This document shows positions 1 through 64,000 of a DNA stretch of 64,000 nucleotides, piece after piece. The translations under genes and the position numbers were made by a program. The notes under the pieces were generated by a model that saw only the letters and a list, made by a program, of their open reading frames with translations, was not told the DNA's origin and searched no databases. Each line of letters begins with the position of its first letter. Positions within the stretch are counted from its first letter, which is position 1. This DNA is from an uncultured candidatus Brocadiaceae bacterium (GTDB taxonomy: Bacteria > Planctomycetota > Brocadiia > SM23-32): the NCBI GenBank assembly GCA_964592385.1, contig CAZQEQ010000001.1:18236-82235 (forward strand), given 5' to 3'.

Positions 1-60
1 CTGGAGGCTCAGAAGCCGGCCCCCTCCCCGTAGTGGCCTGTTCAACTGATAGCCGCGCAC

Positions 61-92
61 TCCCGCCCCCCGGCGAGACGCCGGGGGCTACC
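61..92. repeat. REP-like palindromic element, copy A
   Basis: TCCCGCCCCCCGGCGAGACGCCGGGGGCTACC recurs at 58971-59002 with one mismatch. The core is a perfect 9-bp stem with a 3-nt loop (CCCCCGGCG-AGA-CGCCGGGGG, 67-87). Both copies are intergenic. Confidence 0.6.
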
Positions 93-118
93 CAGATAGG
101 CTGGGCGGGGCGTTCGCT

Positions 119-147
119 TTGACAAGGCCGGGGGCGGGCGATATCCT
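119..147 (+). promoter_or_regulatory. putative sigma-70 promoter of mutS (TTGACA-N17-TATCCT)
   Basis: TTGACA at 119-124, a 17-nt spacer, and TATCCT at 142-147, about 40 nt upstream of the mutS ATG at 187. Confidence 0.35.
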
Positions 148-186
148 GGCGCCGGCGGGCCGAACCCCTACCCCGCCCTCACGCCC

Positions 187-2814
187 ATGACCAAGCGCGA
201 ACAGACGCCCATGATGAAGCAGTACCTGGCGTTCAAGAAACGCCACAGCGACGCCGTGCTGCTGTTCCGCATGGGCGACTTCTACGAGGTGTTCCTCGAG
301 GACGCGAAGCTCTGCGCCCGCGAGCTCGGCCTGGCCCTGACCAGCCGCGAGAAGGGGGCGAACGCCATCCCGATGGCCGGCTTCCCCCACCATGCCGCCG
401 ACAGCTACGTCAAGCGCCTCATCAAGGCCGGTCACCGCGTGGCGATCTGCGAGCAGGTCCAGGACCCCGCCGAGGCGAAGGGTCTGGTCGAGAGGGACGT
501 GACGCGGGTCGTGACGGCGGGCACGCTGACCGAAGACCAGATCCTGGACAGCCGGACGAACAACTTCCTGGCCGCCGTATCGCCCGAAGGCGAGCGGGCC
601 GGCCTGGCCTGGGTGGACCTCTCGACGGGCAGGTTCGAGGTGGAGGAAGTGCCGACCGCGTCGCTCGGGGACAGCCTCCAGCGGATCGCGCCCGCCGAGT
701 GCCTCGTGCCGGAGCCGCAGGGCGGCGAGGAGGACAGGCGCCCGATCCTGGACCACCTGCCGGAGGGCTGCCTGGTCACGCGGCGGCCGCCGTGGGAGTT
801 CGCCGCTGACGAGGGCCGCCGGCTGCTCAACGGCCACTTCGGCACGCGCGGCCTGGAGGGGTTCGGCGTCGAGGACGCCGGCCCGTCGGTCGGCGCCGCC
901 GGCGCGCTCATGGCTTACCTGGCAGAGACGCAGCGGACGGCCCTCGACCACATCCGTAAGATCGAGCCCTTCGTCGGCGACCGGTATCTCATACTGGACA
1001 GCACGACGCGCCGCAGCCTGGAACTGGTCGAGACGCTGCGCGGCGGCGAGCGCCACGGCAGCCTGCTGGCCGTCCTGGACCGCACGTCCACGCCGATGGG
1101 CGCGCGGCTGCTGAGGCGCTGGCTCCTGACGCCGCTGCGGGAGCGCGGGGAGATCGAGGGCCGCCTGGACGCCGTCGGCGAACTGGCCGCCGGCAAGCGG
1201 CTGCGACAGGACGTGAACGCCGAGCTGAAAGGCGTTTACGACGTCGAACGGCTGACCACCAGGGTCTGCTGCAACCGGGCGAACGCGAGAGACCTGGTCG
1301 GGCTGCGACACTCCCTCTCGCGGGTCCCGGCGCTCAAGGACCTGCTTGCGGGCGCGGAATCCGACCTGCTCCGGCAGTGCGGCGACCGGCTCGACCCGCT
1401 GCCCGAGGTGGAGGGCCTGATCGGCGCGGCCATCAGGCCCGACCCGCCGGCCACGCTGACCGAGGGGGGGATAATCTGCGACGGCTTCAACCCCGAGCTC
1501 GACGAACTGCGCCAGACCGCCCGCGAGGGCAAGAACTGGATCGCCGGATTCGAGGCGCAGGAGGCCGGGCGCACGGGCATCCCCTCGCTCAAGGTCGGCT
1601 ATAACAAGGTCTTCGGCTACTACATCGAGGTCACCAACACGCACCGGGACAAGGTGCCCGACGACTACGTGCGCAAGCAGACCCTGAAGAACGCCGAGCG
1701 CTACATCACGCCCGAGCTGAAGGAGCGCGAGTCCACCGTGCTCGGGGCGGGCGAACGCGCGCGGGAGCTGGAATACGACGTCTTCCAACAGGTGCGCGCG
1801 GAGGTCGGCTCATACACGGAGCGGCTCCAGGCCACGGCCGACGCCGTGGCGTCCCTGGACGTGCTGGCGTCTCTGGCCACGGTGGCGGCCGAGAACCGCT
1901 ACGTGCGGCCCCGCATCGTCGAGGACGGGACGCTGCACGTCGCCGACGGCCGGCACCCCGTCCTGGAGCAGACGCTCGACGAGGAGTTCGTGCCGAACGA
2001 CATCGAGATGGACGGCGAGAAGGCGCGGGTCCTGGTCGTGACCGGCCCGAACATGGCGGGCAAGAGCGTCTATATCCGCCAGACCGCCCTGATCGTGCTG
2101 ATGGCGCAGATGGGCTCGTTCGTCCCGGCCACGGAGGCGAGCATCGGCCTGGCCGACCGCATCTTCACGCGCGTGGGAGCGAGCGACGAGCAACGGCGCG
2201 GGCGCAGCACCTTCATGGTCGAGATGATCGAGGCGGCCAACATCCTCAACAACGCCACCGACCGCAGCCTGATCATCCTGGACGAGATCGGCCGGGGCAC
2301 CAGCACTTTCGACGGCGTCAGCATCGCGTGGGCCACGGCGGAGTACATCCACGACCACCTGGCGGCGCGGATGCTGTTCGCCACGCACTACCACGAACTG
2401 GCCCAACTGGCCAACACGCTCGTGGGCGTCCGGAACCTGAACGTGGCCGTGCGCGAGTGGGAGGGCGACGTGGTGTTCCTGCACCGCGTGGTGCCGGGGG
2501 CGACGGACCGCAGCTACGGCATCCACGTGGCCAAGCTCGCCGGCGTGCCGGCGTCGGTCCTCCAGCGGGCCCGGCAGATACTGGCGCTGCTGGAGGAGAA
2601 CGCCATGGGGCCGGACGACGAGCCGCGCTTCGCCCCCAGGCAGCCGGCCGCGGCGCGCGGGCCGCAGATGGTCCAGGTGCCGCTGTTCAGGCCGCTCGAC
2701 GCGCAGGTGCGAGAGGAGCTGCTCGCCCTCGACACCAGCGGCATGACGCCCCTGGAGGCGCTCAACAAGCTCAACGAGATCGTCGAGCAGCTCAAGCGGA
2801 CCAGCCGCCACTGA
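187..2814 (+). CDS. mutS: DNA mismatch repair protein MutS
   Basis: 875-aa ORF. The N-terminus TPMMKQYLAFKKRHSDAVLLFRMGDFYEVFLEDA is the MutS mismatch-binding domain. Walker A GPNMAGKS is present, followed by STFMVEM and DEIGRGTSTFDG. Confidence 0.97.
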   Translation: MTKREQTPMMKQYLAFKKRHSDAVLLFRMGDFYEVFLEDAKLCARELGLALTSREKGANAIPMAGFPHHAADSYVKRLIKAGHRVAICEQVQDPAEAKGLVERDVTRVVTAGTLTEDQILDSRTNNFLAAVSPEGERAGLAWVDLSTGRFEVEEVPTASLGDSLQRIAPAECLVPEPQGGEEDRRPILDHLPEGCLVTRRPPWEFAADEGRRLLNGHFGTRGLEGFGVEDAGPSVGAAGALMAYLAETQRTALDHIRKIEPFVGDRYLILDSTTRRSLELVETLRGGERHGSLLAVLDRTSTPMGARLLRRWLLTPLRERGEIEGRLDAVGELAAGKRLRQDVNAELKGVYDVERLTTRVCCNRANARDLVGLRHSLSRVPALKDLLAGAESDLLRQCGDRLDPLPEVEGLIGAAIRPDPPATLTEGGIICDGFNPELDELRQTAREGKNWIAGFEAQEAGRTGIPSLKVGYNKVFGYYIEVTNTHRDKVPDDYVRKQTLKNAERYITPELKERESTVLGAGERARELEYDVFQQVRAEVGSYTERLQATADAVASLDVLASLATVAAENRYVRPRIVEDGTLHVADGRHPVLEQTLDEEFVPNDIEMDGEKARVLVVTGPNMAGKSVYIRQTALIVLMAQMGSFVPATEASIGLADRIFTRVGASDEQRRGRSTFMVEMIEAANILNNATDRSLIILDEIGRGTSTFDGVSIAWATAEYIHDHLAARMLFATHYHELAQLANTLVGVRNLNVAVREWEGDVVFLHRVVPGATDRSYGIHVAKLAGVPASVLQRARQILALLEENAMGPDDEPRFAPRQPAAARGPQMVQVPLFRPLDAQVREELLALDTSGMTPLEALNKLNEIVEQLKRTSRH

Positions 2815-2886
2815 GCCTCTGCGGCAGGCCGCCCGTGCACGGAAGGCACGGCAATCCCCGCCCGGGTGCCGCCCGGCTATTCCTCC

Positions 2887-3200
2887 TCAAGCTGCAGCAG
2901 GCGTCGTGTCTCTGCCCGGGTAGCGGGGCAACACAGAATGCGCGTTCAGGATGGAGATATGGTCCTCGAGACCTGCGAACCGCTCATCGCGTTCTGAAAC
3001 CATGCTGGTGAGGACGAAGAGGTTGTGGTCTTCCTCGTTGGCAACTCGAACCTGGCCAGAGCAGCCTTCAGGTACTTTTCGGCGCACTGCTGGCAAAGAA
3101 AGCAGACGACGTCCGGCACAGTCCCCGCGTCCAAAACCGACGCCGCGTAGTGGTCCTGCTCCGCCTTCGCGACCCATTCCTCAAACCACGGCTCGCTCAT
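2887..3200 (-). pseudogene. HEPN-domain toxin gene, apparently frameshifted
   Basis: The ATG at 3200 gives MSEPWFEEWVAKAEQDHYAASVLD...CAEKYLKAALARF, a HEPN N-terminal half. From about 3040-3055 sense continues only in another frame (...EDHNLFVLTSMVSERDERFAGLEDHISILNAHSVLPRYPG, stop at 2887). The start overlaps the end of the upstream MNT gene by 20 nt. Confidence 0.7.
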
Positions 3201-3543
3201 AAGCCACCTTCCCGTGCTGCATGATGTCACGGATGAAGTCATCACCCATGGCCAGGCGCCGACTGATCTCCGCAGGCGTCTTCACCAGGATATCGAGAGG
3301 CAGAAAATAAGGCCGCCCGCAGAAGCGCCTGAGCAGCCGCGACACCTCCCGGACACGTTCTATCTCCCGCTTCTCGCTCTCCTTGACGATAAGGATATCC
3401 AGGTCGCTTTCCCGGTCGCCGTCCCCCCGCGCGCGCGAGCCGAACAGGATGATCTTCTCCGGCTCGTAATCGTGCCTTATCGTCTCGACCACTTCCTGGA
3501 CCAGCCGGTCGGCTTCCACTTCCCGTCCCCTCCAGAGGCCCAA
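3181..3543 (-). CDS. nucleotidyltransferase-domain protein (MNT-type antitoxin partner of HEPN)
   Basis: 120 aa with the minimal nucleotidyltransferase motif KIILFGSRARGDGDRESDLDILIV. It sits directly upstream of, and overlaps, the HEPN ORF. Confidence 0.85.
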   Translation of the reverse strand: MGLWRGREVEADRLVQEVVETIRHDYEPEKIILFGSRARGDGDRESDLDILIVKESEKREIERVREVSRLLRRFCGRPYFLPLDILVKTPAEISRRLAMGDDFIRDIMQHGKVAYERAVV

Positions 3544-3573
3544 CGCCGGTACCGCGCTCGCTGACCCGCCGCG

Positions 3574-4590
3574 TCAAAGCTCGACAAGCTGGCCGGTCTC
3601 GATGGATTCCCTCTCCGCCTCGACAAGCCTCACCGACAGGGCGCTCGACTGCGGCGTGCAGACGGCGGCCAGTTCGTTGTTCTCTATGCAGTGGACGAAG
3701 TAGGCGAGCTCCTCCACGTAGCCGTCCTTGTGCGGCAGCTCCGGGTGGTGCGTCCCTTTGTCCGTGTACTCCAGCAGGCCGTGGCCCTCGCGCGTGCCGT
3801 AAACCAGGCAGCCCCTGTCGAATGCCGCCATGAACCGCGCCTCGAACCCGAACCCGGCGGCCATCGCCAGGCTCCCGCCCGCGCGCACGGCCATCTTGTC
3901 ATCGTAAACGTACTGCGTGTCCACAACGTCCCAGCCGCCGCTCGGCCCCCTGGCGCCGGTCGAGAAGACGGCGCGCGGCTGGCCCAGCAGGTAATGGACG
4001 AAGTCCGCGTCGTGCACGTGCAGGTCGTGCATGCCGCCGCCGCTGCGCCGGTGGTCCAGCAGCCAGCCTTCCCACGACCACTGCGGCGGCGCCGTCCCGC
4101 GCCAGAGCGAAAGACTCATCAGCCGGCCCAGCCGCCCCGACTCCATCGTCTCGTTCAGGTACTCGTACTCCGGGAAGAAGCGCACGCAGTGGCCGAACAT
4201 CAACATGCCGGGCGCGTCCCCGGCCGTCGCCAGCACCTCCTGGCACTCCGAATGGGTCAGCGCCATCGGCTTCTCGCAGAAGACGTGCTTGCCAGCCGCC
4301 AGCGCCTTCTTGCAGAACTCGGCGTGCAGGAACGTGGGCAGGCAGATGTCCACCAGGTCCACGTCGGGATCGGCGATCAGCTCGTCCGGGTCCGTGTAGA
4401 GCTTCTGCCTTTCGGGGTCAATCGTGCCCTTGCCTTCGCCGATGTTGATCTGCACGCTGCTCTCGCCGGGCTGGAGCTTATCCTCGACGATGTCCGCAAC
4501 GGCCGCCACCCGGGCGCCCGCCACGGCGTCGTAGCAGCCCAGGTGTTTGCTGCCCATTCCGCCCAGGCCGATGATGCCCACTTTGATCAT
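3574..4590 (-). CDS. Gfo/Idh/MocA family oxidoreductase
   Basis: MIKVGIIGLGGMGSKHL Rossmann N-terminus and an EKP motif (FCEKPMALT). The start at 4590 is preceded by GGAGGAGAGG; the ORF-track start at 4662 is probably too far upstream. Confidence 0.85.
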   Translation of the reverse strand: MIKVGIIGLGGMGSKHLGCYDAVAGARVAAVADIVEDKLQPGESSVQINIGEGKGTIDPERQKLYTDPDELIADPDVDLVDICLPTFLHAEFCKKALAAGKHVFCEKPMALTHSECQEVLATAGDAPGMLMFGHCVRFFPEYEYLNETMESGRLGRLMSLSLWRGTAPPQWSWEGWLLDHRRSGGGMHDLHVHDADFVHYLLGQPRAVFSTGARGPSGGWDVVDTQYVYDDKMAVRAGGSLAMAAGFGFEARFMAAFDRGCLVYGTREGHGLLEYTDKGTHHPELPHKDGYVEELAYFVHCIENNELAAVCTPQSSALSVRLVEAERESIETGQLVEL

Positions 4591-4709
4591 GATCCTCTCC
4601 TCCAGAAATGGTTTGGTCTTGCCGCAGTCCGCAGTTGCCTGTATTTTATGGGAACGGCCCACATTTGCAAGGCCGGCATTCCGGGCATGGTGCGTGAGGA
4701 GACAGACCG

Positions 4710-5798
4710 TTGGGCGTGTCCGCCGGATTGTTCCGACTGCACAGGAAGGTGCTCTCTCCCGACGCGGGAGGGTTACCCCTGGCAGTGGTCCGGGCGCTGC
4801 TGCGCGTGGGGGCCGCCGGTTACGGGCTGGCCGCGGCGGGGCGCAACGCCCTCTACCGGCGCGGCCTCCGCACGGCCCGCCGGGTCGGAGTGCCGATCAT
4901 CAGCGTCGGCAACATCACGGCGGGCGGCACGGGCAAGACGCCGCTGGTGGCCTGGCTGGCGCGGCTGCTGGCCATCCACAACAGGCGCCCGGCGATCCTG
5001 TCCCGGGGCTACGGCCGCCACCCCGGCCTGCACGTGGACGACGAGAACGCCCTGCTGGGCCGCCTGGCCCGCGACATACCCATCGTCGTGGACGCCGACC
5101 GCGTGCGCGGGGCGCAGACGGCCATCCGGGATCACGGCGCGGACGTGCTGATCCTGGACGACGGCTTCCAGCACCGCCGGATCGCGCGGGACCTGGACCT
5201 CGTGCTGATAGACGCCGTCTTGCCGTTCGGCGGCGGCCACCTGCTGCCCAGGGGCCTGTTGCGCGAGCCGCTGAGCGGGCTGGCGCGCGCCGACGCCCTG
5301 CTGCTGACCCGTGTGGACCTGGTGGACGGGGAGCGCCTCGAGGCCATCCGGGAGGAGCTGGCGGCGCTCGCGCCGCACGCCGTCGTGGCGTGCTGCAGGA
5401 ACCAGGTGCGCTCCCTGCGGCCACTCGGCGACGACGCGGCGACCCCGTCTGCCCCGGAGGACCTGCGGCACGGCCGCTGGGGGGCCTTCTGCGGCATAGG
5501 CAACCCGGAGGCCTTCGAGCTGCGGCTGCGCAAGGCCGGCTGCCAGCTCGCGTTCCTTCGGATCTATTCCGACCACGAACGCTACTCCGCGCGCGACCTG
5601 GCAGACGTCCTGTCCCGGGCGCGCGACGCGCGGTGCGATGCGATCGTGACGACCGAGAAGGACGCGACCAAGATCGAGCGCCTGCTGGAGGGCAGGCCCG
5701 ACCCGCCCATCTACGCCCTCGGGGTGGAGACTGAGTTCACCGAGGGCTCGGGCGAACTGACGGCCGCCATGCTGGAAGCCGTCGGCTGCCCCGCCTGA
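4710..5798 (+). CDS. lpxK: tetraacyldisaccharide 4'-kinase
   Basis: Motifs ISVGNITAGGTGKTPLVAWLA (P-loop), SRGYG and ILDDGFQH. The start is a TTG and its exact position is uncertain. Confidence 0.88.
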   Translation: MGVSAGLFRLHRKVLSPDAGGLPLAVVRALLRVGAAGYGLAAAGRNALYRRGLRTARRVGVPIISVGNITAGGTGKTPLVAWLARLLAIHNRRPAILSRGYGRHPGLHVDDENALLGRLARDIPIVVDADRVRGAQTAIRDHGADVLILDDGFQHRRIARDLDLVLIDAVLPFGGGHLLPRGLLREPLSGLARADALLLTRVDLVDGERLEAIREELAALAPHAVVACCRNQVRSLRPLGDDAATPSAPEDLRHGRWGAFCGIGNPEAFELRLRKAGCQLAFLRIYSDHERYSARDLADVLSRARDARCDAIVTTEKDATKIERLLEGRPDPPIYALGVETEFTEGSGELTAAMLEAVGCPA

Positions 5799-5888
5799 GG
5801 GGCGCGGCGCCGGATTCCTTCCGAGCCCGAGGACGAGGACGACGACGAGGACGAATGCCGCACGCCGTTTCTCCAGCGGTACGGGCCC

Positions 5889-6779
5889 CTACCCTTGCGC
5901 GAAGACGGAGGTCACGTCGAAGTAGCGCTCGAAGAAGCGCTCCGGCGCCACGTCGCTTGCCACGCGGTGCGGGCCGTCGCGGGATTCCTCGAACACGGTG
6001 ACGCCGAGGCTGTCCCCCCGCTCCAGGCCGACCGTCACCCGGCCGCTCCGGTACTGGCAGATATCCGGCTCGAAGATGCAAGCGGCGGCCAGCGGATCGT
6101 GGAAGGTGATCCTGCCCTGCTTGCGGAACCAGACCTCCGCCATGTCGCGCACGACTTCGAACGGGCCGCCGCGGAACCGCCGTCGGCACTCGTCCGCCGG
6201 CATGGTGCAGCGCAGGGTCACGTCCAGGCCGTAGGCGACGACGGCCGGGACCTCGGCGGAGAAGACGAGCTGGCTCGCGACGGGGTCGCCGGAGGTGTTC
6301 CACTCCCCCCTGCCGGGCGCGAAGTAGCAGCCGCCCATCATCACCAGGCGGCCGAGCAGGCGGGCCGCCTCCGGGTCCACGGCGAAGAGCAGGCCGGCGT
6401 TCGTCAGCGGGCCGATGGTCAGCAGCGTGATCTCCCCGGGCCTGTCGCGTATCGTGCGCCGGAGGAACTCGACCGCCTCGTATGCGGCGAAGTCCTCCCG
6501 GTGCGGCCAGCGGGGCAGGACCTCCGCCTGCGGCGCTTCGGGCTGCCTCTGCTCGAAGAGCAGGGGCCGGTCGCAGCCGCTGCGCACGGGGACCTCCGGG
6601 CGGCCGGCCGCCTTGCAGAGCGCGCTGGCCAGCATGGCCCGCTGCCGCGGCCGGCCGGTCACGCTCGTCACCCCCAGCAACTCGCAGCGCGGCTCCGCCA
6701 GCAAGTAGGCCAGGCAAACGGCGTCGTCAATGTCCGAGCCAATGTCCGTATCCAGCAGCAGCGGCACGCGATCAGGCAT
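5889..6779 (-). CDS. nucleoside hydrolase (inosine/uridine-preferring family)
   Basis: The ATG at 6779 follows GGGAGGGAAG. The N-terminal [14 protein letters not shown] aspartate cluster is diagnostic, and GPLTN is present. The rest of the 750-aa ORF upstream is antisense to thrC and is not coding. Confidence 0.9.
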
Positions 6780-6914
6780 CACTTCCCTCCCAGGCTGGCG
6801 CAGACGACAGGGGCGCGCGGGCCCCGTCCGAACTTGACATATACACCATTCGGGCGCCAGAATAAAGCTCCGTCCGCCCCCCGGCGGGGGATCCCCACGG
6901 TTGGAGGAAGCGAC

Positions 6915-8249
6915 GTGGAGCAGAAGTACAGCGCCTGGTTCCAGTGTTTTGCAGGCTGCGGCGAGCGTTACGGGCTGGACGAAATCATCTATCGCTGCCG
7001 GCGCTGCGACAGCCTGCTCGAGGTGCGCCACGACACGGAGGCCCTCGCGCGCACGAGCGCAGCGGAATGGAAGGCCCTGTTCGCGCAGCGCTGGGGGCTG
7101 GCCAGCGGGCCGCTCAGCGGCGGCGTGTGGGGCAAGAAGGAATGGGTCTGCCCAAGGGTTGCGGACGATAACATCGTCACCATCTACGAGGGGCGCACGC
7201 CCCTGCTGCACGTGGGGCGGTTCGGCGAAGAGATCGGCGTTCCCGACCTGCACGTCAAGCTCTGCGGCAACTCCCACACCGGCTCGTTCAAGGACCTGGG
7301 GATGACCGTCCTGGTCAGCATGGTCCAGCAGATGCGCGCGGAGGGCAAGGACGTCCCGGCGGTCGCCTGCGCCTCCACGGGCGATACCTCGGCGGCGCTG
7401 GCGGCGTACTGCGCCCGGGCCGGCATCCCGTCCATCGTCTTCCTGCCGCACGGCAAGATCAGCCTGGCGCAGCTCGTCCAACCCGTCGCCAACGGCGCGC
7501 TGACCCTGGCGCTCGACACGGACTTCGACGGCTGCATGGCGCTCGTGCAGGAAGTGTGCACGCGGAACAACATCTACCTGGCCAACTCGATGAACAGCCT
7601 GCGCGTCGAGGGCCAGAAGACGGTCTCGGTCGAGATATGCCAGCAGCTCGATTGGGAGGTGCCGGACTGGGTCGTCATTCCCGGCGGGAACCTGGGCAAC
7701 GTCAGCGCGCTGGGGCTCGGCTTCCGGCTGATGCGCGAGTTGGGGCTGATCGACCGGACGCCGCGCATCTGCTGCGCTCAGAGCGCCCGCGCCAATCCCC
7801 TCTACGAGAGCTACCTGAAGGACTTCGAGAGCTTCGAGCCCCAGCAGGCCCGCAAGACCCTCGCCACGGCCATCCAGATAGGCAGCCCGGTGAGCATCTG
7901 GAAGGCGGTCAAGACGCTGAAGGACTTCGGCGGCGTGGCCGAGCAGGCCACCGAGGCGGAACTGGCCGACGCCTGCGCCCGGGCCGACCGGAGCGGCCTG
8001 TTCACGGACCCGCACACGGGCGTCGCCCTGGCGGCGCTGATGAAGCTGGCCGGGCGCGGCGAGATCGGGCGCGGGGACCGCGTGGTCGTCATCTCCACCG
8101 CCCACGGCCTGAAGTTCCCCCAGTTCAAGACCGATTACCACGCGGGCCGGCTGGAGGGAATCGAGAGCCGTCGGGCCAATCCCCCCGTCGAACTGCCGGC
8201 CGACTACGACGCAGTCGTATCCGCCATATTCGACGCCATCCGGCCATAG
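6915..8249 (+). CDS. thrC: threonine synthase
   Basis: The GTG at 6915 follows GGAGGAAG. The N-terminus has a zinc-ribbon-like motif (CFAGCGERY...YRCRRCDS). The PLP lysine motif [11 protein letters not shown] and ASTGDTSAA are present. Confidence 0.9.
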
Positions 8250-8267
8250 GCACCTTAGCCTACGCGT

Positions 8268-8296
8268 TTGACATGGCCGCCACGACGCGATAGTAT
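8268..8296 (+). promoter_or_regulatory. putative sigma-70 promoter (TTGACA-N17-TAGTAT) for the STAS gene
   Basis: TTGACA at 8268-8273, a 17-nt spacer, and TAGTAT at 8291-8296, about 50 nt upstream of the start at 8349. Confidence 0.4.
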
Positions 8297-8348
8297 CCTG
8301 ACGTTGTCCATTCGAAGGCTCAGGAAGGCCGGTTGAGGGGGAAGGGTC

Positions 8349-8699
8349 TTGGCAATCGAAGTGCGCTCACATGACCGGGTGACGATAATCGACATTGTCG
8401 GCCGCTTTGATTCCCTCACGGCTCCTGCCATGAAATCCGAGATGGCGGGGTTGATCGAGCAGGGCAAGAGAAGGCTGGTGATCAACCTGTCAAAGCTGGA
8501 TTTCATCGACAGCGCCGGCCTGGGAGCGCTGGTGGCCTGCCTGCGCAGGGCTGTGGAGTGCGGCGGCGAGCTTCGCCTGGCCGACGTGCCGGCGATCTGC
8601 CGTTCTATCTTCGAGCTGACGCGCATGGACAGGGTCTTCGACATCAGCCAGAGCGAAGCGGCCGCCGTGGAGTCACTGGCCGAGAAGGAGCCGGGCTGA
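8349..8699 (+). CDS. STAS-domain anti-sigma-factor antagonist (SpoIIAA/RsbV-like)
   Basis: 116 aa. LSKLDFIDSAGLGALV contains the phosphorylatable DSAGLG serine motif. The start codon is TTG. Confidence 0.85.
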   Translation: MAIEVRSHDRVTIIDIVGRFDSLTAPAMKSEMAGLIEQGKRRLVINLSKLDFIDSAGLGALVACLRRAVECGGELRLADVPAICRSIFELTRMDRVFDISQSEAAAVESLAEKEPG

Positions 8700-8876
8700 A
8701 GACGGAGCCCGGCCCCCCGGGCGCGCAGTGGCGGTGCGGAGGTTCCCGCCTGGCGACTTGCGGGACGACAACCACGGATCGCAATGCAGCAGAAGGCGGT
8801 CCGAGTCGTTTAAACGCTGCAGTGTGGTTGGGACAACGTTCCGCGACGTACGGGGCCTCAGGGCCGAAGAACTGAA

Positions 8877-10316
8877 ATGGCCGACGGAAGAACCGATAGC
8901 ACGTTACGTGTCTTCGTTGTTGCGCCGAAGTCCGTAGCCGAACTCCTCCCCGACCAGGTGGCGGGCCGGCCTGTGGAGACTCTGCGTTGCAGCGGCCCGC
9001 AGGAGCTTTTCAGGAAGCTGACCGGTTCGGTCCCTGACGTCGTGGTGATGGACGCGGAGCACGCCGTCGGAGACGACAGCGCGCTGGAGCGCGTGCTCAA
9101 GCAGTACAGGGACCTGCCCGTCATCGTGGAGGCCGAGAGCCCGTCGGTCGATACGGTGGTGGACAGCATCAAGAGGGGCGCCGAGGACTTCATACCGCGC
9201 AGCAGGCTCTCGGACGAACTGCCCGACAAGCTCCTCCGGGCGGCCGAGAACCACCGGCTGATGATCAAAGTAAACCTGCTGCGGGATGTTTACGACAGGG
9301 GCAGCGGCAGGCTATGCGAAATGGTGGGCGTCAGCCCGGCGATGCAGGACGTCTACTCCAAGATAAAGAACATCGCCGCCACCAGCGCAACCGTCCTCGT
9401 GTGGGGGCCCAGCGGCACGGGAAAGGAGCTGGCCGCCGAAGCCATCCATACGCTGAGCGCGCGGGCCGCCGGCCAGTTCGTCACCGTCAACTGCGCCGCC
9501 ATCCCGAAAGACCTGCTGGAGAGCGAGCTGTTCGGGCACGAGAAGGGCTCGTTCACCGGGGCGACCCGCCAACACATCGGAAGCTGCGAGCGTGCCGACT
9601 CGGGCACGCTGTTCCTGGACGAGATATCCGAAATGGACCAGGGCCTTCAGTCGAAGCTGCTCCGGTTCCTGCAGGGCCATGCGTTCACGCGCGTCGGCGG
9701 CAGCGAAAGCATCAGCGTGGACACCCGCGTCATCGCGGCCACCAACAAGGACCCCTCCGAACAGATCAGGCAGGGCAACCTGCGCGAGGACCTCTACTAT
9801 CGCCTCAACGTCGTGCCGATCTACCTGCCCTCCCTGAAGGACAGGCGCGAGGACATCCCGGTGCTGTCCGAGCACTTCCTGCGCATGATGTGCGACAAGT
9901 ACTTCAAGTACTTCTACGACTTCTCGCCCGACGCCGTGCGGCTGCTGCTGGCCTACCCCTGGCCGGGGAACGTGAGGGAGCTGCGCAACACCATCGAGCA
10001 GATCGTCGTGCTGACCACCACCGACAGGGTCACTCCGGACATGTTCCCGGCCCGAATCAGGGAAGCGGCCGACGCCGCGTCCGTTGCCGACCTGGAAGTG
10101 GACCAGGCTCTGGAGACGATTCAGGGCGCCCTGCACACGCCTGCGGCGGCGGGGGCCGTGCCAGAAGAGGATATCGTGCCCTTCGCCGAAGTCGAGAAGC
10201 GGGCCATCGTGGCGGCCATCAGCAAGTGCAGCGGGGACATCAGCAAGGCAGCGCGCAAGCTCGGGCTCAGCCGCGGGACGCTCTACCGGAAGCTGGACAA
10301 GTACGGCATGCGCTGA
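8877..10316 (+). CDS. sigma-54-dependent transcriptional activator (NtrC/Fis family) with a degenerate receiver domain
   Basis: The AAA+ module has GPSGTGKELAAEAIH, ESELFGHEKGSFTGA (a GAFTGA variant), and LFLDEI. The C-terminus carries a Fis-type HTH (ISKAARKLGLSRGTLYRKL). The N-terminal REC-like fold lacks the acidic pair (VFVVAPKS). Confidence 0.9.
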   Translation: MADGRTDSTLRVFVVAPKSVAELLPDQVAGRPVETLRCSGPQELFRKLTGSVPDVVVMDAEHAVGDDSALERVLKQYRDLPVIVEAESPSVDTVVDSIKRGAEDFIPRSRLSDELPDKLLRAAENHRLMIKVNLLRDVYDRGSGRLCEMVGVSPAMQDVYSKIKNIAATSATVLVWGPSGTGKELAAEAIHTLSARAAGQFVTVNCAAIPKDLLESELFGHEKGSFTGATRQHIGSCERADSGTLFLDEISEMDQGLQSKLLRFLQGHAFTRVGGSESISVDTRVIAATNKDPSEQIRQGNLREDLYYRLNVVPIYLPSLKDRREDIPVLSEHFLRMMCDKYFKYFYDFSPDAVRLLLAYPWPGNVRELRNTIEQIVVLTTTDRVTPDMFPARIREAADAASVADLEVDQALETIQGALHTPAAAGAVPEEDIVPFAEVEKRAIVAAISKCSGDISKAARKLGLSRGTLYRKLDKYGMR

Positions 10317-10325
10317 CGCCGCGCT

Positions 10326-11432
10326 TCAGACCAGCGAGCAGAGCACTTCCACCCCCTCGTCGATGACGCTGTCATCCGCGGCGAAGGAAATTCGGAAGTG
10401 GGTGGCCCGCTCGCTGAACACGCTGCCGGGGATGACCAGCACGCGGTGCTCGATGGCCTTTCTGCAGAAGGCGTCTCCGTCCCCGCCAGGGGCCTCGACG
10501 AACGCGTAGAAGGCGCCCTGCGGCTTGCGCAGGTTGAACTTCCGCTTCAGCCCCTCGTAGAGTATCTGCCGCTTGGCCTCGTAAGCCCGCATGTGCAGGT
10601 CGTGCGACATGTCCATCGCGACCGACGCAGCGTACTGCGCAATGGAAGGGGCGCAGACGAAGGTGAACTGCTGGAGCTTCTGCATCTGCGCGATGATGGG
10701 CTCCGGACCGATGGCGTACCCCAGGCGCCAGCCCGTCATGGCGCACGACTTGCTCAGGCCGTTCAGCAGCAACACGTCTTCCGACAGTGAGGCGGGGCTG
10801 GGACACGGGCCGTCGTAACTGAAGGTGCGGTATATCTCGTCACTGAGGACGAAGACGTCGTTCCTGCGCGCCCACCTGACGATCCCGCGCATGTCCTGCT
10901 CGCCAATAACCGATCCTGTCGGGTTGCACGGGCTGTTGAGCACGAGGAACTTGGCGTCCGCCGCCCCGGCCTGCTTGAGGCGGTCCGCCGTCAGGCGGAA
11001 GTCCGGATACGTGTCCACGTAAACGGGCTCGCCGCCGAAGAGCCGGCACAGGTGTTTGTACATCACGAAGTAGGGGTCGGGGATTGCGACCTTGTCCCCC
11101 GGGTTGACCAGGGCCATGAAAGCGAGGAGGATGCCGCCCGACACGCCGCTGGTGATCAGCACGTTATCGTGCCGGATGCCGACCTGCCGCTTCTCATAGC
11201 GCAGCACGGCGTCCCGCAGCTCCTGAACGCCCTGCGTGACGGTGTACTTGTTGTGACCGGTCTCGATGGCGTGCATCGCCCGGGCCTTGATGGGCTCAGG
11301 CACGTCGAAGTCGGGCTGCCCGATGCTCAGGTTGACCGGGTCCCTCATCGACTTGGCGAGGTCGAAGACCTTCCGGATGCCCGAGGAATCAATCTGGCCC
11401 ATCCGATCGGCGATCAGATCGCTCACGTCCAT
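10326..11432 (-). CDS. pyridoxal-phosphate-dependent aminotransferase, class I/II (aspartate aminotransferase-like)
   Basis: Motifs LSIGQPDF, NSPCNPTG and the PLP lysine motif LNGLSKSCAMTGWRLGY. The ATG at 11432 follows GGGGAG; an alternative start lies at 11462. Confidence 0.88.
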   Translation of the reverse strand: MDVSDLIADRMGQIDSSGIRKVFDLAKSMRDPVNLSIGQPDFDVPEPIKARAMHAIETGHNKYTVTQGVQELRDAVLRYEKRQVGIRHDNVLITSGVSGGILLAFMALVNPGDKVAIPDPYFVMYKHLCRLFGGEPVYVDTYPDFRLTADRLKQAGAADAKFLVLNSPCNPTGSVIGEQDMRGIVRWARRNDVFVLSDEIYRTFSYDGPCPSPASLSEDVLLLNGLSKSCAMTGWRLGYAIGPEPIIAQMQKLQQFTFVCAPSIAQYAASVAMDMSHDLHMRAYEAKRQILYEGLKRKFNLRKPQGAFYAFVEAPGGDGDAFCRKAIEHRVLVIPGSVFSERATHFRISFAADDSVIDEGVEVLCSLV

Positions 11433-11474
11433 TCGATCACTCCCCGGCCTTGCGCGAGACACAACATGCCGGTG

Positions 11475-11729
11475 CTAATCCTCGCTTGACTCAGTCGCGC
11501 CACCCGGTTCGGCCCCTGCCGCTTCCTCGGCCTGCACTTCCTCCGGCCTCGAAGCGGCCTTTGGCGCCTTCGCCCTGGCCACCTTGACCTTCGGCAAGCC
11601 GAAGACCGAGTCCTCACCCTCGACCCACTGCTCATCATCACTGAGCTTTGCGAGTCGTTCGGTGCGGCTCAGGACGTTGCGGCGCCTGGCCAACCTGCCT
11701 CTTGATTTCAGGCTCTTGTCCAGCGACAT
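11475..11729 (-). CDS. small basic protein (resembles the conserved PVC-type small basic protein family)
   Basis: MSLDKSLKSRGRLARRRNVLSRTERLAKLSDDEQWVEGEDSVFGLPKVKV... The ATG at 11729 follows GGAGGAG. The family assignment is from memory only. Confidence 0.6.
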   Translation of the reverse strand: MSLDKSLKSRGRLARRRNVLSRTERLAKLSDDEQWVEGEDSVFGLPKVKVARAKAPKAASRPEEVQAEEAAGAEPGGATESSED

Positions 11730-11773
11730 AGTCTCCTCCGAAGAACGCGAAGACGGTTCAGGACGACAGGAGG

Positions 11774-12181
11774 TCACTCAGGGTAGCGCCAGCAGGCGGC
11801 GGACTGGAACAGCCTGTTTCCGCTGGGGCTCTGGAACTGCTGGACCCCGCGCAATAACTCGGCCAACTGTTCGGAGTCTCTATCCTCGAACCGACCGACG
11901 CACAGGGCCAACCTGCCGCCGCTCAGCTCAGCTATCCAGTAATCATGGCCCCCCGCCAGCGTCTGCATCTTCTCCATTGAAATCATGTCATCCGCCGTCG
12001 CTCGCTCCGAAGCCTCGAACTCCCAGAGCTTGACGGCGTAACATGGCGGCTGCCCGGCAACAGGCGAGACCGCGTTAAGCACCCGGCTGCTCTCTCGCCC
12101 GCCGAAGGCCGCTGTCAGCAGTATCCAGATCCCAACGCAGCCCACTATGGCAACCGATGTCCCGAAGACAAGCTTGCGCAT
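11774..12181 (-). CDS. hypothetical membrane-anchored protein
   Basis: MRKLVFGTSVAIVGCVGIWILLTAAF is an N-terminal TM/signal anchor, followed by a roughly 100-aa globular part. I recognise no family. The start could lie further upstream, up to 12370. Confidence 0.45.
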   Translation of the reverse strand: MRKLVFGTSVAIVGCVGIWILLTAAFGGRESSRVLNAVSPVAGQPPCYAVKLWEFEASERATADDMISMEKMQTLAGGHDYWIAELSGGRLALCVGRFEDRDSEQLAELLRGVQQFQSPSGNRLFQSAACWRYPE

Positions 12182-12566
12182 GCGTATCTCGCCTCCACTG
12201 TCCTCGGTGACGAGGCCCCAGCCGATGTCCTCCCTTTGAGTCTTTTGCCCGTTCGAGTCGCCTTCCCGCCGTTTTTCAGAACGTTCCCTGCGTGCTCTCA
12301 TCGTAGTCCTGCCTGCCCGTCCCTCCAGCGTAGTGGCAGATTCGAACACCCCTGCCCGGCGTCCCGGCATTATAGGCCAAAGTTTGACTCCAAGTCAAAT
12401 CAAGCGGCGGTCCGCTCCCTCGCCGTCTCGCAGCAACAGATGTAGCGCCACAAATGAGTCCGTACGCGCAGACGGGCGGCCGAAGGCAGAGGCGCCCCTT
12501 GCGCCGGCGCACGAGCCCCGTTAGACTCGCTCCCCTTGCGGACCCCCCGGAGCCCGGGCCCGAACC

Positions 12567-13490
12567 ATGCCGTTCGACACCACAGCCATCTCCGCCCAGT
12601 GCGCCACGGAGCTGCTGCGGCGCTTCCTCAACCGCACCATCACCGTGACCGGCCTCCGTCGCCTCCACGGCGGCATGGTCAACAGCGTCATCGAACTGAC
12701 CACGGACGGGCAGCCCGAGCTGGTGGTGGCCAAGCTCTCCGGCGAGCCCGGGCACTCGGGCTTCGAGTGGGAATCCCGCGTGCTCGACTGGTACCGGCGC
12801 AACACCGACTTCCCGGTCCCCGAGCCATACGGTTGTGACACGTCCGGGGACGTCTTCCCCGGCAGTTGCCTGATGATGGAGCGGCTGCCCGGCATAAACC
12901 TGGGACAGGCGCGCCTCTCTGGCGCCGGGCGAGACCGCGTCGAGCGCGAGATGGCCCGCATCATCGCGCGGCTCCACGAGCGCAAGCGGTCAACCTACGG
13001 CAGCGCGCTCGAACCCGAGCAGGACGGGGCCCCGCTCTGGCTGGACCGCTTCGGCCCACGCATCCGGCGCGAGTTCGAGTCCGTGGCGGACAGGCTGACC
13101 GCCGGGGCGCGCACCAACATCACCGCGGTGCTGGACGATCTCGAGGACTGGCTCCCCGACTTCGGCGACCCCACCCTGGTGCACGGCGACCTCTGGGCCA
13201 CCAACATCATCGTGGACCCCGCCGTGCCGCGCGTGACGGGCTTCGTGGACGGCGGCGCCGACTACTCGGAGGTCGAATACGAGCTCGCCTACCTGCTGGT
13301 GTTCCACACGGTCGGCGCGCCCTTCTTCCAGGAGTACACCCGCCACCACCCCCTGCGGCCGGGCTTCGAGACGCGTTGTCGCATCTACTGGCTGAACACC
13401 ATGTTACTGCACGTGCGCTACTTCGGCGACGCGCATTACGTCCGGGCCTGCGAGGGGCTGGCCCGCGAGCTGCCGAACCTGCGCCCATGA
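12567..13490 (+). CDS. phosphotransferase-family protein (aminoglycoside/fructosamine kinase-like)
   Basis: Catalytic-loop motif LVHGDLWATNII and the later FVDGGADYSEVEYELAY. The length of 307 aa is typical for the family. Confidence 0.8.
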   Translation: MPFDTTAISAQCATELLRRFLNRTITVTGLRRLHGGMVNSVIELTTDGQPELVVAKLSGEPGHSGFEWESRVLDWYRRNTDFPVPEPYGCDTSGDVFPGSCLMMERLPGINLGQARLSGAGRDRVEREMARIIARLHERKRSTYGSALEPEQDGAPLWLDRFGPRIRREFESVADRLTAGARTNITAVLDDLEDWLPDFGDPTLVHGDLWATNIIVDPAVPRVTGFVDGGADYSEVEYELAYLLVFHTVGAPFFQEYTRHHPLRPGFETRCRIYWLNTMLLHVRYFGDAHYVRACEGLARELPNLRP

Positions 13491-13521
13491 GTCCCCATCG
13501 GACGGCCGCGCGCCCGGGCGC

Positions 13522-15480
13522 TCACTCCTCCCAGCAGAGAGTCAGGAGCGAGAGCGCCGGGAGCCGCAGTGCCAGCTTACCGTTCTCAACTGCCGGCGCA
13601 CCGAAGGACTGATAGCGCGCGTCGGGCGTCGTCTGAACCGCCCTCACGGCGCGCAAGCCCGGCGGCAGGCCCTCCAGCACGGCGGGCCGGTCCGCGCCCA
13701 GGTTCGCCACGTGCACGGCGTACGCCGCCCGTCCCCCCTCCCCCGCGCCGCGAAAGGCCGTCACGAGCACGTCCGCGCTGTCGCTGCCCGTCCCCAGCGC
13801 CGCCGACGGCCGGGGCGTCAGCACGGCGTAATGCTTCACGAGATGGTAGCGCAGCGTGGGCGCCAGCTCGCCGTCCTGCTCCAGCAGGATCGGGTAGCTG
13901 CCCCCGTACTCCCACTCCAGGAGCACCTGCGGCTCGGCGTAGAGGAGCAGCTCCTGGTACATCCTCAGTTCCTCGACCGCATAGCGCAGCGTGTGCATGG
14001 AATGCTCGCCGCGATGGGCCATGGCGTTCCAGCCGAGTTCGGCGACGAACAGGGGCAGGTCATTGCTCCGGGCAAGGGCCGCCCAGGCGCGATAGGTCTC
14101 CGGGGCGGCGCCGCCCCAGGAGTGGAACGACAGGCCGCCCACGTACTGCCGGCCCTCCGGATCCTCCAGCAGCGGCTTTCCGTAGTCCACCTTGTCCCCG
14201 CGCGCGTTCCCGGTGTCCGCCGCCAGGATGCGCGTCTTCAGCCCGGCCTCACTTATGCGCCTGCCGATCACCTTGACGATGTCCCGGTAGTCGCCCGGGT
14301 CGCGGATCATCCCCAGGTCGGGCTCGTTGAAGCTGAACAGCGCCGGCTCGACCCCGTGCTCCCGGCGCAGGTACAGGAGGTAAGCCACGACGGACTCGGC
14401 CAGCTCGGGGGCGGCGGCGGGGTTGACGGGACCCTTGCCCTGCCCGCCGGCGGTCATCCAGGCGGGAACGCGCCAGACGGAGATGACGAATGGCACGTCG
14501 CGGGCGGCGATCTCCGTCGCCGCGCGCAGGTCGGTCTGGAGGAGCCATTCGCGCGCGTGCCTGCCCTCGAACGCCGGCCAGTTGATCTCCTCGGGGTCAT
14601 CGTTGTCGTTGCGCGGCTCCCAGGCGTCCAGCGACATCTGCGAACGCGCCCAGGCCGGCGATAGGTCGTCCAGCGTGCGCGGGGTCGCCGGCCCCATGGG
14701 CCAGTAGCAGTAGTTCCCCCCGAATCCCTCCAGGCGATACCGCTCCTGCGACGCGTCGAGCGTGAGGTGGACCGGCGACCGGTCGGCCTGCCCGGCCAGG
14801 CTCAGAAGACAGGCGAACGGCGCCTCCTGGCCGGCCTCCATCGGCCCCTGCCAGACCCAAACGAGCACGTCGTAGAACGGCTGAAGCCATCCCGGGCTGG
14901 CGTCCACGCGGACCTGCCGCTCGCGGTCCAGCGCGATCTCGAACGCCAGGTTCCCCGCGGCGTCCTGGAAGAGGAGGCGTTCCGCCTTCCCGGCCTTCAC
15001 GCGCCCTCGGCCCCCCGCCTCAGGCAGCGGGGCCTCCGACTCCCCCTCGGGCGTGACGAATCGGCACCGGCCCCCCGCGAAGACGACGGCGGGGACGTGA
15101 AAGCGATAGAACACTCCGTCCAGTTCCGCCGCGTCCTCAGCACGCACGCGCACGGCCAGTTCTGCGCCGTCCGGCCCCTCGCGGACGGTCTGTTCGTAAC
15201 GGAACTTCCCGCCGGCCAGCGAGAACCGGCCGGACCAGTGCCGTGCGCCTTCGGCTTCGCTGCGACTGACGTCCCGCAGGTCCGCCGGCCCGGCGTAGGG
15301 CCGCCAGTTCGGCGCGGCCGCCTGGAAGAACCCCTCGACGGGCACAAAGGCGCCGTCGTGGACCATCCCCCAGACCTGTCCCCCCGGGTCGGCGTCCACC
15401 CGCCACGTCGCGGCGCGGGCGAAGCCGCCGCCGAGCACCAGCAGCAACACGGCTACCTTCAACCGGGATATCGGGGACAC
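13522..15480 (-). CDS. secreted glycoside-hydrolase-like protein (clan GH-A-type TIM barrel, family unresolved)
   Basis: Signal peptide MSPISRLKVAVLLLVLGGGFARA. FSFNEPDLG is a candidate NEP acid/base motif and LFVAELGW a candidate nucleophile. Confidence 0.65.
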   Translation of the reverse strand: MSPISRLKVAVLLLVLGGGFARAATWRVDADPGGQVWGMVHDGAFVPVEGFFQAAAPNWRPYAGPADLRDVSRSEAEGARHWSGRFSLAGGKFRYEQTVREGPDGAELAVRVRAEDAAELDGVFYRFHVPAVVFAGGRCRFVTPEGESEAPLPEAGGRGRVKAGKAERLLFQDAAGNLAFEIALDRERQVRVDASPGWLQPFYDVLVWVWQGPMEAGQEAPFACLLSLAGQADRSPVHLTLDASQERYRLEGFGGNYCYWPMGPATPRTLDDLSPAWARSQMSLDAWEPRNDNDDPEEINWPAFEGRHAREWLLQTDLRAATEIAARDVPFVISVWRVPAWMTAGGQGKGPVNPAAAPELAESVVAYLLYLRREHGVEPALFSFNEPDLGMIRDPGDYRDIVKVIGRRISEAGLKTRILAADTGNARGDKVDYGKPLLEDPEGRQYVGGLSFHSWGGAAPETYRAWAALARSNDLPLFVAELGWNAMAHRGEHSMHTLRYAVEELRMYQELLLYAEPQVLLEWEYGGSYPILLEQDGELAPTLRYHLVKHYAVLTPRPSAALGTGSDSADVLVTAFRGAGEGGRAAYAVHVANLGADRPAVLEGLPPGLRAVRAVQTTPDARYQSFGAPAVENGKLALRLPALSLLTLCWEE

Positions 15481-15504
15481 TTCCGTTCCTCCGGGTGAGC
15501 GCGG

Positions 15505-16602
15505 CTACTCAACCTCCTCGATCTCGTAGTCCGACGAGCCCAGGCCCATCTCCTCAGCGGCGCGTATCTGGTCGTAGGGGTCCTTGCCCCATATCTGCTC
15601 CAGAAGGTGCCCCTCCCCCTCGCGCCGCTCCAGGTGGCCCGGCAGCGAACCCTCGATGAAGTCCTCCGCCCTGATCATATCCAGCGACGCCTTCTCAATC
15701 GGCATGATGCTCCGCGAGGCCATGATGCCGATGTCCGGCACGATGGGCGGCGTCGAGAACCCCCAGCAGTCGCAGAACGACGTGATGTCCAGCAGCACGT
15801 TGACGTAGAGCACGCTGGCCGGATCGAAATGCTTCAGCACCTCGCGCGCTACGACGGCCAGCCCGCAGTGGAAGTAGTAGATGTTCCGGTCGTCGAACTC
15901 GATCGCGTGCTCGGGACAGGCCATCACGCAGTGGTGGCAGTAGATGCAGTTGTGGAAGAATATCCCGAACTCGCCCTTCTCGTTGAAGCTCGCGGCCCCG
16001 GTGGGGCAGCCCTCGACGCACTGCCTGCACCCGGTGCAGGCCTCGGCGTCCCAGCGCAGTTCCTGGGTGACAAGCCGGTGGATGGCCGCGCGTGTCCGCG
16101 TGCTCACAGCGCCCATGCCCAGGTTCTTCAACGCCCCGCCGTAAGCGGCGTGCCCGTGCCCCTTGAAGTGGCTCAGGTCCACCATGGCGTCGGCGTCCAC
16201 GATGTTGCCGCACAACTCGACGTTCTCCAGCCCGCGGTAGTTGACCTCCTGGGTATAGAAATAGCGGTCATTGACGCCGCCGGCGGGAAGGAAGGGCGCC
16301 CCGATGACCTCCTCCGTGTAGCCGCGCGCGACGGGCGCGTGGAGGGCGGGCGTCCCGTCCGTGATGAACGGGTCGGCGCCGGCCTCCTTCAACTTCTGCA
16401 CCAGCAGGCGCACGAAGAGCGGATGGATCGTGGTGAACCCCACGTTCCCGCCCACGTGCATCTTGATGGCCGTCCGCTTCCCGTCGAACATCTCCTTCAA
16501 CGGGAACCTGTCGAGCATGCGCGTGAACTTCGCCGGCAGCGAGCCGCTCGCGCTGATTTCCTTCATCCTGATCGAAGCGAAATAGACTCTCCCATCCTGC
16601 AT
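15505..16602 (-). CDS. DUF362-domain iron-sulfur protein with a 2x[4Fe-4S] ferredoxin insert
   Basis: CTGCRQCVEGCP and CIYCHHCVMACP ferredoxin motifs within a DUF362-like frame. The ATG at 16602 follows GAGGACG; the ORF-track start is 16644. Confidence 0.8.
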   Translation of the reverse strand: MQDGRVYFASIRMKEISASGSLPAKFTRMLDRFPLKEMFDGKRTAIKMHVGGNVGFTTIHPLFVRLLVQKLKEAGADPFITDGTPALHAPVARGYTEEVIGAPFLPAGGVNDRYFYTQEVNYRGLENVELCGNIVDADAMVDLSHFKGHGHAAYGGALKNLGMGAVSTRTRAAIHRLVTQELRWDAEACTGCRQCVEGCPTGAASFNEKGEFGIFFHNCIYCHHCVMACPEHAIEFDDRNIYYFHCGLAVVAREVLKHFDPASVLYVNVLLDITSFCDCWGFSTPPIVPDIGIMASRSIMPIEKASLDMIRAEDFIEGSLPGHLERREGEGHLLEQIWGKDPYDQIRAAEEMGLGSSDYEIEEVE

Positions 16603-16747
16603 CACGAACGTCCTCACAAGAACAGGTGAATGCCCCGGGCTCAACGGGCGCTGTCAGGGCAAGCAAACCATTCTAACCTCGCGGCGAAGCGCTGCAAGGC
16701 GGGGCGGCAGAACGGGGCAAGCGGCGTGCCCCGCCGCTTGATTCAGC

Positions 16748-16777
16748 CGGTCGGTTTGGGGTACACTCGGCACACGC
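16748..16777 (+). promoter_or_regulatory. possible promoter of tRNA-Lys (TTGATT-N18-TACACT)
   Basis: Hexamers at 16748-16753 and 16772-16777, about 40 nt upstream of the tRNA 5' end. Confidence 0.3.
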
Positions 16778-16815
16778 GGCCACGCGCCGTCCCGGAGCGT
16801 GGTCTCCCGTCCTGA

Positions 16816-16892
<77 letters not shown>

Positions 16893-16893
16893 C

Positions 16894-17331
16894 CTAACTC
16901 ACTCCCGAGAAAAGCTTTACGACCTTGACCTCGGAGGCATGGGTGGCCTCCCGGCCGCCGTGGGTTGAATTTGGGGGTACGCCAGCTCCCGTTGCATACC
17001 GCAGGCGCATCTGCGCAGACCGCAGGACCTCCGGGAAAATGCCCGTGTAGTGTCGCAGCGTCGTCGTGATCGATGCGTGGCCGGCCAGCCTCTGAACCAC
17101 CGCCTGGTTAACGTCGGCCATGGCGAGTTGGCTGGCGAAGGTGCGCCTCAGGTCGTGGAGCGTGCACCGTTCGATACCTGACCTCCTCACGATCCGCTCC
17201 TCGTTGATGTCCATCCGGCAGATGCGGGCGTCGTACAGCTCGTCGAACGTGAACAGGTCGCGCACGAGTCCCGAGACGAACTTGGCGCTGCCTCCGCCGA
17301 TAAACGTGATCTTCTTTGCCACGGCCGTCAC
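16894..17331 (-). pseudogene. chimeric ORF: GH4-family N-terminal fragment fused to a tyrosine-recombinase C-terminal fragment
   Basis: Residues 1-45, KKITFIGGGSAKFVSGLVRDLFTFDELYDARICRMDINEERI, form a GH4 NAD-binding N-terminus. Residues from about 50 on, CTLHDLRRTFASQLAMADVNQAVVQRLAGHASITTTLRHYTG, form integrase box II (HxxR, GH, catalytic Y). Confidence 0.65.
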
Positions 17332-17466
17332 CTCTTAGGGTTCCGGTCCAACGCCGGGCATGTTACGGCACCGCCCGGGTGCCGACAACGTCCGGCCGCC
17401 GCAGGCGCGTTTGGCAACGGCGCACGCCTGTGGTAACCTTCGCCGTGCCCAAGAGGAGCGACGGCG

Positions 17467-18555
17467 TTGATCCCCTACGAAGGCAAGAGCCGCGGCGCGG
17501 TCAATTACCTGAAGGCCGTCTACTTCGACCACCCCGAGTGGACGCCCTGCGGCGTCAGCTTCCTGCCCGCCACGTGGATGAAGCACGGGCCGGCGCTGGA
17601 GGAGGTGGTGCTGTCGCACCCGCGCGTCTTCCCCGGTTACCGCAAAGGCTCCGTTGACTTTGCCTTCCCGGAAATGTGGCACCCGCTCTACGAGTTGGGC
17701 CGCCACACGGACTGCTGGGGCGTCGTGTGGGAGAACATCGCCCGCGGCTTGGACAGCCAGCCCGTCGTCCACCCGCTGGCGGACTGGGCCGCCTTTAACG
17801 AATGGAAGCAGCGCCTGCCCGACCCGATGCGGGACGGCTGGTTCGGGCCGCGGCCGGACTGGGAGGACGAGGAGAGCTCCCTTCAGGCTGCCAAAGACCG
17901 CGGCGAGCTGGCCTGGGGCGGCGGGCTCGCGCACGGGTTCTTCTTCATGAACCTCTACTACCTGCGCGGGTTCGAGAACCTCATGCTCGACCTGGCCGCC
18001 GCCGACCCCCGGCTCCACGAACTCATCGCCATCCTCGTCAGCTACAACGTGGCCGTCATCGAGAAGTACCTGGTCATGGGCGCCGAGATCATGTCCTTCG
18101 GCGAGGACCTTGGCATGCAGACCGCCCTGCCTGTCAGCCCCGCCATGTGGCGCCGGGTCGCCAAGTCGGCCTACGAGGCCATGTTCGGCCTCTGCCGTGA
18201 CCAAGGCGTGCCCGTCTACCTGCACAGTGACGGCCACATCCTGGAGATCATCCCCGACCTGATCGAGACCGGCGTGCGCGTCATCAACCCCCAGATACGC
18301 GCCAATGGCCTGGCCGGCTTGCAGGAGGTCGCCCGCGGCAAGGTGGCCATCAACCTGGACCTCGACCGCCAGCTCTTCCCCTTCGCCACGCCATCGGGGA
18401 TCGAGGAGCACATCGAAGAGGTATACGAGGGCCTCTACCTCGAGGAGGGCGGCCTGATGCTGCTGGCCGAGTGCGGGCCGGACGTGCCTTTAGAGAACGT
18501 GGAGGCGATCTGCCGCACTTTCGAGCGGCTCTGCCGCCTGCCGGAGCCGGGCTGA
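17467..18555 (+). CDS. uroporphyrinogen decarboxylase (URO-D) family protein
   Basis: 362 aa. FGEDLGMQTALPVSP and VYLHSDGHILEIIPDLIETGVRVINPQ resemble the URO-D/MtaA-like TIM barrel. The start codon is TTG. Confidence 0.65.
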   Translation: MIPYEGKSRGAVNYLKAVYFDHPEWTPCGVSFLPATWMKHGPALEEVVLSHPRVFPGYRKGSVDFAFPEMWHPLYELGRHTDCWGVVWENIARGLDSQPVVHPLADWAAFNEWKQRLPDPMRDGWFGPRPDWEDEESSLQAAKDRGELAWGGGLAHGFFFMNLYYLRGFENLMLDLAAADPRLHELIAILVSYNVAVIEKYLVMGAEIMSFGEDLGMQTALPVSPAMWRRVAKSAYEAMFGLCRDQGVPVYLHSDGHILEIIPDLIETGVRVINPQIRANGLAGLQEVARGKVAINLDLDRQLFPFATPSGIEEHIEEVYEGLYLEEGGLMLLAECGPDVPLENVEAICRTFERLCRLPEPG

Positions 18556-18836
18556 CCGTCCCGCCCGTTGAAGGAGGGACGCACGCGCCCCACATGCGCA
18601 GGTCGGAGCACGGGCGCCAGACGGCAATGTTTCACAAGTCCCCGAGAAGCCGCCCGCCCTTGACAGGGTGGATCATGACGATACCATCGTCCGGGCATCC
18701 CTGTCGGGGACCTACCGGGCGGACGGGGGGCGCCAGCGTGCGCGAAGGAACGCGGCACGGAGCGCGCAGCGCAGAAGCGTTCCGGCCTGTGGCTGCGCTC
18801 TCAGCGGCGACGCGATGATGAACGAGAGAGAGCGAG

Positions 18837-19505
18837 ATGGGTGGCAGAGGACTGCGCCGGGGCGCCCTGGCGAAGGCTGTGCAGGCGAGCGCCGTTCTGG
18901 CTCTGACGCTGCTGCTGTGCTCGGCGGCGTCGGCGGAGGTGTGGTGCGTGGCCGACAAGAACTGGACCGACGCCGGCAAGACGCTGGGCGAGGTCCTGAG
19001 GCCGGCCTACGAGGCCGTGCCCGCCGGGCAGGGCCGCGTCGTGCTGCTCTATGCCGACGGGACGGCAAACGGCACCCATCTCCTCGCCGGCCTCGCCGGG
19101 GTCCTCGGGCAGGACGCCCGCATCGCCGGCGGCACCAACGGCTCCGTGTACTACCAGGGCACGCCTTCGGGCGGCGCCATCGCTCTTCTGCTCTCGGGTG
19201 ACTTCACCTGCGGCCTGGGCCTTGCTGCCGCGAAGACCACTGAGAGCCACAGGGAAGAGCAGGACCCCGAGCGCGTCATCCAGACCGCTACCGAGGCGAC
19301 TGCCGCCGCCAGGCAGTTTCACATCTCGGTCTGCGCCATCAGCTCGCGTTCTGCGGCCGCCAGGGCCCCCATCCCGGTGCGCGAAGCCGCGGTCGTCGTG
19401 GATGAGTCGTCGCCCCGCGGCAAGCTACTGGCCAGCCTCGGCCTGAGCCTGACCAACGTCCCTGACACGCTTCAGGCCATGGCCAACGGCAAGTATGGCC
19501 TGGTT
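18837..19505 (+). CDS. fragment 1 of a disrupted large secreted multidomain protein (signal peptide plus alpha/beta domain)
   Basis: Signal peptide AVLALTLLLCSAASA. The sequence is protein-like up to ...QAMANGKYGLV. Beyond about 19506 this frame becomes Gly/Arg-rich nonsense, while the next frame continues VADAPPATLKALAAAPEKVKAF. Confidence 0.6.
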
Positions 19506-19506
19506 G

Positions 19507-21891
19507 GTGGCCGATGCCCCGCCGGCCACTCTCAAGGCCCTGGCCGCTGCGCCGGAGAAGGTCAAGGCGTTCACGGATCGGGGCGGCTGGCTCGTGCTCT
19601 GGGGGGTCACTCCCGAGGGGCTGGGCGACTTCAATAAGGTCGTGGGCGTCGAGCACCTGCTGCGGCCGCACGTGATGGAGGACGTGCACCTGCCAGCGGT
19701 GGTCGACCCCCTGCTGAAGGGGCTGGACGGCTTCAGCGCGGTCATGTACGGCGCCAAGAAGGGCATGCAGGGCGTTGCTCTGTGCGCCACGGACGTCTGG
19801 AGCTACGTGCTCGACTACGATGACGTTGCGCCGTTCAGCCGGTATCCGTCCAAGGAGTATTGGCGCCCGGGGGACGAGGAAACCATCGTGGGAACCGACC
19901 GGGTGCCGGAGAACCTGCTGAACGGTTTTGACGAGGCGTGGATGCTCGGCTTCACCGTCCCGATGGACAAGCCCGAGTACCTGAAGTGGACCTTCGCGTT
20001 CCCGCGGCCCGAGGAGGTGACCGGTTTCTCGCTCGTGCCGGACAACATCTACCACACCATCACGAAGCTGCGGCTGTCGTTCGAGGGCAGCGACGCCGCG
20101 CCGATGGAAGTGGAGGTGAAGCCGGACCTGTCCCGGCAGGATTTCGTCATCCCCGCCGTCAAGGCCACGGGCCTCATCCTGGAGATTCTGGAGACCACGG
20201 ACCACAAGAATCCGGTCACCGGTATCCGCAACCTCTGGATCCAGGTCAGGCGGTCGGACGCATTCAGGGCGAAGGTGAAGCCGCTTCTCAACCTCGGGGT
20301 GCTCGTGAAGTATCCGGTGGGCGCGGGTGGCATCGTGGTGAACGAAATGCAGATCCTGGACAACGAGATCACCGCCGATAATCGGTCTAAGCAGCGGGCG
20401 ATCCTGGCCGTGCTGATGCGCAACCTGGGCGCCAGGCGGCTGCCACCGCCCAAGGTCGCGCTCGGCAACCCCTCGGACTGGCCGCAGTGGCGAGGCCCGA
20501 ACCGCAACAATACCTCCCCGGAGACGGGCCTCGCCCTGGACTGGACCGAGACGCCGCCCACGGAGCTGTGGCGCACGAACGTGGGGCCGTCCCTGGCCTC
20601 GCTCGTCGTAGCCGGCGACAGAGTCTACGCAACGGGCTGCGACCTGAAACGGGGCGAGGATGCCGTCTGGTGCCTGGATGCCGCAACCGGGTCGGTCCTC
20701 TGGCGGTACGCGGTCCCCGGCGACCTGAGCGACGAGTACGGCAAGGGCCACCAGCACTGGTATCCTGAGTGGGCGGGCACGCACGCCACGCCGGCGGTCG
20801 ACGACGGGCGCATCTACTCCCTGTCCGTGGACGGCAGGATCCTCTGCCTGGACGCCGCGACCGGCAAGCTCCTCTGGCAGCGTGACCTGGAGCGCGAACT
20901 CAGGGTAGGACGGCCCGGCTGGGGCCACGGCTGCTCGCCGCTGGTGGTCGGGACGCAACTCATCCTTGGCGGCGGCCTGACGCTGGACAAGGCCACCGGC
21001 GAACTGATCCGCAAAGGGATGGGCATGAACGCCTGGAGTTCCCCGGTTCGCTTCTCGCACGAAGGACGCGACTGCCTGCTGTTTGAGACGGGGGGAAGGA
21101 CGTTCGCCGCCGTCACGCTGCCGGACTTCGAGCCGTTCTGGAAGATCAAGCCGGACATGCACGGTGAGGACGCAATAGACCCCATCGTGATGGGCGAGCA
21201 GGTCCTTTTCTCCCGCCAGGGCAAGTCGGCGCAGCTCGCCACCGTCGGCGCGGAGAAGCCCGACGGGGAGTGGAGCGCCATCAAGAACGGGTACGACACC
21301 CCGATCCTGTACCAGGGCTACTTCCACAGCACGGGCGGGTATCTCGGGCGCTGGTACCAGTGCTACGATGCCGAGGACGGCTCCCTCAAATGGAAGACGG
21401 AGTACAAGAACCGCGACTACAACCCCACGTTCTCGATCCTCGCCGAGGGCAAGCTGATCGTCCAGCACAACAGCGGCCTCGTTGAAGTGATCAAGGCCAC
21501 GCCGGAGTCCTACCAGCCGCTGGGCACCTACGACCTCCGGTCGAAGGATCCCCAATGCTTCAGCGATTGGTCCTGGCATACGCCGGCGCTCTCCCGCGGC
21601 CGCCTGTTCTGCCGCATGGACCTGGGCGAAGTGGTCGCCCTGGACGTCCAGGCCGACCGGCCCGCGGCCGCCGTCGCTTCGCCTCCCTCCGGCGGGTGCG
21701 TGCCGCAATGGGTCCGCGCGGACCAGAACATGGCCGGTCCGGTGACGGCCGAGGAATGGCAGGGAGAGGGCTGGAACCGGGGGAAGCTGGTGCGGGCGGA
21801 TCAGGGCGCGGCGGACTGGCGCCAATGGCGCGGCCCGTCCCGAAACGGCGCCGCCATAGGTCGCATCCGCGTACCAGCCCACGGCGTAGAG
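19507..21891 (+). CDS. fragment 2: galactose-binding-like domain plus first PQQ-like beta-propeller
   Basis: WPQWRGPNRNNTSPETGL, repeated LDAATGxxLW blade motifs, and a second WRQWRGPSRNG at about 21820. The frame turns into Arg/Gly/Ala-rich text after about 21890, although the ORF stays open to 22731. Confidence 0.7.
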
Positions 21892-22831
21892 CCGGTCGCC
21901 GGCCGCGACGGGCGAGGCGCTCTGGCAGTCCCCGTGGTCGGACGGAAGGGGCGAGAACCGCTGCGACCCGATCCCGCTCGGCGGCGACAGGGTCGTGGTC
22001 TGCGGCGGGTACGGAAAGGGCGCGGCGCTCCTCGCCCTGGATTCGGTCGAACCGTTGTGGGAGCAAGAGGCGCTGGACCCGCGCATGGGCACGCCGGTTC
22101 TGCACGAGGGGTTTCTCTATGGCCCGAGCCAGAGCCTGGGCTTCGTCTGCGTGGATGCCGGAGACGGTACGCTCAAATGGCACGAGCAGATGGACGCGAC
22201 CCAGGTGACGCTGGTCGGCGGGACGCTTGTCATCCAATGCCGCAGCGGCGAAGCACGCCTTGCCCAGGCCTCGGCCGACGGCTGCAAGTCGCTGGGCACG
22301 TGCCGCGCCCTATCCGGCACGGAATGCTGGACTCCGGCGGTCGTGAACGGCGGCCGCCTCTTCTGCCGCAGCTGGGACGGCGAGTTGGCCGCGTTCGACC
22401 TGACGACGCTGGTGCCGCCGGTGGTGGAGCCGCCGGTGGTGGTGACCGAAGCGCTCCTCGCCCGGCTCCAGGCCGCGCCGCTGGCGGAACGGGAGGCGGC
22501 GATCTCCCGGCTGGCGCGGGTGGCGGATGCCGATCTGCCGGCGCTGCTGGCCGCGCTGACGGAGCGGCTGCGCGACACCTGGACGGCGCAGGCAAGCGCA
22601 GGCGAGGTCCTGCGGCGGCTGGGCACGCGTGCGCGCGCCGCCGCACCGGCGCTGGTGGCCCGACTGCCCCGGAGAGGCGAATGGCCCCTCTTGTTCCAGG
22701 GCCTCGGGGGTCTCGGCCCGGCGGCCCGTGAGGCCATTCCCGAGCTGGAGAAGCTGCAGGCCGGCACCGACGCAAGGACGGCAAAGACCATCGCAGATGT
22801 CATCGAACGCATTCGGACGGGCGCGCCCTGA
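21890..22831 (+). CDS. fragment 3: second PQQ-like propeller blades plus HEAT-like C-terminal repeats
   Basis: This frame opens after the TAG at 21887-21889. It reads ...ALWQSPWSDGRGENRCDPIPLGGDRVVVCGGYGKG...VDAGDGTLKW...GGRLFCRSWDGELAAFDL, then LPALLAALTERLRD...AIPELEKL. Confidence 0.7.
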   Translation, partial: SRSPAATGEALWQSPWSDGRGENRCDPIPLGGDRVVVCGGYGKGAALLALDSVEPLWEQEALDPRMGTPVLHEGFLYGPSQSLGFVCVDAGDGTLKWHEQMDATQVTLVGGTLVIQCRSGEARLAQASADGCKSLGTCRALSGTECWTPAVVNGGRLFCRSWDGELAAFDLTTLVPPVVEPPVVVTEALLARLQAAPLAEREAAISRLARVADADLPALLAALTERLRDTWTAQASAGEVLRRLGTRARAAAPALVARLPRRGEWPLLFQGLGGLGPAAREAIPELEKLQAGTDARTAKTIADVIERIRTGAP

Positions 22832-22937
22832 ACCAGGCCCCCGTCCCCTGCTTCAATCACTTTGGGAGGATCCGGTGATCGCCACCCCGCGACCGTCTGC
22901 ATGCGGCCGCCCAATCGGCAGATGCCAACCCGACTCC

Positions 22938-23522
22938 ATGATCGGCGGCATGAACCATCCTCCCCATCTCAAGGCCATGACCATCGTCACCATCGCTGCC
23001 GCTGTCCTCGCCTGCGGCCTCTCCGCCGGGGAGTCTCCCTCCCCATTCCCGGAGGGGTGGCAGCAGCAATGGCCTGCCTTCCGCGGCCCGAACGGCGACG
23101 GCGTTTGCGCCTTCGCTGACATTCCGCGAGCCTGGGATGAGAAGGCGAGAACCGGCATCCTGTGGAAGGTGGCGGTTCCGCTCCCGGGCCTGAGCAGCCC
23201 CGTGGTCTGGGACGGGCGCATCTACCTCAGCGGGGCCACCCAGGAACGACGCGCCCTGTTCTGCTACAACGCCGAGGACGAAAAGCTGGTGTGGGAGCGC
23301 GAATGCCCCACCGCCGCCAGCAGCGATTACGAGGTCTATGAACTGGCCGGGATGCACGCGGCGCCGTCTCCGGTGGTCGACGGCCAGGCGGTGACGGCCC
23401 TTTTCACCAATGGGCAGGTGCTGAGCTGCGATGCCGCGACCGGGGATGTACGATGGACTCAGTTCCTGGGCGTCCCCGAGAACGGCTACGGCATTGCCAA
23501 TTCCCTCTTGCGCTGGCGCTGA
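22938..23522 (+). CDS. PQQ-like beta-propeller lipoprotein, N-terminal part ending at an in-frame TGA
   Basis: MIGGMNHPPHLKAMTIVTIAAAVLACG is a lipobox-like signal. WPAFRGPNGDG, SSPVVWDGRIYL and CDAATGDVRW follow. TGA at 23520-23522. Alternative starts are GTG at 22875 or ATG at 22950. Confidence 0.7.
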   Translation: MIGGMNHPPHLKAMTIVTIAAAVLACGLSAGESPSPFPEGWQQQWPAFRGPNGDGVCAFADIPRAWDEKARTGILWKVAVPLPGLSSPVVWDGRIYLSGATQERRALFCYNAEDEKLVWERECPTAASSDYEVYELAGMHAAPSPVVDGQAVTALFTNGQVLSCDAATGDVRWTQFLGVPENGYGIANSLLRWR

Positions 23523-23525
23523 AAC

Positions 23526-24236
23526 GTGCTGATCCGCTTCGACAGCGATCCCGCTCGCCTGCTGGCGCTGGACGCCGCCACCGGCGCCGAGCAGTGGAAC
23601 CGTCGCATCGACGAACGCGGTTGGTGCTCGCCCATCCTGGCCCGGACCGCACCCGGGGCCTGGCAGATGATCATTCAGGGATCGCCTTACCTGGCCGCCT
23701 ACGACCCCGACGATGGCAAGTCCCTGTGGTACGCCGAGCTCTTCTGGGGCGACGTCGCACCGACGCCCATCTTCGCCAAAGGGCTGGCCCTGGCCGTCTT
23801 CCAGGGCAACGGCCTTTTTGCCGTGCAACCGGATGGGAAAGGCGACGTAAGCACCAGCAAGGTCGCCTGGCAGATCTCCGAGCTCCAGTCGGGCACGTTC
23901 CCCGACACCGTCGGCCCGGTCAGCGATGGCGAGCGCGTCTACTTCTTCTCCAACGTGCTGGTGTGCACCGACCTCGCCTCCGGCAAGGTGCTCTACCAGG
24001 AGATGCTCAAGGATGCCTCGGGGAACGAGGACGAGACCGCCTACGCCTCGCCCTGTTTCGCCGGCGGGAACCTGATGTTCTTCGGCAAGCGGGCAACCTA
24101 TCTGGTCCAGCCCGGGCCCACCTGCCAGGTCGTCGGACGCTGCCACGTGACCGAGGACCTGAACGCATCGGCCGCCTTTGCTCCCGGCCGCATCTTCCTG
24201 CGCGGCCCTCAGCACCTCTACGCCATCGGCCATTGA
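23526..24236 (+). CDS. PQQ-like beta-propeller, C-terminal part (same frame as 22938-23522)
   Basis: It continues in phase after the TGA: NVLIRFDSDPARLLALDAATGAEQW..., then CSPIL, DDGKSLW and a final blade GRIFLRGPQHLYAIG. Confidence 0.7.
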   Translation: MLIRFDSDPARLLALDAATGAEQWNRRIDERGWCSPILARTAPGAWQMIIQGSPYLAAYDPDDGKSLWYAELFWGDVAPTPIFAKGLALAVFQGNGLFAVQPDGKGDVSTSKVAWQISELQSGTFPDTVGPVSDGERVYFFSNVLVCTDLASGKVLYQEMLKDASGNEDETAYASPCFAGGNLMFFGKRATYLVQPGPTCQVVGRCHVTEDLNASAAFAPGRIFLRGPQHLYAIGH

Positions 24237-24249
24237 AAGGGACCCGCAT

Positions 24250-25506
24250 ATGCCAGGCGCCTTTCACTTCGAGAAGCTCACCCGCTACCGGGACCGGGCC
24301 ATGACCAGCTTCATCGTGGATGACATCTGCGTCACCGCCGCCGAGCAGGCCGAAGCCTACCGGCGCTTCAGCTCCTGGGTCGAGGAGGCCGGACTGAAGG
24401 GCGAGACCAGCGCCATCCTCGGGATGCAGCGCGACGCCGACGGCAGGGCCCTGCCGCCGCATCCCGCCTGGATCGCCGAGATGGCCCGGGCGCAGGGCAG
24501 GCACTTGGAGTTCTTCATGGAGCTGATGACTCACTGGACGGTCTACGATTTCGCCAGGGATCGATTGATGGACGGCGCCCCCCACGAGTGCGTGTGGCTC
24601 AACGACCGCAACCGTGGCCTGGAGGAGTGCATGGGCTATCTGGGCAGCATCGTCCGCCGTGGCGCCGATCTGGGGATCCGGTTCTCCGGCCTCACTCAGC
24701 CCGGCTGCGGCTGCCCGGCGTGCCTGGATTTTTTCACCCGCAACCAGCTGCACTGGGATGGCAAGGAGCTGAATCCCCGCGTGCACGAGGCGCTTCTGCT
24801 GCTCGCCCGCGAGGGGCGTCTGGCCGGCCCGATCGCAGGCGAATTCATCGGCTGGGTACCGCGCGGGCCGACCGATCTGCAACTGCTCGCGGAATCCGGG
24901 GCCCAGGCCGTCTACGATCTCACGCCGGGATTCCCCGAGGACAGGTTCGGAAGCTGGGACAATAACCCCGACTTCGTCCGCATCGACGAGTACATCAGCG
25001 CCGATGGTCAGGGCGGACGGATGGCCGAGCTCCTGGCTTTGGGCACCCGCACGCTCATCTACTACACGCATTGGGGTTGTGTGCGCCCCGACACCGGACG
25101 TGGCTTCGCACCTTTCCAGGAGGTCGCGGCACGGCTGCAACGCCACCATGGTGAGCGCATCGTGTGGATGCGCCCCACCGAGATCGCGGCCTATCGTCAT
25201 ACCGAACGCCACACGCAGCTGCTGCCGGCGCGGGATGGTCGCAGCTTCCGCCTGAGCATCCCCTTCCCCCCCCTCCATGCGCTGAGCCTGCGCGTGCTCG
25301 GCGGGTCGGGACTGCGCCTGCGCGCTCCAAGCGGCAGCATCCTGGAGCCCAGCCGCCAACTCCCCGGCGCGTCCGGATCGGACTTCGATCTGCTGCCCGA
25401 GAACGGCACCTACACGGTGCAGACCGCCGCCGGCCTCCAGAGCGCTGCGACCCATCCGATCCCTCCTCAAGACACCCCCCACCGGCCCGAAACTGGAGAG
25501 TCATGA
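24250..25506 (+). CDS. hypothetical protein
   Basis: The ATG at 24250 follows AAAGGGA. The 418-aa sequence has non-repetitive, protein-like composition. I recognise no family. Confidence 0.55.
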   Translation: MPGAFHFEKLTRYRDRAMTSFIVDDICVTAAEQAEAYRRFSSWVEEAGLKGETSAILGMQRDADGRALPPHPAWIAEMARAQGRHLEFFMELMTHWTVYDFARDRLMDGAPHECVWLNDRNRGLEECMGYLGSIVRRGADLGIRFSGLTQPGCGCPACLDFFTRNQLHWDGKELNPRVHEALLLLAREGRLAGPIAGEFIGWVPRGPTDLQLLAESGAQAVYDLTPGFPEDRFGSWDNNPDFVRIDEYISADGQGGRMAELLALGTRTLIYYTHWGCVRPDTGRGFAPFQEVAARLQRHHGERIVWMRPTEIAAYRHTERHTQLLPARDGRSFRLSIPFPPLHALSLRVLGGSGLRLRAPSGSILEPSRQLPGASGSDFDLLPENGTYTVQTAAGLQSAATHPIPPQDTPHRPETGES

Positions 25507-25525
25507 GATATCCGGGATAGTGCGC

Positions 25526-25559
25526 AGGCCCTGGGTTCGATCCCCGGCGCCCTCACCAC
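25526..25559 (+). repeat. direct repeat of the tRNA-Lys 3' end (att-like island boundary)
   Basis: AGGCCCTGGGTTCGATCCCCGGCGCCCTCACCAC compared with 16860-16893 AGGTCCTGGGTTCGATCCCCAGCGCCCTCACCAC gives 32 of 34 identical. No 5' half of a tRNA precedes it. Confidence 0.75.
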
Positions 25560-25659
25560 TCTCGTTGTCCCGTCAAGAGTCCGCCCGTTACAGTTGACTC
25601 CGCCGGCGCGGCACGGCAGAATCCTGGACACCGGACGCAACCACTGCCAGGAGGAAGAG

Positions 25660-26526
25660 ATGGATAATCACGTCGTCGCAGTCGGCACGGCCCTGGTCGT
25701 CCTCATACTCTGTTCGTGTTCGCAGGCGCCCGAGCGCCTGTCGCCGGCCGCCGGCCGTGCAGCGCTGGCCCCAGCGCCCGACGCCCAGGAAGCCGGCAGG
25801 GCGCTGGCCAACGGCGATGCGCTGTACTTCGTCGGCAACAGCTACATGGGGAACCGGTCCGGCGTCTACGCTTACCTGCGGAAGGCGGCAAGCGTGGCGG
25901 ACCCGCCCATGACCATCCGCACGAAGGCGAGCATCTTCTGGGGCAAGGGACTTCAGGCCATGAACACGCCGGAGGTCAGGGACGCCATAGAGTCCGGGAA
26001 GTGCGGGCGCGTCGTCATCACGAGCGGCGACCTGGCCACGATGAAGGAGTTCGACTCTCTCATACGGGAGAACGGCCTGCAGACGGTAGTCTTCATGACC
26101 TGGGCCGGCCGGCATCCCGGCCATCAGGCCACGCCGGAAGAGTACCGGGAGGCGACGGCCCGATCGGTCGAGACGATGCGCCAGATGGAGGCAGAGACGG
26201 GCGCCGTCGTGGTCCCGATTGCGGTGGTCTATTACGATCTGACCGTCCGTCCTGCGCGGGAGGGTTTGCGGGAGGACTACCTGTGGGACCCCGCGAACAT
26301 CCACCAGAACGAACTGGGCATCGTGGTCAATAGCTGGGTCCTCTACTCCGTGCTGGCGGGGAAATCGCCCGTGGGCCTGGACTACGACCTGCCGCCGCAC
26401 GTGGTGGGCACAAAGCTCGTCAACAATCCCGACATCGTCTTTGACGAGGCCCTGCGACGGGAACTGCAGGAGCGCGTGTGGAAGATCGTGCAGCAGTGGC
26501 AGGCCGGCGAAACCGAGTTCGATTGA
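25660..26526 (+). CDS. lipoprotein, SGNH/GDSL-hydrolase-like
   Basis: MDNHVVAVGTALVVLILCSCS contains a lipobox. LYFVGNSY is block-I-like. The ATG at 25660 follows GAGGAAGAG. Confidence 0.65.
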   Translation: MDNHVVAVGTALVVLILCSCSQAPERLSPAAGRAALAPAPDAQEAGRALANGDALYFVGNSYMGNRSGVYAYLRKAASVADPPMTIRTKASIFWGKGLQAMNTPEVRDAIESGKCGRVVITSGDLATMKEFDSLIRENGLQTVVFMTWAGRHPGHQATPEEYREATARSVETMRQMEAETGAVVVPIAVVYYDLTVRPAREGLREDYLWDPANIHQNELGIVVNSWVLYSVLAGKSPVGLDYDLPPHVVGTKLVNNPDIVFDEALRRELQERVWKIVQQWQAGETEFD

Positions 26527-26561
26527 GTGCCGCGCGCGGCCCAGGGGCGGCGTGAAGCCGC

Positions 26562-26589
26562 TTGACAGCCGTCTGACCTTTGCTACTAT
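26562..26589 (+). promoter_or_regulatory. putative sigma-70 promoter (TTGACA-N16-TACTAT)
   Basis: TTGACA at 26562-26567 and TACTAT at 26584-26589, about 35 nt upstream of the small ORF at 26623. Confidence 0.4.
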
Positions 26590-26622
26590 ACACGCTATCG
26601 TAAGAGCCGGGGGACAGGAGGC

Positions 26623-26817
26623 ATGGGCAAGGCGGGGGCAGCGAAGCGTGCGGAGACGGAGTTCTGGATCGAGTGTCCGCTCTGCGCGGGGGCAGGCAAG
26701 GTGAGGATACCGGCCAACAGCAAGGAAGAAGCGCGGGCCCTGCTGGAGCGGGTCGCTTCCCACTTGCCCATGGAGCAGATCCCGGACGGGCCCGCCGCGC
26801 CCACCGAGGACGAATAG
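26623..26817 (+). CDS. small hypothetical protein with one CxxCxGxG (DnaJ-type zinc-knuckle-like) motif
   Basis: 64 aa containing ECPLCAGAGKV. It has its own near-consensus promoter and a purine-rich GGGGGACAGGAGG just before the ATG, although the spacing is very short. Confidence 0.5.
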   Translation: MGKAGAAKRAETEFWIECPLCAGAGKVRIPANSKEEARALLERVASHLPMEQIPDGPAAPTEDE

Positions 26818-26879
26818 GGCCGCCGCCGCGAGGGGACAGCAGTTCCCCCGCCCACCCATCGGCGCCGTGCAGCGCGAAG

Positions 26880-27806
26880 CTACTCTTCGAACAGCCAAGT
26901 CGTAAGGTAGCGCTCGCCAGTGTCTGGAAGCACGACGACGATCATCTTGCCCGCGTTCTCCTCGCGCCCGGCGACCTGGAGGGCCGCCCAGGCGGCGGCA
27001 CCGGAGGATATCCCTGACAGGATGCCTTCCTCCCTGGCCAGACGGCGGGCGGTTTCCCCGGCGTCCGCGTCGCGCACGGGGATCACCTCGTCGAGCAGGT
27101 CGGCCCGCAGCACGTCCGGGACGAATCCCGCCCCGATGCCCTGAATCCCGTGTGCGCCCGCCTGGCCGCCGGACAGAACGGGGGATCCCGCCGGCTCCAC
27201 GGCAACGATTCTAACCTCCGGCTTGTGCCGGCGCAGTGCCTCGGCCGCGCCGGTAATCGTGCCGCCCGTGCCGACCCCGGCCACAAAGACGTCCACCGCG
27301 CCGTCCGTGTCGCGCCATATCTCTTCGCCGGTGGTCCTGCGGTGTATCTCCGGATTCGCGGGGTTACTGATCTGCCGGGGCACGAACGAGTTCGGCGTTG
27401 CCGCAGCCAGCTCATCCGCCCGCTCGACCGCACCCGGCATCCCCCGGTCCCCAGGCGTCAGGACCAGCTCCGCCCCGAGCGCGCGCAACAGGTGCCGGCG
27501 TTCCGCGCTCATAGTCTCGGGCATGGCAAGAATCAGCCTGTATCCCCGCACGGCGCAGACGAAGGCCAGCCCGATGCCGGTGTTGCCGCTGGTCGCCTCG
27601 ATGATCGTGGCACCTTCGTCGACCAGCCCCTCGCGCTCCGCCGCGTCTATCATGCTGACGCCGATCCGGTCCTTGATGCTGGACAGCGGATTGAACGATT
27701 CGAGCTTGGCCACGACCTGCGCCGCCAGCCCTGGCCCGAGTCGGTTCAGGCGGACCAGCGGAGTATTGCCGACCGTCTGCGTGATGTCGTCATAGATGCG
27801 AGTCAT
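26880..27806 (-). CDS. cysK: cysteine synthase A (O-acetylserine sulfhydrylase)
   Basis: [26 protein letters not shown] lysine motif [11 protein letters not shown], and [13 protein letters not shown] at 27806. Confidence 0.93.
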
Positions 27807-27860
27807 CGCCGTGTCCCCTGCTGCCGGCGGAGAGGGATCAGCCTGAACGCCGTCCGGCAC

Positions 27861-28703
27861 TCAGTCCCGGCGCTCATCCGTCGCGCCGCTGCGCTCGTGC
27901 CGGTTCAGGTACGCATCGGCCAGCCCGGCCATGATCTCCAGGAGGACCAGCCGGGACTCGGTGAGGAAGTCCTGATAGTCGTCGGACGGTTCGGCCCCAC
28001 TGGCGAAATCCGAGAACACGCGCAGATGGAGGCGGACCACGTCGCTCGACCTTGCCCCAGCGGCGGCAAGGCACTCGGTGATATCCTGCAGGAGCTTTGT
28101 CCGACCAGCGGCCCGGATCGGATCGGCGGCATCCGCGTAGCTGAGCACGAGGCCGCGGTACGGCTCCGTCAACTCCTGAAGCGCCTGGTCGTCGAGCGCG
28201 CGTGCGGCCGTCTTGCCCTGCCGCATGGCAACGTAGCGCCGGTAATCGCGCGAGCCCTGACGCCGGGCCCAGTCCCGCCGCTCCCATTCCAGCGTCTCTT
28301 CGAGCCTGGCCTCCAGACGCTGCCTCTCGACGGCATAGCGGATGCAGCGAGCCAGCGAACTGCTGGTGTCCTGCCCCTTGACCAGGTAGTCCTCCGCGCC
28401 GCACTGCAGTGCCTCGATGGCACGCAGCTTGTCATCCAGGCCCGTCAGGACCACAATCGGCAAGTCGGGCGCTTCGGTGCGCACGACACCCAGCGTGGCC
28501 AGCCCCCGCATGTCCGGCAGCGAAAGGTCGAGCAGGATCACGTCGAGCTCATGGGCCCTCAACAACTCCACCCCTTCCGAGAGGCGCTCGGCGAGTTCCA
28601 GTTCGAAGTGCGTGCCCTCCGCCTCGTCCAACATCTCGCGCACGAGGAGCGCATCATCGGGATCGTCTTCGATCAAGAGCACCCTGACCAGGCCCTCTCT
28701 CAT
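27861..28703 (-). CDS. response regulator: receiver domain plus RsbU_N-like helical domain, no enzymatic output
   Basis: Canonical REC (VLLIEDDPDD, ILLDLSLPD, VVLTG, DYLVKG). The C-terminal part YRGLVLSYAD...SSDVVRLHLRVFSDF...SRLVLLEIMAGLADAYL resembles the N-terminal 4-helix domain of RsbU. Confidence 0.75.
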   Translation of the reverse strand: MREGLVRVLLIEDDPDDALLVREMLDEAEGTHFELELAERLSEGVELLRAHELDVILLDLSLPDMRGLATLGVVRTEAPDLPIVVLTGLDDKLRAIEALQCGAEDYLVKGQDTSSSLARCIRYAVERQRLEARLEETLEWERRDWARRQGSRDYRRYVAMRQGKTAARALDDQALQELTEPYRGLVLSYADAADPIRAAGRTKLLQDITECLAAAGARSSDVVRLHLRVFSDFASGAEPSDDYQDFLTESRLVLLEIMAGLADAYLNRHERSGATDERRD

Positions 28704-28810
28704 CTACGCGCCCCCGTCCTTCGTCATGTTCCGCTGAGGCCCACAAGCATCGTAGGCGTGCGTGTCACCCCGTTCAACTGAGCGCCCCGGCCGCTCGCAT
28801 CGCCGGCACG

Positions 28811-30430
28811 TCACGTGCTCGGTCCGCTGCGGCGACGAACGCCGGGCCGCCCGGCGGGGCTCCACGGGGCGTGCTTCACCATCGTGATTTCATTCCCCGC
28901 GTCATTATAGCGGACCTCGTCCATGTAACCCCGTATCAGGGCGATCCCACGCCCCGAGGTCGCCAAGAGGTGCTCCCCGCGCGTCGGGTCGGGCACCTCG
29001 GCCGGGGCGAACCCTTCGCCCTCATCGGCAACCGTGATGACGGCGCGCTCCTCGCCCACCGAGAACGTGACGGTGACCTTCTTCTTGCTGTCCAGCCGAT
29101 TGCCGTGCTTGATGGCGTTTATGGCCGCCTCTTCCACGGCCAGCTTGATGCCGAATATCGTGCTCTCGCCATAGCCCTTATTGCTCAGTGCCGGCAGGAT
29201 CGCATCTTCGACGTGCAGCATTTCCCGCGGTATGCTGGAGATGACGAGCGTCTTGCTGGTCGCCTTCTCGAGCAGCGTTTCCACGCCGAGCACCACGACG
29301 TCGTCCTCCGGCTGTTCAACGAGGCCCGCGAGGTCTCTGACCAGTTCCCGAACGTGGCGGTCGCTGCCGTCGGCGAGGTAACGGCTCAGGGCATCCCGAG
29401 ACCCCTGCCGGCTCCCCGAAGGGAACCCCTCCAAAAGCCCGTCCGTGTAAAACAGGAGCTTATCGTGCTGCTCAAGCTGCATTCTGCGTTGCTGGTACTG
29501 GGGCTGCTCGAACATGCCGACGAACAGGCCCGGCGTATCCAGCGCGATGACCTCGCCGTCGCGGATCACAAGAGGCAGGCAATGCGATGCGTTTACGTAC
29601 TGCAGGGTGAGCAACTCCGTGTCCAGCACGGCCAGGAAGGCCGTCAGGTACTGCCCCGGCAGCAGGTTGCGCACCATTGCCCTGTTCACGTTGCGCAGGA
29701 TGGTCAGCGGGCTCAACTCATTGGCCGCGTAAGTGCGGAACGCCAGACGCGCCGTGGCCATGATAACCGCCGCGGGCAGGCTGTAACCCGACACGTCGGC
29801 GACAACGAACGCCGCAAACTTGTCCGAAAGGTTGATGACGTCGCAGAAGTCGCTGCCCACGAGCCGGCCGGGCCTGGCCTCAACGGCGAACGCAACCCCC
29901 GTCAGGTCCTCGTCCAGCGCGGGCGCGAGGCTCCCCTGCAGTTCGCGAGCCACCTGGGCGTCGCGCCGCAGGAGGCGGGTATGCCGCCTCAGTTGCTCCA
30001 TGCGCGCGCGATCAAGCTCCCGCTGCAGCTTGTTCCGCTCGATGGCGTAGCGAACGCAGCGAGCGAGGACGGCGCTCTCGAACTCGCCTTTCACCAGGTA
30101 GTCCTGGGCGCCGCGCCGCACGGCGTCCATGGCCGCTTCCTCGTCGCACAAGGACGTCAGCACGACGACCCCGGCCGCCGTCGCCGCGCGCACCACGCAG
30201 TCCAGCGTATCCAGGCCGCTGCTGTCGGGAAGGGACAGGTCCAAGAGCACGATGTCGATCCCGCCCCCGGCAAGCCGACCGAGCCCGGCAGAGAGGGAAC
30301 CCGCGCACTCCACGTCGAAGCGGACGCGCGGCGCCTCGGCCAGCATCTCCTGCAGCAACAGGACGTAGTCGGGATCGTCCTCGATCAGCAGGACTTTGAC
30401 GTTCTCGGGCATCGCGTTATCGCCTGCCAT
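28811..30430 (-). CDS. response regulator fused to a PP2C (SpoIIE) phosphatase and an RsbW/SpoIIAB-like HATPase kinase domain
   Basis: REC (VLLIEDDPDY, VLLDLSLPD). PP2C (GSDFCDV, VADVSGYSLPAA, NASHCLP, LFYTDGLLE). HATPase (EEAAINAIKHGN, DEGEGF, GRGIALI). Confidence 0.85.
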   Translation of the reverse strand: MAGDNAMPENVKVLLIEDDPDYVLLLQEMLAEAPRVRFDVECAGSLSAGLGRLAGGGIDIVLLDLSLPDSSGLDTLDCVVRAATAAGVVVLTSLCDEEAAMDAVRRGAQDYLVKGEFESAVLARCVRYAIERNKLQRELDRARMEQLRRHTRLLRRDAQVARELQGSLAPALDEDLTGVAFAVEARPGRLVGSDFCDVINLSDKFAAFVVADVSGYSLPAAVIMATARLAFRTYAANELSPLTILRNVNRAMVRNLLPGQYLTAFLAVLDTELLTLQYVNASHCLPLVIRDGEVIALDTPGLFVGMFEQPQYQQRRMQLEQHDKLLFYTDGLLEGFPSGSRQGSRDALSRYLADGSDRHVRELVRDLAGLVEQPEDDVVVLGVETLLEKATSKTLVISSIPREMLHVEDAILPALSNKGYGESTIFGIKLAVEEAAINAIKHGNRLDSKKKVTVTFSVGEERAVITVADEGEGFAPAEVPDPTRGEHLLATSGRGIALIRGYMDEVRYNDAGNEITMVKHAPWSPAGRPGVRRRSGPST

Positions 30431-30514
30431 TCACACAAAGAAGCCGGCAACCGCCCCACCCCATCAGAGCCCCCCTTGAAAGGGGCCCAAGACCGGCCCG
30501 CGCGCCCAGCGCGC

Positions 30515-30973
30515 TCATTGCACGGCCTGTTCCTGCTGCGGCGGCAGCTCCACGATGTCAAACCAGTACCTGCGAAGGGTCTTCAGCACGTCAACGAGCT
30601 TGTCGAATGTCACGGGCTTCGTCACGTACGAGCTGACACCCAGGTCATAGGAGCGCAGGATGTCCTCTTCGGCCTTGGAGGAAGTGAGCACGACGATCGG
30701 TATCCTCCGCAACTCGGGGTCCGCCTTGATCTCCTTCAGCGCCTCCCGCCCGTCTTTCCTCGGCATGTTCAGGTCCAGCAGGATGATGCCGGGGCGGGGG
30801 GATTCCTGCGGCGAGGCGAACTCACCGCGCCGCCGCAGATAGTCCATCAACTCCTCGCCGTTGCGGACGAAGCGCAGGTCGTTCGCCAGCAGGCCCTCCA
30901 CCCACGCATCCCGCACGAGCATGCGGTCCTCTTCGTCGTCTTCAGCCATCAGGATGGTAACCGACCGCTGCAT
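30515..30973 (-). CDS. single-domain response regulator (CheY/Rcp1-like)
   Basis: ILMAEDDEED, ILLDLNMPRKDG, VVLTSS and YVTKP. The ATG at 30973 overlaps the TGA stop of the kinase gene; a GTG alternative lies at 30976. Confidence 0.9.
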   Translation of the reverse strand: MQRSVTILMAEDDEEDRMLVRDAWVEGLLANDLRFVRNGEELMDYLRRRGEFASPQESPRPGIILLDLNMPRKDGREALKEIKADPELRRIPIVVLTSSKAEEDILRSYDLGVSSYVTKPVTFDKLVDVLKTLRRYWFDIVELPPQQEQAVQ

Positions 30974-33765
30974 CACTCTGTTCCCTCCTCGGCCTGCGTG
31001 ACGGGCAACGTGACGATGAACGTCGAGCCCTCGCCTGGGTTGCTCCGCGCCGTGATCTCGCCCCGGTGGCGCTGAACGATTTTACGGCAAATGGCCAGGC
31101 CAATGCCCGTGCCGCCGTACTCGTCCCGCGGGTGCAGGCGCTGGAAGACGCCGAAGACGCGCTCCAGGTGTCTCTGCTCGAAGCCGATGCCGTTGTCCCC
31201 GACCGTCAGGCGGCAGGACTCCTGCCCGTCCTGGTTCGGGCAGACTTCCCCGGCCACCTCGACGACCGGCGGCACGCCGTCCCTGTGGAACTTCAGGGCG
31301 TTGCCAATCAGGTTCTGGAGCAACTGACGCATCTGCGTGGGGTCCGCGTCAATGGTCGGCAGGTCCCCCACCTGCACCTGCCCTCCCGCCCGTTGCACCT
31401 GCGCCTCCAGGTCCGAGACCACGTCTTCGGCCACCTGGTTCATATCAACGCGAACCAGCGGCTGGCCCTTTGTGGTCACCCGCGACAGGGAAAGGAGGTT
31501 CTCGATCAAGGTGCTCATGCGCGCCGCAGCGTTCTGCATCCGGTCAAGGTAGTCGATCCCCTTGTCGGTGAGCAGATCGGCGCACTTCGACCTGAGCCGG
31601 TCCCCGAAAGCGCGTATCTTCCGCAACGGCTCCTGCAGGTCGTGGGAGGCGACGTATGCGAACTGCTCGAGCTCCGCGTTGGAGCGCTCCAGCTCCGCCA
31701 ATGCTCTCTGAAGCTCCCGTTCGGCGGCCTTTTGCTCGGTAATGTCGCGATCGACGCCGAACGTGAACAGCCGCCCGCCCGACTCGACGCGCACCGACGA
31801 CCACTCGTACACGTTCTCCCTTCCGTCCGGCCTGCGCCAGGAGGCGATGCCCCTTGTCGGCAGCCCTTCCTGGAGCCGCCGGCGGAAGCGTGCCACTTCG
31901 TCGCCGGTCATTCGGACCTCGCGGAACTGGCCGAGGTCCTCCGCGCTTTCCAACTCCTCCCTGGTGCGGCCCGACATCTCCACGTAGCGATCGTTGCAGA
32001 AGATCAGCCGCTCCTTGCCCGTCCGCGGGTTCGATTCGGTGATGTTCACACCATCGAAGGCCGTCTCGGCCAGGAGCCGGAGGCGCTGTTCGCTTCGGCG
32101 GGAGGCCTCCTGGGCCTTCCTGCGCTCGCTGACGTCGAAGATCGCCCCGTCCAGGTACTTCAGCTCCCCGTCCTCGCCGAATATGCCCTGTCCCTTCTCG
32201 TAGAGCCATCGGACGGCGCCGGACGAATCGACGATCCGATACTCGATCTCGTAGGGCTCCCGGCGTTCAACGGCCTGCAGGGCCTCGTCCTCCACCCGGG
32301 AGGCATCGTCGGGGTGGATGATGCTGGCATAGGACCTGACCTGATTGCCCAGGAAGTCGCTGGCAGGATAGCCGGAGATGTCGCGGATGCGCTCGCTGAT
32401 GAACTCCATGGTCCAATGCTCGTCGCACGCGCAGCGATAGACCGCGCCGGGGATGTTGGCGACCAGGGCGCGGAAACGCTCTTCGCTCTCGCTGAGCCGC
32501 GCAGCGGCGCGCTCGCGCTCGGCCACTTCCCTGTCCAGGTCGTCCCGGGAAGCGGTGATGGCCTTCAGGTTTGCGGCCATTTGCTGGAATGCGCGGGACA
32601 GCCGTCCTATCTCGTCCCGCGCGCCCGTGGCCACCTCGTAATCGAAGTCCCCTTTCCCTATGATGTGCGCGCCTTCCTCAAGCCTGGCGATGCGTCGGGA
32701 AACCGACCTGGACACGAATAGCCCGATCGCGAGGCCGAGGCCCGTCACCAGCAAGGCGACCACGTGGATTCCCCGGCGCAGCCGCCTTATGGGCGCGTAG
32801 AGCCTGTCCCTGCTGTGCTCGGTCAGCACCGTCCAGCCGGGGCCGACGCCCGTCGTGCGTCCCGGGGATGAGGCATAGGAGCAGACGACTTCCCGGCCTT
32901 CCTCGTCCTCACGCACGAACGTTCCCGGACGCGCCCTGACGTGCTGATTCGTCAGCCGCGGCGGCAACAGGGCAGAAACATCCTCGAACAATTCGAATGG
33001 CCGCGTGGAGTAAACCAGCCTGCCGTCGCCGGTAAGGAGGCTGTAGGCTTCCGGCCGGTGCTCCTCCGCAATGTCCGCTATGTAAGCGCCGCGCAGCACG
33101 CCGATGATCTCGTCGATGCTGAGCACCACCTTCAGCACGCCGAGGAACTCACCCTCGCGGTCCTGAACCGCAACCGCCACCTCGATCGAGTAAACGTCCG
33201 CGCTCCCGTCATACTGGACGTCTCCGACGTAGACGCCCGCCTCCCGCGCAGCCTGCCACCAGCCCTCGTCGTCCTGCCTGTAGTCGGTGGTCTTTCCCGA
33301 CTGGGCCGCGTTCGCGCCGTGCCGGTTGGTGACGAACATCTCGCCGATCACCCTCTGGCCCCCCTGCCGAGCGTAGAAGGCCATGATGTCCCTGAACTCC
33401 TCGGACAGGCCACAGCCTATCAACCGCTGCATGTCCGGAGTAATGACCTCTCTGGCCGCCAACGTCCACTCGCTGTCAATTCCGTCGATGTAGCGGTCCA
33501 TGTCATCCAGAGCGGCGAACTCGTCGTTGGATTGAGCCAGGGCCTCGCGCAGCCGCGTCGTGCGGCAGTACGCCCGAAATGCCTGCACGCGGTCCTGCAC
33601 GTGCATGTCGATCTGCCGCACCAGCCGGTCCGCGACATCCTGCGACTGCTCCGCGATCTGCTTCTCCAGCGACGTCTCCGCCACTCTGGCCGAGACGTAG
33701 CCGACCACCAGGATCAGCAGCCCGGCCGTCGCGTATCCCAGGATGAGCTTGTGCAGCAGTCTCAA
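30973..33765 (-). CDS. sensor histidine kinase (Cache-like periplasmic domain, HAMP, two PAS, HisKA, HATPase_c)
   Basis: TM1 at the N-terminus and TM2 (VVALLVTGLGLAIGLFV). HAMP follows, then PAS-like blocks. H-box FAYVASHDLQEPL, N-box NLIGNALKFH, G-boxes DNGIGF and GTGIGLA. Confidence 0.9.
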   Translation of the reverse strand: MRLLHKLILGYATAGLLILVVGYVSARVAETSLEKQIAEQSQDVADRLVRQIDMHVQDRVQAFRAYCRTTRLREALAQSNDEFAALDDMDRYIDGIDSEWTLAAREVITPDMQRLIGCGLSEEFRDIMAFYARQGGQRVIGEMFVTNRHGANAAQSGKTTDYRQDDEGWWQAAREAGVYVGDVQYDGSADVYSIEVAVAVQDREGEFLGVLKVVLSIDEIIGVLRGAYIADIAEEHRPEAYSLLTGDGRLVYSTRPFELFEDVSALLPPRLTNQHVRARPGTFVREDEEGREVVCSYASSPGRTTGVGPGWTVLTEHSRDRLYAPIRRLRRGIHVVALLVTGLGLAIGLFVSRSVSRRIARLEEGAHIIGKGDFDYEVATGARDEIGRLSRAFQQMAANLKAITASRDDLDREVAERERAAARLSESEERFRALVANIPGAVYRCACDEHWTMEFISERIRDISGYPASDFLGNQVRSYASIIHPDDASRVEDEALQAVERREPYEIEYRIVDSSGAVRWLYEKGQGIFGEDGELKYLDGAIFDVSERRKAQEASRRSEQRLRLLAETAFDGVNITESNPRTGKERLIFCNDRYVEMSGRTREELESAEDLGQFREVRMTGDEVARFRRRLQEGLPTRGIASWRRPDGRENVYEWSSVRVESGGRLFTFGVDRDITEQKAAERELQRALAELERSNAELEQFAYVASHDLQEPLRKIRAFGDRLRSKCADLLTDKGIDYLDRMQNAAARMSTLIENLLSLSRVTTKGQPLVRVDMNQVAEDVVSDLEAQVQRAGGQVQVGDLPTIDADPTQMRQLLQNLIGNALKFHRDGVPPVVEVAGEVCPNQDGQESCRLTVGDNGIGFEQRHLERVFGVFQRLHPRDEYGGTGIGLAICRKIVQRHRGEITARSNPGEGSTFIVTLPVTQAEEGTE

Positions 33766-33772
33766 GCCCGGC

Positions 33773-36517
33773 TCACCTCACCAGCGTGTACAGGGCGTCC
33801 TTGGGAAGCCTGATTGAGAGACCGGTGTCCGCCCGGGGGGCCGACGCCTTCTCCCCGGTGGGGTAGCCGTTCCCGTCCAGCACAATCGCCGTCCGCTCGC
33901 CGGCACCCGCCAGCGTGACGGCGGCGTCTATCTCCCGCACGTTGAGAGGGTACCCGCCGATCTCCGCGATTCGCTCCTTGTCCCCGACCCGCTCCGTCCG
34001 GAAGCCGTAAGGCCAATCCTCCGTGCCGGCCTGGACCAGGACCGCCCCCGATTCGCGGATGGGCTTGCCGTCCAGGGAGACGATGAGCACCGCGCCGTAC
34101 TCGTTGCCGGACTCAATGGTCACGTCCGCGAGTTCGATGCGACCGGCCGCCTTCAGGAAGCCGCAGGCCCCCTGCGCGCAAGGGGCGTTCACGGTAACGA
34201 CGCCGGTCCCATAGTCCCACTCCAGCTCGCCCGTCATGCTGCGCACGGCCTTGCGCTCGTGGTCGATGTAGTCGGACAGGTCCGCCGTCTCCAGGCGAGA
34301 CGGCTCCTTCGTGAGGATGCGGTTGACCTTCCCGACGAAGAAGGCCAGCCTGTCCACGCGGCTCGCCGCGCTGTCTCCTGCGCCCTCCAGGTCGCCGATC
34401 CTCGAGGTCCAGAGGGAATCCCTGCCCGAGAACTCGTAGAGCGAGGAACCGCTGAAGGAGTAGAGGTCCTTGAAAGAGAGCCTGTCGGTGACGGCCGCGG
34501 GCGCCTCCTTGACGTATCCCCGGCGGAAGGCCAGCGCCGCAGCCGGGAACTGGCCGAGGATGCTCGGGCTGTTGACCTCCCAGACTGCCATTCGCGTGCT
34601 CCAGAGGGCCGTGTCCAGCGAGAAGAAGGTCCACCCGTCCACGCCCATCATCGCCGCGTAGGTGCCGATCAGGAACGGCCATTCGACGCGGAAGCGGTTC
34701 GGCCGGCACCAGCAGTTCTCGGTGATCATGTAGGGATAGTCCTCGACGTGGCCCACGGTGAGCGGTTCGGGCACGGCGGGCGGCTTCAGCCCGCTGCGGC
34801 TGGTGTAGGTGTCGCCCGCGTCGATTGTGTAGAACCGCTCCGGGCGCGGATCATACTCGACGTCGAAATAGACGTTCCGGCAGACCACGTCCCCCGCCGT
34901 GTAGGTGTAGCGCTCCAGCACGCCGAGCGTCTTCGGGTCGGCCGTCTTCCAGTTGCTGCACGCGATCAGGTTCCTGATGCCCAGGTCTTCCCGCCAGTCG
35001 CGGACCATCTTGTCATAGAAGCCCTTCTGCCACTCGACCATGAACTGAAGCTGGTCGGCGGCACGCTTCGGGTTGCGCTGGCTGACGGCCCAGTCCTGGC
35101 CCGTCAGGTGCCCGGCGCCGTAGAGGCCCAGCCTGCCCTCCTGGGGACGGTCCTGGGAGACCGGGTAGAAGCGGGAGGGCGGTTTGCCCGGCCCCCAGGC
35201 CGCCAGGGCCTTCTCGACGGACCCGTGCTTGCGGGCGACCCACTCGCCGAACCGCTTCTCCATCAGCGCCAGCGTCTGCGGCACCAGGCTGTCGGGCTTG
35301 AAGGTCCAGAAGAAGAGGGAACTCTCGTTCTGTATCTCGACGAACGCCACCGCCGGATCGCGCGATATCGGCAGCCCGGTGTAGGGGTTAGGCGCGTTGA
35401 CCAGCGCGTTCACCCACCTCTTGTAGAACGCCTGCATGTTCGGGTCGAAGAAGAGCAGTTCCAGTGGCGTCTTGCCCTCCCCGTAGCCGGGGAATCCGTC
35501 CTTCTCCGAAATGGTCCCGTGCGTCTGCCAGTAGAGGTGGCCGAGATAGACGTAGATGCCCTCTTTCTTCAGGGCAGAGATGACGTAGTGCAGCCGGTCC
35601 AGCTTGTCCTTCAGGCCCTCGGCGTTGCCGGCCTTCCAGTCCTCGTAAGGCCCGATCATGCCGAGCCGGACCAGGTTGACGCCGTACTTGGCAAGCCGCC
35701 GGGCCCAGTAATCCACCATCTTCGGCCTCATGCTCACCAGGGCGCCGCCCTGGACCATCCAGAACCTGACCGGCTCTCCGCCGCCCAAAACGAACCCGTT
35801 TCCCTCCCGGCGGAGGAAGCCGTCCTGCCCCGCCTCGCGCTCGTTCAGGCCGCGCAGGTCTATCGGGCAGGTGTCCAGCAGCGGGTCCCCGGCCGGCTCC
35901 CACGCGAAGTAGCCCGGCATGGCCCGGCCGGACACTTCCTCGGGCTTCATCTTCCCGCGCGGGACGAAGGGACCGTCAATCAGGATGAAGCAATCGAGGC
36001 AGCCGCCGCCCTTGGCGTCGAGCATCTCGACGCGCAGTTCGTGCGCCCCCTTCGCCAGGGAGACCTCGCCGAGGAAGACCCAGTTCGCGCCGATGAACTT
36101 GCGCAGGTACGTGTCGTCGTGCAGCGCGATGTCGCGCCCGCAGGTCGCCCAGTCGGCGGAATCGAAGCGCCAGCGGAACGGCCCGTGCTTCCAGAACTTC
36201 CTGACCCAGAAGTTGTACGCGGCCCGTGCGGGAACGTTCACACGGTAGGTCACGTAATAGGGCGTGGCAGATTCCGGCCCCTGGGGGTTGAGCCACCGGC
36301 CGCCGGAGAGCTTGTCGCGCTCCTGCTGGGTGTTGCCGCCGGGAAACTCCTGGGAGGGGTCCGGCACGTTCGTCTCCGCGTAGTCCTCGCCCTCCCACCA
36401 GACGTAACGCGGCGCCTGTTCCGCGCAGAGCGCGAACCCCGCAGAAGCAAAAAGGCCGACAGCCGCCACCAGGTACGCCTTCCTCAGCCACCTTGCACGC
36501 GAGAACTCACCCGCCAT
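33773..36517 (-). CDS. large secreted glycoside-hydrolase-like protein (TIM barrel with NE motif; family unresolved)
   Basis: Signal peptide AAVGLFASAGFALCA. YGVNLVRLG, and FVEIQNESSLFFW as a candidate acid/base NE. 914 aa. Confidence 0.65.
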   Translation of the reverse strand: MAGEFSRARWLRKAYLVAAVGLFASAGFALCAEQAPRYVWWEGEDYAETNVPDPSQEFPGGNTQQERDKLSGGRWLNPQGPESATPYYVTYRVNVPARAAYNFWVRKFWKHGPFRWRFDSADWATCGRDIALHDDTYLRKFIGANWVFLGEVSLAKGAHELRVEMLDAKGGGCLDCFILIDGPFVPRGKMKPEEVSGRAMPGYFAWEPAGDPLLDTCPIDLRGLNEREAGQDGFLRREGNGFVLGGGEPVRFWMVQGGALVSMRPKMVDYWARRLAKYGVNLVRLGMIGPYEDWKAGNAEGLKDKLDRLHYVISALKKEGIYVYLGHLYWQTHGTISEKDGFPGYGEGKTPLELLFFDPNMQAFYKRWVNALVNAPNPYTGLPISRDPAVAFVEIQNESSLFFWTFKPDSLVPQTLALMEKRFGEWVARKHGSVEKALAAWGPGKPPSRFYPVSQDRPQEGRLGLYGAGHLTGQDWAVSQRNPKRAADQLQFMVEWQKGFYDKMVRDWREDLGIRNLIACSNWKTADPKTLGVLERYTYTAGDVVCRNVYFDVEYDPRPERFYTIDAGDTYTSRSGLKPPAVPEPLTVGHVEDYPYMITENCWCRPNRFRVEWPFLIGTYAAMMGVDGWTFFSLDTALWSTRMAVWEVNSPSILGQFPAAALAFRRGYVKEAPAAVTDRLSFKDLYSFSGSSLYEFSGRDSLWTSRIGDLEGAGDSAASRVDRLAFFVGKVNRILTKEPSRLETADLSDYIDHERKAVRSMTGELEWDYGTGVVTVNAPCAQGACGFLKAAGRIELADVTIESGNEYGAVLIVSLDGKPIRESGAVLVQAGTEDWPYGFRTERVGDKERIAEIGGYPLNVREIDAAVTLAGAGERTAIVLDGNGYPTGEKASAPRADTGLSIRLPKDALYTLVR

Positions 36518-36640
36518 CAGGTCTTCCTCCCGAACAGGTCACACACGGCGCCACCTCACGACACGCGCCTTCCCCAAGTGTAAGGGAACGGCCGAAGGAA
36601 TCAAACCGCCGGCCGCGACGCCGTGAGCAGGAGCCGTCAC

Positions 36641-37444
36641 TCAGAGGATACGGAACGGGTCGCCGGCGGGCACGAACGTGACGGGCACCCCCGGCACGAG
36701 AGGGCGCAGCCACTCGGCGAAGTACTCCATGCCGACCTCCTCGCTGTTGCGGTGACCGACGACCAGGAGGCCCTTGCTCTGCCCCGCGGCGGCGGCGTCC
36801 CGCACGTACTCGCAGGTCTCCCACTCGTGCGTTTCGCCGCAGACGAGCACGTCCACGTCCTCCCGGCCGATCCTGCGCATCTGGGGCTCACCCGGCGAGC
36901 CGAAGCCCAGCAGCACGGCCACCCGGCGGCACTCCATGTCCGGGTCTCCCGTGGCGCGGGCGAACTCGAAGCCGAGTCGTTCCTCGAGCAGCGCCGCCAG
37001 ACCGCGCAGCGTGGTCTGCGGGATGGTGTAGAGCCCGCTGTCGGGCGGGTCGGCGAGGCCCTCCCAGCCCAGGCGCCGCTCCACGCCGGTCATGATCCCG
37101 TCGGGCCTGCCGGCCCGGTTGCCGTGCCAGTACTCGTGGAACCGCCAGACGGCCAGGCGGTTCTCCTCGAGGAAGCGGCGCTTGGACTCGTACACCGGGT
37201 CGTCCACGAGCCATTCCACCGCGTCGGGGTGGTTGTAGTAGGTGCCCTCGTGGGTGATGACCATGTTCGCCCCCAACTCGACCGTCCGGTCCAGCACGTC
37301 CCGCGTCGCGGTGAAGGTGCTGACGATGCCCGTGACCTCCCACGACGGGTCCCCCGCCTTCAGCGTGTCGAGGGTCCCCTCGCGCGGCGCGCCGGGGATG
37401 GTCGCGAAGATCGCGTCTATGACCTGCTGCACGGTAAAATCCAT
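36641..37444 (-). CDS. Nif3-like dinuclear metal centre protein (DUF34/GTP cyclohydrolase 1 type 2 homologue)
   Basis: VTGIVSTFTATRDVLDRTVELGANMVITHEGTYY and C-terminal LLVVGHRNSEE. The ATG at 37444 follows GGAAGGGAGAA. Confidence 0.85.
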   Translation of the reverse strand: MDFTVQQVIDAIFATIPGAPREGTLDTLKAGDPSWEVTGIVSTFTATRDVLDRTVELGANMVITHEGTYYNHPDAVEWLVDDPVYESKRRFLEENRLAVWRFHEYWHGNRAGRPDGIMTGVERRLGWEGLADPPDSGLYTIPQTTLRGLAALLEERLGFEFARATGDPDMECRRVAVLLGFGSPGEPQMRRIGREDVDVLVCGETHEWETCEYVRDAAAAGQSKGLLVVGHRNSEEVGMEYFAEWLRPLVPGVPVTFVPAGDPFRIL

Positions 37445-37498
37445 CGGTTTCTCCCTTCCATGACGGCGCACAGGAACGCCGGGACGCCGCCATCTTCC

Positions 37499-40255
37499 CT
37501 ATTCGGTCGTGCCCTCGCAAACGTATATAAACACGGACCCGGGCGGCATGCCGCCCGCGCCGCCGCCGGTATCCTCGCTGATGACCAGCCTGCCTGCGGC
37601 CAGGGCGCCTGCGGGAACGTCGCGCGACTGAATCCTGACCCTGTATTCTTCGATGTTCGTATCACGCGGGTTGCCGGTCAGGCAGTGCAGCGTGATCTTG
37701 CGTGCCCCGGCGAAAGGCAGCCGCAACGTCACCGGCGTGAAGCCGTCGCCGAAGTCCGCCCCGTCGTGCGCCCCGTCCAGCTTGCGCGACAGCACGGCGA
37801 CCATGCACGTGTCGCCGTCGCGGAAGGCGTAGCAGCCGATCAGGGGCCAGCCGTCCGCCGCGGCCCTGTCAGCCGGGCGGTTAGTCCCGCCTGTCGCCGC
37901 CAAGGACGGCCCGGACTCGATCCTGGTTTCCAGCATGTCCCCCCGGATGTACCGGTTGCGCATCGTGAGCGCCAGCCACGCGGGCGTGGGCCGCACGTCC
38001 GCCCGGATCGTGGGCGGGTGATGGCTGCTCCACGTCTTTCCCTGCAGGTGGGCATAGTAGGCCTGCCAGGTCCAGCCAAGCCTGCACGTATCCATCCAGG
38101 CGTCGAAGGCGGCGACGCCGATGGCCAGGGACTTGCCGTAGAGTTCCAGCCTCTCCTGGTGCTCGGGCGCCATGTTCCGGAAATGGAAGCCGCTCGGCCC
38201 GCTTTCGTAGGCCACCAGGTCGTAGTTGTATCCCAACTCGGCCAGTCGGGTGCGCACGGCCGATTGAGCTTCAGCGGCGGGCCGAAGGCTGGACAGGTAG
38301 CCGAGGAGGTACTTCTGGTAACCCTCGTCGGTCAGTTGCTCGTCGGCCCTCTGGCCCGTCTCCCACTTCGGGCCGACGTAGGTGGCCATCCCCAGGAAGG
38401 AGGCCGGCGGACAGCCGGCCCGCATCGCGTCCGCGCCGTAGCCGATGGGCCGCGTCTTGTCCTGCCAGTGGAAGCTGGCCGCGTAGCTGCCCCCCAGGCT
38501 GAGCAGGATCTTGCTGTCGAGCCCCTGCGATTCCCACCACGGGCTGTTCTCCATGACGTTGCCGAACAGATAACGGCCCCACAGGCCGTAGAGGACGCCG
38601 TCCTGGTTGACCCCGCCGTAGCGGCCGAACCCGATCCAATCTTCGAAGATACGGTTGTGCCAGTTCTCGTTGCCCAGCTCGATGATGATCTGGTCGAAGA
38701 CCTGCGTCCACGGCGTGCCGTCCCCGCGCTGCAGATACCGCTTGTACGCCCAGGGCTTGGCCGCCGGCGTGTCCGCCCGCGGGTCGTACGGCGCCGCCAG
38801 ATACTCGATCAGCATGAGCCATTCGTCTTCGGTGAAGTACGTGTTGATGTTCAGCCAGGGCCGCATCCGCGTGGCGGGCGAGTCCCCCGTCCTTTCCATG
38901 AAGAAGAGCGCCTCGGGCACGGTCGGGGGCGAACGGAACGTGTCGCCGAGCCTGGTCTCGTTCAGCACTGTGTCGCGGTGCCAGCCGAGTATGGACTTCA
39001 TTGAGGTCTCGGTCATGCCGCACCAGGTGCGCAGGACGCCCTTCTCTCCGGCGGCCGGCTGGCTGGACACCAGTCCGTCCACCAGCGTTTGGTTCGGGAT
39101 GAACTGGGCGTCGGCCTCCTCCGGCGTGTCGTAGCGGAGCAGGTGGCAGTTATCCATCCACAGCGTCCCCGGCCCTGTCATGCTGAAAGTGGGGCCGCTG
39201 GCCCCGCCCCTGTCCACGGGATAGCCGGGGCCGGTGAAGCGGAAGACGTGCTTCTCCCAGCGGCTTGAGACGGTGAACTCCGTCCTGACCTGCGGGTAGA
39301 CGCCGCCCAGCGAAAAGCCGACCTTGCCGCCGTTGCCCAGGCCCTCCTGCCGCAGCCACACTGAGAGACGGTACTTCCTCCCCGGGTCCAGGTAGCCGTA
39401 CCAGTCCGGCGGGTTGCTCTGAAATCCCCTGAACTTGGGCTGCCATATGGCGGCCCGGCCCTGGCCGACGTCCACGCGCAGGCACGATTCCCCGATGTCC
39501 TCCGCCTCCGGGATCAGCGCCGCCGTCGCCTCGTCGTGCGCGGCCAGCGAGAATCTGACCTCCGTGCCCGTGCCCGAGCCGTCAAGCATCCAGTACCAGG
39601 CCGCGGGCCTGGCGAGCAGAGAAGTGTCGAAATCAATCGTCCGCTTCTCGATGAACACGCCGTCGTCCTTCAGTATCCGCGGCCCGTCCTCGAGATAGAC
39701 GCGGCCCGGTCCGTCCCCCTCCACGATCCACCCGCCGTCCGGGTGGTCGGGGGCGCCCCTGGCGATGACCTTCCGGGTGCCGACGAACTCGATGTGATCG
39801 GCCTTCGTCGTGTCAATGAACGTCGTCCCGCGCCAGTCCGGCTTCTCCGTCTGGGGCAGCGGGTTCCCGTCCCTGTCCACCGCCCGGTAGATGCGCACCG
39901 TCGCACCGGACAGCATGCCGGACCTCCATTGACCCCGCGGCGACGTGCCGCGTCCGTCCAGCTCGACCCAGTTCTCTTCGGCCGCGGTCACCATGTGGAA
40001 TTTGCGGATGGACACGGGCTCGTTGCCGGAGGCCGTGACGAACCAGTGGGCGCCGCGCTTGCAGCCGTGCGTGTCGCCGAACCCCATGCAGCCCAGGGGC
40101 TTGACCCGCTCGCGGGGCACGATCACCGTGTCCGTGACGACGACCTGCGCCGGCGCGTTCGGGTCGCCCGTTGCGGCGGACGCCGTCGCGGGCCCGGCCA
40201 GGAGAATCCATCCAGCGGTCCAGATAAGCCCGAATCCCACTATTCTTCCGTTCAC
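37499..40255 (-). CDS. secreted glycoside hydrolase, GH51-like/clan GH-A (paralogue of 41539-43953)
   Basis: Signal peptide ILLAGPATASA. LMLIEYLAAPYDP...PWTQVFDQIIIELGNENWH matches the pattern of arabinofuranosidase-type EYxN...GNE acid/base regions. Confidence 0.6.
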   Translation of the reverse strand: MNGRIVGFGLIWTAGWILLAGPATASAATGDPNAPAQVVVTDTVIVPRERVKPLGCMGFGDTHGCKRGAHWFVTASGNEPVSIRKFHMVTAAEENWVELDGRGTSPRGQWRSGMLSGATVRIYRAVDRDGNPLPQTEKPDWRGTTFIDTTKADHIEFVGTRKVIARGAPDHPDGGWIVEGDGPGRVYLEDGPRILKDDGVFIEKRTIDFDTSLLARPAAWYWMLDGSGTGTEVRFSLAAHDEATAALIPEAEDIGESCLRVDVGQGRAAIWQPKFRGFQSNPPDWYGYLDPGRKYRLSVWLRQEGLGNGGKVGFSLGGVYPQVRTEFTVSSRWEKHVFRFTGPGYPVDRGGASGPTFSMTGPGTLWMDNCHLLRYDTPEEADAQFIPNQTLVDGLVSSQPAAGEKGVLRTWCGMTETSMKSILGWHRDTVLNETRLGDTFRSPPTVPEALFFMERTGDSPATRMRPWLNINTYFTEDEWLMLIEYLAAPYDPRADTPAAKPWAYKRYLQRGDGTPWTQVFDQIIIELGNENWHNRIFEDWIGFGRYGGVNQDGVLYGLWGRYLFGNVMENSPWWESQGLDSKILLSLGGSYAASFHWQDKTRPIGYGADAMRAGCPPASFLGMATYVGPKWETGQRADEQLTDEGYQKYLLGYLSSLRPAAEAQSAVRTRLAELGYNYDLVAYESGPSGFHFRNMAPEHQERLELYGKSLAIGVAAFDAWMDTCRLGWTWQAYYAHLQGKTWSSHHPPTIRADVRPTPAWLALTMRNRYIRGDMLETRIESGPSLAATGGTNRPADRAAADGWPLIGCYAFRDGDTCMVAVLSRKLDGAHDGADFGDGFTPVTLRLPFAGARKITLHCLTGNPRDTNIEEYRVRIQSRDVPAGALAAGRLVISEDTGGGAGGMPPGSVFIYVCEGTTE

Positions 40256-40295
40256 CTTCGCTCCCTTCTTCTTTGTCCGCGGGACGCCTCTGTGA

Positions 40296-41351
40296 TCACC
40301 TCGGGGCCGGGCCGGTGCTCTGGCGGATCACGAGTTGGGCGGGGATGCACTCGCGATGCCCGGGCCGCACGGCCGGCTCGCCCTGCGCCTCCACGATCCG
40401 GACGGCCAGCTCTGCCGCCCGCCTGCCTATCGCTTCCAGCATGTGGCTGACCACGGTCATGGGCGGCCAGGCCACGCAGGCATAGATGTCGTCGAAGCCG
40501 ACGACCGAGACGTCCCGGGGAATGCGCATGCCCAGGCCGCCCAGTGCGGCGTAGGCGCCAAACGCGATGCTTTCGTCGTAGCAGACGAGGGCGGTGAAAT
40601 CCGCCCCGGCCCGCGCGCATTCGCTGACCGCCTCGCGCGCCAGCGATATCTGTCGGGTCAAGCTGGCCGGGTCCGCGTCGAAGACACGCTCGACGCCCAG
40701 CTCCCGGCCCTCGAGCCCCAGGCTCCCCACCGCCTCCCAGAAGGCCCGTGCGCGCCGCCCGACGGACGGATGGGGGGCGCCCGACGGGAAGACCCACAGC
40801 AGGCGCCGGTGCCCCAGGCCCGCCAGGTGCCCGACCGCCTCCGCGATGCCGTGGGCGTCGTCCAGGTCCACGACGGGCAGGTCCGTCTGCTCTGAAACGC
40901 TGGCCAGGATGACCGGCGCCTGGACGCCGTCGAGCGCTTCGGGCAGCCCGGAGCCGACGGCAAACCGGGGGACGATCAGGGCGTCAATACGCCGCTCCCG
41001 CAGGAACCGGAGCCCGACCTCGATGCCCCCCGACCCCGGCACCGCCCCGATGGTGACGAAGTGGTAACCCATGTGCCGCACGCCGGCCATGACGCCGTCA
41101 ATCATCTGGAACCAGAAGGGCACGCCAGCTTCGGCGGCGCAATGCAGCACCATGCCGATGGCGTTGGCCCTTCCGGTCTGCAGGCTGCGGGCGAGGTAGT
41201 TGGGGCTGTACGCGAGCCTGCGGGCGGCAGCCCGGACGCGACGGATGCAATCGGGGGTGAACAGCCGGGCGGCCTGCGGGTCGTTGAGGATCTTGCTGAC
41301 CGTGCCTATGCTGACGCCGGCCTTCCGGGCCACGTCCTTGAGCCGGGCCAT
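40296..41351 (-). CDS. LacI family transcriptional regulator
   Basis: MARLKDVARKAGVSIGTVSKILN forms the HTH, followed by a periplasmic-binding-protein-like sugar-binding core. ATG at 41351. Confidence 0.92.
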   Translation of the reverse strand: MARLKDVARKAGVSIGTVSKILNDPQAARLFTPDCIRRVRAAARRLAYSPNYLARSLQTGRANAIGMVLHCAAEAGVPFWFQMIDGVMAGVRHMGYHFVTIGAVPGSGGIEVGLRFLRERRIDALIVPRFAVGSGLPEALDGVQAPVILASVSEQTDLPVVDLDDAHGIAEAVGHLAGLGHRRLLWVFPSGAPHPSVGRRARAFWEAVGSLGLEGRELGVERVFDADPASLTRQISLAREAVSECARAGADFTALVCYDESIAFGAYAALGGLGMRIPRDVSVVGFDDIYACVAWPPMTVVSHMLEAIGRRAAELAVRIVEAQGEPAVRPGHRECIPAQLVIRQSTGPAPR

Positions 41352-41397
41352 GCGAGGAACTCCGAAGATGCGGGAGGAAGGGCGTCTTCCCGAGTTA

Positions 41398-41411
41398 TGC
41401 AAACGTTTTCA
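41398..41411. promoter_or_regulatory. candidate LacI-family operator (TGCAAACGTTTTCA)
   Basis: A near-palindrome matching the LacI/GalR-type core TGnAAACGTTTnCA, 47 nt upstream of the lacI-family start. Confidence 0.5.
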
Positions 41412-41538
41412 TAATCCTACCGTTTCGCCTTCCCCTTGTCAAGGCGAGTCACACCCGGGCCGCTTGCGTTCGCACTAACCCCACAAGAGGAGAGCGCACA
41501 CCAGCAGGGATCCAAGCGCCACCATCGTGAGCCTCCTT

Positions 41539-43953
41539 TTACTGTGTGCGCCACTGGAGGGCCACCATCGAGAACGGGGGCAGTTGCATCGCCCGGCCGG
41601 AGGCGAAACCGCCTATCTCCTCCCGGCGCACGTCCACCTGCGGCTCGCCCGCGCCGGGCTCGTTCGTGGCCGTGATCTCATCCGCCGTCAGCCACCAGGC
41701 CGTCGCGGCGCCGCCGACAACCGCTCCCGGAAACACGAGCCTGACCGAACGGGCGTGCTGCGTGTCCAGGTTGAACAGCACCAGCCCGCGTCGCCCCCCC
41801 TCCTTGAAGGCGTAGCTCCACAGAACCGGGATGCCCGAGTAGGTCTGCTCGCGGCCCCGGTTATCCTCGAAGCGCCCGGTGGCGGAGAAGGTCGGATTCT
41901 GCCCGCTGTGGACCGTCTCGACCACGTCGCCGCCGATCACGTCGTTGGCGATCTCCGCGGCCAGGAACAGCGGCCGATACCGCTGGTCCTGCACGTTGAT
42001 GCCCGGCACAAAGCCCCACAGGGGGATGCCGTAGAAGCCCTTCTGGTTCAGGTTGAACAGGCACTGCGTGCGGATGCCGCGCTCGCGCATCATCAGCAGC
42101 GAGTCATTGATGATGTTGAGCCCACCGCCGATGGACGTGATGATCTTGACCCGCGTCTCCATCGGCACCGCGCCCTCCTCGCCGGGCCGCGGGTTGGTAA
42201 TGTGGAACTGGTGCTCGTAGATGGAGAGACCCTTGCCGGCCGCCTGCGTCAACTCGTAGTGCCGGCGCACGTTCCCGGCCGGCTCCAACACCCGACGGAT
42301 CGTGTAAGCGAAGACCCAACGGAACAGGTCGTCGTCCGTCTTGAGGTGCTCGACGTGCTCCTGCCGCGTGCCGTTCATCAGGTACGGCGCGATGGCGACG
42401 CGGTCGGCGTTCGGCACGTCTTTCAGCACGCTCTGCGTCACATAGGTGCTGCCCGCCTGCGAGCCGGCGACGAAGACGATGTTCGGCCTGTAGTGCGGCG
42501 AACTCTTGCCCACGGCCATCATGTCCTTCCAGTGGTCCGGACCGTTGAACGAGCCGGTGGCATAGCCGCCCGGATTCCACGCCTCGTTGCCGAACTCGAC
42601 GTAGATGTGCTCGAAGACCTCGGTCCAGGGCTGCGGGTGGCCGAGTTCCGCGCGCACCTTTCCGTAGCCGGCGTCTGCCGGCGCGCCGAGGTACTCCATC
42701 AGGATGTCGACCTCGTCCGGGTGCAGCGTGCCGGGCACGCAGTACCAGGGCTCGGCGCCCACGTACTCGCAGAGCACGTAGTAATCGTGCAGGTTGAACC
42801 GGTATTCGGACGCGTTGTTGCGCCCGTCCATCACCAGGTTGGCAAAGCTGCGCGTCCAGCCATACTGCTGCAGCCGCGGCCGCAGGTTGTTCTCCAGGTT
42901 GCTGCCGCCCATCTGGAGGTGGCGCAGGACGCCCGGCTTCAGCCGCTTGAGCAGGTCCACCAGGGGGTCGCGGAACGGCGTCGGGTTCCGGTGCTCCTCC
43001 TCCTTCCAGATGACGACGTCGTCCACCAGCACCTCGCCGTCGGAGGCGACCAGCCGGATCGTGACGTTCTTGCCCTCGCGGAGCCCCTCCACCTCGATGG
43101 CCAGGTCGTGCTGGCGCCATTCCGGGCCGACCTCGACGGGCACGTCGGGGACGTCCTCGACGGAGACGCGGAACTTCGGCCGCCCGGCCTTCGCCTTCGC
43201 CCAGAACTCGATGCGCCACGTTCCGGCCTGCTCGGCCTGGCTTGCCCACATCGGCACGAAGGTGTAGTGGGCCGGCGCCTCCGCCCCGCGCAGGTGCAGT
43301 GCGGCGCAGCCGAACGAGCCGGGCGGCACGTCGCCGACGGCGGCCGTGTTCCCCTCCGTGTTCCAGAACTCCCGGTTGCTGCTCTCTTTGATGCTGCCCT
43401 GGTCGAGGTTATCGTATTCGAGGAGGATGCCGTTCTTGTGGCTGTCGGATGGCGGCACCTGCTTGTCGAAGACGACGTAGGCCAGCTTCGGCTTCCGCTG
43501 GTCGCGCTCGTGCACGCGCCACTGGACCTCCTTGACGAGCCCGGTCGTGCCCTTCGCCGGCCCGCCGAGGATGGTGTACCTCACCCTGCCCTTCATGGCC
43601 TCCCACGCCTCCTCGGCCGGCGTGAACCAGAGCATCACGCCGTTCTCGTCCTGGACGGGTCCCCACGAGATCATCCTGTACATGATGCCCTCGAAGTTCT
43701 CCGCCGCGCGGACCTTGACGATCCCGCTGTCCCAGTAGTTGTCGCCGCAGGTGTTGATCCCCAGGCGCATGGTGTCCTCGACGAGGACGTTATCCGTGAC
43801 CTCGACGGTCGTCACGTCGGGTATCGGCTCCTCCTTCACCGGCGCGCCCTCGACAGGCGCGGCACAACCGCTGCTCATCGCGAGCACCGACACGACAGCC
43901 AGCAGGAACAGCCCCCGGCCCGTCCACCGAAACCGTTTCTTCCCTCTGTTCAT
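41539..43953 (-). CDS. glycoside hydrolase lipoprotein, GH51-like/clan GH-A
   Basis: MNRGKKRFRWTGRGLFLLAVVSVLAMSSGC contains a lipobox. VDILMEYLGAPADAGYGKVRAELGHPQPWTEVFEHIYVEFGNEAWNPG is present. The ATG at 43953 follows GAGAGGGGTGGGA. Confidence 0.62.
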   Translation of the reverse strand: MNRGKKRFRWTGRGLFLLAVVSVLAMSSGCAAPVEGAPVKEEPIPDVTTVEVTDNVLVEDTMRLGINTCGDNYWDSGIVKVRAAENFEGIMYRMISWGPVQDENGVMLWFTPAEEAWEAMKGRVRYTILGGPAKGTTGLVKEVQWRVHERDQRKPKLAYVVFDKQVPPSDSHKNGILLEYDNLDQGSIKESSNREFWNTEGNTAAVGDVPPGSFGCAALHLRGAEAPAHYTFVPMWASQAEQAGTWRIEFWAKAKAGRPKFRVSVEDVPDVPVEVGPEWRQHDLAIEVEGLREGKNVTIRLVASDGEVLVDDVVIWKEEEHRNPTPFRDPLVDLLKRLKPGVLRHLQMGGSNLENNLRPRLQQYGWTRSFANLVMDGRNNASEYRFNLHDYYVLCEYVGAEPWYCVPGTLHPDEVDILMEYLGAPADAGYGKVRAELGHPQPWTEVFEHIYVEFGNEAWNPGGYATGSFNGPDHWKDMMAVGKSSPHYRPNIVFVAGSQAGSTYVTQSVLKDVPNADRVAIAPYLMNGTRQEHVEHLKTDDDLFRWVFAYTIRRVLEPAGNVRRHYELTQAAGKGLSIYEHQFHITNPRPGEEGAVPMETRVKIITSIGGGLNIINDSLLMMRERGIRTQCLFNLNQKGFYGIPLWGFVPGINVQDQRYRPLFLAAEIANDVIGGDVVETVHSGQNPTFSATGRFEDNRGREQTYSGIPVLWSYAFKEGGRRGLVLFNLDTQHARSVRLVFPGAVVGGAATAWWLTADEITATNEPGAGEPQVDVRREEIGGFASGRAMQLPPFSMVALQWRTQ

Positions 43954-43981
43954 CGTCCCACCCCTCTCTTGTGCCGTTGCC

Positions 43982-45013
43982 TCAGTCTCCGCCCGCGCCG
44001 GGCGTCGGACCGACCTCGCCCGCCTCCAACATGCTCGCCAAGGCGGAGTCCTGCGCCTGGAGCGGCAGGTCAATGCGCGCCCGCCGCCGGCTGGACTCAT
44101 AAATCGCAAAGACCACTTCCGTCGCGCGCAGGGCCTTCCGCGCGCTCAGCTCGGGCTCCTCGCCGCTCTCCAGGCAGTCCACCAGGTTCCTGAACACGCC
44201 CGGCATTGGGCTGCCTTCCTCGACCTCGGGCGGCTGCCACTGCGGCTCGTCGTAAACCACCGCCCGGCCGTAGGAACCGTCCCACGCCACCTCGATGAAC
44301 CCGCTGCTGCCGATCAGGCGCACGCCGGTCCCGATTTCTTTGTCGTCCCCGACGTGGATCGTCGCCCGGACCCCGTTCTCGAACCGGAACATCCCGACCG
44401 CCATGAACTCGCACGGCGTGTTGAACCACGACCGGACCTGCCGGGCGTCAATCTGCCCGATGGCCCACTGCACCGGCCCGTCGCCGTTATACATGATCCC
44501 GAGGTCTATGCTGTGCGTGCCGCAGTCCAGCAGGTGGGCGGGGGCGAACAGGTCCATCCGCTCCAGCGTCCCGAAGCGGCCCTCGTCCAGCATCTCCTTC
44601 GCCTTCACGATGCCGGGCGTGAAGCGGCGCTGGTGATTGAAGGTCAGTTGCGTCCCGGCTTCCTGGAAGGCGGTCGCCAGCTCGACGGACTCGCCCCAGC
44701 TCGGCGCCACAGGCTTCTCGCAGTGGACGGCCTTCACGCTTGCCTGCGCGCACTCGACGCTCACCGGCCCGTGCAGCTCTGGCCAGAGGCAGACGCTCAC
44801 GATGTCCGGCGATTCCCCCTCGAGCATCTTGCGGTAATCGGTGTAAACCGTTGCCGCGCCCAGCCCGTGCTCTTCGGCGAAGGCGCGCGCCTTGGGCTCG
44901 TCAACGTCAACAAGGGCGACGACCTCGCAGCGCGGCTCGGCCAGGTAGCCCTCCGCGTGGAGGCCCGCGATCCTCCCACAACCGATGATTGCGGCCCGGT
45001 AGTCTGCACTCAT
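43982..45013 (-). CDS. Gfo/Idh/MocA family oxidoreductase
   Basis: MSADYRAAIIGCGRIAGLHAEGY Rossmann fold and HCEKPVA. The ATG at 45013 shares one nucleotide with the TGA of the upstream gene. Confidence 0.88.
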   Translation of the reverse strand: MSADYRAAIIGCGRIAGLHAEGYLAEPRCEVVALVDVDEPKARAFAEEHGLGAATVYTDYRKMLEGESPDIVSVCLWPELHGPVSVECAQASVKAVHCEKPVAPSWGESVELATAFQEAGTQLTFNHQRRFTPGIVKAKEMLDEGRFGTLERMDLFAPAHLLDCGTHSIDLGIMYNGDGPVQWAIGQIDARQVRSWFNTPCEFMAVGMFRFENGVRATIHVGDDKEIGTGVRLIGSSGFIEVAWDGSYGRAVVYDEPQWQPPEVEEGSPMPGVFRNLVDCLESGEEPELSARKALRATEVVFAIYESSRRRARIDLPLQAQDSALASMLEAGEVGPTPGAGGD

Positions 45014-45948
45014 CAAGCCTGCTCCTCCATTGCGCGTGGCCCGGGGCCAGTCCTGTCAGCCCCGGCACCCGCCTGCGATTGGTCCCTGTACATCTGCCAG
45101 AAAAGGATCCACGGGTCGAGCAGAACGGTCCCGTCCTCGTCACGAATCATGAAGTCGAAATGGCTGTGGTCCACGACGCCCGAGTGCACGCCGGCGCCGA
45201 CGGCGAACTGCTCGCCCTTCGGGATCGGCTCGTGCTCGGGGACGGTGAGCGCCGTCATGTGACGCGCCTCGATGATCCACTCCGAGCCGTCCGGCCAGCG
45301 ATGGAAGCCGCGCCACCGGTTGTTGTTGTGGCCCATCGCCAGGCTGTTGAACAGGAAGTGGTCGTCCACGTCCAGCGGCGCCCAGAGAGGCGTGCCCTTC
45401 GGGTGATTGATGTCGAGACCCCCGTGCGCGGAGGCGCCGTGGTAGGCGCCCATCCAGCAGTCCTCCCCCCGGTAGCACTGCTCGATCTTCAGCCCGCCCT
45501 CGGGCAGCGGGCACCACGGGTGCAGCATCTCGGGGCAGATGCGCCTGCTCGCCTCCTGGAGCGCGAAGCGCGCGTCCTTGCCCGGGCGGCACTCGCCGTG
45601 GGTCTCGGTCAGGAAGCTGAAGATGTCGTCCACGGCGTCGAACCAGATCCGGAGCCCCTTGATCTCCCACGGCTCGTAGAAGCTCTTCTGCGTCGCCACC
45701 TCGCGCTCCAGTTCGTGGGGCTCGCCGTCCACGGTGATCCGGCACGAGAAGCGGTAGTTCGTGACGGCGCCCTCTTCCTCGACCATCAGGGTCTTGAGCG
45801 TCGTCTCGGTGATCTCCGCCGAGGTCTCGTCAAGCGTTATCCGCCTGACGCTCCCGTCGGAGAGGCAGAATTCCAACGTCTCTCCCAGGTTCAGCTCGAC
45901 GGCGACCAGAGTGTCCCTGGCCGCCTTGCGCAGCACCTTGCCCGCCAT
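45013..45948 (-). CDS. hypothetical protein with M23/LytM-like zinc-ligand motifs, no signal peptide
   Basis: AHGGLD fits HxxxD and DHSHFDF fits HxH, with typical order and spacing. The ATG at 45948 follows GGCAGGAGGAGG. Confidence 0.5.
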   Translation of the reverse strand: MAGKVLRKAARDTLVAVELNLGETLEFCLSDGSVRRITLDETSAEITETTLKTLMVEEEGAVTNYRFSCRITVDGEPHELEREVATQKSFYEPWEIKGLRIWFDAVDDIFSFLTETHGECRPGKDARFALQEASRRICPEMLHPWCPLPEGGLKIEQCYRGEDCWMGAYHGASAHGGLDINHPKGTPLWAPLDVDDHFLFNSLAMGHNNNRWRGFHRWPDGSEWIIEARHMTALTVPEHEPIPKGEQFAVGAGVHSGVVDHSHFDFMIRDEDGTVLLDPWILFWQMYRDQSQAGAGADRTGPGPRAMEEQA

Positions 45949-46056
45949 ACGCCTCCTCCTGCCAAGTGGACCCGCCACTGCACACGCCAACGCGCCATTC
46001 TACCGCCTTTCCGGCGGCGTTGCCCGTGCCCGGCCGGCGGCACAGACGGGGCCACC

Positions 46057-47175
46057 TCACGTCGCGGCCAGCACCTCCCCCAGAGCCGCGAGTACCAGGA
46101 CGACGTTCCGCCGGGTGGCGCTGTGCCCCATCAGGCCGATGCGCCATGCCTTGCCCTTGAAAGCCCCCAGCCCGCTGCCTATCTCGATGCCGTAGTCCCG
46201 CAGGAGCCTCGCCCTGGCCGGCGCGTCCTCAACCCCTTCCGGTATGGAGACGGCATTCAGCATGGGCAGGTGATGGCCCTCTTGGCTGACGTACCGGAGG
46301 CCGAGTTCCTCCAGGCCGCCGCGCAGGAGCTGGTGCATCTCGTGGTGCCGCTGCCAGCGGGCCTCCAGGCCCTCTTCGAGCACCAGCCGCAGGGCCTCGT
46401 GCAGGCCGTACAGCATGTTAATGGGGGCCGTGTGATGGTAAACGCGCTCGCTGCCCCAGTATTTGCGCACCATCGTCAGGTCGAGATACCAGCTCTGCAC
46501 CTTGGACTCGCGCGCTTCGAGCCGCGCGATGGCGTGGTCTGAGAGCGTGACGGGCGCGAGGCCCGGCGGGCAGGAGAGGCACTTCTGCGTGCCGCTGTAA
46601 GCCGCGTCTATGCCCCACTCGTCCACCTCGACGGGCATCCCGCCCAAGCTGGTCACGCAGTCCACGAGCAGCAGCGCGCCGCGCTCGTGGGCCGCTTCGC
46701 CAAGTGCGTCAACGGGCTGACGCACGCCGGTCGAGGTCTCCGCGTGGACGACCGCCACGACCTGCGGCCGGACGCGGTCCAGCGCGGCGACGATCTCTTC
46801 CTGCTCGAACGCCTCGCCCCACGGCCTGTCAATCCTGTGCACGTCCGCCCCGCAGCGTCCGGCCACGTCCACCATCCGCTCCCCGAAGACACCGTTGACA
46901 CAAACGAGCACGCGGTCGCCCGACTCCAGCAGGTTCACGAAGATCGTCTCCATGCCGGCCGATCCGGTCCCGCTCATCGGCAGGGTCAGCGAGTTGCGCG
47001 TCCTGAACACCAGGCGCAGCGCCGCGCACAGGTCGTCCATGATCCGCATGAACGCCGGGTCCATGTGGCCGAGCGTCGGCCGCGCCATGGCGGCGAGCAC
47101 GCCGGGCGGCACGTTGCTCGGCCCCGGCCCCATCAGGATCCGTTCCGGCGTCTGCATCGTTTCACCCACAGCCAT
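46057..47175 (-). CDS. class V aminotransferase (serine-pyruvate/alanine-glyoxylate type)
   Basis: [18 protein letters not shown] and the PLP lysine region [14 protein letters not shown]. The ATG at 47175 follows GGGAGCGAGGG. Confidence 0.87.
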
Positions 47176-47289
47176 CCCTCGCTCCCTTGACAGTTCTCCG
47201 ACGCCCGACCCTCCGGCCCGGGACCATCCCGGACTCCGCAGGACCGGTTCTGCGCGGCGCGTCGCGCCCTCTCCGGCGCCGGGCGGCCG

Positions 47290-48258
47290 TCAGCCGCAAA
47301 GCTGCTCCGCCAGCCGGCAGGCGTTGACGAAGCTCCCGATCGACGCGACCCCCTTCCACGCGATGTCGAAGGCGGTCCCGTGGTCAACCGACGTTCGCAC
47401 GATGGGCAGGCCGAGCGTGACGTTGACCGACTCCTCGAACGCGATGGCCTTCATCGCAACGTGGCCCTGGTCGTGATACATGCAGACGACGGCGCCGAAC
47501 TCCCCCGCCAGCGCCCGCTTGAAGACCGTGTCCGGCGGCAGCGGGCCGACGGCATCAATCCCCTCGGCGTGGGCCCTCTCGACGGCCGGCGCGATGCACT
47601 CGATCTCCTCCCGGCCGAAGGCGCCGCCCTCGCCGGCGTGCGGGTTCAGCCCCATGACGGCTATCCGCCGGGCACGTCCGAGCTTCGCCGCCGCCCAGTC
47701 CGTAAGGGCGATGACGCGGTGCACGCGCTGGCCGGTGACCGCGTCTATCGCCTCGCGCAGGGAGACGTGCGTCGAGACGTGCGAGGCCAGCAGGTCGGGC
47801 GAGGCAAGCATCATGACCGGCCCAGGTGCGCCGCAGAGGCCCGCGATGAACTCCGTGTGCCCCGTGAAGTCCGGCAGGGAGAGGCGGGTCGCCTCCTTGT
47901 TCATGGGCAGCGTCACGACGGCCCGCAGGTCGCCGGCCAGCGCGCGGCGGGTCGCGAACTCGACATAGGCCAGCGCGGCCCGGCCGGACTCCTCCGACAT
48001 CTGGCCGATCCGCAGGTTGCCCTCAGCCAGGAGCGCCATGTCGTGAACGCACAACTCGCCCGGCGCGCCCTCGCCCAACTCGGCGACCTTGCGCAGGCGT
48101 ACGCCGAGGCCCAGGGCCTCGTTGCACCGCTCCAGGACCGCCAGGTCGCCGATCACGACGGCGTCCCCCGGCATCCGCCCCCGGGCGAAGGCCGTGAGCG
48201 CGATCTCCGGCCCGACGCCGCTCGCGTCCCCCATCGTCACACCGATACCGTTGGTCAC
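47290..48258 (-). CDS. pdxA: PdxA family dehydrogenase (4-hydroxythreonine-4-phosphate / 4-phospho-D-threonate dehydrogenase type)
   Basis: GVTMGDASGVGPEI, GLNPHAGEGGAFG and MYHDQGHVAMK. The GTG at 48258 follows GGGGGAGGAG and overlaps the upstream stop (GTGA). Confidence 0.87.
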   Translation of the reverse strand: MTNGIGVTMGDASGVGPEIALTAFARGRMPGDAVVIGDLAVLERCNEALGLGVRLRKVAELGEGAPGELCVHDMALLAEGNLRIGQMSEESGRAALAYVEFATRRALAGDLRAVVTLPMNKEATRLSLPDFTGHTEFIAGLCGAPGPVMMLASPDLLASHVSTHVSLREAIDAVTGQRVHRVIALTDWAAAKLGRARRIAVMGLNPHAGEGGAFGREEIECIAPAVERAHAEGIDAVGPLPPDTVFKRALAGEFGAVVCMYHDQGHVAMKAIAFEESVNVTLGLPIVRTSVDHGTAFDIAWKGVASIGSFVNACRLAEQLCG

Positions 48259-49478
48259 GTCTCCTCCCCCGCACTGATCCCGCGAAGCCGAAGCACCAGG
48301 TCTTCCGGCCCGAAGCCGCCGCACTTGGTGATGAAACCCACTTCGCGCCCGTCCAGGGACAGCGAGCACTCGATAACGCCGGGCCACAACCGCCGCCGCG
48401 GCCGGAAGGACGTCCGGCCGAGCGCCCGGAGCACGGAGATCGCCGTCTCGCCGCCGAAGACGGCCAGCGCACCCAGCGCCCCGGACCGCCGCACCACGCC
48501 CGCCGCCAGCGCGCCCAGCGCAGCGGCGACGGCCCGGGGCGGGCCGTCAACATACCGCTCGTCCTCGCCGGGCCCGGTCACGGTGCATAGGAGCACGTCC
48601 CGGCCCGCCCGGAGGGCCTCGGCCGCCTCCTCCACCACGCCCGGCGCCGGCGCACCGGGCCCCGCGCCAGCAGAGACTGCCTCAGGCTCCAGCCGGAACG
48701 CCTCGACGTCCGACTCGATGCCCCGTCGGACCTGCTCCAGCGCCGTCTCATGGAGGCTGCCGTTGACGAACAGCAGCGGCCCTCTGAGCCCCGCCGTCGG
48801 GGCCGGCTCCCTGCCGCCGCCCAGCCGGCGCGCGACGCACTCGGCGAACCCGGCCGCGCCCGCGCAGCAGCTGAGCAGGCCGCGCTCCTGGAGGCCGGCG
48901 GCGATCCGGTCCAGGTCGTCTTCGCTCTCCGCGTCGAAGGCCCAGATGCGCAGATCTTCCCCGCCCGCCTCCGGCATGCGCCCGGGCGCGACGACCACGG
49001 TCTCAACGGCGGATTGCCGCGCCACGATCTCCGCTATCGAACCGGAGTCGATCGGGCTGAGCGGATCGTGGGCGAGGGACGTCCGCTCCAGCGGCTCGCC
49101 GTGGACAAACTGGCAGCCGCCGCGCGTGGTGCGCCCGGCGGCGGGGTAGGCGGGGATGAAGGGCAGCACCCTCGCGCCGGTCGCCCTCATCATCGCCGCC
49201 AGTTCCGCGCCGACGTTGCCGCGCAGCGTGGAGTCCGCCTTCTTGTAGAATCGCTGCACGCCCGCCTGCCGCGCGCGCCGGCAGGCATACTCGACTCGGC
49301 GGGCGGCTTCCTCGGGCGAGACGTGGCGGCTCTCCGTGTCAACCACGCGGACCCGCGCCGCGTCGTCGGTCGGTTCCGGGTCTATCGAGACGACCGTCGG
49401 CAGGCCCGCGCCGGCGAACTGGGCGCCGGTCTCGCTCGCCCCGGTCAGATCGTCCGCTATGACAAGCAGGTCAACCAC
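48255..49478 (-). CDS. four-carbon acid sugar kinase family protein (DUF1537; threonate/erythronate kinase-like)
   Basis: N-terminal LLVIADDLTGASETGAQF. 407 aa. It is translationally coupled to the pdxA-family gene. Confidence 0.83.
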   Translation of the reverse strand: MVDLLVIADDLTGASETGAQFAGAGLPTVVSIDPEPTDDAARVRVVDTESRHVSPEEAARRVEYACRRARQAGVQRFYKKADSTLRGNVGAELAAMMRATGARVLPFIPAYPAAGRTTRGGCQFVHGEPLERTSLAHDPLSPIDSGSIAEIVARQSAVETVVVAPGRMPEAGGEDLRIWAFDAESEDDLDRIAAGLQERGLLSCCAGAAGFAECVARRLGGGREPAPTAGLRGPLLFVNGSLHETALEQVRRGIESDVEAFRLEPEAVSAGAGPGAPAPGVVEEAAEALRAGRDVLLCTVTGPGEDERYVDGPPRAVAAALGALAAGVVRRSGALGALAVFGGETAISVLRALGRTSFRPRRRLWPGVIECSLSLDGREVGFITKCGGFGPEDLVLRLRGISAGEET

Positions 49479-49625
49479 GTTCAGTGTGCGCCCTCAGAGC
49501 ATGAGCCAGCACCACCCAGTATTCCGCAACTGCCCGCCGCGCGCAAGAGCCACGCCGGGCCGCCGCCTTGGACGCCCGGCGTTCCCATGCTATCATAGCG
49601 GCCGGCCGATACCAGGAGGAGAACA

Positions 49626-50594
49626 GTGGACTATGTCAGCTTCGGGCGGTGCGGGCTCAAGGTCTCGCGCCTCTGCATGGGGACGATGACGTTCGGCGAC
49701 CAGGCCGATGAATCCGAGTCGGCGCGCATGGTCGCGTGCGCGCTGGAGAGCGGGATCAATTTCTTCGACACGGCCGACATCTACAACACCGGCGCCTCGG
49801 AGGAGGTCCTCGGGCGCGCGCTCAAAGGCCGGCGCGACGAGGTCGTCGTGGCGACCAAGGTGTTTAGCCCCATGGGGCCGGACCCGAACGACCGCGGTCT
49901 GTCCCGCCGCCACATCCTGAGGGCGGCCGAGGACAGCCTGCGCCGGCTCGGCATGGACCACGTGGACCTCTACCAGCTCCACCAACCCGACTACTCGACC
50001 CCGCTGGAGGAGAGCCTGTCCGCACTGGATCAACTGGTCCGCGAGGGCAAGACGCGCTACGTGGGCGTCTCCAACTACGCCGCGTGGCAGATATGCCGCG
50101 CCATGTCCGTCTGCGACCGCCGGAACTGGGCGCCGATCGTCAGCGTGCAGCCGATGTACAACCTGCTGGCGCGCGGCATCGAGCAGGAACTGCTCCCCTT
50201 CTGCGGCGAGATGGGGCTTGCCACGATGGCCTACAACCCGCTGGCAGGCGGCCTGCTGACGGGCAAGCACCCGAAGGGGAAACCGCCCGCCGAGGGGACG
50301 CGCTTCGCCCTGAAGGAGATGTACCGCGACCGTTACTGGCACCCTCGCCTCTTCGACGCCGCCGAGGCGCTCCGCTCGATTGCGGAGCAGGCCGGGCTCT
50401 CCATGATTGAACTCGCGCTCCGCTGGCTGCTCGCGCGCGAAGGGGTGACGTGCGTCATACTGGGCGCCAGCTCGCTGGCCCAGCTCGATGAGGACCTCGC
50501 CGCGTGCGCGGGTGAACTGCCCGCGGACGTGGTCGCGGCCTGTGACGACGTGTGGGAGGACCTGCGCGGCCCGATCCCGTTCTACAACCGTTGA
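49626..50594 (+). CDS. aldo/keto reductase
   Basis: SRLCMGTMTFG, INFFDTADIYNTGASEEVLGRAL and VDLYQLHQPD. The GTG start follows AGGAGGAGAA. Confidence 0.92.
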   Translation: MDYVSFGRCGLKVSRLCMGTMTFGDQADESESARMVACALESGINFFDTADIYNTGASEEVLGRALKGRRDEVVVATKVFSPMGPDPNDRGLSRRHILRAAEDSLRRLGMDHVDLYQLHQPDYSTPLEESLSALDQLVREGKTRYVGVSNYAAWQICRAMSVCDRRNWAPIVSVQPMYNLLARGIEQELLPFCGEMGLATMAYNPLAGGLLTGKHPKGKPPAEGTRFALKEMYRDRYWHPRLFDAAEALRSIAEQAGLSMIELALRWLLAREGVTCVILGASSLAQLDEDLAACAGELPADVVAACDDVWEDLRGPIPFYNR

Positions 50595-50645
50595 CCCGAC
50601 GCGGCGCGGGGCCCTGTTGCCGTCGCGCAGCGGCAGGAGGCAGGC

Positions 50646-53600
50646 ATGGCACGAGAACAGACTCGGGTGCTGCGCGCACTGTGGGCCGTGGCCGGCGCGC
50701 TGCTGCTCGTCTGCGGCCCGCAGGCAGCGGCGGCGGAGACGGCCCCTGACCCCGCGCAGGAGGAGGCGGCGCGCATCCTCGCCGAGTGCGGCGTCCGGGG
50801 CGGGCTCGTCGTACACGTCGGCTGCGGCGCCCCGGGCCGGGCCGAGTTAACAGCCGCGCTCAGGGCGGGCCCGGCCTACGTCGTGCAGGGCCTCGACCGG
50901 GAGCCCGCGGACGTCGAGCGGGCCCGGCAACACGTCCGCTCCCTCGGGCTCTACGGCCCGGTGTCCGTGAACCGTTGGGACGGCCTGCGCCTGCCCTACG
51001 TGGACAACCTGGTCAACCTCATCGTCGCAGAGGAGGCGGCGCAGGTGCCCGCGCGGGAGATGCTGCGGGTTCTCGCTCCCGATGGTGTCGCCTGCGTCAT
51101 GCAGGCGGACGGGCACATGACGATCGTCAAGCCGCGGCCGACTGGCATCGACGAATGGACGCACTACCTGCACGACGCCGGTGGGAACGCCGTGGCCCGC
51201 GACCGGTTGGTCGGGCCGCCCGCGCGGTTCCAGTGGGTCGCCGGGCCGAGATGGGCCAGACACCACGAGCACGTGAGCAGCACGAGCGCGCTGGTCTCGG
51301 CCGGGGGGCGCGTCTTCTGCGTCATGGACGAAGGGCCGCGCGAATCGGTCATGCTGCCGGCCAGATGGCGGCTCGTCGCCCGTGACGCCTTCAACGGCGT
51401 GCTCCTGTGGAAGCGCCCGATTGACGATTGGGTGTCCCAACAGTGGCCGCTGAAGAGCGGCCCGGCGCAACTCCCCCGCAGGCTGGTCGCCAGCGGCGAC
51501 CTGCTCTACGTAACGCCCGGGCTCGACGCCCCGCTCGCCGCCCTGGACGCGGCCACGGGCCGGACGCTCCTCACCTACGAGGGCACGGACGGAACCGAGG
51601 AGATGATCCTCCACGACGGGGTCCTGTTCCTGCTCGTCTGCGCGGACGCAAGGGAGCACGACTTCCTGAGGGGCTACCGCCGCAGTCCGGACAGCGCCCG
51701 ATACAACGCGGAACTCGGACGCTCCTACAGTTGGAAATGGGAGTTCCCGCAGAGGACGATCATGGCGCTCAGCGCAGACGACGGCGAGACGCTCTGGCAG
51801 AGGGCGGACGAGGTCGCTCCGCTCACGCTCGCCGCCGACGGCCAGCGCGTGTTCTACCACGACGGGCAGAAGGTAGTTTGTCTGGACCGCGGGACCGGCG
51901 AGCCGCTCTGGACCTCGGAGCCGGTCGAGGTCGCCGAGATACCGCCCTACTTCGCGCCGACGCTCGTGGTCTGCGACGACATAGTCCTGGTCACGGGCGG
52001 CAAGAGGGCCCTGACGGCCCTGTCGGCCCGGGACGGGCGGACGCTCTGGACGTCCGATTACCCGAAGGTCGGGCACGTCTGCCCGGAAGACCTGTTCGTC
52101 ATCCGGGGCGTGGTCTGGGCGGGGGAGAAGTCCACCCACAGGCCGCCGACTTACGCCGGCCGCGACATCTTGACAGGGGCCGTGCAGCGCGAGTTCTCCC
52201 CCGATGCGTCCAACTTCTGGTTCCACCGCTGCTACCGGTCCAAGGCCACCGAGCGCTACATAATGCCCTCGAACACGGGCGTCGAGTTCGTGGACCTGGA
52301 GTCCGAGCACTGGACGATGAACAACTGGGTGCGCGGCGCGTGCGCGTACGGCGTCATGCCGGCCAACGGGCTGCTCTATGCGCCGCCCCATCCCTGCGCG
52401 TGCTACATGGAGTCGATGCTCACCGGCTTCTGCGCCCTTGCATCCGCGGACGGGTCAACGGAGCCGCACACCGCGGGCGGCGCGCGGCTTGTCCCCGGCC
52501 CAGCGTACGGCCAGGAACCCGAGTCGCCGCCCGGCGCCGGCGCCGCCGATGAGTGGCCGACCTATCGCCACGACGCAACTCGCAGCGGCGCCACCGCGTC
52601 CTCCGTGCCCATAACCGTCAGCCCCGCCTGGCAGGCCGAGCCGGGCGGCACGCCGAGCGCGCCGGTCGTCGCCGAAGGCAAGCTCTTCGTCGCCTCCGTG
52701 GACACGCACACCGTCCACGCCTTCGACGCCGTCGCCGGTGAACCCGCCTGGAGCTACACGGCAGGCGGCCGCGTGGACTCGCCACCCACCATCTGGCGCG
52801 GACGCGCGATCTTCGGCTCGGCGGACGGGTGGGTCTACTGCCTTCGGGCGTCGGACGGCGCGCTTATCTGGCGCCATCGCGCCGCGCCGCAGGAGCGCCT
52901 GATGATGGCCTGCGGGCAGCCCGAATCCGTCTGGCCCGTCCACGGTAGCGTGCTCGTCCACGAGGGCGTCGTTTACTGCGTCGCCGGCCGGTCGGCGTTC
53001 CTGGACGGAGGCATGCGCCTGCTGCGCATCGAGGCAGCATCCGGCCTGCCGCTCTCCGAGACCCTCCTGGACGACTGCTGCCCCGGCACCAGCCTGCCCA
53101 TCCAATCCAGGCTCAGCGGCCAGAACATGGCGGTCGCCCTGCCCGACGTGCTCTCCTGCGACGGCAGGAACGTCTACATGCGCTCGCAGCCGTTCGACCT
53201 CCAGGGCGTTCCCATCGAGGTGAGCCCCGCCACCGACGCCACCCGACAGGCGGGCGAAGGCGTTCACCTGTTCTGCCCGGCCGGGTTCCTCGACGACTCG
53301 TACTTCCACCGCTCCTACTGGATGTTCGGCAGCGTCTTCAAGTCCGGCAACGCCGGATGGTACAGGGCGGCGCGCTACGCCCCGAGCGGCCGCCTGCTCG
53401 TGTTCGACGGCGACTGCGTTTACGGCTATGGCCGCAAGCCGCACTATTACATGTGGCGGTCGGAGCTCGACCACCACCTGTTCTGCGCCGGCAAGCTGGC
53501 CAGCGAAGACAGAATCCGGCACGTGCATCAAAGGGTGGACAGCCCGAACGTGGCCTACAACGTCAGTCGTGACCGCGCCCTGATGGAAGCCAGGTCCGTC

Positions 53601-53960
53601 TTTGACGTATCCGCCGTCGATTTCAGGTGGTCCCGCGACGCCCTGCCGCTGCACGTGCGCGCCGTGACGCTGGCTGGGGGCACGCTGTTCATCGCCGGGC
53701 CGCCGCTGCTCATAACGGACCTGGAAGCGGCGCGCTCGCCCGACAATGACGAACTCCACGCCAGACTGACCGAGCAGGCGGCCGCGCTCGAAGCAGAGAG
53801 CGGCGGGCTGCTTCAGGCGGTCTCCGCATGGGAGGGCACGCGCCTGGCGCAGGTCGAACTCGACGCGCCGCCCGTCTGGGACGGCATGGCCGCCGCTTAC
53901 GGCAGGCTCTACGCGGCGACGACCGACGGTCGCGTGGTCTGCTTCGCCGCGCGACAATAA
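50646..53960 (+). CDS. secreted fusion protein: class I SAM-methyltransferase-like domain plus multiple PQQ-like beta-propeller repeats
   Basis: Signal peptide ALWAVAGALLLVCGPQAAAAE. GGLVVHVGCGAPG is MTase motif I-like. Many blade motifs follow (LDAATGRTL, DRGTGEPLW, ARDGRTLW, ASDGALIW). Confidence 0.8.
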   Translation: MAREQTRVLRALWAVAGALLLVCGPQAAAAETAPDPAQEEAARILAECGVRGGLVVHVGCGAPGRAELTAALRAGPAYVVQGLDREPADVERARQHVRSLGLYGPVSVNRWDGLRLPYVDNLVNLIVAEEAAQVPAREMLRVLAPDGVACVMQADGHMTIVKPRPTGIDEWTHYLHDAGGNAVARDRLVGPPARFQWVAGPRWARHHEHVSSTSALVSAGGRVFCVMDEGPRESVMLPARWRLVARDAFNGVLLWKRPIDDWVSQQWPLKSGPAQLPRRLVASGDLLYVTPGLDAPLAALDAATGRTLLTYEGTDGTEEMILHDGVLFLLVCADAREHDFLRGYRRSPDSARYNAELGRSYSWKWEFPQRTIMALSADDGETLWQRADEVAPLTLAADGQRVFYHDGQKVVCLDRGTGEPLWTSEPVEVAEIPPYFAPTLVVCDDIVLVTGGKRALTALSARDGRTLWTSDYPKVGHVCPEDLFVIRGVVWAGEKSTHRPPTYAGRDILTGAVQREFSPDASNFWFHRCYRSKATERYIMPSNTGVEFVDLESEHWTMNNWVRGACAYGVMPANGLLYAPPHPCACYMESMLTGFCALASADGSTEPHTAGGARLVPGPAYGQEPESPPGAGAADEWPTYRHDATRSGATASSVPITVSPAWQAEPGGTPSAPVVAEGKLFVASVDTHTVHAFDAVAGEPAWSYTAGGRVDSPPTIWRGRAIFGSADGWVYCLRASDGALIWRHRAAPQERLMMACGQPESVWPVHGSVLVHEGVVYCVAGRSAFLDGGMRLLRIEAASGLPLSETLLDDCCPGTSLPIQSRLSGQNMAVALPDVLSCDGRNVYMRSQPFDLQGVPIEVSPATDATRQAGEGVHLFCPAGFLDDSYFHRSYWMFGSVFKSGNAGWYRAARYAPSGRLLVFDGDCVYGYGRKPHYYMWRSELDHHLFCAGKLASEDRIRHVHQRVDSPNVAYNVSRDRALMEARSVFDVSAVDFRWSRDALPLHVRAVTLAGGTLFIAGPPLLITDLEAARSPDNDELHARLTEQAAALEAESGGLLQAVSAWEGTRLAQVELDAPPVWDGMAAAYGRLYAATTDGRVVCFAARQ

Positions 53961-54029
53961 CTGAGGAACCCGCAGAGGCAGAAACCGGCGGCATCGCGCA
54001 GCAGCCGCCACCCGCAAGGAGAACCAGCA

Positions 54030-54722
54030 ATGCGCATCCTTATCACCGGGGCCGACCGCTCCCTCGGCCGGCACGCCGCCCGGCACCTCGGACGGGAGCA
54101 CGCCATCCGCCTCACGGGCGCCGCGCCCGCCGACGACCTGGGCGACGATTACCGCCCGGCTGACCTCACCTCGCCCGAGCAAGTCGCCGCGCTCGTCGAG
54201 GGCATGGACGCCGTCCTGCACCTGGCCGAGTTCGACCCCGAGCCGCCCGACGGCCCCGACGCGGAGCAGGAAACGCTGCGCCGCGCCACGCTCGGCACCT
54301 ACGTCCTCTGCCAGGCCGCCCGGCAGGCCGGCGTCGGGCGCATCGTCGTCGCGGGCACGCTCTCGGTCTTCGACGCCTACCCGGACTCCTATCTCATCGA
54401 CGAGCAGTGGAGGCCCCGCCCCGCCCCCGACGCCGCCCACCTCGCCCCCTACCTCTGCGAGGTCGTCGCGCGGGAGTTCGCACGCGAAGGCCCGGTCACA
54501 GGCGTCTGCCTGCGGTTCGCACCCATCGGCGACGACCCGGAGGCGAACACCCGCCTCGCCGACGCCCTCGGCGCCATTGACCGCGCGCTGCAACTGGAGC
54601 TCGGCCCGCCGGGCTACCGGTGGCACGTCTTCCACGTCGCCTCGTCGCCGCGCTACATCATGCGCAACGCGCGCCTGGTCCTCGGGTTCGAGCCGGGAGA
54701 CACGCAACCATGCCCGCAGTAG
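54030..54722 (+). CDS. NAD(P)-dependent oxidoreductase / epimerase-like (short)
   Basis: MRILITGADRSLGRHAARHL is a Rossmann N-terminus. 230 aa. Confidence 0.72.
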   Translation: MRILITGADRSLGRHAARHLGREHAIRLTGAAPADDLGDDYRPADLTSPEQVAALVEGMDAVLHLAEFDPEPPDGPDAEQETLRRATLGTYVLCQAARQAGVGRIVVAGTLSVFDAYPDSYLIDEQWRPRPAPDAAHLAPYLCEVVAREFAREGPVTGVCLRFAPIGDDPEANTRLADALGAIDRALQLELGPPGYRWHVFHVASSPRYIMRNARLVLGFEPGDTQPCPQ

Positions 54723-55525
54723 AACAGGGAACCGTCTGCGTCTTCGGCGCGGGCGGGCCGGTCGGCGCCGTCCTGGCGCCGATCCTCGCCCCGCACTACA
54801 CGCTGCGCCTGACCGACGTCGCGCCCGTGGACGAAGTGCTCCAGCGCGAGGGCTCGCCCATCTGGCCCAAGTGGCACGAGCCGCCTGAGCCGCCCCACGA
54901 ATGGCGCACCGTGGACGTCACCGACTACGACCAGGTCCGCCACGCGCTCGAGGGCTGCGACGCCACCGTCAGCCTCGCCGTCAACCGCAGCGACCCGCAC
55001 AAGGCATTCGGCATCAACGTCGTCGGCGCCTACAACATCATGAAGGCCGCCGTCGCGGCCGGCGTCGGGCGCGTCGTCCACACCGGCGTCGAGTCGCGCG
55101 CGCTCGAATACGAGGGCGACTACCGCTACGAGTTCGACGTCCCCGACGACGCGCCCATCCGTCCCGGCACCATGCTCTACCCGCACACCAAGCACGTCGC
55201 CCTCCAGGTCGTGGACGCCTTCGCCGAGCGCGCCGGCCTGGACGTCATCACGCTCGTGCTCTCGCGCCTGCGGCCCGCCGACCGCTACGACGGCCGCGAC
55301 GACGACGTGCTCCAGTCCTACTCGGTCGCGTGGGACGACCTCGGCCCGGCCTATCTCTGCGCGCTCCGGGCGCCCGAGATGCCGCATCCGAACGAACGGA
55401 TCTGCATCTGCGCGGACCTGCCGGTGGGGAAGTACTCCCCCGCCAAGGCCGAGCGGCTCCTCGGCTGGAAGCCCCGGCACGCCTTCGAGCGGTTCCACAC
55501 GCGCAACGCCGGCCCGGACGCCTGA
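54710..55525 (+). CDS. NAD-dependent epimerase/dehydratase family protein
   Basis: The ATG at 54710 gives MPAVEQGTVCVFGAGGPVGAVLAPIL, and YPHTKH is YxxxK-like. It overlaps the previous gene by 13 nt. Confidence 0.72.
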   Translation: MPAVEQGTVCVFGAGGPVGAVLAPILAPHYTLRLTDVAPVDEVLQREGSPIWPKWHEPPEPPHEWRTVDVTDYDQVRHALEGCDATVSLAVNRSDPHKAFGINVVGAYNIMKAAVAAGVGRVVHTGVESRALEYEGDYRYEFDVPDDAPIRPGTMLYPHTKHVALQVVDAFAERAGLDVITLVLSRLRPADRYDGRDDDVLQSYSVAWDDLGPAYLCALRAPEMPHPNERICICADLPVGKYSPAKAERLLGWKPRHAFERFHTRNAGPDA

Positions 55526-56001
55526 TCCTGAGCTCCACATCCCGCCGGGCCTTGCCTTGCCAGGAGAGCGTGCGTGCAGTCCGCAGCACCCAACTCAGTC
55601 AGGATGTCCACACGGACATGCCAAACGAGCACGATTCCGCGAGACGCTTTCTCGCTATGTCAAAGAGCAGTTTTGTTTTGTCAGGAAACAATTTGCGCCG
55701 GACAAAACGGACATCCCGCGCCGGGAACGGGCGGGAGAAACCACAACGACCACGACGAGCACCACGAGAATCACGAAGACAAGAGGCACGAGGTTTCGAG
55801 GAAGCAAAGGGGTCTGATCCCGCGTTGCCCGGCTTCGCCTCAATCCTCATGCCTCACGCCTCCGGCGAGTTTCTCGTTGCTGGTTGCTTGTTTCTTGTTG
55901 TCCGCCGTTCCATCGTGTGTCGTTGCTGTTGACATTTGTCGTCGTCTTTACTTCATACTTCAGCCCCGCCGTACGGCGGGCAAGCGTCTGCCTTCTTCTT
56001 T

Positions 56002-56025
56002 GGTCCTTGATCCTTGGTCCTTGAT
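56002..56025. repeat. 10-mer direct repeat GGTCCTTGAT x2 (4-nt spacer)
   Basis: Copies at 56002-56011 and 56016-56025 are identical, and sit immediately 5' of the 14-bp hairpin. Confidence 0.45.
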
Positions 56026-56029
56026 ACTT

Positions 56030-56063
56030 CCGGCGCAAAACGATTGTAGTCGTTTTGCGCCGG
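56030..56063. repeat. perfect 14-bp stem / 6-nt loop hairpin
   Basis: CCGGCGCAAAACGA-TTGTAG-TCGTTTTGCGCCGG. A related imperfect palindrome, TTTGCGCCGGACAAAACG, lies at 55692-55709. Confidence 0.6.
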
Positions 56064-56207
56064 CCGTGTGTCCGATCCGTCCCCTACTGACCGATAGAAA
56101 AGCGGATTCTTAGCGCAGGGGACGCGGAAAACCGCAGAGACGGCAACGCCTAACAGCGCACAGATGCTGTGCGAGGAGACGGCCCCTTGCTCGCACGAAG
56201 AAAGGCC

Positions 56208-56237
56208 TTGACAACGCCGCGCTCATGTGCCCACAAT
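56208..56237 (+). promoter_or_regulatory. possible promoter of the tcmP-DUF5131 pair (TTGACA-N18-CACAAT)
   Basis: Hexamers at 56208-56213 and 56232-56237, about 95 nt upstream of the ATG at 56334. Confidence 0.3.
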
Positions 56238-56333
56238 TGTTTAGGTATCAGCAAGGTAAGTATCGGTCCCTGCTTGCTTCGCGACACGGGTTTTCTTCTG
56301 TGTCCCCGAACGGGCAGGACCGGGAGTGCGCAT

Positions 56334-57215
56334 ATGCAGTCACAGATGTTCGGCGGCCCGTGGACGGAGGACAAGCTGGACGTCTTGCAGGGGTACCTGA
56401 ACGCCTATACGAAAGCACTGAAGAACATGCCATTCGAGTTGGTTTACATAGACGCTTTTGCCGGCACAGGTTACAGAGAGGAGAAAGCTCATGGCCCCAC
56501 TGGGAAGTCACTCTTCCCCGAGTTGACCGCGGGAGAGACTCAGGCTTTCCTGGCAGGTTCGGCTCGCAGGTCACTCATGATCGAGCGACCATTTGACCGT
56601 TACGTCTTCGTTGACAAGTCTCCCGCGAAGGCCGAGTTGCTCGAAGGTCTGCGGAGCGAATGGCCCGCGCTTGCGAGCCGCATCGAGGTGCTCCCCGAGG
56701 ACTGCAATACGTATCTGCAACGCGTCTGCAAGCACGGAGACTGGAGGGGCAGCAGAGCCGTGCTGTTCCTGGATCCATTTGGGATGCAGGTAGAATGGGA
56801 TACGATGGAAGCTGTGGCATCGACGCACGTCTTCGACGTGTGGATCCTCTTCCCCGTCAGTGCTGTGAACCGATTGCTGCGAAAGGATGCGAATATCTCC
56901 GCCGCCTGGAGAAACCGTTTGACAAAGCTCTTTGGGACCACCGCATGGTACAAAGAGCTCTACAGAGCGGACCATACCAGGCCCCTATTTGGTGGACGAA
57001 GCCAGCGCCGTACGAAGGTGCGCAGACTGCGGGACATCTGGCAGTACTACTACGACCGGCTTGCAGCCACGTTCAGCCGCGTCACAGACAGCCCCAAGTG
57101 GCTGCGGAACACGAAAAACACCCCTCTGTTCGTGTTCTGCTTTGGCGTGTCCAATCCTTCGTTGAAAGCTCAGGAGCTAGCCCTTAGAATCGCCGACTAC
57201 TTGCTAAAGGATTGA
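56334..57215 (+). CDS. three-Cys-motif partner protein TcmP-like
   Basis: The ATG at 56334 follows GGGAG. MQSQMFGGPWTEDKLDVLQGYLNAYTKAL..., YIDAFAGTGY and LFLDPFGMQVEW are present. It lies directly upstream (3-nt gap) of a DUF5131 gene, which is the defining context of the family as I remember it. GC is lower than in the flanks. Confidence 0.75.
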   Translation: MQSQMFGGPWTEDKLDVLQGYLNAYTKALKNMPFELVYIDAFAGTGYREEKAHGPTGKSLFPELTAGETQAFLAGSARRSLMIERPFDRYVFVDKSPAKAELLEGLRSEWPALASRIEVLPEDCNTYLQRVCKHGDWRGSRAVLFLDPFGMQVEWDTMEAVASTHVFDVWILFPVSAVNRLLRKDANISAAWRNRLTKLFGTTAWYKELYRADHTRPLFGGRSQRRTKVRRLRDIWQYYYDRLAATFSRVTDSPKWLRNTKNTPLFVFCFGVSNPSLKAQELALRIADYLLKD

Positions 57216-57218
57216 ACG

Positions 57219-57938
57219 ATGGCCCAGGAATCTAGCATTGAGTGGACAGACTCCACCTGGAACCCGGTTACGGGCTGCACGAAGATCAGCCCGGGCTGCG
57301 CGAACTGCTACGCCGAGCGGATGGCAAGACGCTTGCAGGCAATGGGCCAGCCCAACTACACAAACGGCTTCCGAGTGACGACTCATCCACATATGTTGGA
57401 GAAGCCGCTGGAATGGCGCCAGAGCCAGACGATCTTCGTGAACTCCATGAGCGACCTCTTCCACAAAGACGTGCCGGAAGACTTTATCCGCCGCACATTC
57501 GACATCATGGTCAGGGCTGATTGGCACCTGTTCCAGGTGCTCACGAAACGCTCAAGGCGGTTGGCCGCGATGGCCGCGTCCCTGCCGTGGCCAGAGAACA
57601 TCTGGGCCGGCGTAAGCGTGGAGAACGAGGACTACGTATCGCGGATGCACCATTTGCGCGAGCTGCCTGCTGCCGTTCGCTTCGTCTCCTTCGAGCCCCT
57701 GATCGGGCCGCTCACCGAACCCCACCTTGACGGCATAGATTGGGTGATAGTGGGAGGCGAATCGGGACCGGGCGCCCGGCCCATGGAACGCGGATGGGTC
57801 GTCGCCATCCGCGACGCGTGCCTGGAGGAGGGTGTCCCGTTCTTCTTCAAGCAATGGGGCGGCGTGCGCCGCAAGGAGGCCGGCCGCCTGCTGGACGGCA
57901 GGACTTGGGACGAGATGCCGGCCCTGTGCACAGTATAG
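57219..57938 (+). CDS. DUF5131 family protein (phage Gp37/Gp68, COG4422) with a Cx6Cx2C motif
   Basis: [66 protein letters not shown] and FFFKQWGG are hallmark blocks of PF07505. Confidence 0.88.
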
Positions 57939-58045
57939 TGGTGATGCGCCGGCGGCCCCCGGCCCGTCATATCGGGTCTATCCGACCATGCCTTCTTCCG
58001 TCTCCGCCGTTCTCCCCGGTCTCGGCGTTCTCGGCGCTGATGCTG

Positions 58046-58867
58046 TTAGCGGCTGCTAAGTTGGGAGCGGAGGAGGGCTTCGAGCTGGTCGAGCGTCCGC
58101 GCGAAGCGCGCGCGGCCGCTCTCCGGGTCGGCCAGGCGGGGGTCCTCTTCCTCGCAGACACGGTGCGTGGCGCTGCGGCCCCGGAACGAGGCGTCGTCCA
58201 CGACGGCCCAGTCCAGGTTCTCCAGCGGCTCGGGCCGCGGCGGGAGCCTACCCAGGTCCACGTCGTCGGGGAAGTGGGCCATGAGCGTCTCGGTCTCCTC
58301 GAGTGTCGCGTGGCCCGAGCCGGAGTCGGGGTAGTTCTCGACGGGCGCGACGAGCAGGACGCGCGCGCGCCCCTCGCCGCCGTATTCGGTGCAGAGCCGG
58401 CGGATGACGGCGAGGTGGTTCTCGCCGCCGTGCCCGTTGACGATGACGATGGTCCTGAAGCCCCAGTTGCCGATGAGCAGGTCGAGCCAGTGCCGCAGGA
58501 CGAGGGCGAAGACCTCCTCGCGGAAGTAGAGGCTCGGGAGCGCGACCGAGGGGAAGTCCATCCCGACGACGTATTCGTCGCCGCCGAAGCCGATGTTGCG
58601 GAGCATCTCGGGGCTGCGCTCGCGTTCGGTGCCGGCGTAGAGCGTGGGGCAGACGACGCCGCCGAGCCGGAGGGCGAGTTCGGCGGCGGCCAGCTCGGCG
58701 CGCAGCGGGTCCACGCCGAAGGGCAGGTGCGGCCCGTGCCACTCCAGCGGGCCGACGGGCAGGAAGACCACCGGCGTCTCGGCCCTGCGGGCGAGTATCT
58801 CGTCCGGCCGCATGTGGTGAACGTGGACGCGCTCCGGCGCGTCACCGGACGGCTGCTCCAGGTCCAT
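58046..58867 (-). CDS. creatininase (creatinine amidohydrolase) family protein
   Basis: FLPVGPLEWHGPHLPFGVD and IVIVNGHGGEN. The ATG follows GGAGGGGGAA. Confidence 0.85.
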   Translation of the reverse strand: MDLEQPSGDAPERVHVHHMRPDEILARRAETPVVFLPVGPLEWHGPHLPFGVDPLRAELAAAELALRLGGVVCPTLYAGTERERSPEMLRNIGFGGDEYVVGMDFPSVALPSLYFREEVFALVLRHWLDLLIGNWGFRTIVIVNGHGGENHLAVIRRLCTEYGGEGRARVLLVAPVENYPDSGSGHATLEETETLMAHFPDDVDLGRLPPRPEPLENLDWAVVDDASFRGRSATHRVCEEEDPRLADPESGRARFARTLDQLEALLRSQLSSR

Positions 58868-58970
58868 CGTTCCCCCTCCGTCAGGGTCAGAGTCGGGGCA
58901 GGCCGATGCGCAGGGGACGTTCGCTCAATGTGAAGTCCTCCAGGGACGTGCGCAACCGGGAACCCCGTGT

Positions 58971-59002
58971 TCCCGACCCCCGGCGAGACGCCGGGGGCTA
59001 CC
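58971..59002. repeat. REP-like palindromic element, copy B
   Basis: TCCCGACCCCCGGCGAGACGCCGGGGGCTACC matches 31 of 32 positions with 61-92. The hairpin spans 58977-58997. Confidence 0.6.
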
Positions 59003-59007
59003 TCTAA

Positions 59008-59127
59008 CAGCCTATTGAAGAACTGGGCTCGGCCGCGCCGCCGCCAGATGCGAGCAGGTCAAGGCGCGAGGCCGCTGGCGTGCCCGCTGCGGCACGTCGA
59101 GGCCGAGCCCAGTTCTTCAACAGGCTG
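59008..59127. repeat. 27-bp inverted repeat flanking a 66-nt core (MITE-like or structured-RNA element)
   Basis: CAGCCTATTGAAGAACTGGGCTCGGCC (59008-59034) pairs with GGCCGAGCCCAGTTCTTCAACAGGCTG (59101-59127); 26 of 27 positions are complementary. An inner hairpin CGTGCC-CGCTGC-GGCACG is present. Confidence 0.65.
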
Positions 59128-59131
59128 CTAA

Positions 59132-59147
59132 GGGCAGGCGCCTGCCC
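59132..59147 (-). terminator. GC hairpin abutting the kinase stop codon (possible terminator)
   Basis: The palindrome GGGCAGGCGCCTGCCC lies directly after the TAG of the STK-WD40 gene. No clear U-tract follows. Confidence 0.3.
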
Positions 59148-62100
59148 TACTCCCGCCAGTCGGTGGCTTCCCAGACCCGCACGGTCCCGTCGCCGCTTCC
59201 CGACGCGACGAGCCGGCCGTCGGGCGAGAAGGCGACGGACCATATCCAGACGCCGTGTTCGGAGAGCGAGAGCACTTCCTGGGCGGTGTCAACGGCCCAG
59301 ATGCGGGCGACGGCGTCGTCGCCGCCCGAGACGAGCCTGAGCGCGTCGGGCGAGAAGGCGACGGACTTGACGAAGTTGGTGTGGCCTTTGAGCGTGGCGA
59401 CGCACTGGGCGGTCTCGGTATCCCAGAGCTTGACGACATTATCGTCGCCGGCCGACGCTATCAGCCGGCCGTCCGGCGAATAGGTCACGGCGCGCACCCA
59501 GCCGTCGTGGCCGCTGAGGACGTGGAGTTCCTCGCTCGTCTGGACGTCCCAGACGCGGACGGTCTTGTCCCGCCCGCAGGAAGCGAGCCGCCGGCCGTCA
59601 GGCGAGAAGGCGACGCACTGAACGGGGGCGGTATGGCCCTCTAGGAAGCCCATCGGCGTGGCGGACGCGACGTCCCACGTCCTGACGTGGTTGTCCCACG
59701 AGCCGGAGGCGATCAGGCTGCCGTCGGGGGAGAACTCAACCGAGCGAACGGGCTCCAGGTGCCCTTCGAGCACGTCAATCGCCTCGCCCGAGGCGGCGTC
59801 CCATATCGTGACCGTTCCGTCCCAGTTGCCCGACCCGACGAGCGTATCGTCCGGGGAGAAGTCGACGGAGGTGACCGTCTCCTGCCCGGCGCCGAACGCG
59901 GCCGTCTCGGTCGCGTCCTCCAGGTTCCATATCTTGATGGTGCCGTCCTGGCTGCCAGAGACCAGTTGCACGCCGTCCGACGCGAAGCCGATGGACGTGA
60001 CGGCGCCCTTGTGCCCGGCCAGGACGAGCGTCTCCGGCCTGGAGTGCTGCACGTCCCACAGCCTGGCCGTCCCGTCCATGCTGGCGGAGGCCACGAGCAC
60101 GCCGTCGGGCGAGACGGCAACGTCGAACACGGCGCCGGAGTGTCCCCTGAAGAGGCGCGTCTCTTTGAGCTGCGCCAGGTCCCACTGCCTGATGGTGCTG
60201 TCGTCCCCGCAGGAGACGAGCCACATCCCGGTCGAGTCGTAGGCTGCGGCATACACGGCGCCCGAATGCCCGGTCAGGGTCCCCAGCAGCCTTCCCGACG
60301 GGACGGCCCAGAGGCGCACCATCGCGTCCCAGCTTGTCGAAGCCATCTGGTCGCCGGCGGGCGAGAACGCTACGCAGTTGACGCCGTCGGTGTGAGCGTT
60401 GACCTCGACAATGGGGACGCCCGTCTCCAGGTCCAAAAGGCCCACTGTGCCGGTCTGGCCCAGCTCCCCGATCCCCCAGGCCAGGCACCGCCCGTCCGGC
60501 GAGAAAGCGACGGCCCCGACCGGGCCGGCGTGACCTGTCGATTGGAGTACCTCGGTGCCGCCTTCCACGTCCCACGTGCGGAGCGTGCAGTCATTCCCCC
60601 CGGTGGCAATGGTCCGGCCGTCGGGCGAGAAGGCAACGCAGAGCACGGCGTCGTCGTGCAGCAGCGGATCGGCTGCCTGCTTCCCGGTTGCTGCGTCCCA
60701 CAGCTTCACGGCGCCGTCCTCGCCGGCGGACGCCAGAAGCGCACCGTCCGGCGAAAAGGCCAGGGACGTGACCGGCCCCTCGTGGGCCGTGAGGGTCTCC
60801 TTCGAGCGGACTGAATCGGGGGACCAGATCTCGATGGTCCCGGCGGCGTCGCCCGAAGCGATCCACTGGCCGTCGGGCGAGAAGGCGATGGCCTGCACCT
60901 GAGCGGCGTGACGCGGGAAGGTGGCCAGCGCCATGTGGCAGAGGTAGTTCAGACGGCCCCACTCCCAGTGGCGGAGCCTGCGCGTGCAGTCGTCGAGGAG
61001 TTCCGCCGCCGTGTCGAACCGCAGGTCTTCGATCTTCTTGGCGGCCAGGCCGACGCTGGTGAAGTAGCTCTGCCTGAGCGTTTCGTTGCGCTCGGCCCTG
61101 ATCCAGAAGAACCCGACGGTCAGCGACCCGATCAGCAGCCCTGCCAGGGCCAGGGCCGAGTTCCTGAGCCTGCGCATGTGTTTGCGACGTCTGAGCCGCT
61201 CGGACTTCGCGGCCAGTATCCTCTGCCTGAGGGCGTCATGCTCGCCGACACCCTCATCCAGCAGGGAGAGCGCGAGGTCGAAATCGCCCTTCTCGTAAGC
61301 GTTCTCGGCGTACTCCGCCTTTGTCAGTTGCAGTGCGTCGCGGGCTTCGTCGTTCTCCTCCCAGAGTGTGAGCGCCGCTTCGAAACCGAACATGGCGCGC
61401 GCAAAGCTGTCGTAGTCCTGCTGGGCGCGCGCGGCGTCCAGGAACTCGCGGCTCTCCTCCACGAGCTTCATGCTCTGGGCGTGTTCCCTGTAGCCGCGAA
61501 TGGCCTCCTGGAACTCGCCGACGCTCTGGTGCCGGTCTTCGGTCCGCGCGCTCATGGCCTTCAGGGCAATGTCCACCAGTTCGCCCTTCTTGTCCGTGGG
61601 CCGTATCTCGTTCCTGGCGGCCGCCATGATGCACTGGAAGGGGGAGTCTGCCGTGTGGGGGGTAAGGCCGGTGACGATCCGGTACAGTATTCCGCCCAGC
61701 AGGTAGACGTCGCTACGCCTGCCGAGTCCGTCCGGCTTGCTGGTGGCCATCTCGGGCGCCATGTAGGCCGGCGTGCCGCCGAAGCCCGGCTCGCCGCCGT
61801 GCACGCGCATCTTGCTCTCGGGGTCCACGGGGACGGCCAGGCCCCAGTCCATCACCAGCACCTCGCCGAAGTCCCCGACCATGACGTTCTCGGGCTTCAG
61901 GTCCCGGTGTATCACGCCCCTGGAATGGGCAAAGGCCACGGCGTCGCTGACGCGCAGCAGTATCTCCAGGTTTTCGTCAAGGTCCATGCCGTCCAGGACG
62001 TCTTCCCACGCCTTCCCGCGGACCTTCTTCATCGTGTAGAAGACCTTGCCGAGCGCGTCCTGCTCGAGGGTATGGACGGGCACGATGTTGGGGTGGTCCA

Positions 62101-62500
62101 GATCGCCGGTGACAACGGCCTCTGCGGTGAAAGCGTCCTGGACCTTGTCGCCGGCCGATTGGCCGGGTCCTTTGAGCATCTTCAGCGCCACTTCCCGGTC
62201 CAGGGAGGTCTGCCGGGCCGTGTAAACCACTCCCATGCCTCCCTCGCCGATAACGCTGACGATCTGGAAGTCTCCGAGCCTCTCGCTGGCCTCAGCCGGT
62301 CGCGCCGCCGGTTGTGCTCCCGATACCAGGGTCGCCGCTTCCGAGTCCTGCGGCACGGAGCACTTCAGGGTCGCGCACATCGTCGTGGCCAGGTCGGCAA
62401 CGTCTTCCCACGCGGCCTTGACCGTCGCCTCCAGGTCGGACACGACCGTGACCTCTTCGCTCCGCCCAGGAGACTCGGGCTGTTTGCTGTCCGGGTCCAT
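59147..62500 (-). CDS. serine/threonine protein kinase with a TM segment and 14 WD40 repeats
   Basis: Kinase motifs GEGGMGVVY, VALKMLK, HRDLKPENVMV, DWGLA and APE. TM segment LALAGLLIGSLTVGFFWI. Fourteen repeats follow, ending in xxxWD-like dipeptides (VKLWDAA, LRTWDVE, ... VRVWEAT). The ATG follows GGGAGGAAG. Confidence 0.92.
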   Translation of the reverse strand: MDPDSKQPESPGRSEEVTVVSDLEATVKAAWEDVADLATTMCATLKCSVPQDSEAATLVSGAQPAARPAEASERLGDFQIVSVIGEGGMGVVYTARQTSLDREVALKMLKGPGQSAGDKVQDAFTAEAVVTGDLDHPNIVPVHTLEQDALGKVFYTMKKVRGKAWEDVLDGMDLDENLEILLRVSDAVAFAHSRGVIHRDLKPENVMVGDFGEVLVMDWGLAVPVDPESKMRVHGGEPGFGGTPAYMAPEMATSKPDGLGRRSDVYLLGGILYRIVTGLTPHTADSPFQCIMAAARNEIRPTDKKGELVDIALKAMSARTEDRHQSVGEFQEAIRGYREHAQSMKLVEESREFLDAARAQQDYDSFARAMFGFEAALTLWEENDEARDALQLTKAEYAENAYEKGDFDLALSLLDEGVGEHDALRQRILAAKSERLRRRKHMRRLRNSALALAGLLIGSLTVGFFWIRAERNETLRQSYFTSVGLAAKKIEDLRFDTAAELLDDCTRRLRHWEWGRLNYLCHMALATFPRHAAQVQAIAFSPDGQWIASGDAAGTIEIWSPDSVRSKETLTAHEGPVTSLAFSPDGALLASAGEDGAVKLWDAATGKQAADPLLHDDAVLCVAFSPDGRTIATGGNDCTLRTWDVEGGTEVLQSTGHAGPVGAVAFSPDGRCLAWGIGELGQTGTVGLLDLETGVPIVEVNAHTDGVNCVAFSPAGDQMASTSWDAMVRLWAVPSGRLLGTLTGHSGAVYAAAYDSTGMWLVSCGDDSTIRQWDLAQLKETRLFRGHSGAVFDVAVSPDGVLVASASMDGTARLWDVQHSRPETLVLAGHKGAVTSIGFASDGVQLVSGSQDGTIKIWNLEDATETAAFGAGQETVTSVDFSPDDTLVGSGNWDGTVTIWDAASGEAIDVLEGHLEPVRSVEFSPDGSLIASGSWDNHVRTWDVASATPMGFLEGHTAPVQCVAFSPDGRRLASCGRDKTVRVWDVQTSEELHVLSGHDGWVRAVTYSPDGRLIASAGDDNVVKLWDTETAQCVATLKGHTNFVKSVAFSPDALRLVSGGDDAVARIWAVDTAQEVLSLSEHGVWIWSVAFSPDGRLVASGSGDGTVRVWEATDWRE

Positions 62501-62693
62501 CTTCCTCCCGCCATTGCTGCAGAAGCGGCGTCCGCACGGGCTACATGTTTACCCGCCTGCCCAGGACAGTCAAGGAGATTTCCCGCGCGCCGGCCTCACC
62601 GTGGGCGCTCCCCAAACAGAAAAGGCCCCGGATCGCTCCGGGGCCTTGATGTCCCAGCACACCCGCAGCCGCCCCGCACAGGACGTCCCTGCG

Positions 62694-64000
62694 TCAGGGC
62701 TGCGTCAGTCGTCGAAGATGCTTTGCCAGGTTATCGCTCAGTTTTTCAAGCAGTATGCTCTGCTCCAGTTCGATGTCCTCGTCCTTCTGCCCGTTGTGGC
62801 TGACTCGAAGGACGCCCCCGGTGTCATTCAACTCGAACCGGCGCGCGTTGCGCCCGGGGGCTTCGACGGCGGACGGGTTGCGCCAGTTCAGTTCCTTCTC
62901 GCCGGTCTGGAGGGCAACCGTGCACAGGTTGAACTCCTTGCCGAGGTAGCACAGCAACTCCCACAGTTCCTCGACGCTGCGGGCATCCTCCATCTTCAAG
63001 CAGGTGATCTTCGCCACCAGGTTGTAGAGACGGTACTTCCTTCGGACGGCCAGGTTGAAATGGTCGCGGGCAAAGCGCAAGTAGCCGAACGCCCTGAACA
63101 TGACGGCCAGGGCGGCCAGCGTGATGATGAGCAAGACGCCGGTCTCCCGGTCCCTCCCATAGATGTGGAAGATCGCCACGGCAACGAACAGCAGCGTGAT
63201 CCCGTATGCCACGGCGATGGTGCCGCGATGGCCCAGGCCGGCCGCGAGAAGCTTGTGGTGGATGTGGGACCGGTCAGAGCTGAAGATCGGCTTGCCCTTG
63301 ACGAGCCGGCGCAGGACCGCCAGCGAGACGTCGAGCAGCGGGTAACCCAGCACGCAGACCGGGATGAGCATCAGCACCGTGGTCGGCCCCTTCATGCTGC
63401 TCTGAAGGGACACCACGGCGATGATAAACCCGATGAACAGGCTGCCCGTGTCGCCGAGGAAGATGCGCGCCGGAGGGAAGTTATATCGGAGGAACGCGGG
63501 CAGGGAACCGGCCATGATGGCCGCCAGCACCATCAAGTAGACGTGGCCGTACCGGTGAGCGATGACGAAGCTGACCCCGTAGACCAGCGCCCCAACGCCG
63601 GCCGCCAGGCCGTCCAGGCCGTCGATGAGGTTAAAGGCGTTCGTGACGGCCACTATCCAGAAAACCGTAACGGGCACGGCCGCCAGTCCCAGTTCGATGT
63701 TCCCCGCAAGGGGAAGGGTCACAGACCTGACCGGGCCCGAAACGACGCAGATAACGAGTGAGGCAACTATCTGCACCGAGAACTTCAGCGACGCATTGGC
63801 CCCCCGCAGGTCGTCGTAAACGCCCAGAAGCAGTATGAGAAAACCGGCGCCCAACAGCGCCATTACGTCGTCCTGAGCCCCGGCAAAGAAACGCTCCGAT
63901 ATCACGTTGGGCCACAGATACAGCAGCGCCACCCCCACGTACAAGGGGGCCGCCACTGCCAGACCGCCCAGCGTAGGCACGTTGGGCTGGCGCATGCGTC
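62694..64000 (-). CDS. MraY/WecA family polyprenyl-phosphate sugar-phosphate transferase (glycosyltransferase family 4), 5' end probably outside the window
   Basis: VYDDLRG, VTNAFNLIDGLDGLAAG and FLGDTGSLFIGF across multiple TM helices. A roughly 130-aa soluble C-terminal extension is present. The ORF reaches the window edge. Confidence 0.85.
   Translation of the reverse strand, partial: RMRQPNVPTLGGLAVAAPLYVGVALLYLWPNVISERFFAGAQDDVMALLGAGFLILLLGVYDDLRGANASLKFSVQIVASLVICVVSGPVRSVTLPLAGNIELGLAAVPVTVFWIVAVTNAFNLIDGLDGLAAGVGALVYGVSFVIAHRYGHVYLMVLAAIMAGSLPAFLRYNFPPARIFLGDTGSLFIGFIIAVVSLQSSMKGPTTVLMLIPVCVLGYPLLDVSLAVLRRLVKGKPIFSSDRSHIHHKLLAAGLGHRGTIAVAYGITLLFVAVAIFHIYGRDRETGVLLIITLAALAVMFRAFGYLRFARDHFNLAVRRKYRLYNLVAKITCLKMEDARSVEELWELLCYLGKEFNLCTVALQTGEKELNWRNPSAVEAPGRNARRFELNDTGGVLRVSHNGQKDEDIELEQSILLEKLSDNLAKHLRRLTQP

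Follow-up and report, generated by a model that had tools for sequence, protein, structure and literature searches.

Among the systems described so far, those closest to the gene pair considered here include PDC-M41 and PDC-M30, candidate anti-phage systems defined only by the loci that surround them, of BREX, DISARM or type I R-M type (bioRxiv 10.1101/2024.01.29.577857, Payne et al.). One of the two proteins, DUF5131, is placed by RadicalSAM.org in Megacluster-5-2, beside spore photoproduct lyase (5-3); SplB/COG1533 is described as a DNA-repair protein under control of the SOS response (PMC8565304). Literature searches returned no publication testing the pair, or phage protection by it, which is consistent with the preliminary description of this DNA, whose author knew of no established function. 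Both families are large: the TcmP profile gathered 5,396 clusters at 50% identity (E ≤ 0.001), and the DUF5131 search at least 8,000 candidates that scored at E ≤ 1e-5. Many phyla, and phages as well, carry members of each.

The pair lies on the forward strand of the window, by which we mean the whole 64,000-nucleotide stretch of DNA analysed. The first gene, tcmP (ORF A, 56334–57215), encodes a three-Cys-motif partner protein of 293 aa, recognised by TIGR04474; the second (ORF B, 57219–57938) encodes a three-Cys protein of 239 aa, recognised by PF07505 and belonging to DUF5131, the Gp37/Gp68 family. Because the tcmP stop codon (TGA) occupies 57213–57215 and the next ATG stands at 57219, the spacer measures 3 nt; gene calls thus bear out the two reading frames, and the gap between them, as originally reported. 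Shine-Dalgarno-like sites are found 7 nt 5′ of each ATG (GGGAG, 56322–56326, for tcmP; AAGGA, 57207–57211, for DUF5131). Both proteins match PADLOC models of adjacent genes, PDC-M41A matching TcmP at E 1.8e-104 and PDC-M41B matching DUF5131 at E 7.4e-117, so that the pair is, by match to these models, already catalogued as candidate anti-phage system PDC-M41/M30, a listing that the author of the preliminary description did not know of. PDC-M30B also matches DUF5131 (E 2e-110); neither protein matched any other PADLOC model. The window pair is a further copy of a known, uncharacterised kind, and not a new kind of system.

As to what this kind of system does, the reading we favour, and for which belief and doubt are about balanced, is that of a mobile two-gene module for SAM-dependent modification of nucleic acid, probably DNA, used in conflicts with phages or other mobile elements. 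Evidence comes from the two proteins, from their association, and from the places in which related pairs are found.

ORF A scores 197.8 bits against TIGR04474 (cut-off 53) over residues 9–276, an assignment already made in the preliminary description; a Pfam search at E ≤ 0.1 gave no match, and hence none to the RlmJ family HMM (DUF519, PF04378). Motif I, Y38-IDAFAGTG-46 (56445–56471), is predicted to form the glycine loop that binds SAM, following strand 1; in the homologue alignment D40, A43, G44 and G46 are invariant, and the counterpart in RlmJ is D41-THAGAG. Motif IV, L144-FLDPFG-150 (56763–56783), with F145, D147 and P148 invariant, is the counterpart of the amino-methyltransferase D/N-P-P-Y catalytic motif, which in RlmJ reads D164-PPY. 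The blocks DAFAGxG and DP[FY]G stand among the residues invariant in the aligned homologues, and an acidic motif II and a D-x-N motif III accompany the D-P-[F/Y]-G of motif IV.

An AlphaFold2 model of TcmP (pLDDT 86) finds its best Foldseek match in the PDB in 2oo3 (E 5.8e-6), whose entry text names Pfam DUF519 and which we take to be a member of the RlmJ family, followed by Trm1 and then by other class I methyltransferases. The TM-scores are modest: 0.44–0.47 to the RlmJ family and up to 0.51 across RlmJ-family and Trm1 structures. Profile alignment with E. coli RlmJ (hhalign, E 2.4e-4) pairs DAFAGTG with DTHAGAG, and LFLDP-FG with LIDPPYE. In a PDB profile search RlmJ chains appeared only at E 0.15, the top matches being to ferritin and rejected as spurious; a BFVD fold search returned generic methyltransferases only. 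The model thus gives TcmP the Rossmann fold of class I methyltransferases, nearest to the exocyclic-amine enzymes RlmJ and Trm1, and the suggestion of an RlmJ-like amino-methyltransferase, first made from two short motifs, gains support from both Foldseek and hhalign. RlmJ and Trm1 methylate RNA (rRNA and tRNA), not DNA; that these are the closest structural relatives of TcmP speaks against a DNA target. A 552-aa match that looked like a fusion of TcmP with DUF5131, of the Rosetta-stone kind, proved to be a tandem-duplicate assembly artefact. One other long TcmP match carries an unrelated N-terminal extension.

ORF B covers PF07505 from end to end (profile positions 1–243 of 243; 340.6 bits against a cut-off of 28.9; E 7e-102), again as first assigned, and the motifs originally quoted for both proteins are all present. 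Its Cys triad, C20-x6-C27-x2-C30 (57276–57308), supplies the predicted cluster ligands and is invariant in an alignment of 30 homologues; further invariant residues form a G179-GESGP-184 block after the sixth strand (57753–57770) and the sequence FFFKQWGG. The AlphaFold2 model (pLDDT 76) comprises six beta-alpha units in a (beta/alpha)6 pattern suggestive of a partial TIM barrel, with the Cys loop at low confidence. Foldseek placed LipA, NifB and SPL among its best matches (probability 0.85–0.97, E 0.02–0.2), with none at E ≤ 0.001.

DUF5131 has no match to Pfam Radical_SAM (PF04055) at E ≤ 0.1, none at all in a PDB sequence search, and the spacing of its triad, C-x6-C-x2-C, is not the canonical C-x3-C-x2-C. 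Accepted radical SAM members with variant Cys spacings do exist. Moreover, DUF5131 matches TIGR04471 at E 1.4e-18 (score 67, cut-off 355), and hhalign joins it to the PF04055-positive partners of TcmP at E 1.2e-4, aligning the Cys, LTK and S-x-EP motifs; the triads of these TcmP-linked Radical_SAM proteins read C-x3-C-x2-C or C-x3-C-x3-C and align with that of DUF5131. We therefore predict from sequence homology that DUF5131 is a radical-SAM-type [4Fe-4S] enzyme, homologous to SplB-like radical SAM proteins. The proposal that the triad marks an Fe-S centre is strengthened by the same homologies, to which the RadicalSAM.org placement may be added. Across phyla DUF5131 proteins are 70–81% identical; PHROG 2045 matches at E 8e-98, and a homologue is found in 181 phage records.

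TcmP virtually always sits beside a three-Cys enzyme. Our survey comprised 99 TcmP loci at 30–59% identity, two of which are cut by contig ends, and a three-Cys partner is present in every one of the 97 that can be judged. DUF5131 lies within 300 nt of TcmP in 77 of the 99, in three gene arrangements, and 1.4 kb away in one more; in 19 it is a canonical Radical_SAM gene that adjoins TcmP. These alternative partners resemble the PA0069 and Rv2578c radical SAM families, which we place with SplB/COG1533. A single-protein scan of genome contigs yielded 7 loci only. The claim that the two genes are conserved neighbours is therefore very strongly borne out, with one amendment: what defines the TcmP family is adjacency to a three-Cys partner in general, not to DUF5131 alone.

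The settings of related pairs are varied. Some are embedded, as guests, in type III R-M operons; others lie in defence islands, or have BREX, Hna, or AbiE plus an integrase as neighbours; in Gordonia phages the pair sits between immunity repressor and integrase, and 80 loci of TcmP come from viral contigs in IMG/VR. N6_N4 DNA methylase genes directly adjoin the pair in four loci. Toxin-antitoxin modules stand beside it in two, one of which also has the gene string LexA-Ogt-TcmP-DUF5131. Stand-alone phage DUF5131 genes occupy early or replication regions, beside DNA methylases. Some pairs, finally, are solitary among housekeeping genes, as in the window. An enrichment beside known defence genes, for which the preliminary description had proposed a survey, found no clear support in six sampled GTDB genomes, since the neighbours there are mostly housekeeping genes; the few others are insertion-sequence or Mu transposases, HipA, one type IIG/ISP R-M system and one PDC-S28. 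The pair has neither a nuclease nor an effector as a consistent companion.

In the window itself the flanking genes, an epimerase and a creatininase among them, are housekeeping genes. Within about 10 kb of the pair we found no defence or mobility gene and no nuclease or R-M gene, hence no restriction endonuclease of the kind an R-M system includes; nor was there a tRNA, integrase or transposase near the cassette. Of the island context suggested for the pair, the window shows nothing beyond a cassette of about 2.4 kb.

Base composition makes a horizontal origin of this cassette plausible. Against 35 proxy host genes (GC 67.8 ± 3.0%, GC3 87.9 ± 4.5%), tcmP, with GC 57.0% and GC3 71.1%, is about 3.6 SD low, whereas DUF5131 (GC 62.6%, GC3 81.2%) lies only some 1.6 SD below them. 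Low GC extends from about 55530 to 57650, a tract that takes in a non-coding leader of 804 nt (55530–56333; GC 57.6%), from the epimerase stop codon to the tcmP start, which is probably part of the acquired segment. The departure from host composition first reported for both genes is thus strong only for tcmP and the leader. Rare codons are 6–12 fold enriched in tcmP, as had been noticed, on small absolute counts (AAA 5, TTT 6, ACA 3, TAT 2), but GAA and TAT show no clear enrichment. That this is the only such stretch of the window holds roughly at 1-kb resolution, although a second outlier reading frame exists at 11774–12370 (GC3 0.74). GC is lower in the cassette than in its flanks in 9 of 10 related loci as well as in the window, and the closest relatives of the cassette occupy differing housekeeping neighbourhoods.

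Horizontal acquisition, plausible on these grounds, found no confirmation in an empty site. The 50 metagenomic loci with relatives of the flanking creatininase (≤67% identity) carry neither TcmP nor DUF5131, but they have no synteny with the window and so offer no comparable site. The one candidate for an insertion scar, an imperfect 18-nt direct repeat (15/18, at 56047 and 57936) that brackets the cassette, was judged compatible with chance. The leader gave no Rfam match at E ≤ 1, its reading frames have no Pfam match, and comparison with the leaders of related loci revealed no similarity. It contains an inverted repeat whose 14-bp arms match perfectly around a 6-nt loop (56030–56063, forward strand; CCGGCGCAAAACGA ttgtag TCGTTTTGCGCCGG), present in single copy in the window, and, roughly 100 nt 5′ of the tcmP start codon, a sigma-70-like promoter match (56208–56237, forward strand; TTGACA, 18-nt spacer, CACAAT, 10/12), which is a consensus match only, of a kind observed twice where 0.5 are expected.

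How might such a pair work? Under the reading we favour, DUF5131 would bind a [4Fe-4S] cluster, cleave SAM and use radical chemistry to alter a base of a nucleic acid, most probably DNA, while TcmP would bind SAM together with a flipped-out base and either add a methyl group or present the target. Jointly the two would place a covalent modification on a base, or process one, and this modification may in turn – a step of which we are less certain – serve in conflicts between host, mobile element and phage, as a self mark, as protection or in anti-phage action. A role in conflict would explain why the cassette travels on its own, within R-M operons and in the immunity regions of prophages. The lean toward DNA stems from the SplB-type partners, the N6_N4 methylase neighbours, the LexA-Ogt string, and the phage replication and DNA-methylase regions.

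The pair could instead be directed at RNA, modifying rRNA or tRNA of host or phage, for instance to shut down translation in abortive infection. In structure TcmP is best matched by the RlmJ family and Trm1, which methylate rRNA and tRNA; some phage annotators call DUF5131 homologues "RNA methyltransferase"; and the PADLOC listing as a defence candidate, together with the toxin-antitoxin modules beside two pairs, would fit. We nevertheless think an RNA target unlikely: the neighbours speak of DNA metabolism (DNA methylases, R-M operons, Ogt and LexA, phage replication modules), the kin among radical SAM proteins belong to the SplB type, and no conserved sensor or regulator stands beside the pair to gate toxicity. 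Those same SplB-type relatives invite the thought that an SPL-like radical enzyme and its helper repair a lesion in DNA, or take off an alkyl or methyl adduct, the cassette being a mobile fitness gene and not a defence. The shared Megacluster-5 of DUF5131 and spore photoproduct lyase in RadicalSAM.org, the PA0069/Rv2578c-like alternative partners of TcmP alongside the SOS-regulated SplB/COG1533 (PMC8565304), and the LexA-Ogt-TcmP-DUF5131 string all point this way. Repair seems to us quite improbable, given that a link to SOS or alkylation appears in only 1 of about 20 annotated contexts, that TcmP has the full set of methyl-donor motifs, superfluous in a repair helper, and that conflict genes typically show just such a patchy distribution, low GC and placement in R-M operons and prophage immunity regions.

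The pair might also be an orphan hypermodification module that does no more than shield the DNA of its carrier element from restriction, without phage defence; the lack of a consistently linked nuclease or effector, the stand-alone DUF5131 genes in phage early and replication regions beside DNA methylases, and the 80 TcmP loci on viral contigs are all compatible with this. It is a sub-case of the favoured explanation, with identical chemistry and a different beneficiary, but solitary chromosomal copies such as that in the window have no element left to protect, and we hold protection against restriction alone to be very unlikely. Viperins are radical SAM enzymes of defence, and by analogy the pair might turn a nucleotide into a chain terminator or signal, with TcmP methylating product or precursor. 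Beyond the viperin precedent and the standing of the pair as a PADLOC candidate, the 70–81% identity of DUF5131 across phyla would suit a universal small substrate. Yet neither protein matches a PADLOC model besides PDC-M41 and PDC-M30, neither a nucleotide kinase nor a nucleotide-binding protein recurs as a partner, TcmP has its nearest relatives among enzymes acting on bases in polymers, and the relatives of DUF5131 are SplB-like; a small-molecule antiviral is, in our judgement, most improbable.

Returning to a two-gene module for nucleic-acid modification: the family HMMs, the RlmJ-like motifs, the radical SAM homology and the conserved pairing support the overall interpretation of the preliminary description. 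Near-absolute pairing, RlmJ-like motifs and SplB-like kin combine in a testable hypothesis, namely that two SAM-dependent steps act on one base. Bolder, and put forward tentatively as something possible rather than probable, is the idea that TcmP/three-Cys pairs constitute a new class of nucleic-acid hypermodification, in which a protein with a methyltransferase fold and a radical SAM enzyme related to SPL jointly make an undescribed base modification. This modification would serve by itself as a self mark or as an antiviral device, and a 1.6-kb cassette would have carried it into many bacterial phyla and into temperate phages. Confirmation of the two SAM-dependent steps would mean new DNA or RNA modification chemistry and would settle whether PDC-M41/M30 are real defence systems. 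The window copy, being intact, compact and solitary, offers a clean construct for functional tests.

Set against known systems, each component has a recognisable relative from which it departs. The RlmJ/DUF519 family (23S rRNA m6A2030 methyltransferase; PDB 2oo3, 4blu, 6qdx), the best Foldseek match of TcmP, aligns with it by hhalign at the N-terminal G...K, at motif I (DxxAGxG), at motif IV (DP-aromatic) and at the W-x-x-P block that follows. Although the motifs around RlmJ K18 and D164-PPY align, TcmP has D-P-F-G and so lacks the second Pro; it has a shorter insertion behind strand 1, for which confidence in the model is low, its C-terminal part is unlike, and whereas RlmJ is a housekeeping gene, TcmP is a mobile one with an obligate three-Cys partner. 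The nearest radical SAM kin of DUF5131 are of SplB/SPL type (COG1533; PA0069 and Rv2578c families; TIGR04470/TIGR04471, "radical SAM mobile pair"): its Cys triad and three further motifs align with the PA0069/Rv2578c-like partners of TcmP, but with C-x6-C-x2-C spacing, a score far below the TIGR04471 cut-off, no PF04055 match and a shorter chain (239 aa). With phage Gp37/Gp68 proteins (phiE125 gp37, mycobacteriophage and Gordonia phage homologues; PHROG 2045) DUF5131 shares PF07505; those of phage early regions, however, have insertions and reach 308–398 aa against the 239 aa of the window protein, and have no TcmP within 3.5 kb in five of five sampled phages. The window DUF5131 belongs to a short, TcmP-paired and very conserved subgroup of PF07505. 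PDC-M41, finally, has models that both window proteins match almost end to end, with the two genes adjacent; but where PDC-M41/M30 were defined in BREX, DISARM and type I R-M loci, the window pair stands alone among housekeeping genes.

The two genes sit exactly where the preliminary description placed them: tcmP occupies 56334-57215 (293 aa) and is followed in the same direction by the DUF5131 gene at 57219-57938 (239 aa), whose ATG comes 3 nt beyond the tcmP stop codon (TGA, 57213-57215). Shine-Dalgarno-like sequences – GGGAG for tcmP and AAGGA for the DUF5131 gene – each lie 7 nt 5′ of the start codon, and a match to a sigma-70-like promoter spans 56208-56237. Upstream of tcmP is a low-GC leader of 804 nt (55530-56333) in which no gene is recognisable; it matches nothing in Pfam or Rfam and does not resemble other loci. 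Within it lie a perfect 14-bp hairpin (56030-56063) and several stem-loops of terminator type. Before it, the mechanical ORF list has two epimerase-family ORFs that overlap (54030-54722 and 54620-55525, together 54030-55525), the second of which begins at ~54710 in the public gene call. Profile scores bear out the two family assignments of the preliminary description, TcmP (TIGR04474, the three-Cys-motif partner protein; 197.8 bits, cut-off 53) and DUF5131, the latter scoring 340.6 bits over the full length of Pfam PF07505/DUF5131 and matching PHROG 2045 (E 8e-98).

The rule by which these proteins associate emerges from a comparison of 99 TcmP loci (30-59% identity, not de-replicated) from seven GTDB genomes, two plasmids, two phages, eight metagenome/genome contigs and 80 IMG/VR contigs. 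DUF5131 lies within 300 nt of TcmP in 77 of the 99, as expected of the conserved neighbours that the genes had been claimed to be, with the two convergent in 43 cases, TcmP leading in 18 and DUF5131 leading in 16. At one locus, S. meliloti pSymA, DUF5131 is 1.4 kb off with a second TcmP paralogue between; two loci are cut by contig ends; and in the other 19 a different three-Cys protein stands directly beside TcmP. This substitute passes the Pfam Radical_SAM model (36.7-39 bits, cut-off 29.5), is similar to three radical SAM families, PA0069, Rv2578c and 'mobile pair B', and carries C-x3-C-x2-C or C-x3-C-x3-C. The DUF5131 profile aligns with these substitutes over 141 columns (hhalign E 1.2e-4), Cys triad upon Cys triad, with NSMSDLFH on CFTTDPFM, LTKR on LTKG and FVSFEPL on WVSIEPY. 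The pairing counts, the substitutes and this alignment together indicate, at the level of sequence, that TcmP is obligately paired with a radical-SAM-type enzyme, of which DUF5131 represents one form.

Several details of the comparison deserve record. The TcmP subfamily with a Radical_SAM partner (PA0069/Rv2578c, SplB-like) occurs in L075-L098 and L151 from IMG/VR and L014 on Nostoc plasmid pC052_C; its TcmP is ~39% identical to that of the window (44% on the plasmid), and the partners on viral contigs have the C-x3-C-x3-C triad. Several loci possess a second, longer TcmP paralogue resembling PDC-M30A, found beside a short TcmP and a three-Cys gene in L012 (pSymA), L081 and L009-L011; the pSymA paralogue bears a GMT-type winged-helix domain. 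The top representative-protein match (P0243, 552 aa), considered as a possible TcmP-DUF5131 fusion, proved to be two near-identical tandem copies of TcmP, most likely an assembly artefact.

The converse rule fails: DUF5131 occurs in 181 phage records, yet a tblastn search for TcmP matched only five. Whereas the DUF5131 of the window is a TcmP-paired protein of 239 aa, the early- or replication-region Gp37/Gp68 proteins of five phages (Cracklewink, Matteo, prophiGD11-3, phiE125 and phi3LM21; L157-L161) are 308-398 aa long, contain insertions and lack a TcmP neighbour within 3.5 kb. Among the genes around them are those for DNA methylases, HNH endonucleases, a PAPS-reductase-like-domain protein and MazG.

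The radical SAM homology of DUF5131 can be set beside its predicted structure (pLDDT 76, pTM 0.79), which has six beta-alpha units and a Cys loop (residues 23-50) modelled at low confidence. Foldseek returned TIM barrels, NifB and lipoyl synthase, with spore photoproduct lyase lower, none of them reaching E 0.001; a sequence search of the PDB gave no match. DUF5131 does not match PF04055, and it matches TIGR04471 ('radical SAM mobile pair protein A') at E 1.4e-18 with a score well under the cut-off. C20, C27 and C30 are invariant; so are numerous basic residues and two blocks, GGESGP and FFFKQWGG. DUF5131 is listed as Megacluster-5-2 of the radical SAM superfamily, a megacluster that also contains spore photoproduct lyase (PMC9477430).

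In the AlphaFold2 model of TcmP (39 homologues; pLDDT 86, pTM 0.84) the strands are ordered as in class I methyltransferases. The model's best Foldseek match in the PDB is 2oo3 (E 5.8e-6), an entry described as Pfam DUF519, which we take to be the RlmJ family; Trm1 (E 1.6e-5) and other class I methyltransferases follow, and a viral structure library yielded generic methyltransferases only. The RlmJ-like motifs I and IV originally noticed in TcmP both align, in a profile of TcmP homologues, with E. coli RlmJ (hhalign E 2.4e-4), Y-I-D-A-F-A-G-T-G upon Y-L-D-T-H-A-G-A-G and R-A-V-L-F-L-D-P-F-G upon R-G-L-I-L-I-D-P-P-Y-E. G8, K14, D40/G44/G46, D123/N125 and D147/P148 are among the residues that are invariant or almost so, as is an acidic position, 94 (E in ≥90% of homologues, D in the TcmP of the window); G8...K14 may correspond to G11...K18 of RlmJ. 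Judged by its motifs, TcmP has the set of an exocyclic-amine SAM-dependent methyltransferase. Because it has no Pfam match, TcmP fails the RlmJ family model, and we describe it as RlmJ-like rather than as a member of that family.

The cassette was also said to depart from its host in composition and codon choice. Against a proxy of 35 long ORFs with high GC3 (GC 67.8 ± 3.0%, GC3 87.9 ± 4.5%), the departure is clear for TcmP (GC 57.0%, GC3 71.1%; ~3.6 SD below) but slight for DUF5131 (GC 62.6%, GC3 81.2%; ~1.6 SD below). Of the codons singled out, AAA (17 versus 2.4 per 1000) and TTT (20 versus 2.2) are indeed enriched in TcmP, as are AGA (20 versus 1.7) and TTG (27 versus 4.6), all on small counts, while GAA and TAT are not clearly so. 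The low-GC tract begins directly 3′ of the epimerase stop (~55530), thus taking in the leader, and fades at ~57650 (200-nt resolution). Cassette GC is below flank GC in nine of ten related loci. In the two closest relatives (TcmP 58-59%, DUF5131 75-79% identical) the pair again stands alone amid housekeeping genes, though the neighbours differ. DUF5131 shares 70-81% identity with proteins named from Acidobacteriota, Verrucomicrobia, Chloroflexi and Planctomycetes; TcmP reaches no more than 46-59%. On these grounds horizontal acquisition is likely. A search for an empty site found none, and no tRNA, integrase or persuasive flanking repeat occurs around the cassette. One imperfect direct repeat of 18 nt (15/18 matches; 56047-56064 and 57936-57953) brackets it, the right copy overlapping the DUF5131 stop codon; this could be an insertion scar but is also compatible with chance. 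Elsewhere in the window, a 198-aa ORF on the minus strand (11774-12370), lacking any Pfam match, is a second compositional outlier (GC3 0.74 versus a host mean of 0.88).

The distribution of the pair is that of a mobile, conflict-associated element. At L017, L020 and L155 it sits inside type III-like restriction-modification operons, with the N6_N4 methylase gene on one side and the ResIII/RE_endonuc gene on the other (two of the three have an SNF2 helicase upstream); it adjoins BREX on a Nostoc plasmid, the defence gene Hna on pSymA, and AbiE, a helicase and an integrase at L153. It is also found beside PIN or BrnT toxin-antitoxin pairs and, in Gordonia phages, between immunity repressor and integrase. 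In the window, as at L016, L154, L162 and L164, it stands alone amid housekeeping genes, which also make up most of the 61 neighbouring ORFs at six GTDB loci. At L156 (6779-9641), the genes for LexA, an Ogt-type methylated-DNA alkyltransferase, TcmP and DUF5131 follow one another head to tail, spaced by between a few bases and 15 nt; this arrangement hints that, in one lineage at least, the pair is connected with the DNA-damage response.

How the two proteins might act together can be outlined. DUF5131 would bind a predicted [4Fe-4S] cluster and act on a nucleic-acid base through SAM-based radical chemistry; TcmP would bind SAM and the flipped-out base, and either methylate that base or hand it to its partner. 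RNA is a plausible substrate, given that the relatives of solved structure closest to TcmP, RlmJ and Trm1, methylate RNA; but the SplB-type relatives, adjacent DNA methylases, Ogt/LexA string and phage replication modules point the other way, and because of them we lean modestly towards DNA. SplB/COG1533 has been described as an SOS-regulated DNA-repair protein (PMC8565304). Least secure is the biological role, for which defence, self-marking and anti-restriction are all candidates.

Both proteins match the PADLOC-DB candidate defence system PDC-M41 (M41A E 1.8e-104, M41B E 7.4e-117); DUF5131 also matches PDC-M30B, and TcmP, weakly, PDC-M30A. These candidates stem from a 'guilt-by-embedding' survey of genes nested in BREX, DISARM and type I restriction-modification loci (10.1101/2024.01.29.577857), which predicted 145 candidates, the majority still untested (10.1101/2024.01.29.577857; PMC12988326). 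Our literature search found no paper testing or mechanistically discussing PDC-M41 or PDC-M30, and none assigning a function to DUF5131, COG4422 or TcmP. The preliminary observation was real and its interpretation of the pair holds; to it our analysis adds the RlmJ-like assignment of TcmP, a near-absolute three-Cys pairing rule that extends to canonical radical SAM substitutes, the asymmetry of that rule, seen in phage Gp37/Gp68 proteins that stand alone, and the range of genomic contexts. As judged from its sequence, the copy in the window is intact and typical of its family pair, which was already on record as an untested defence candidate: an attractive experimental target, but not a new kind of system.
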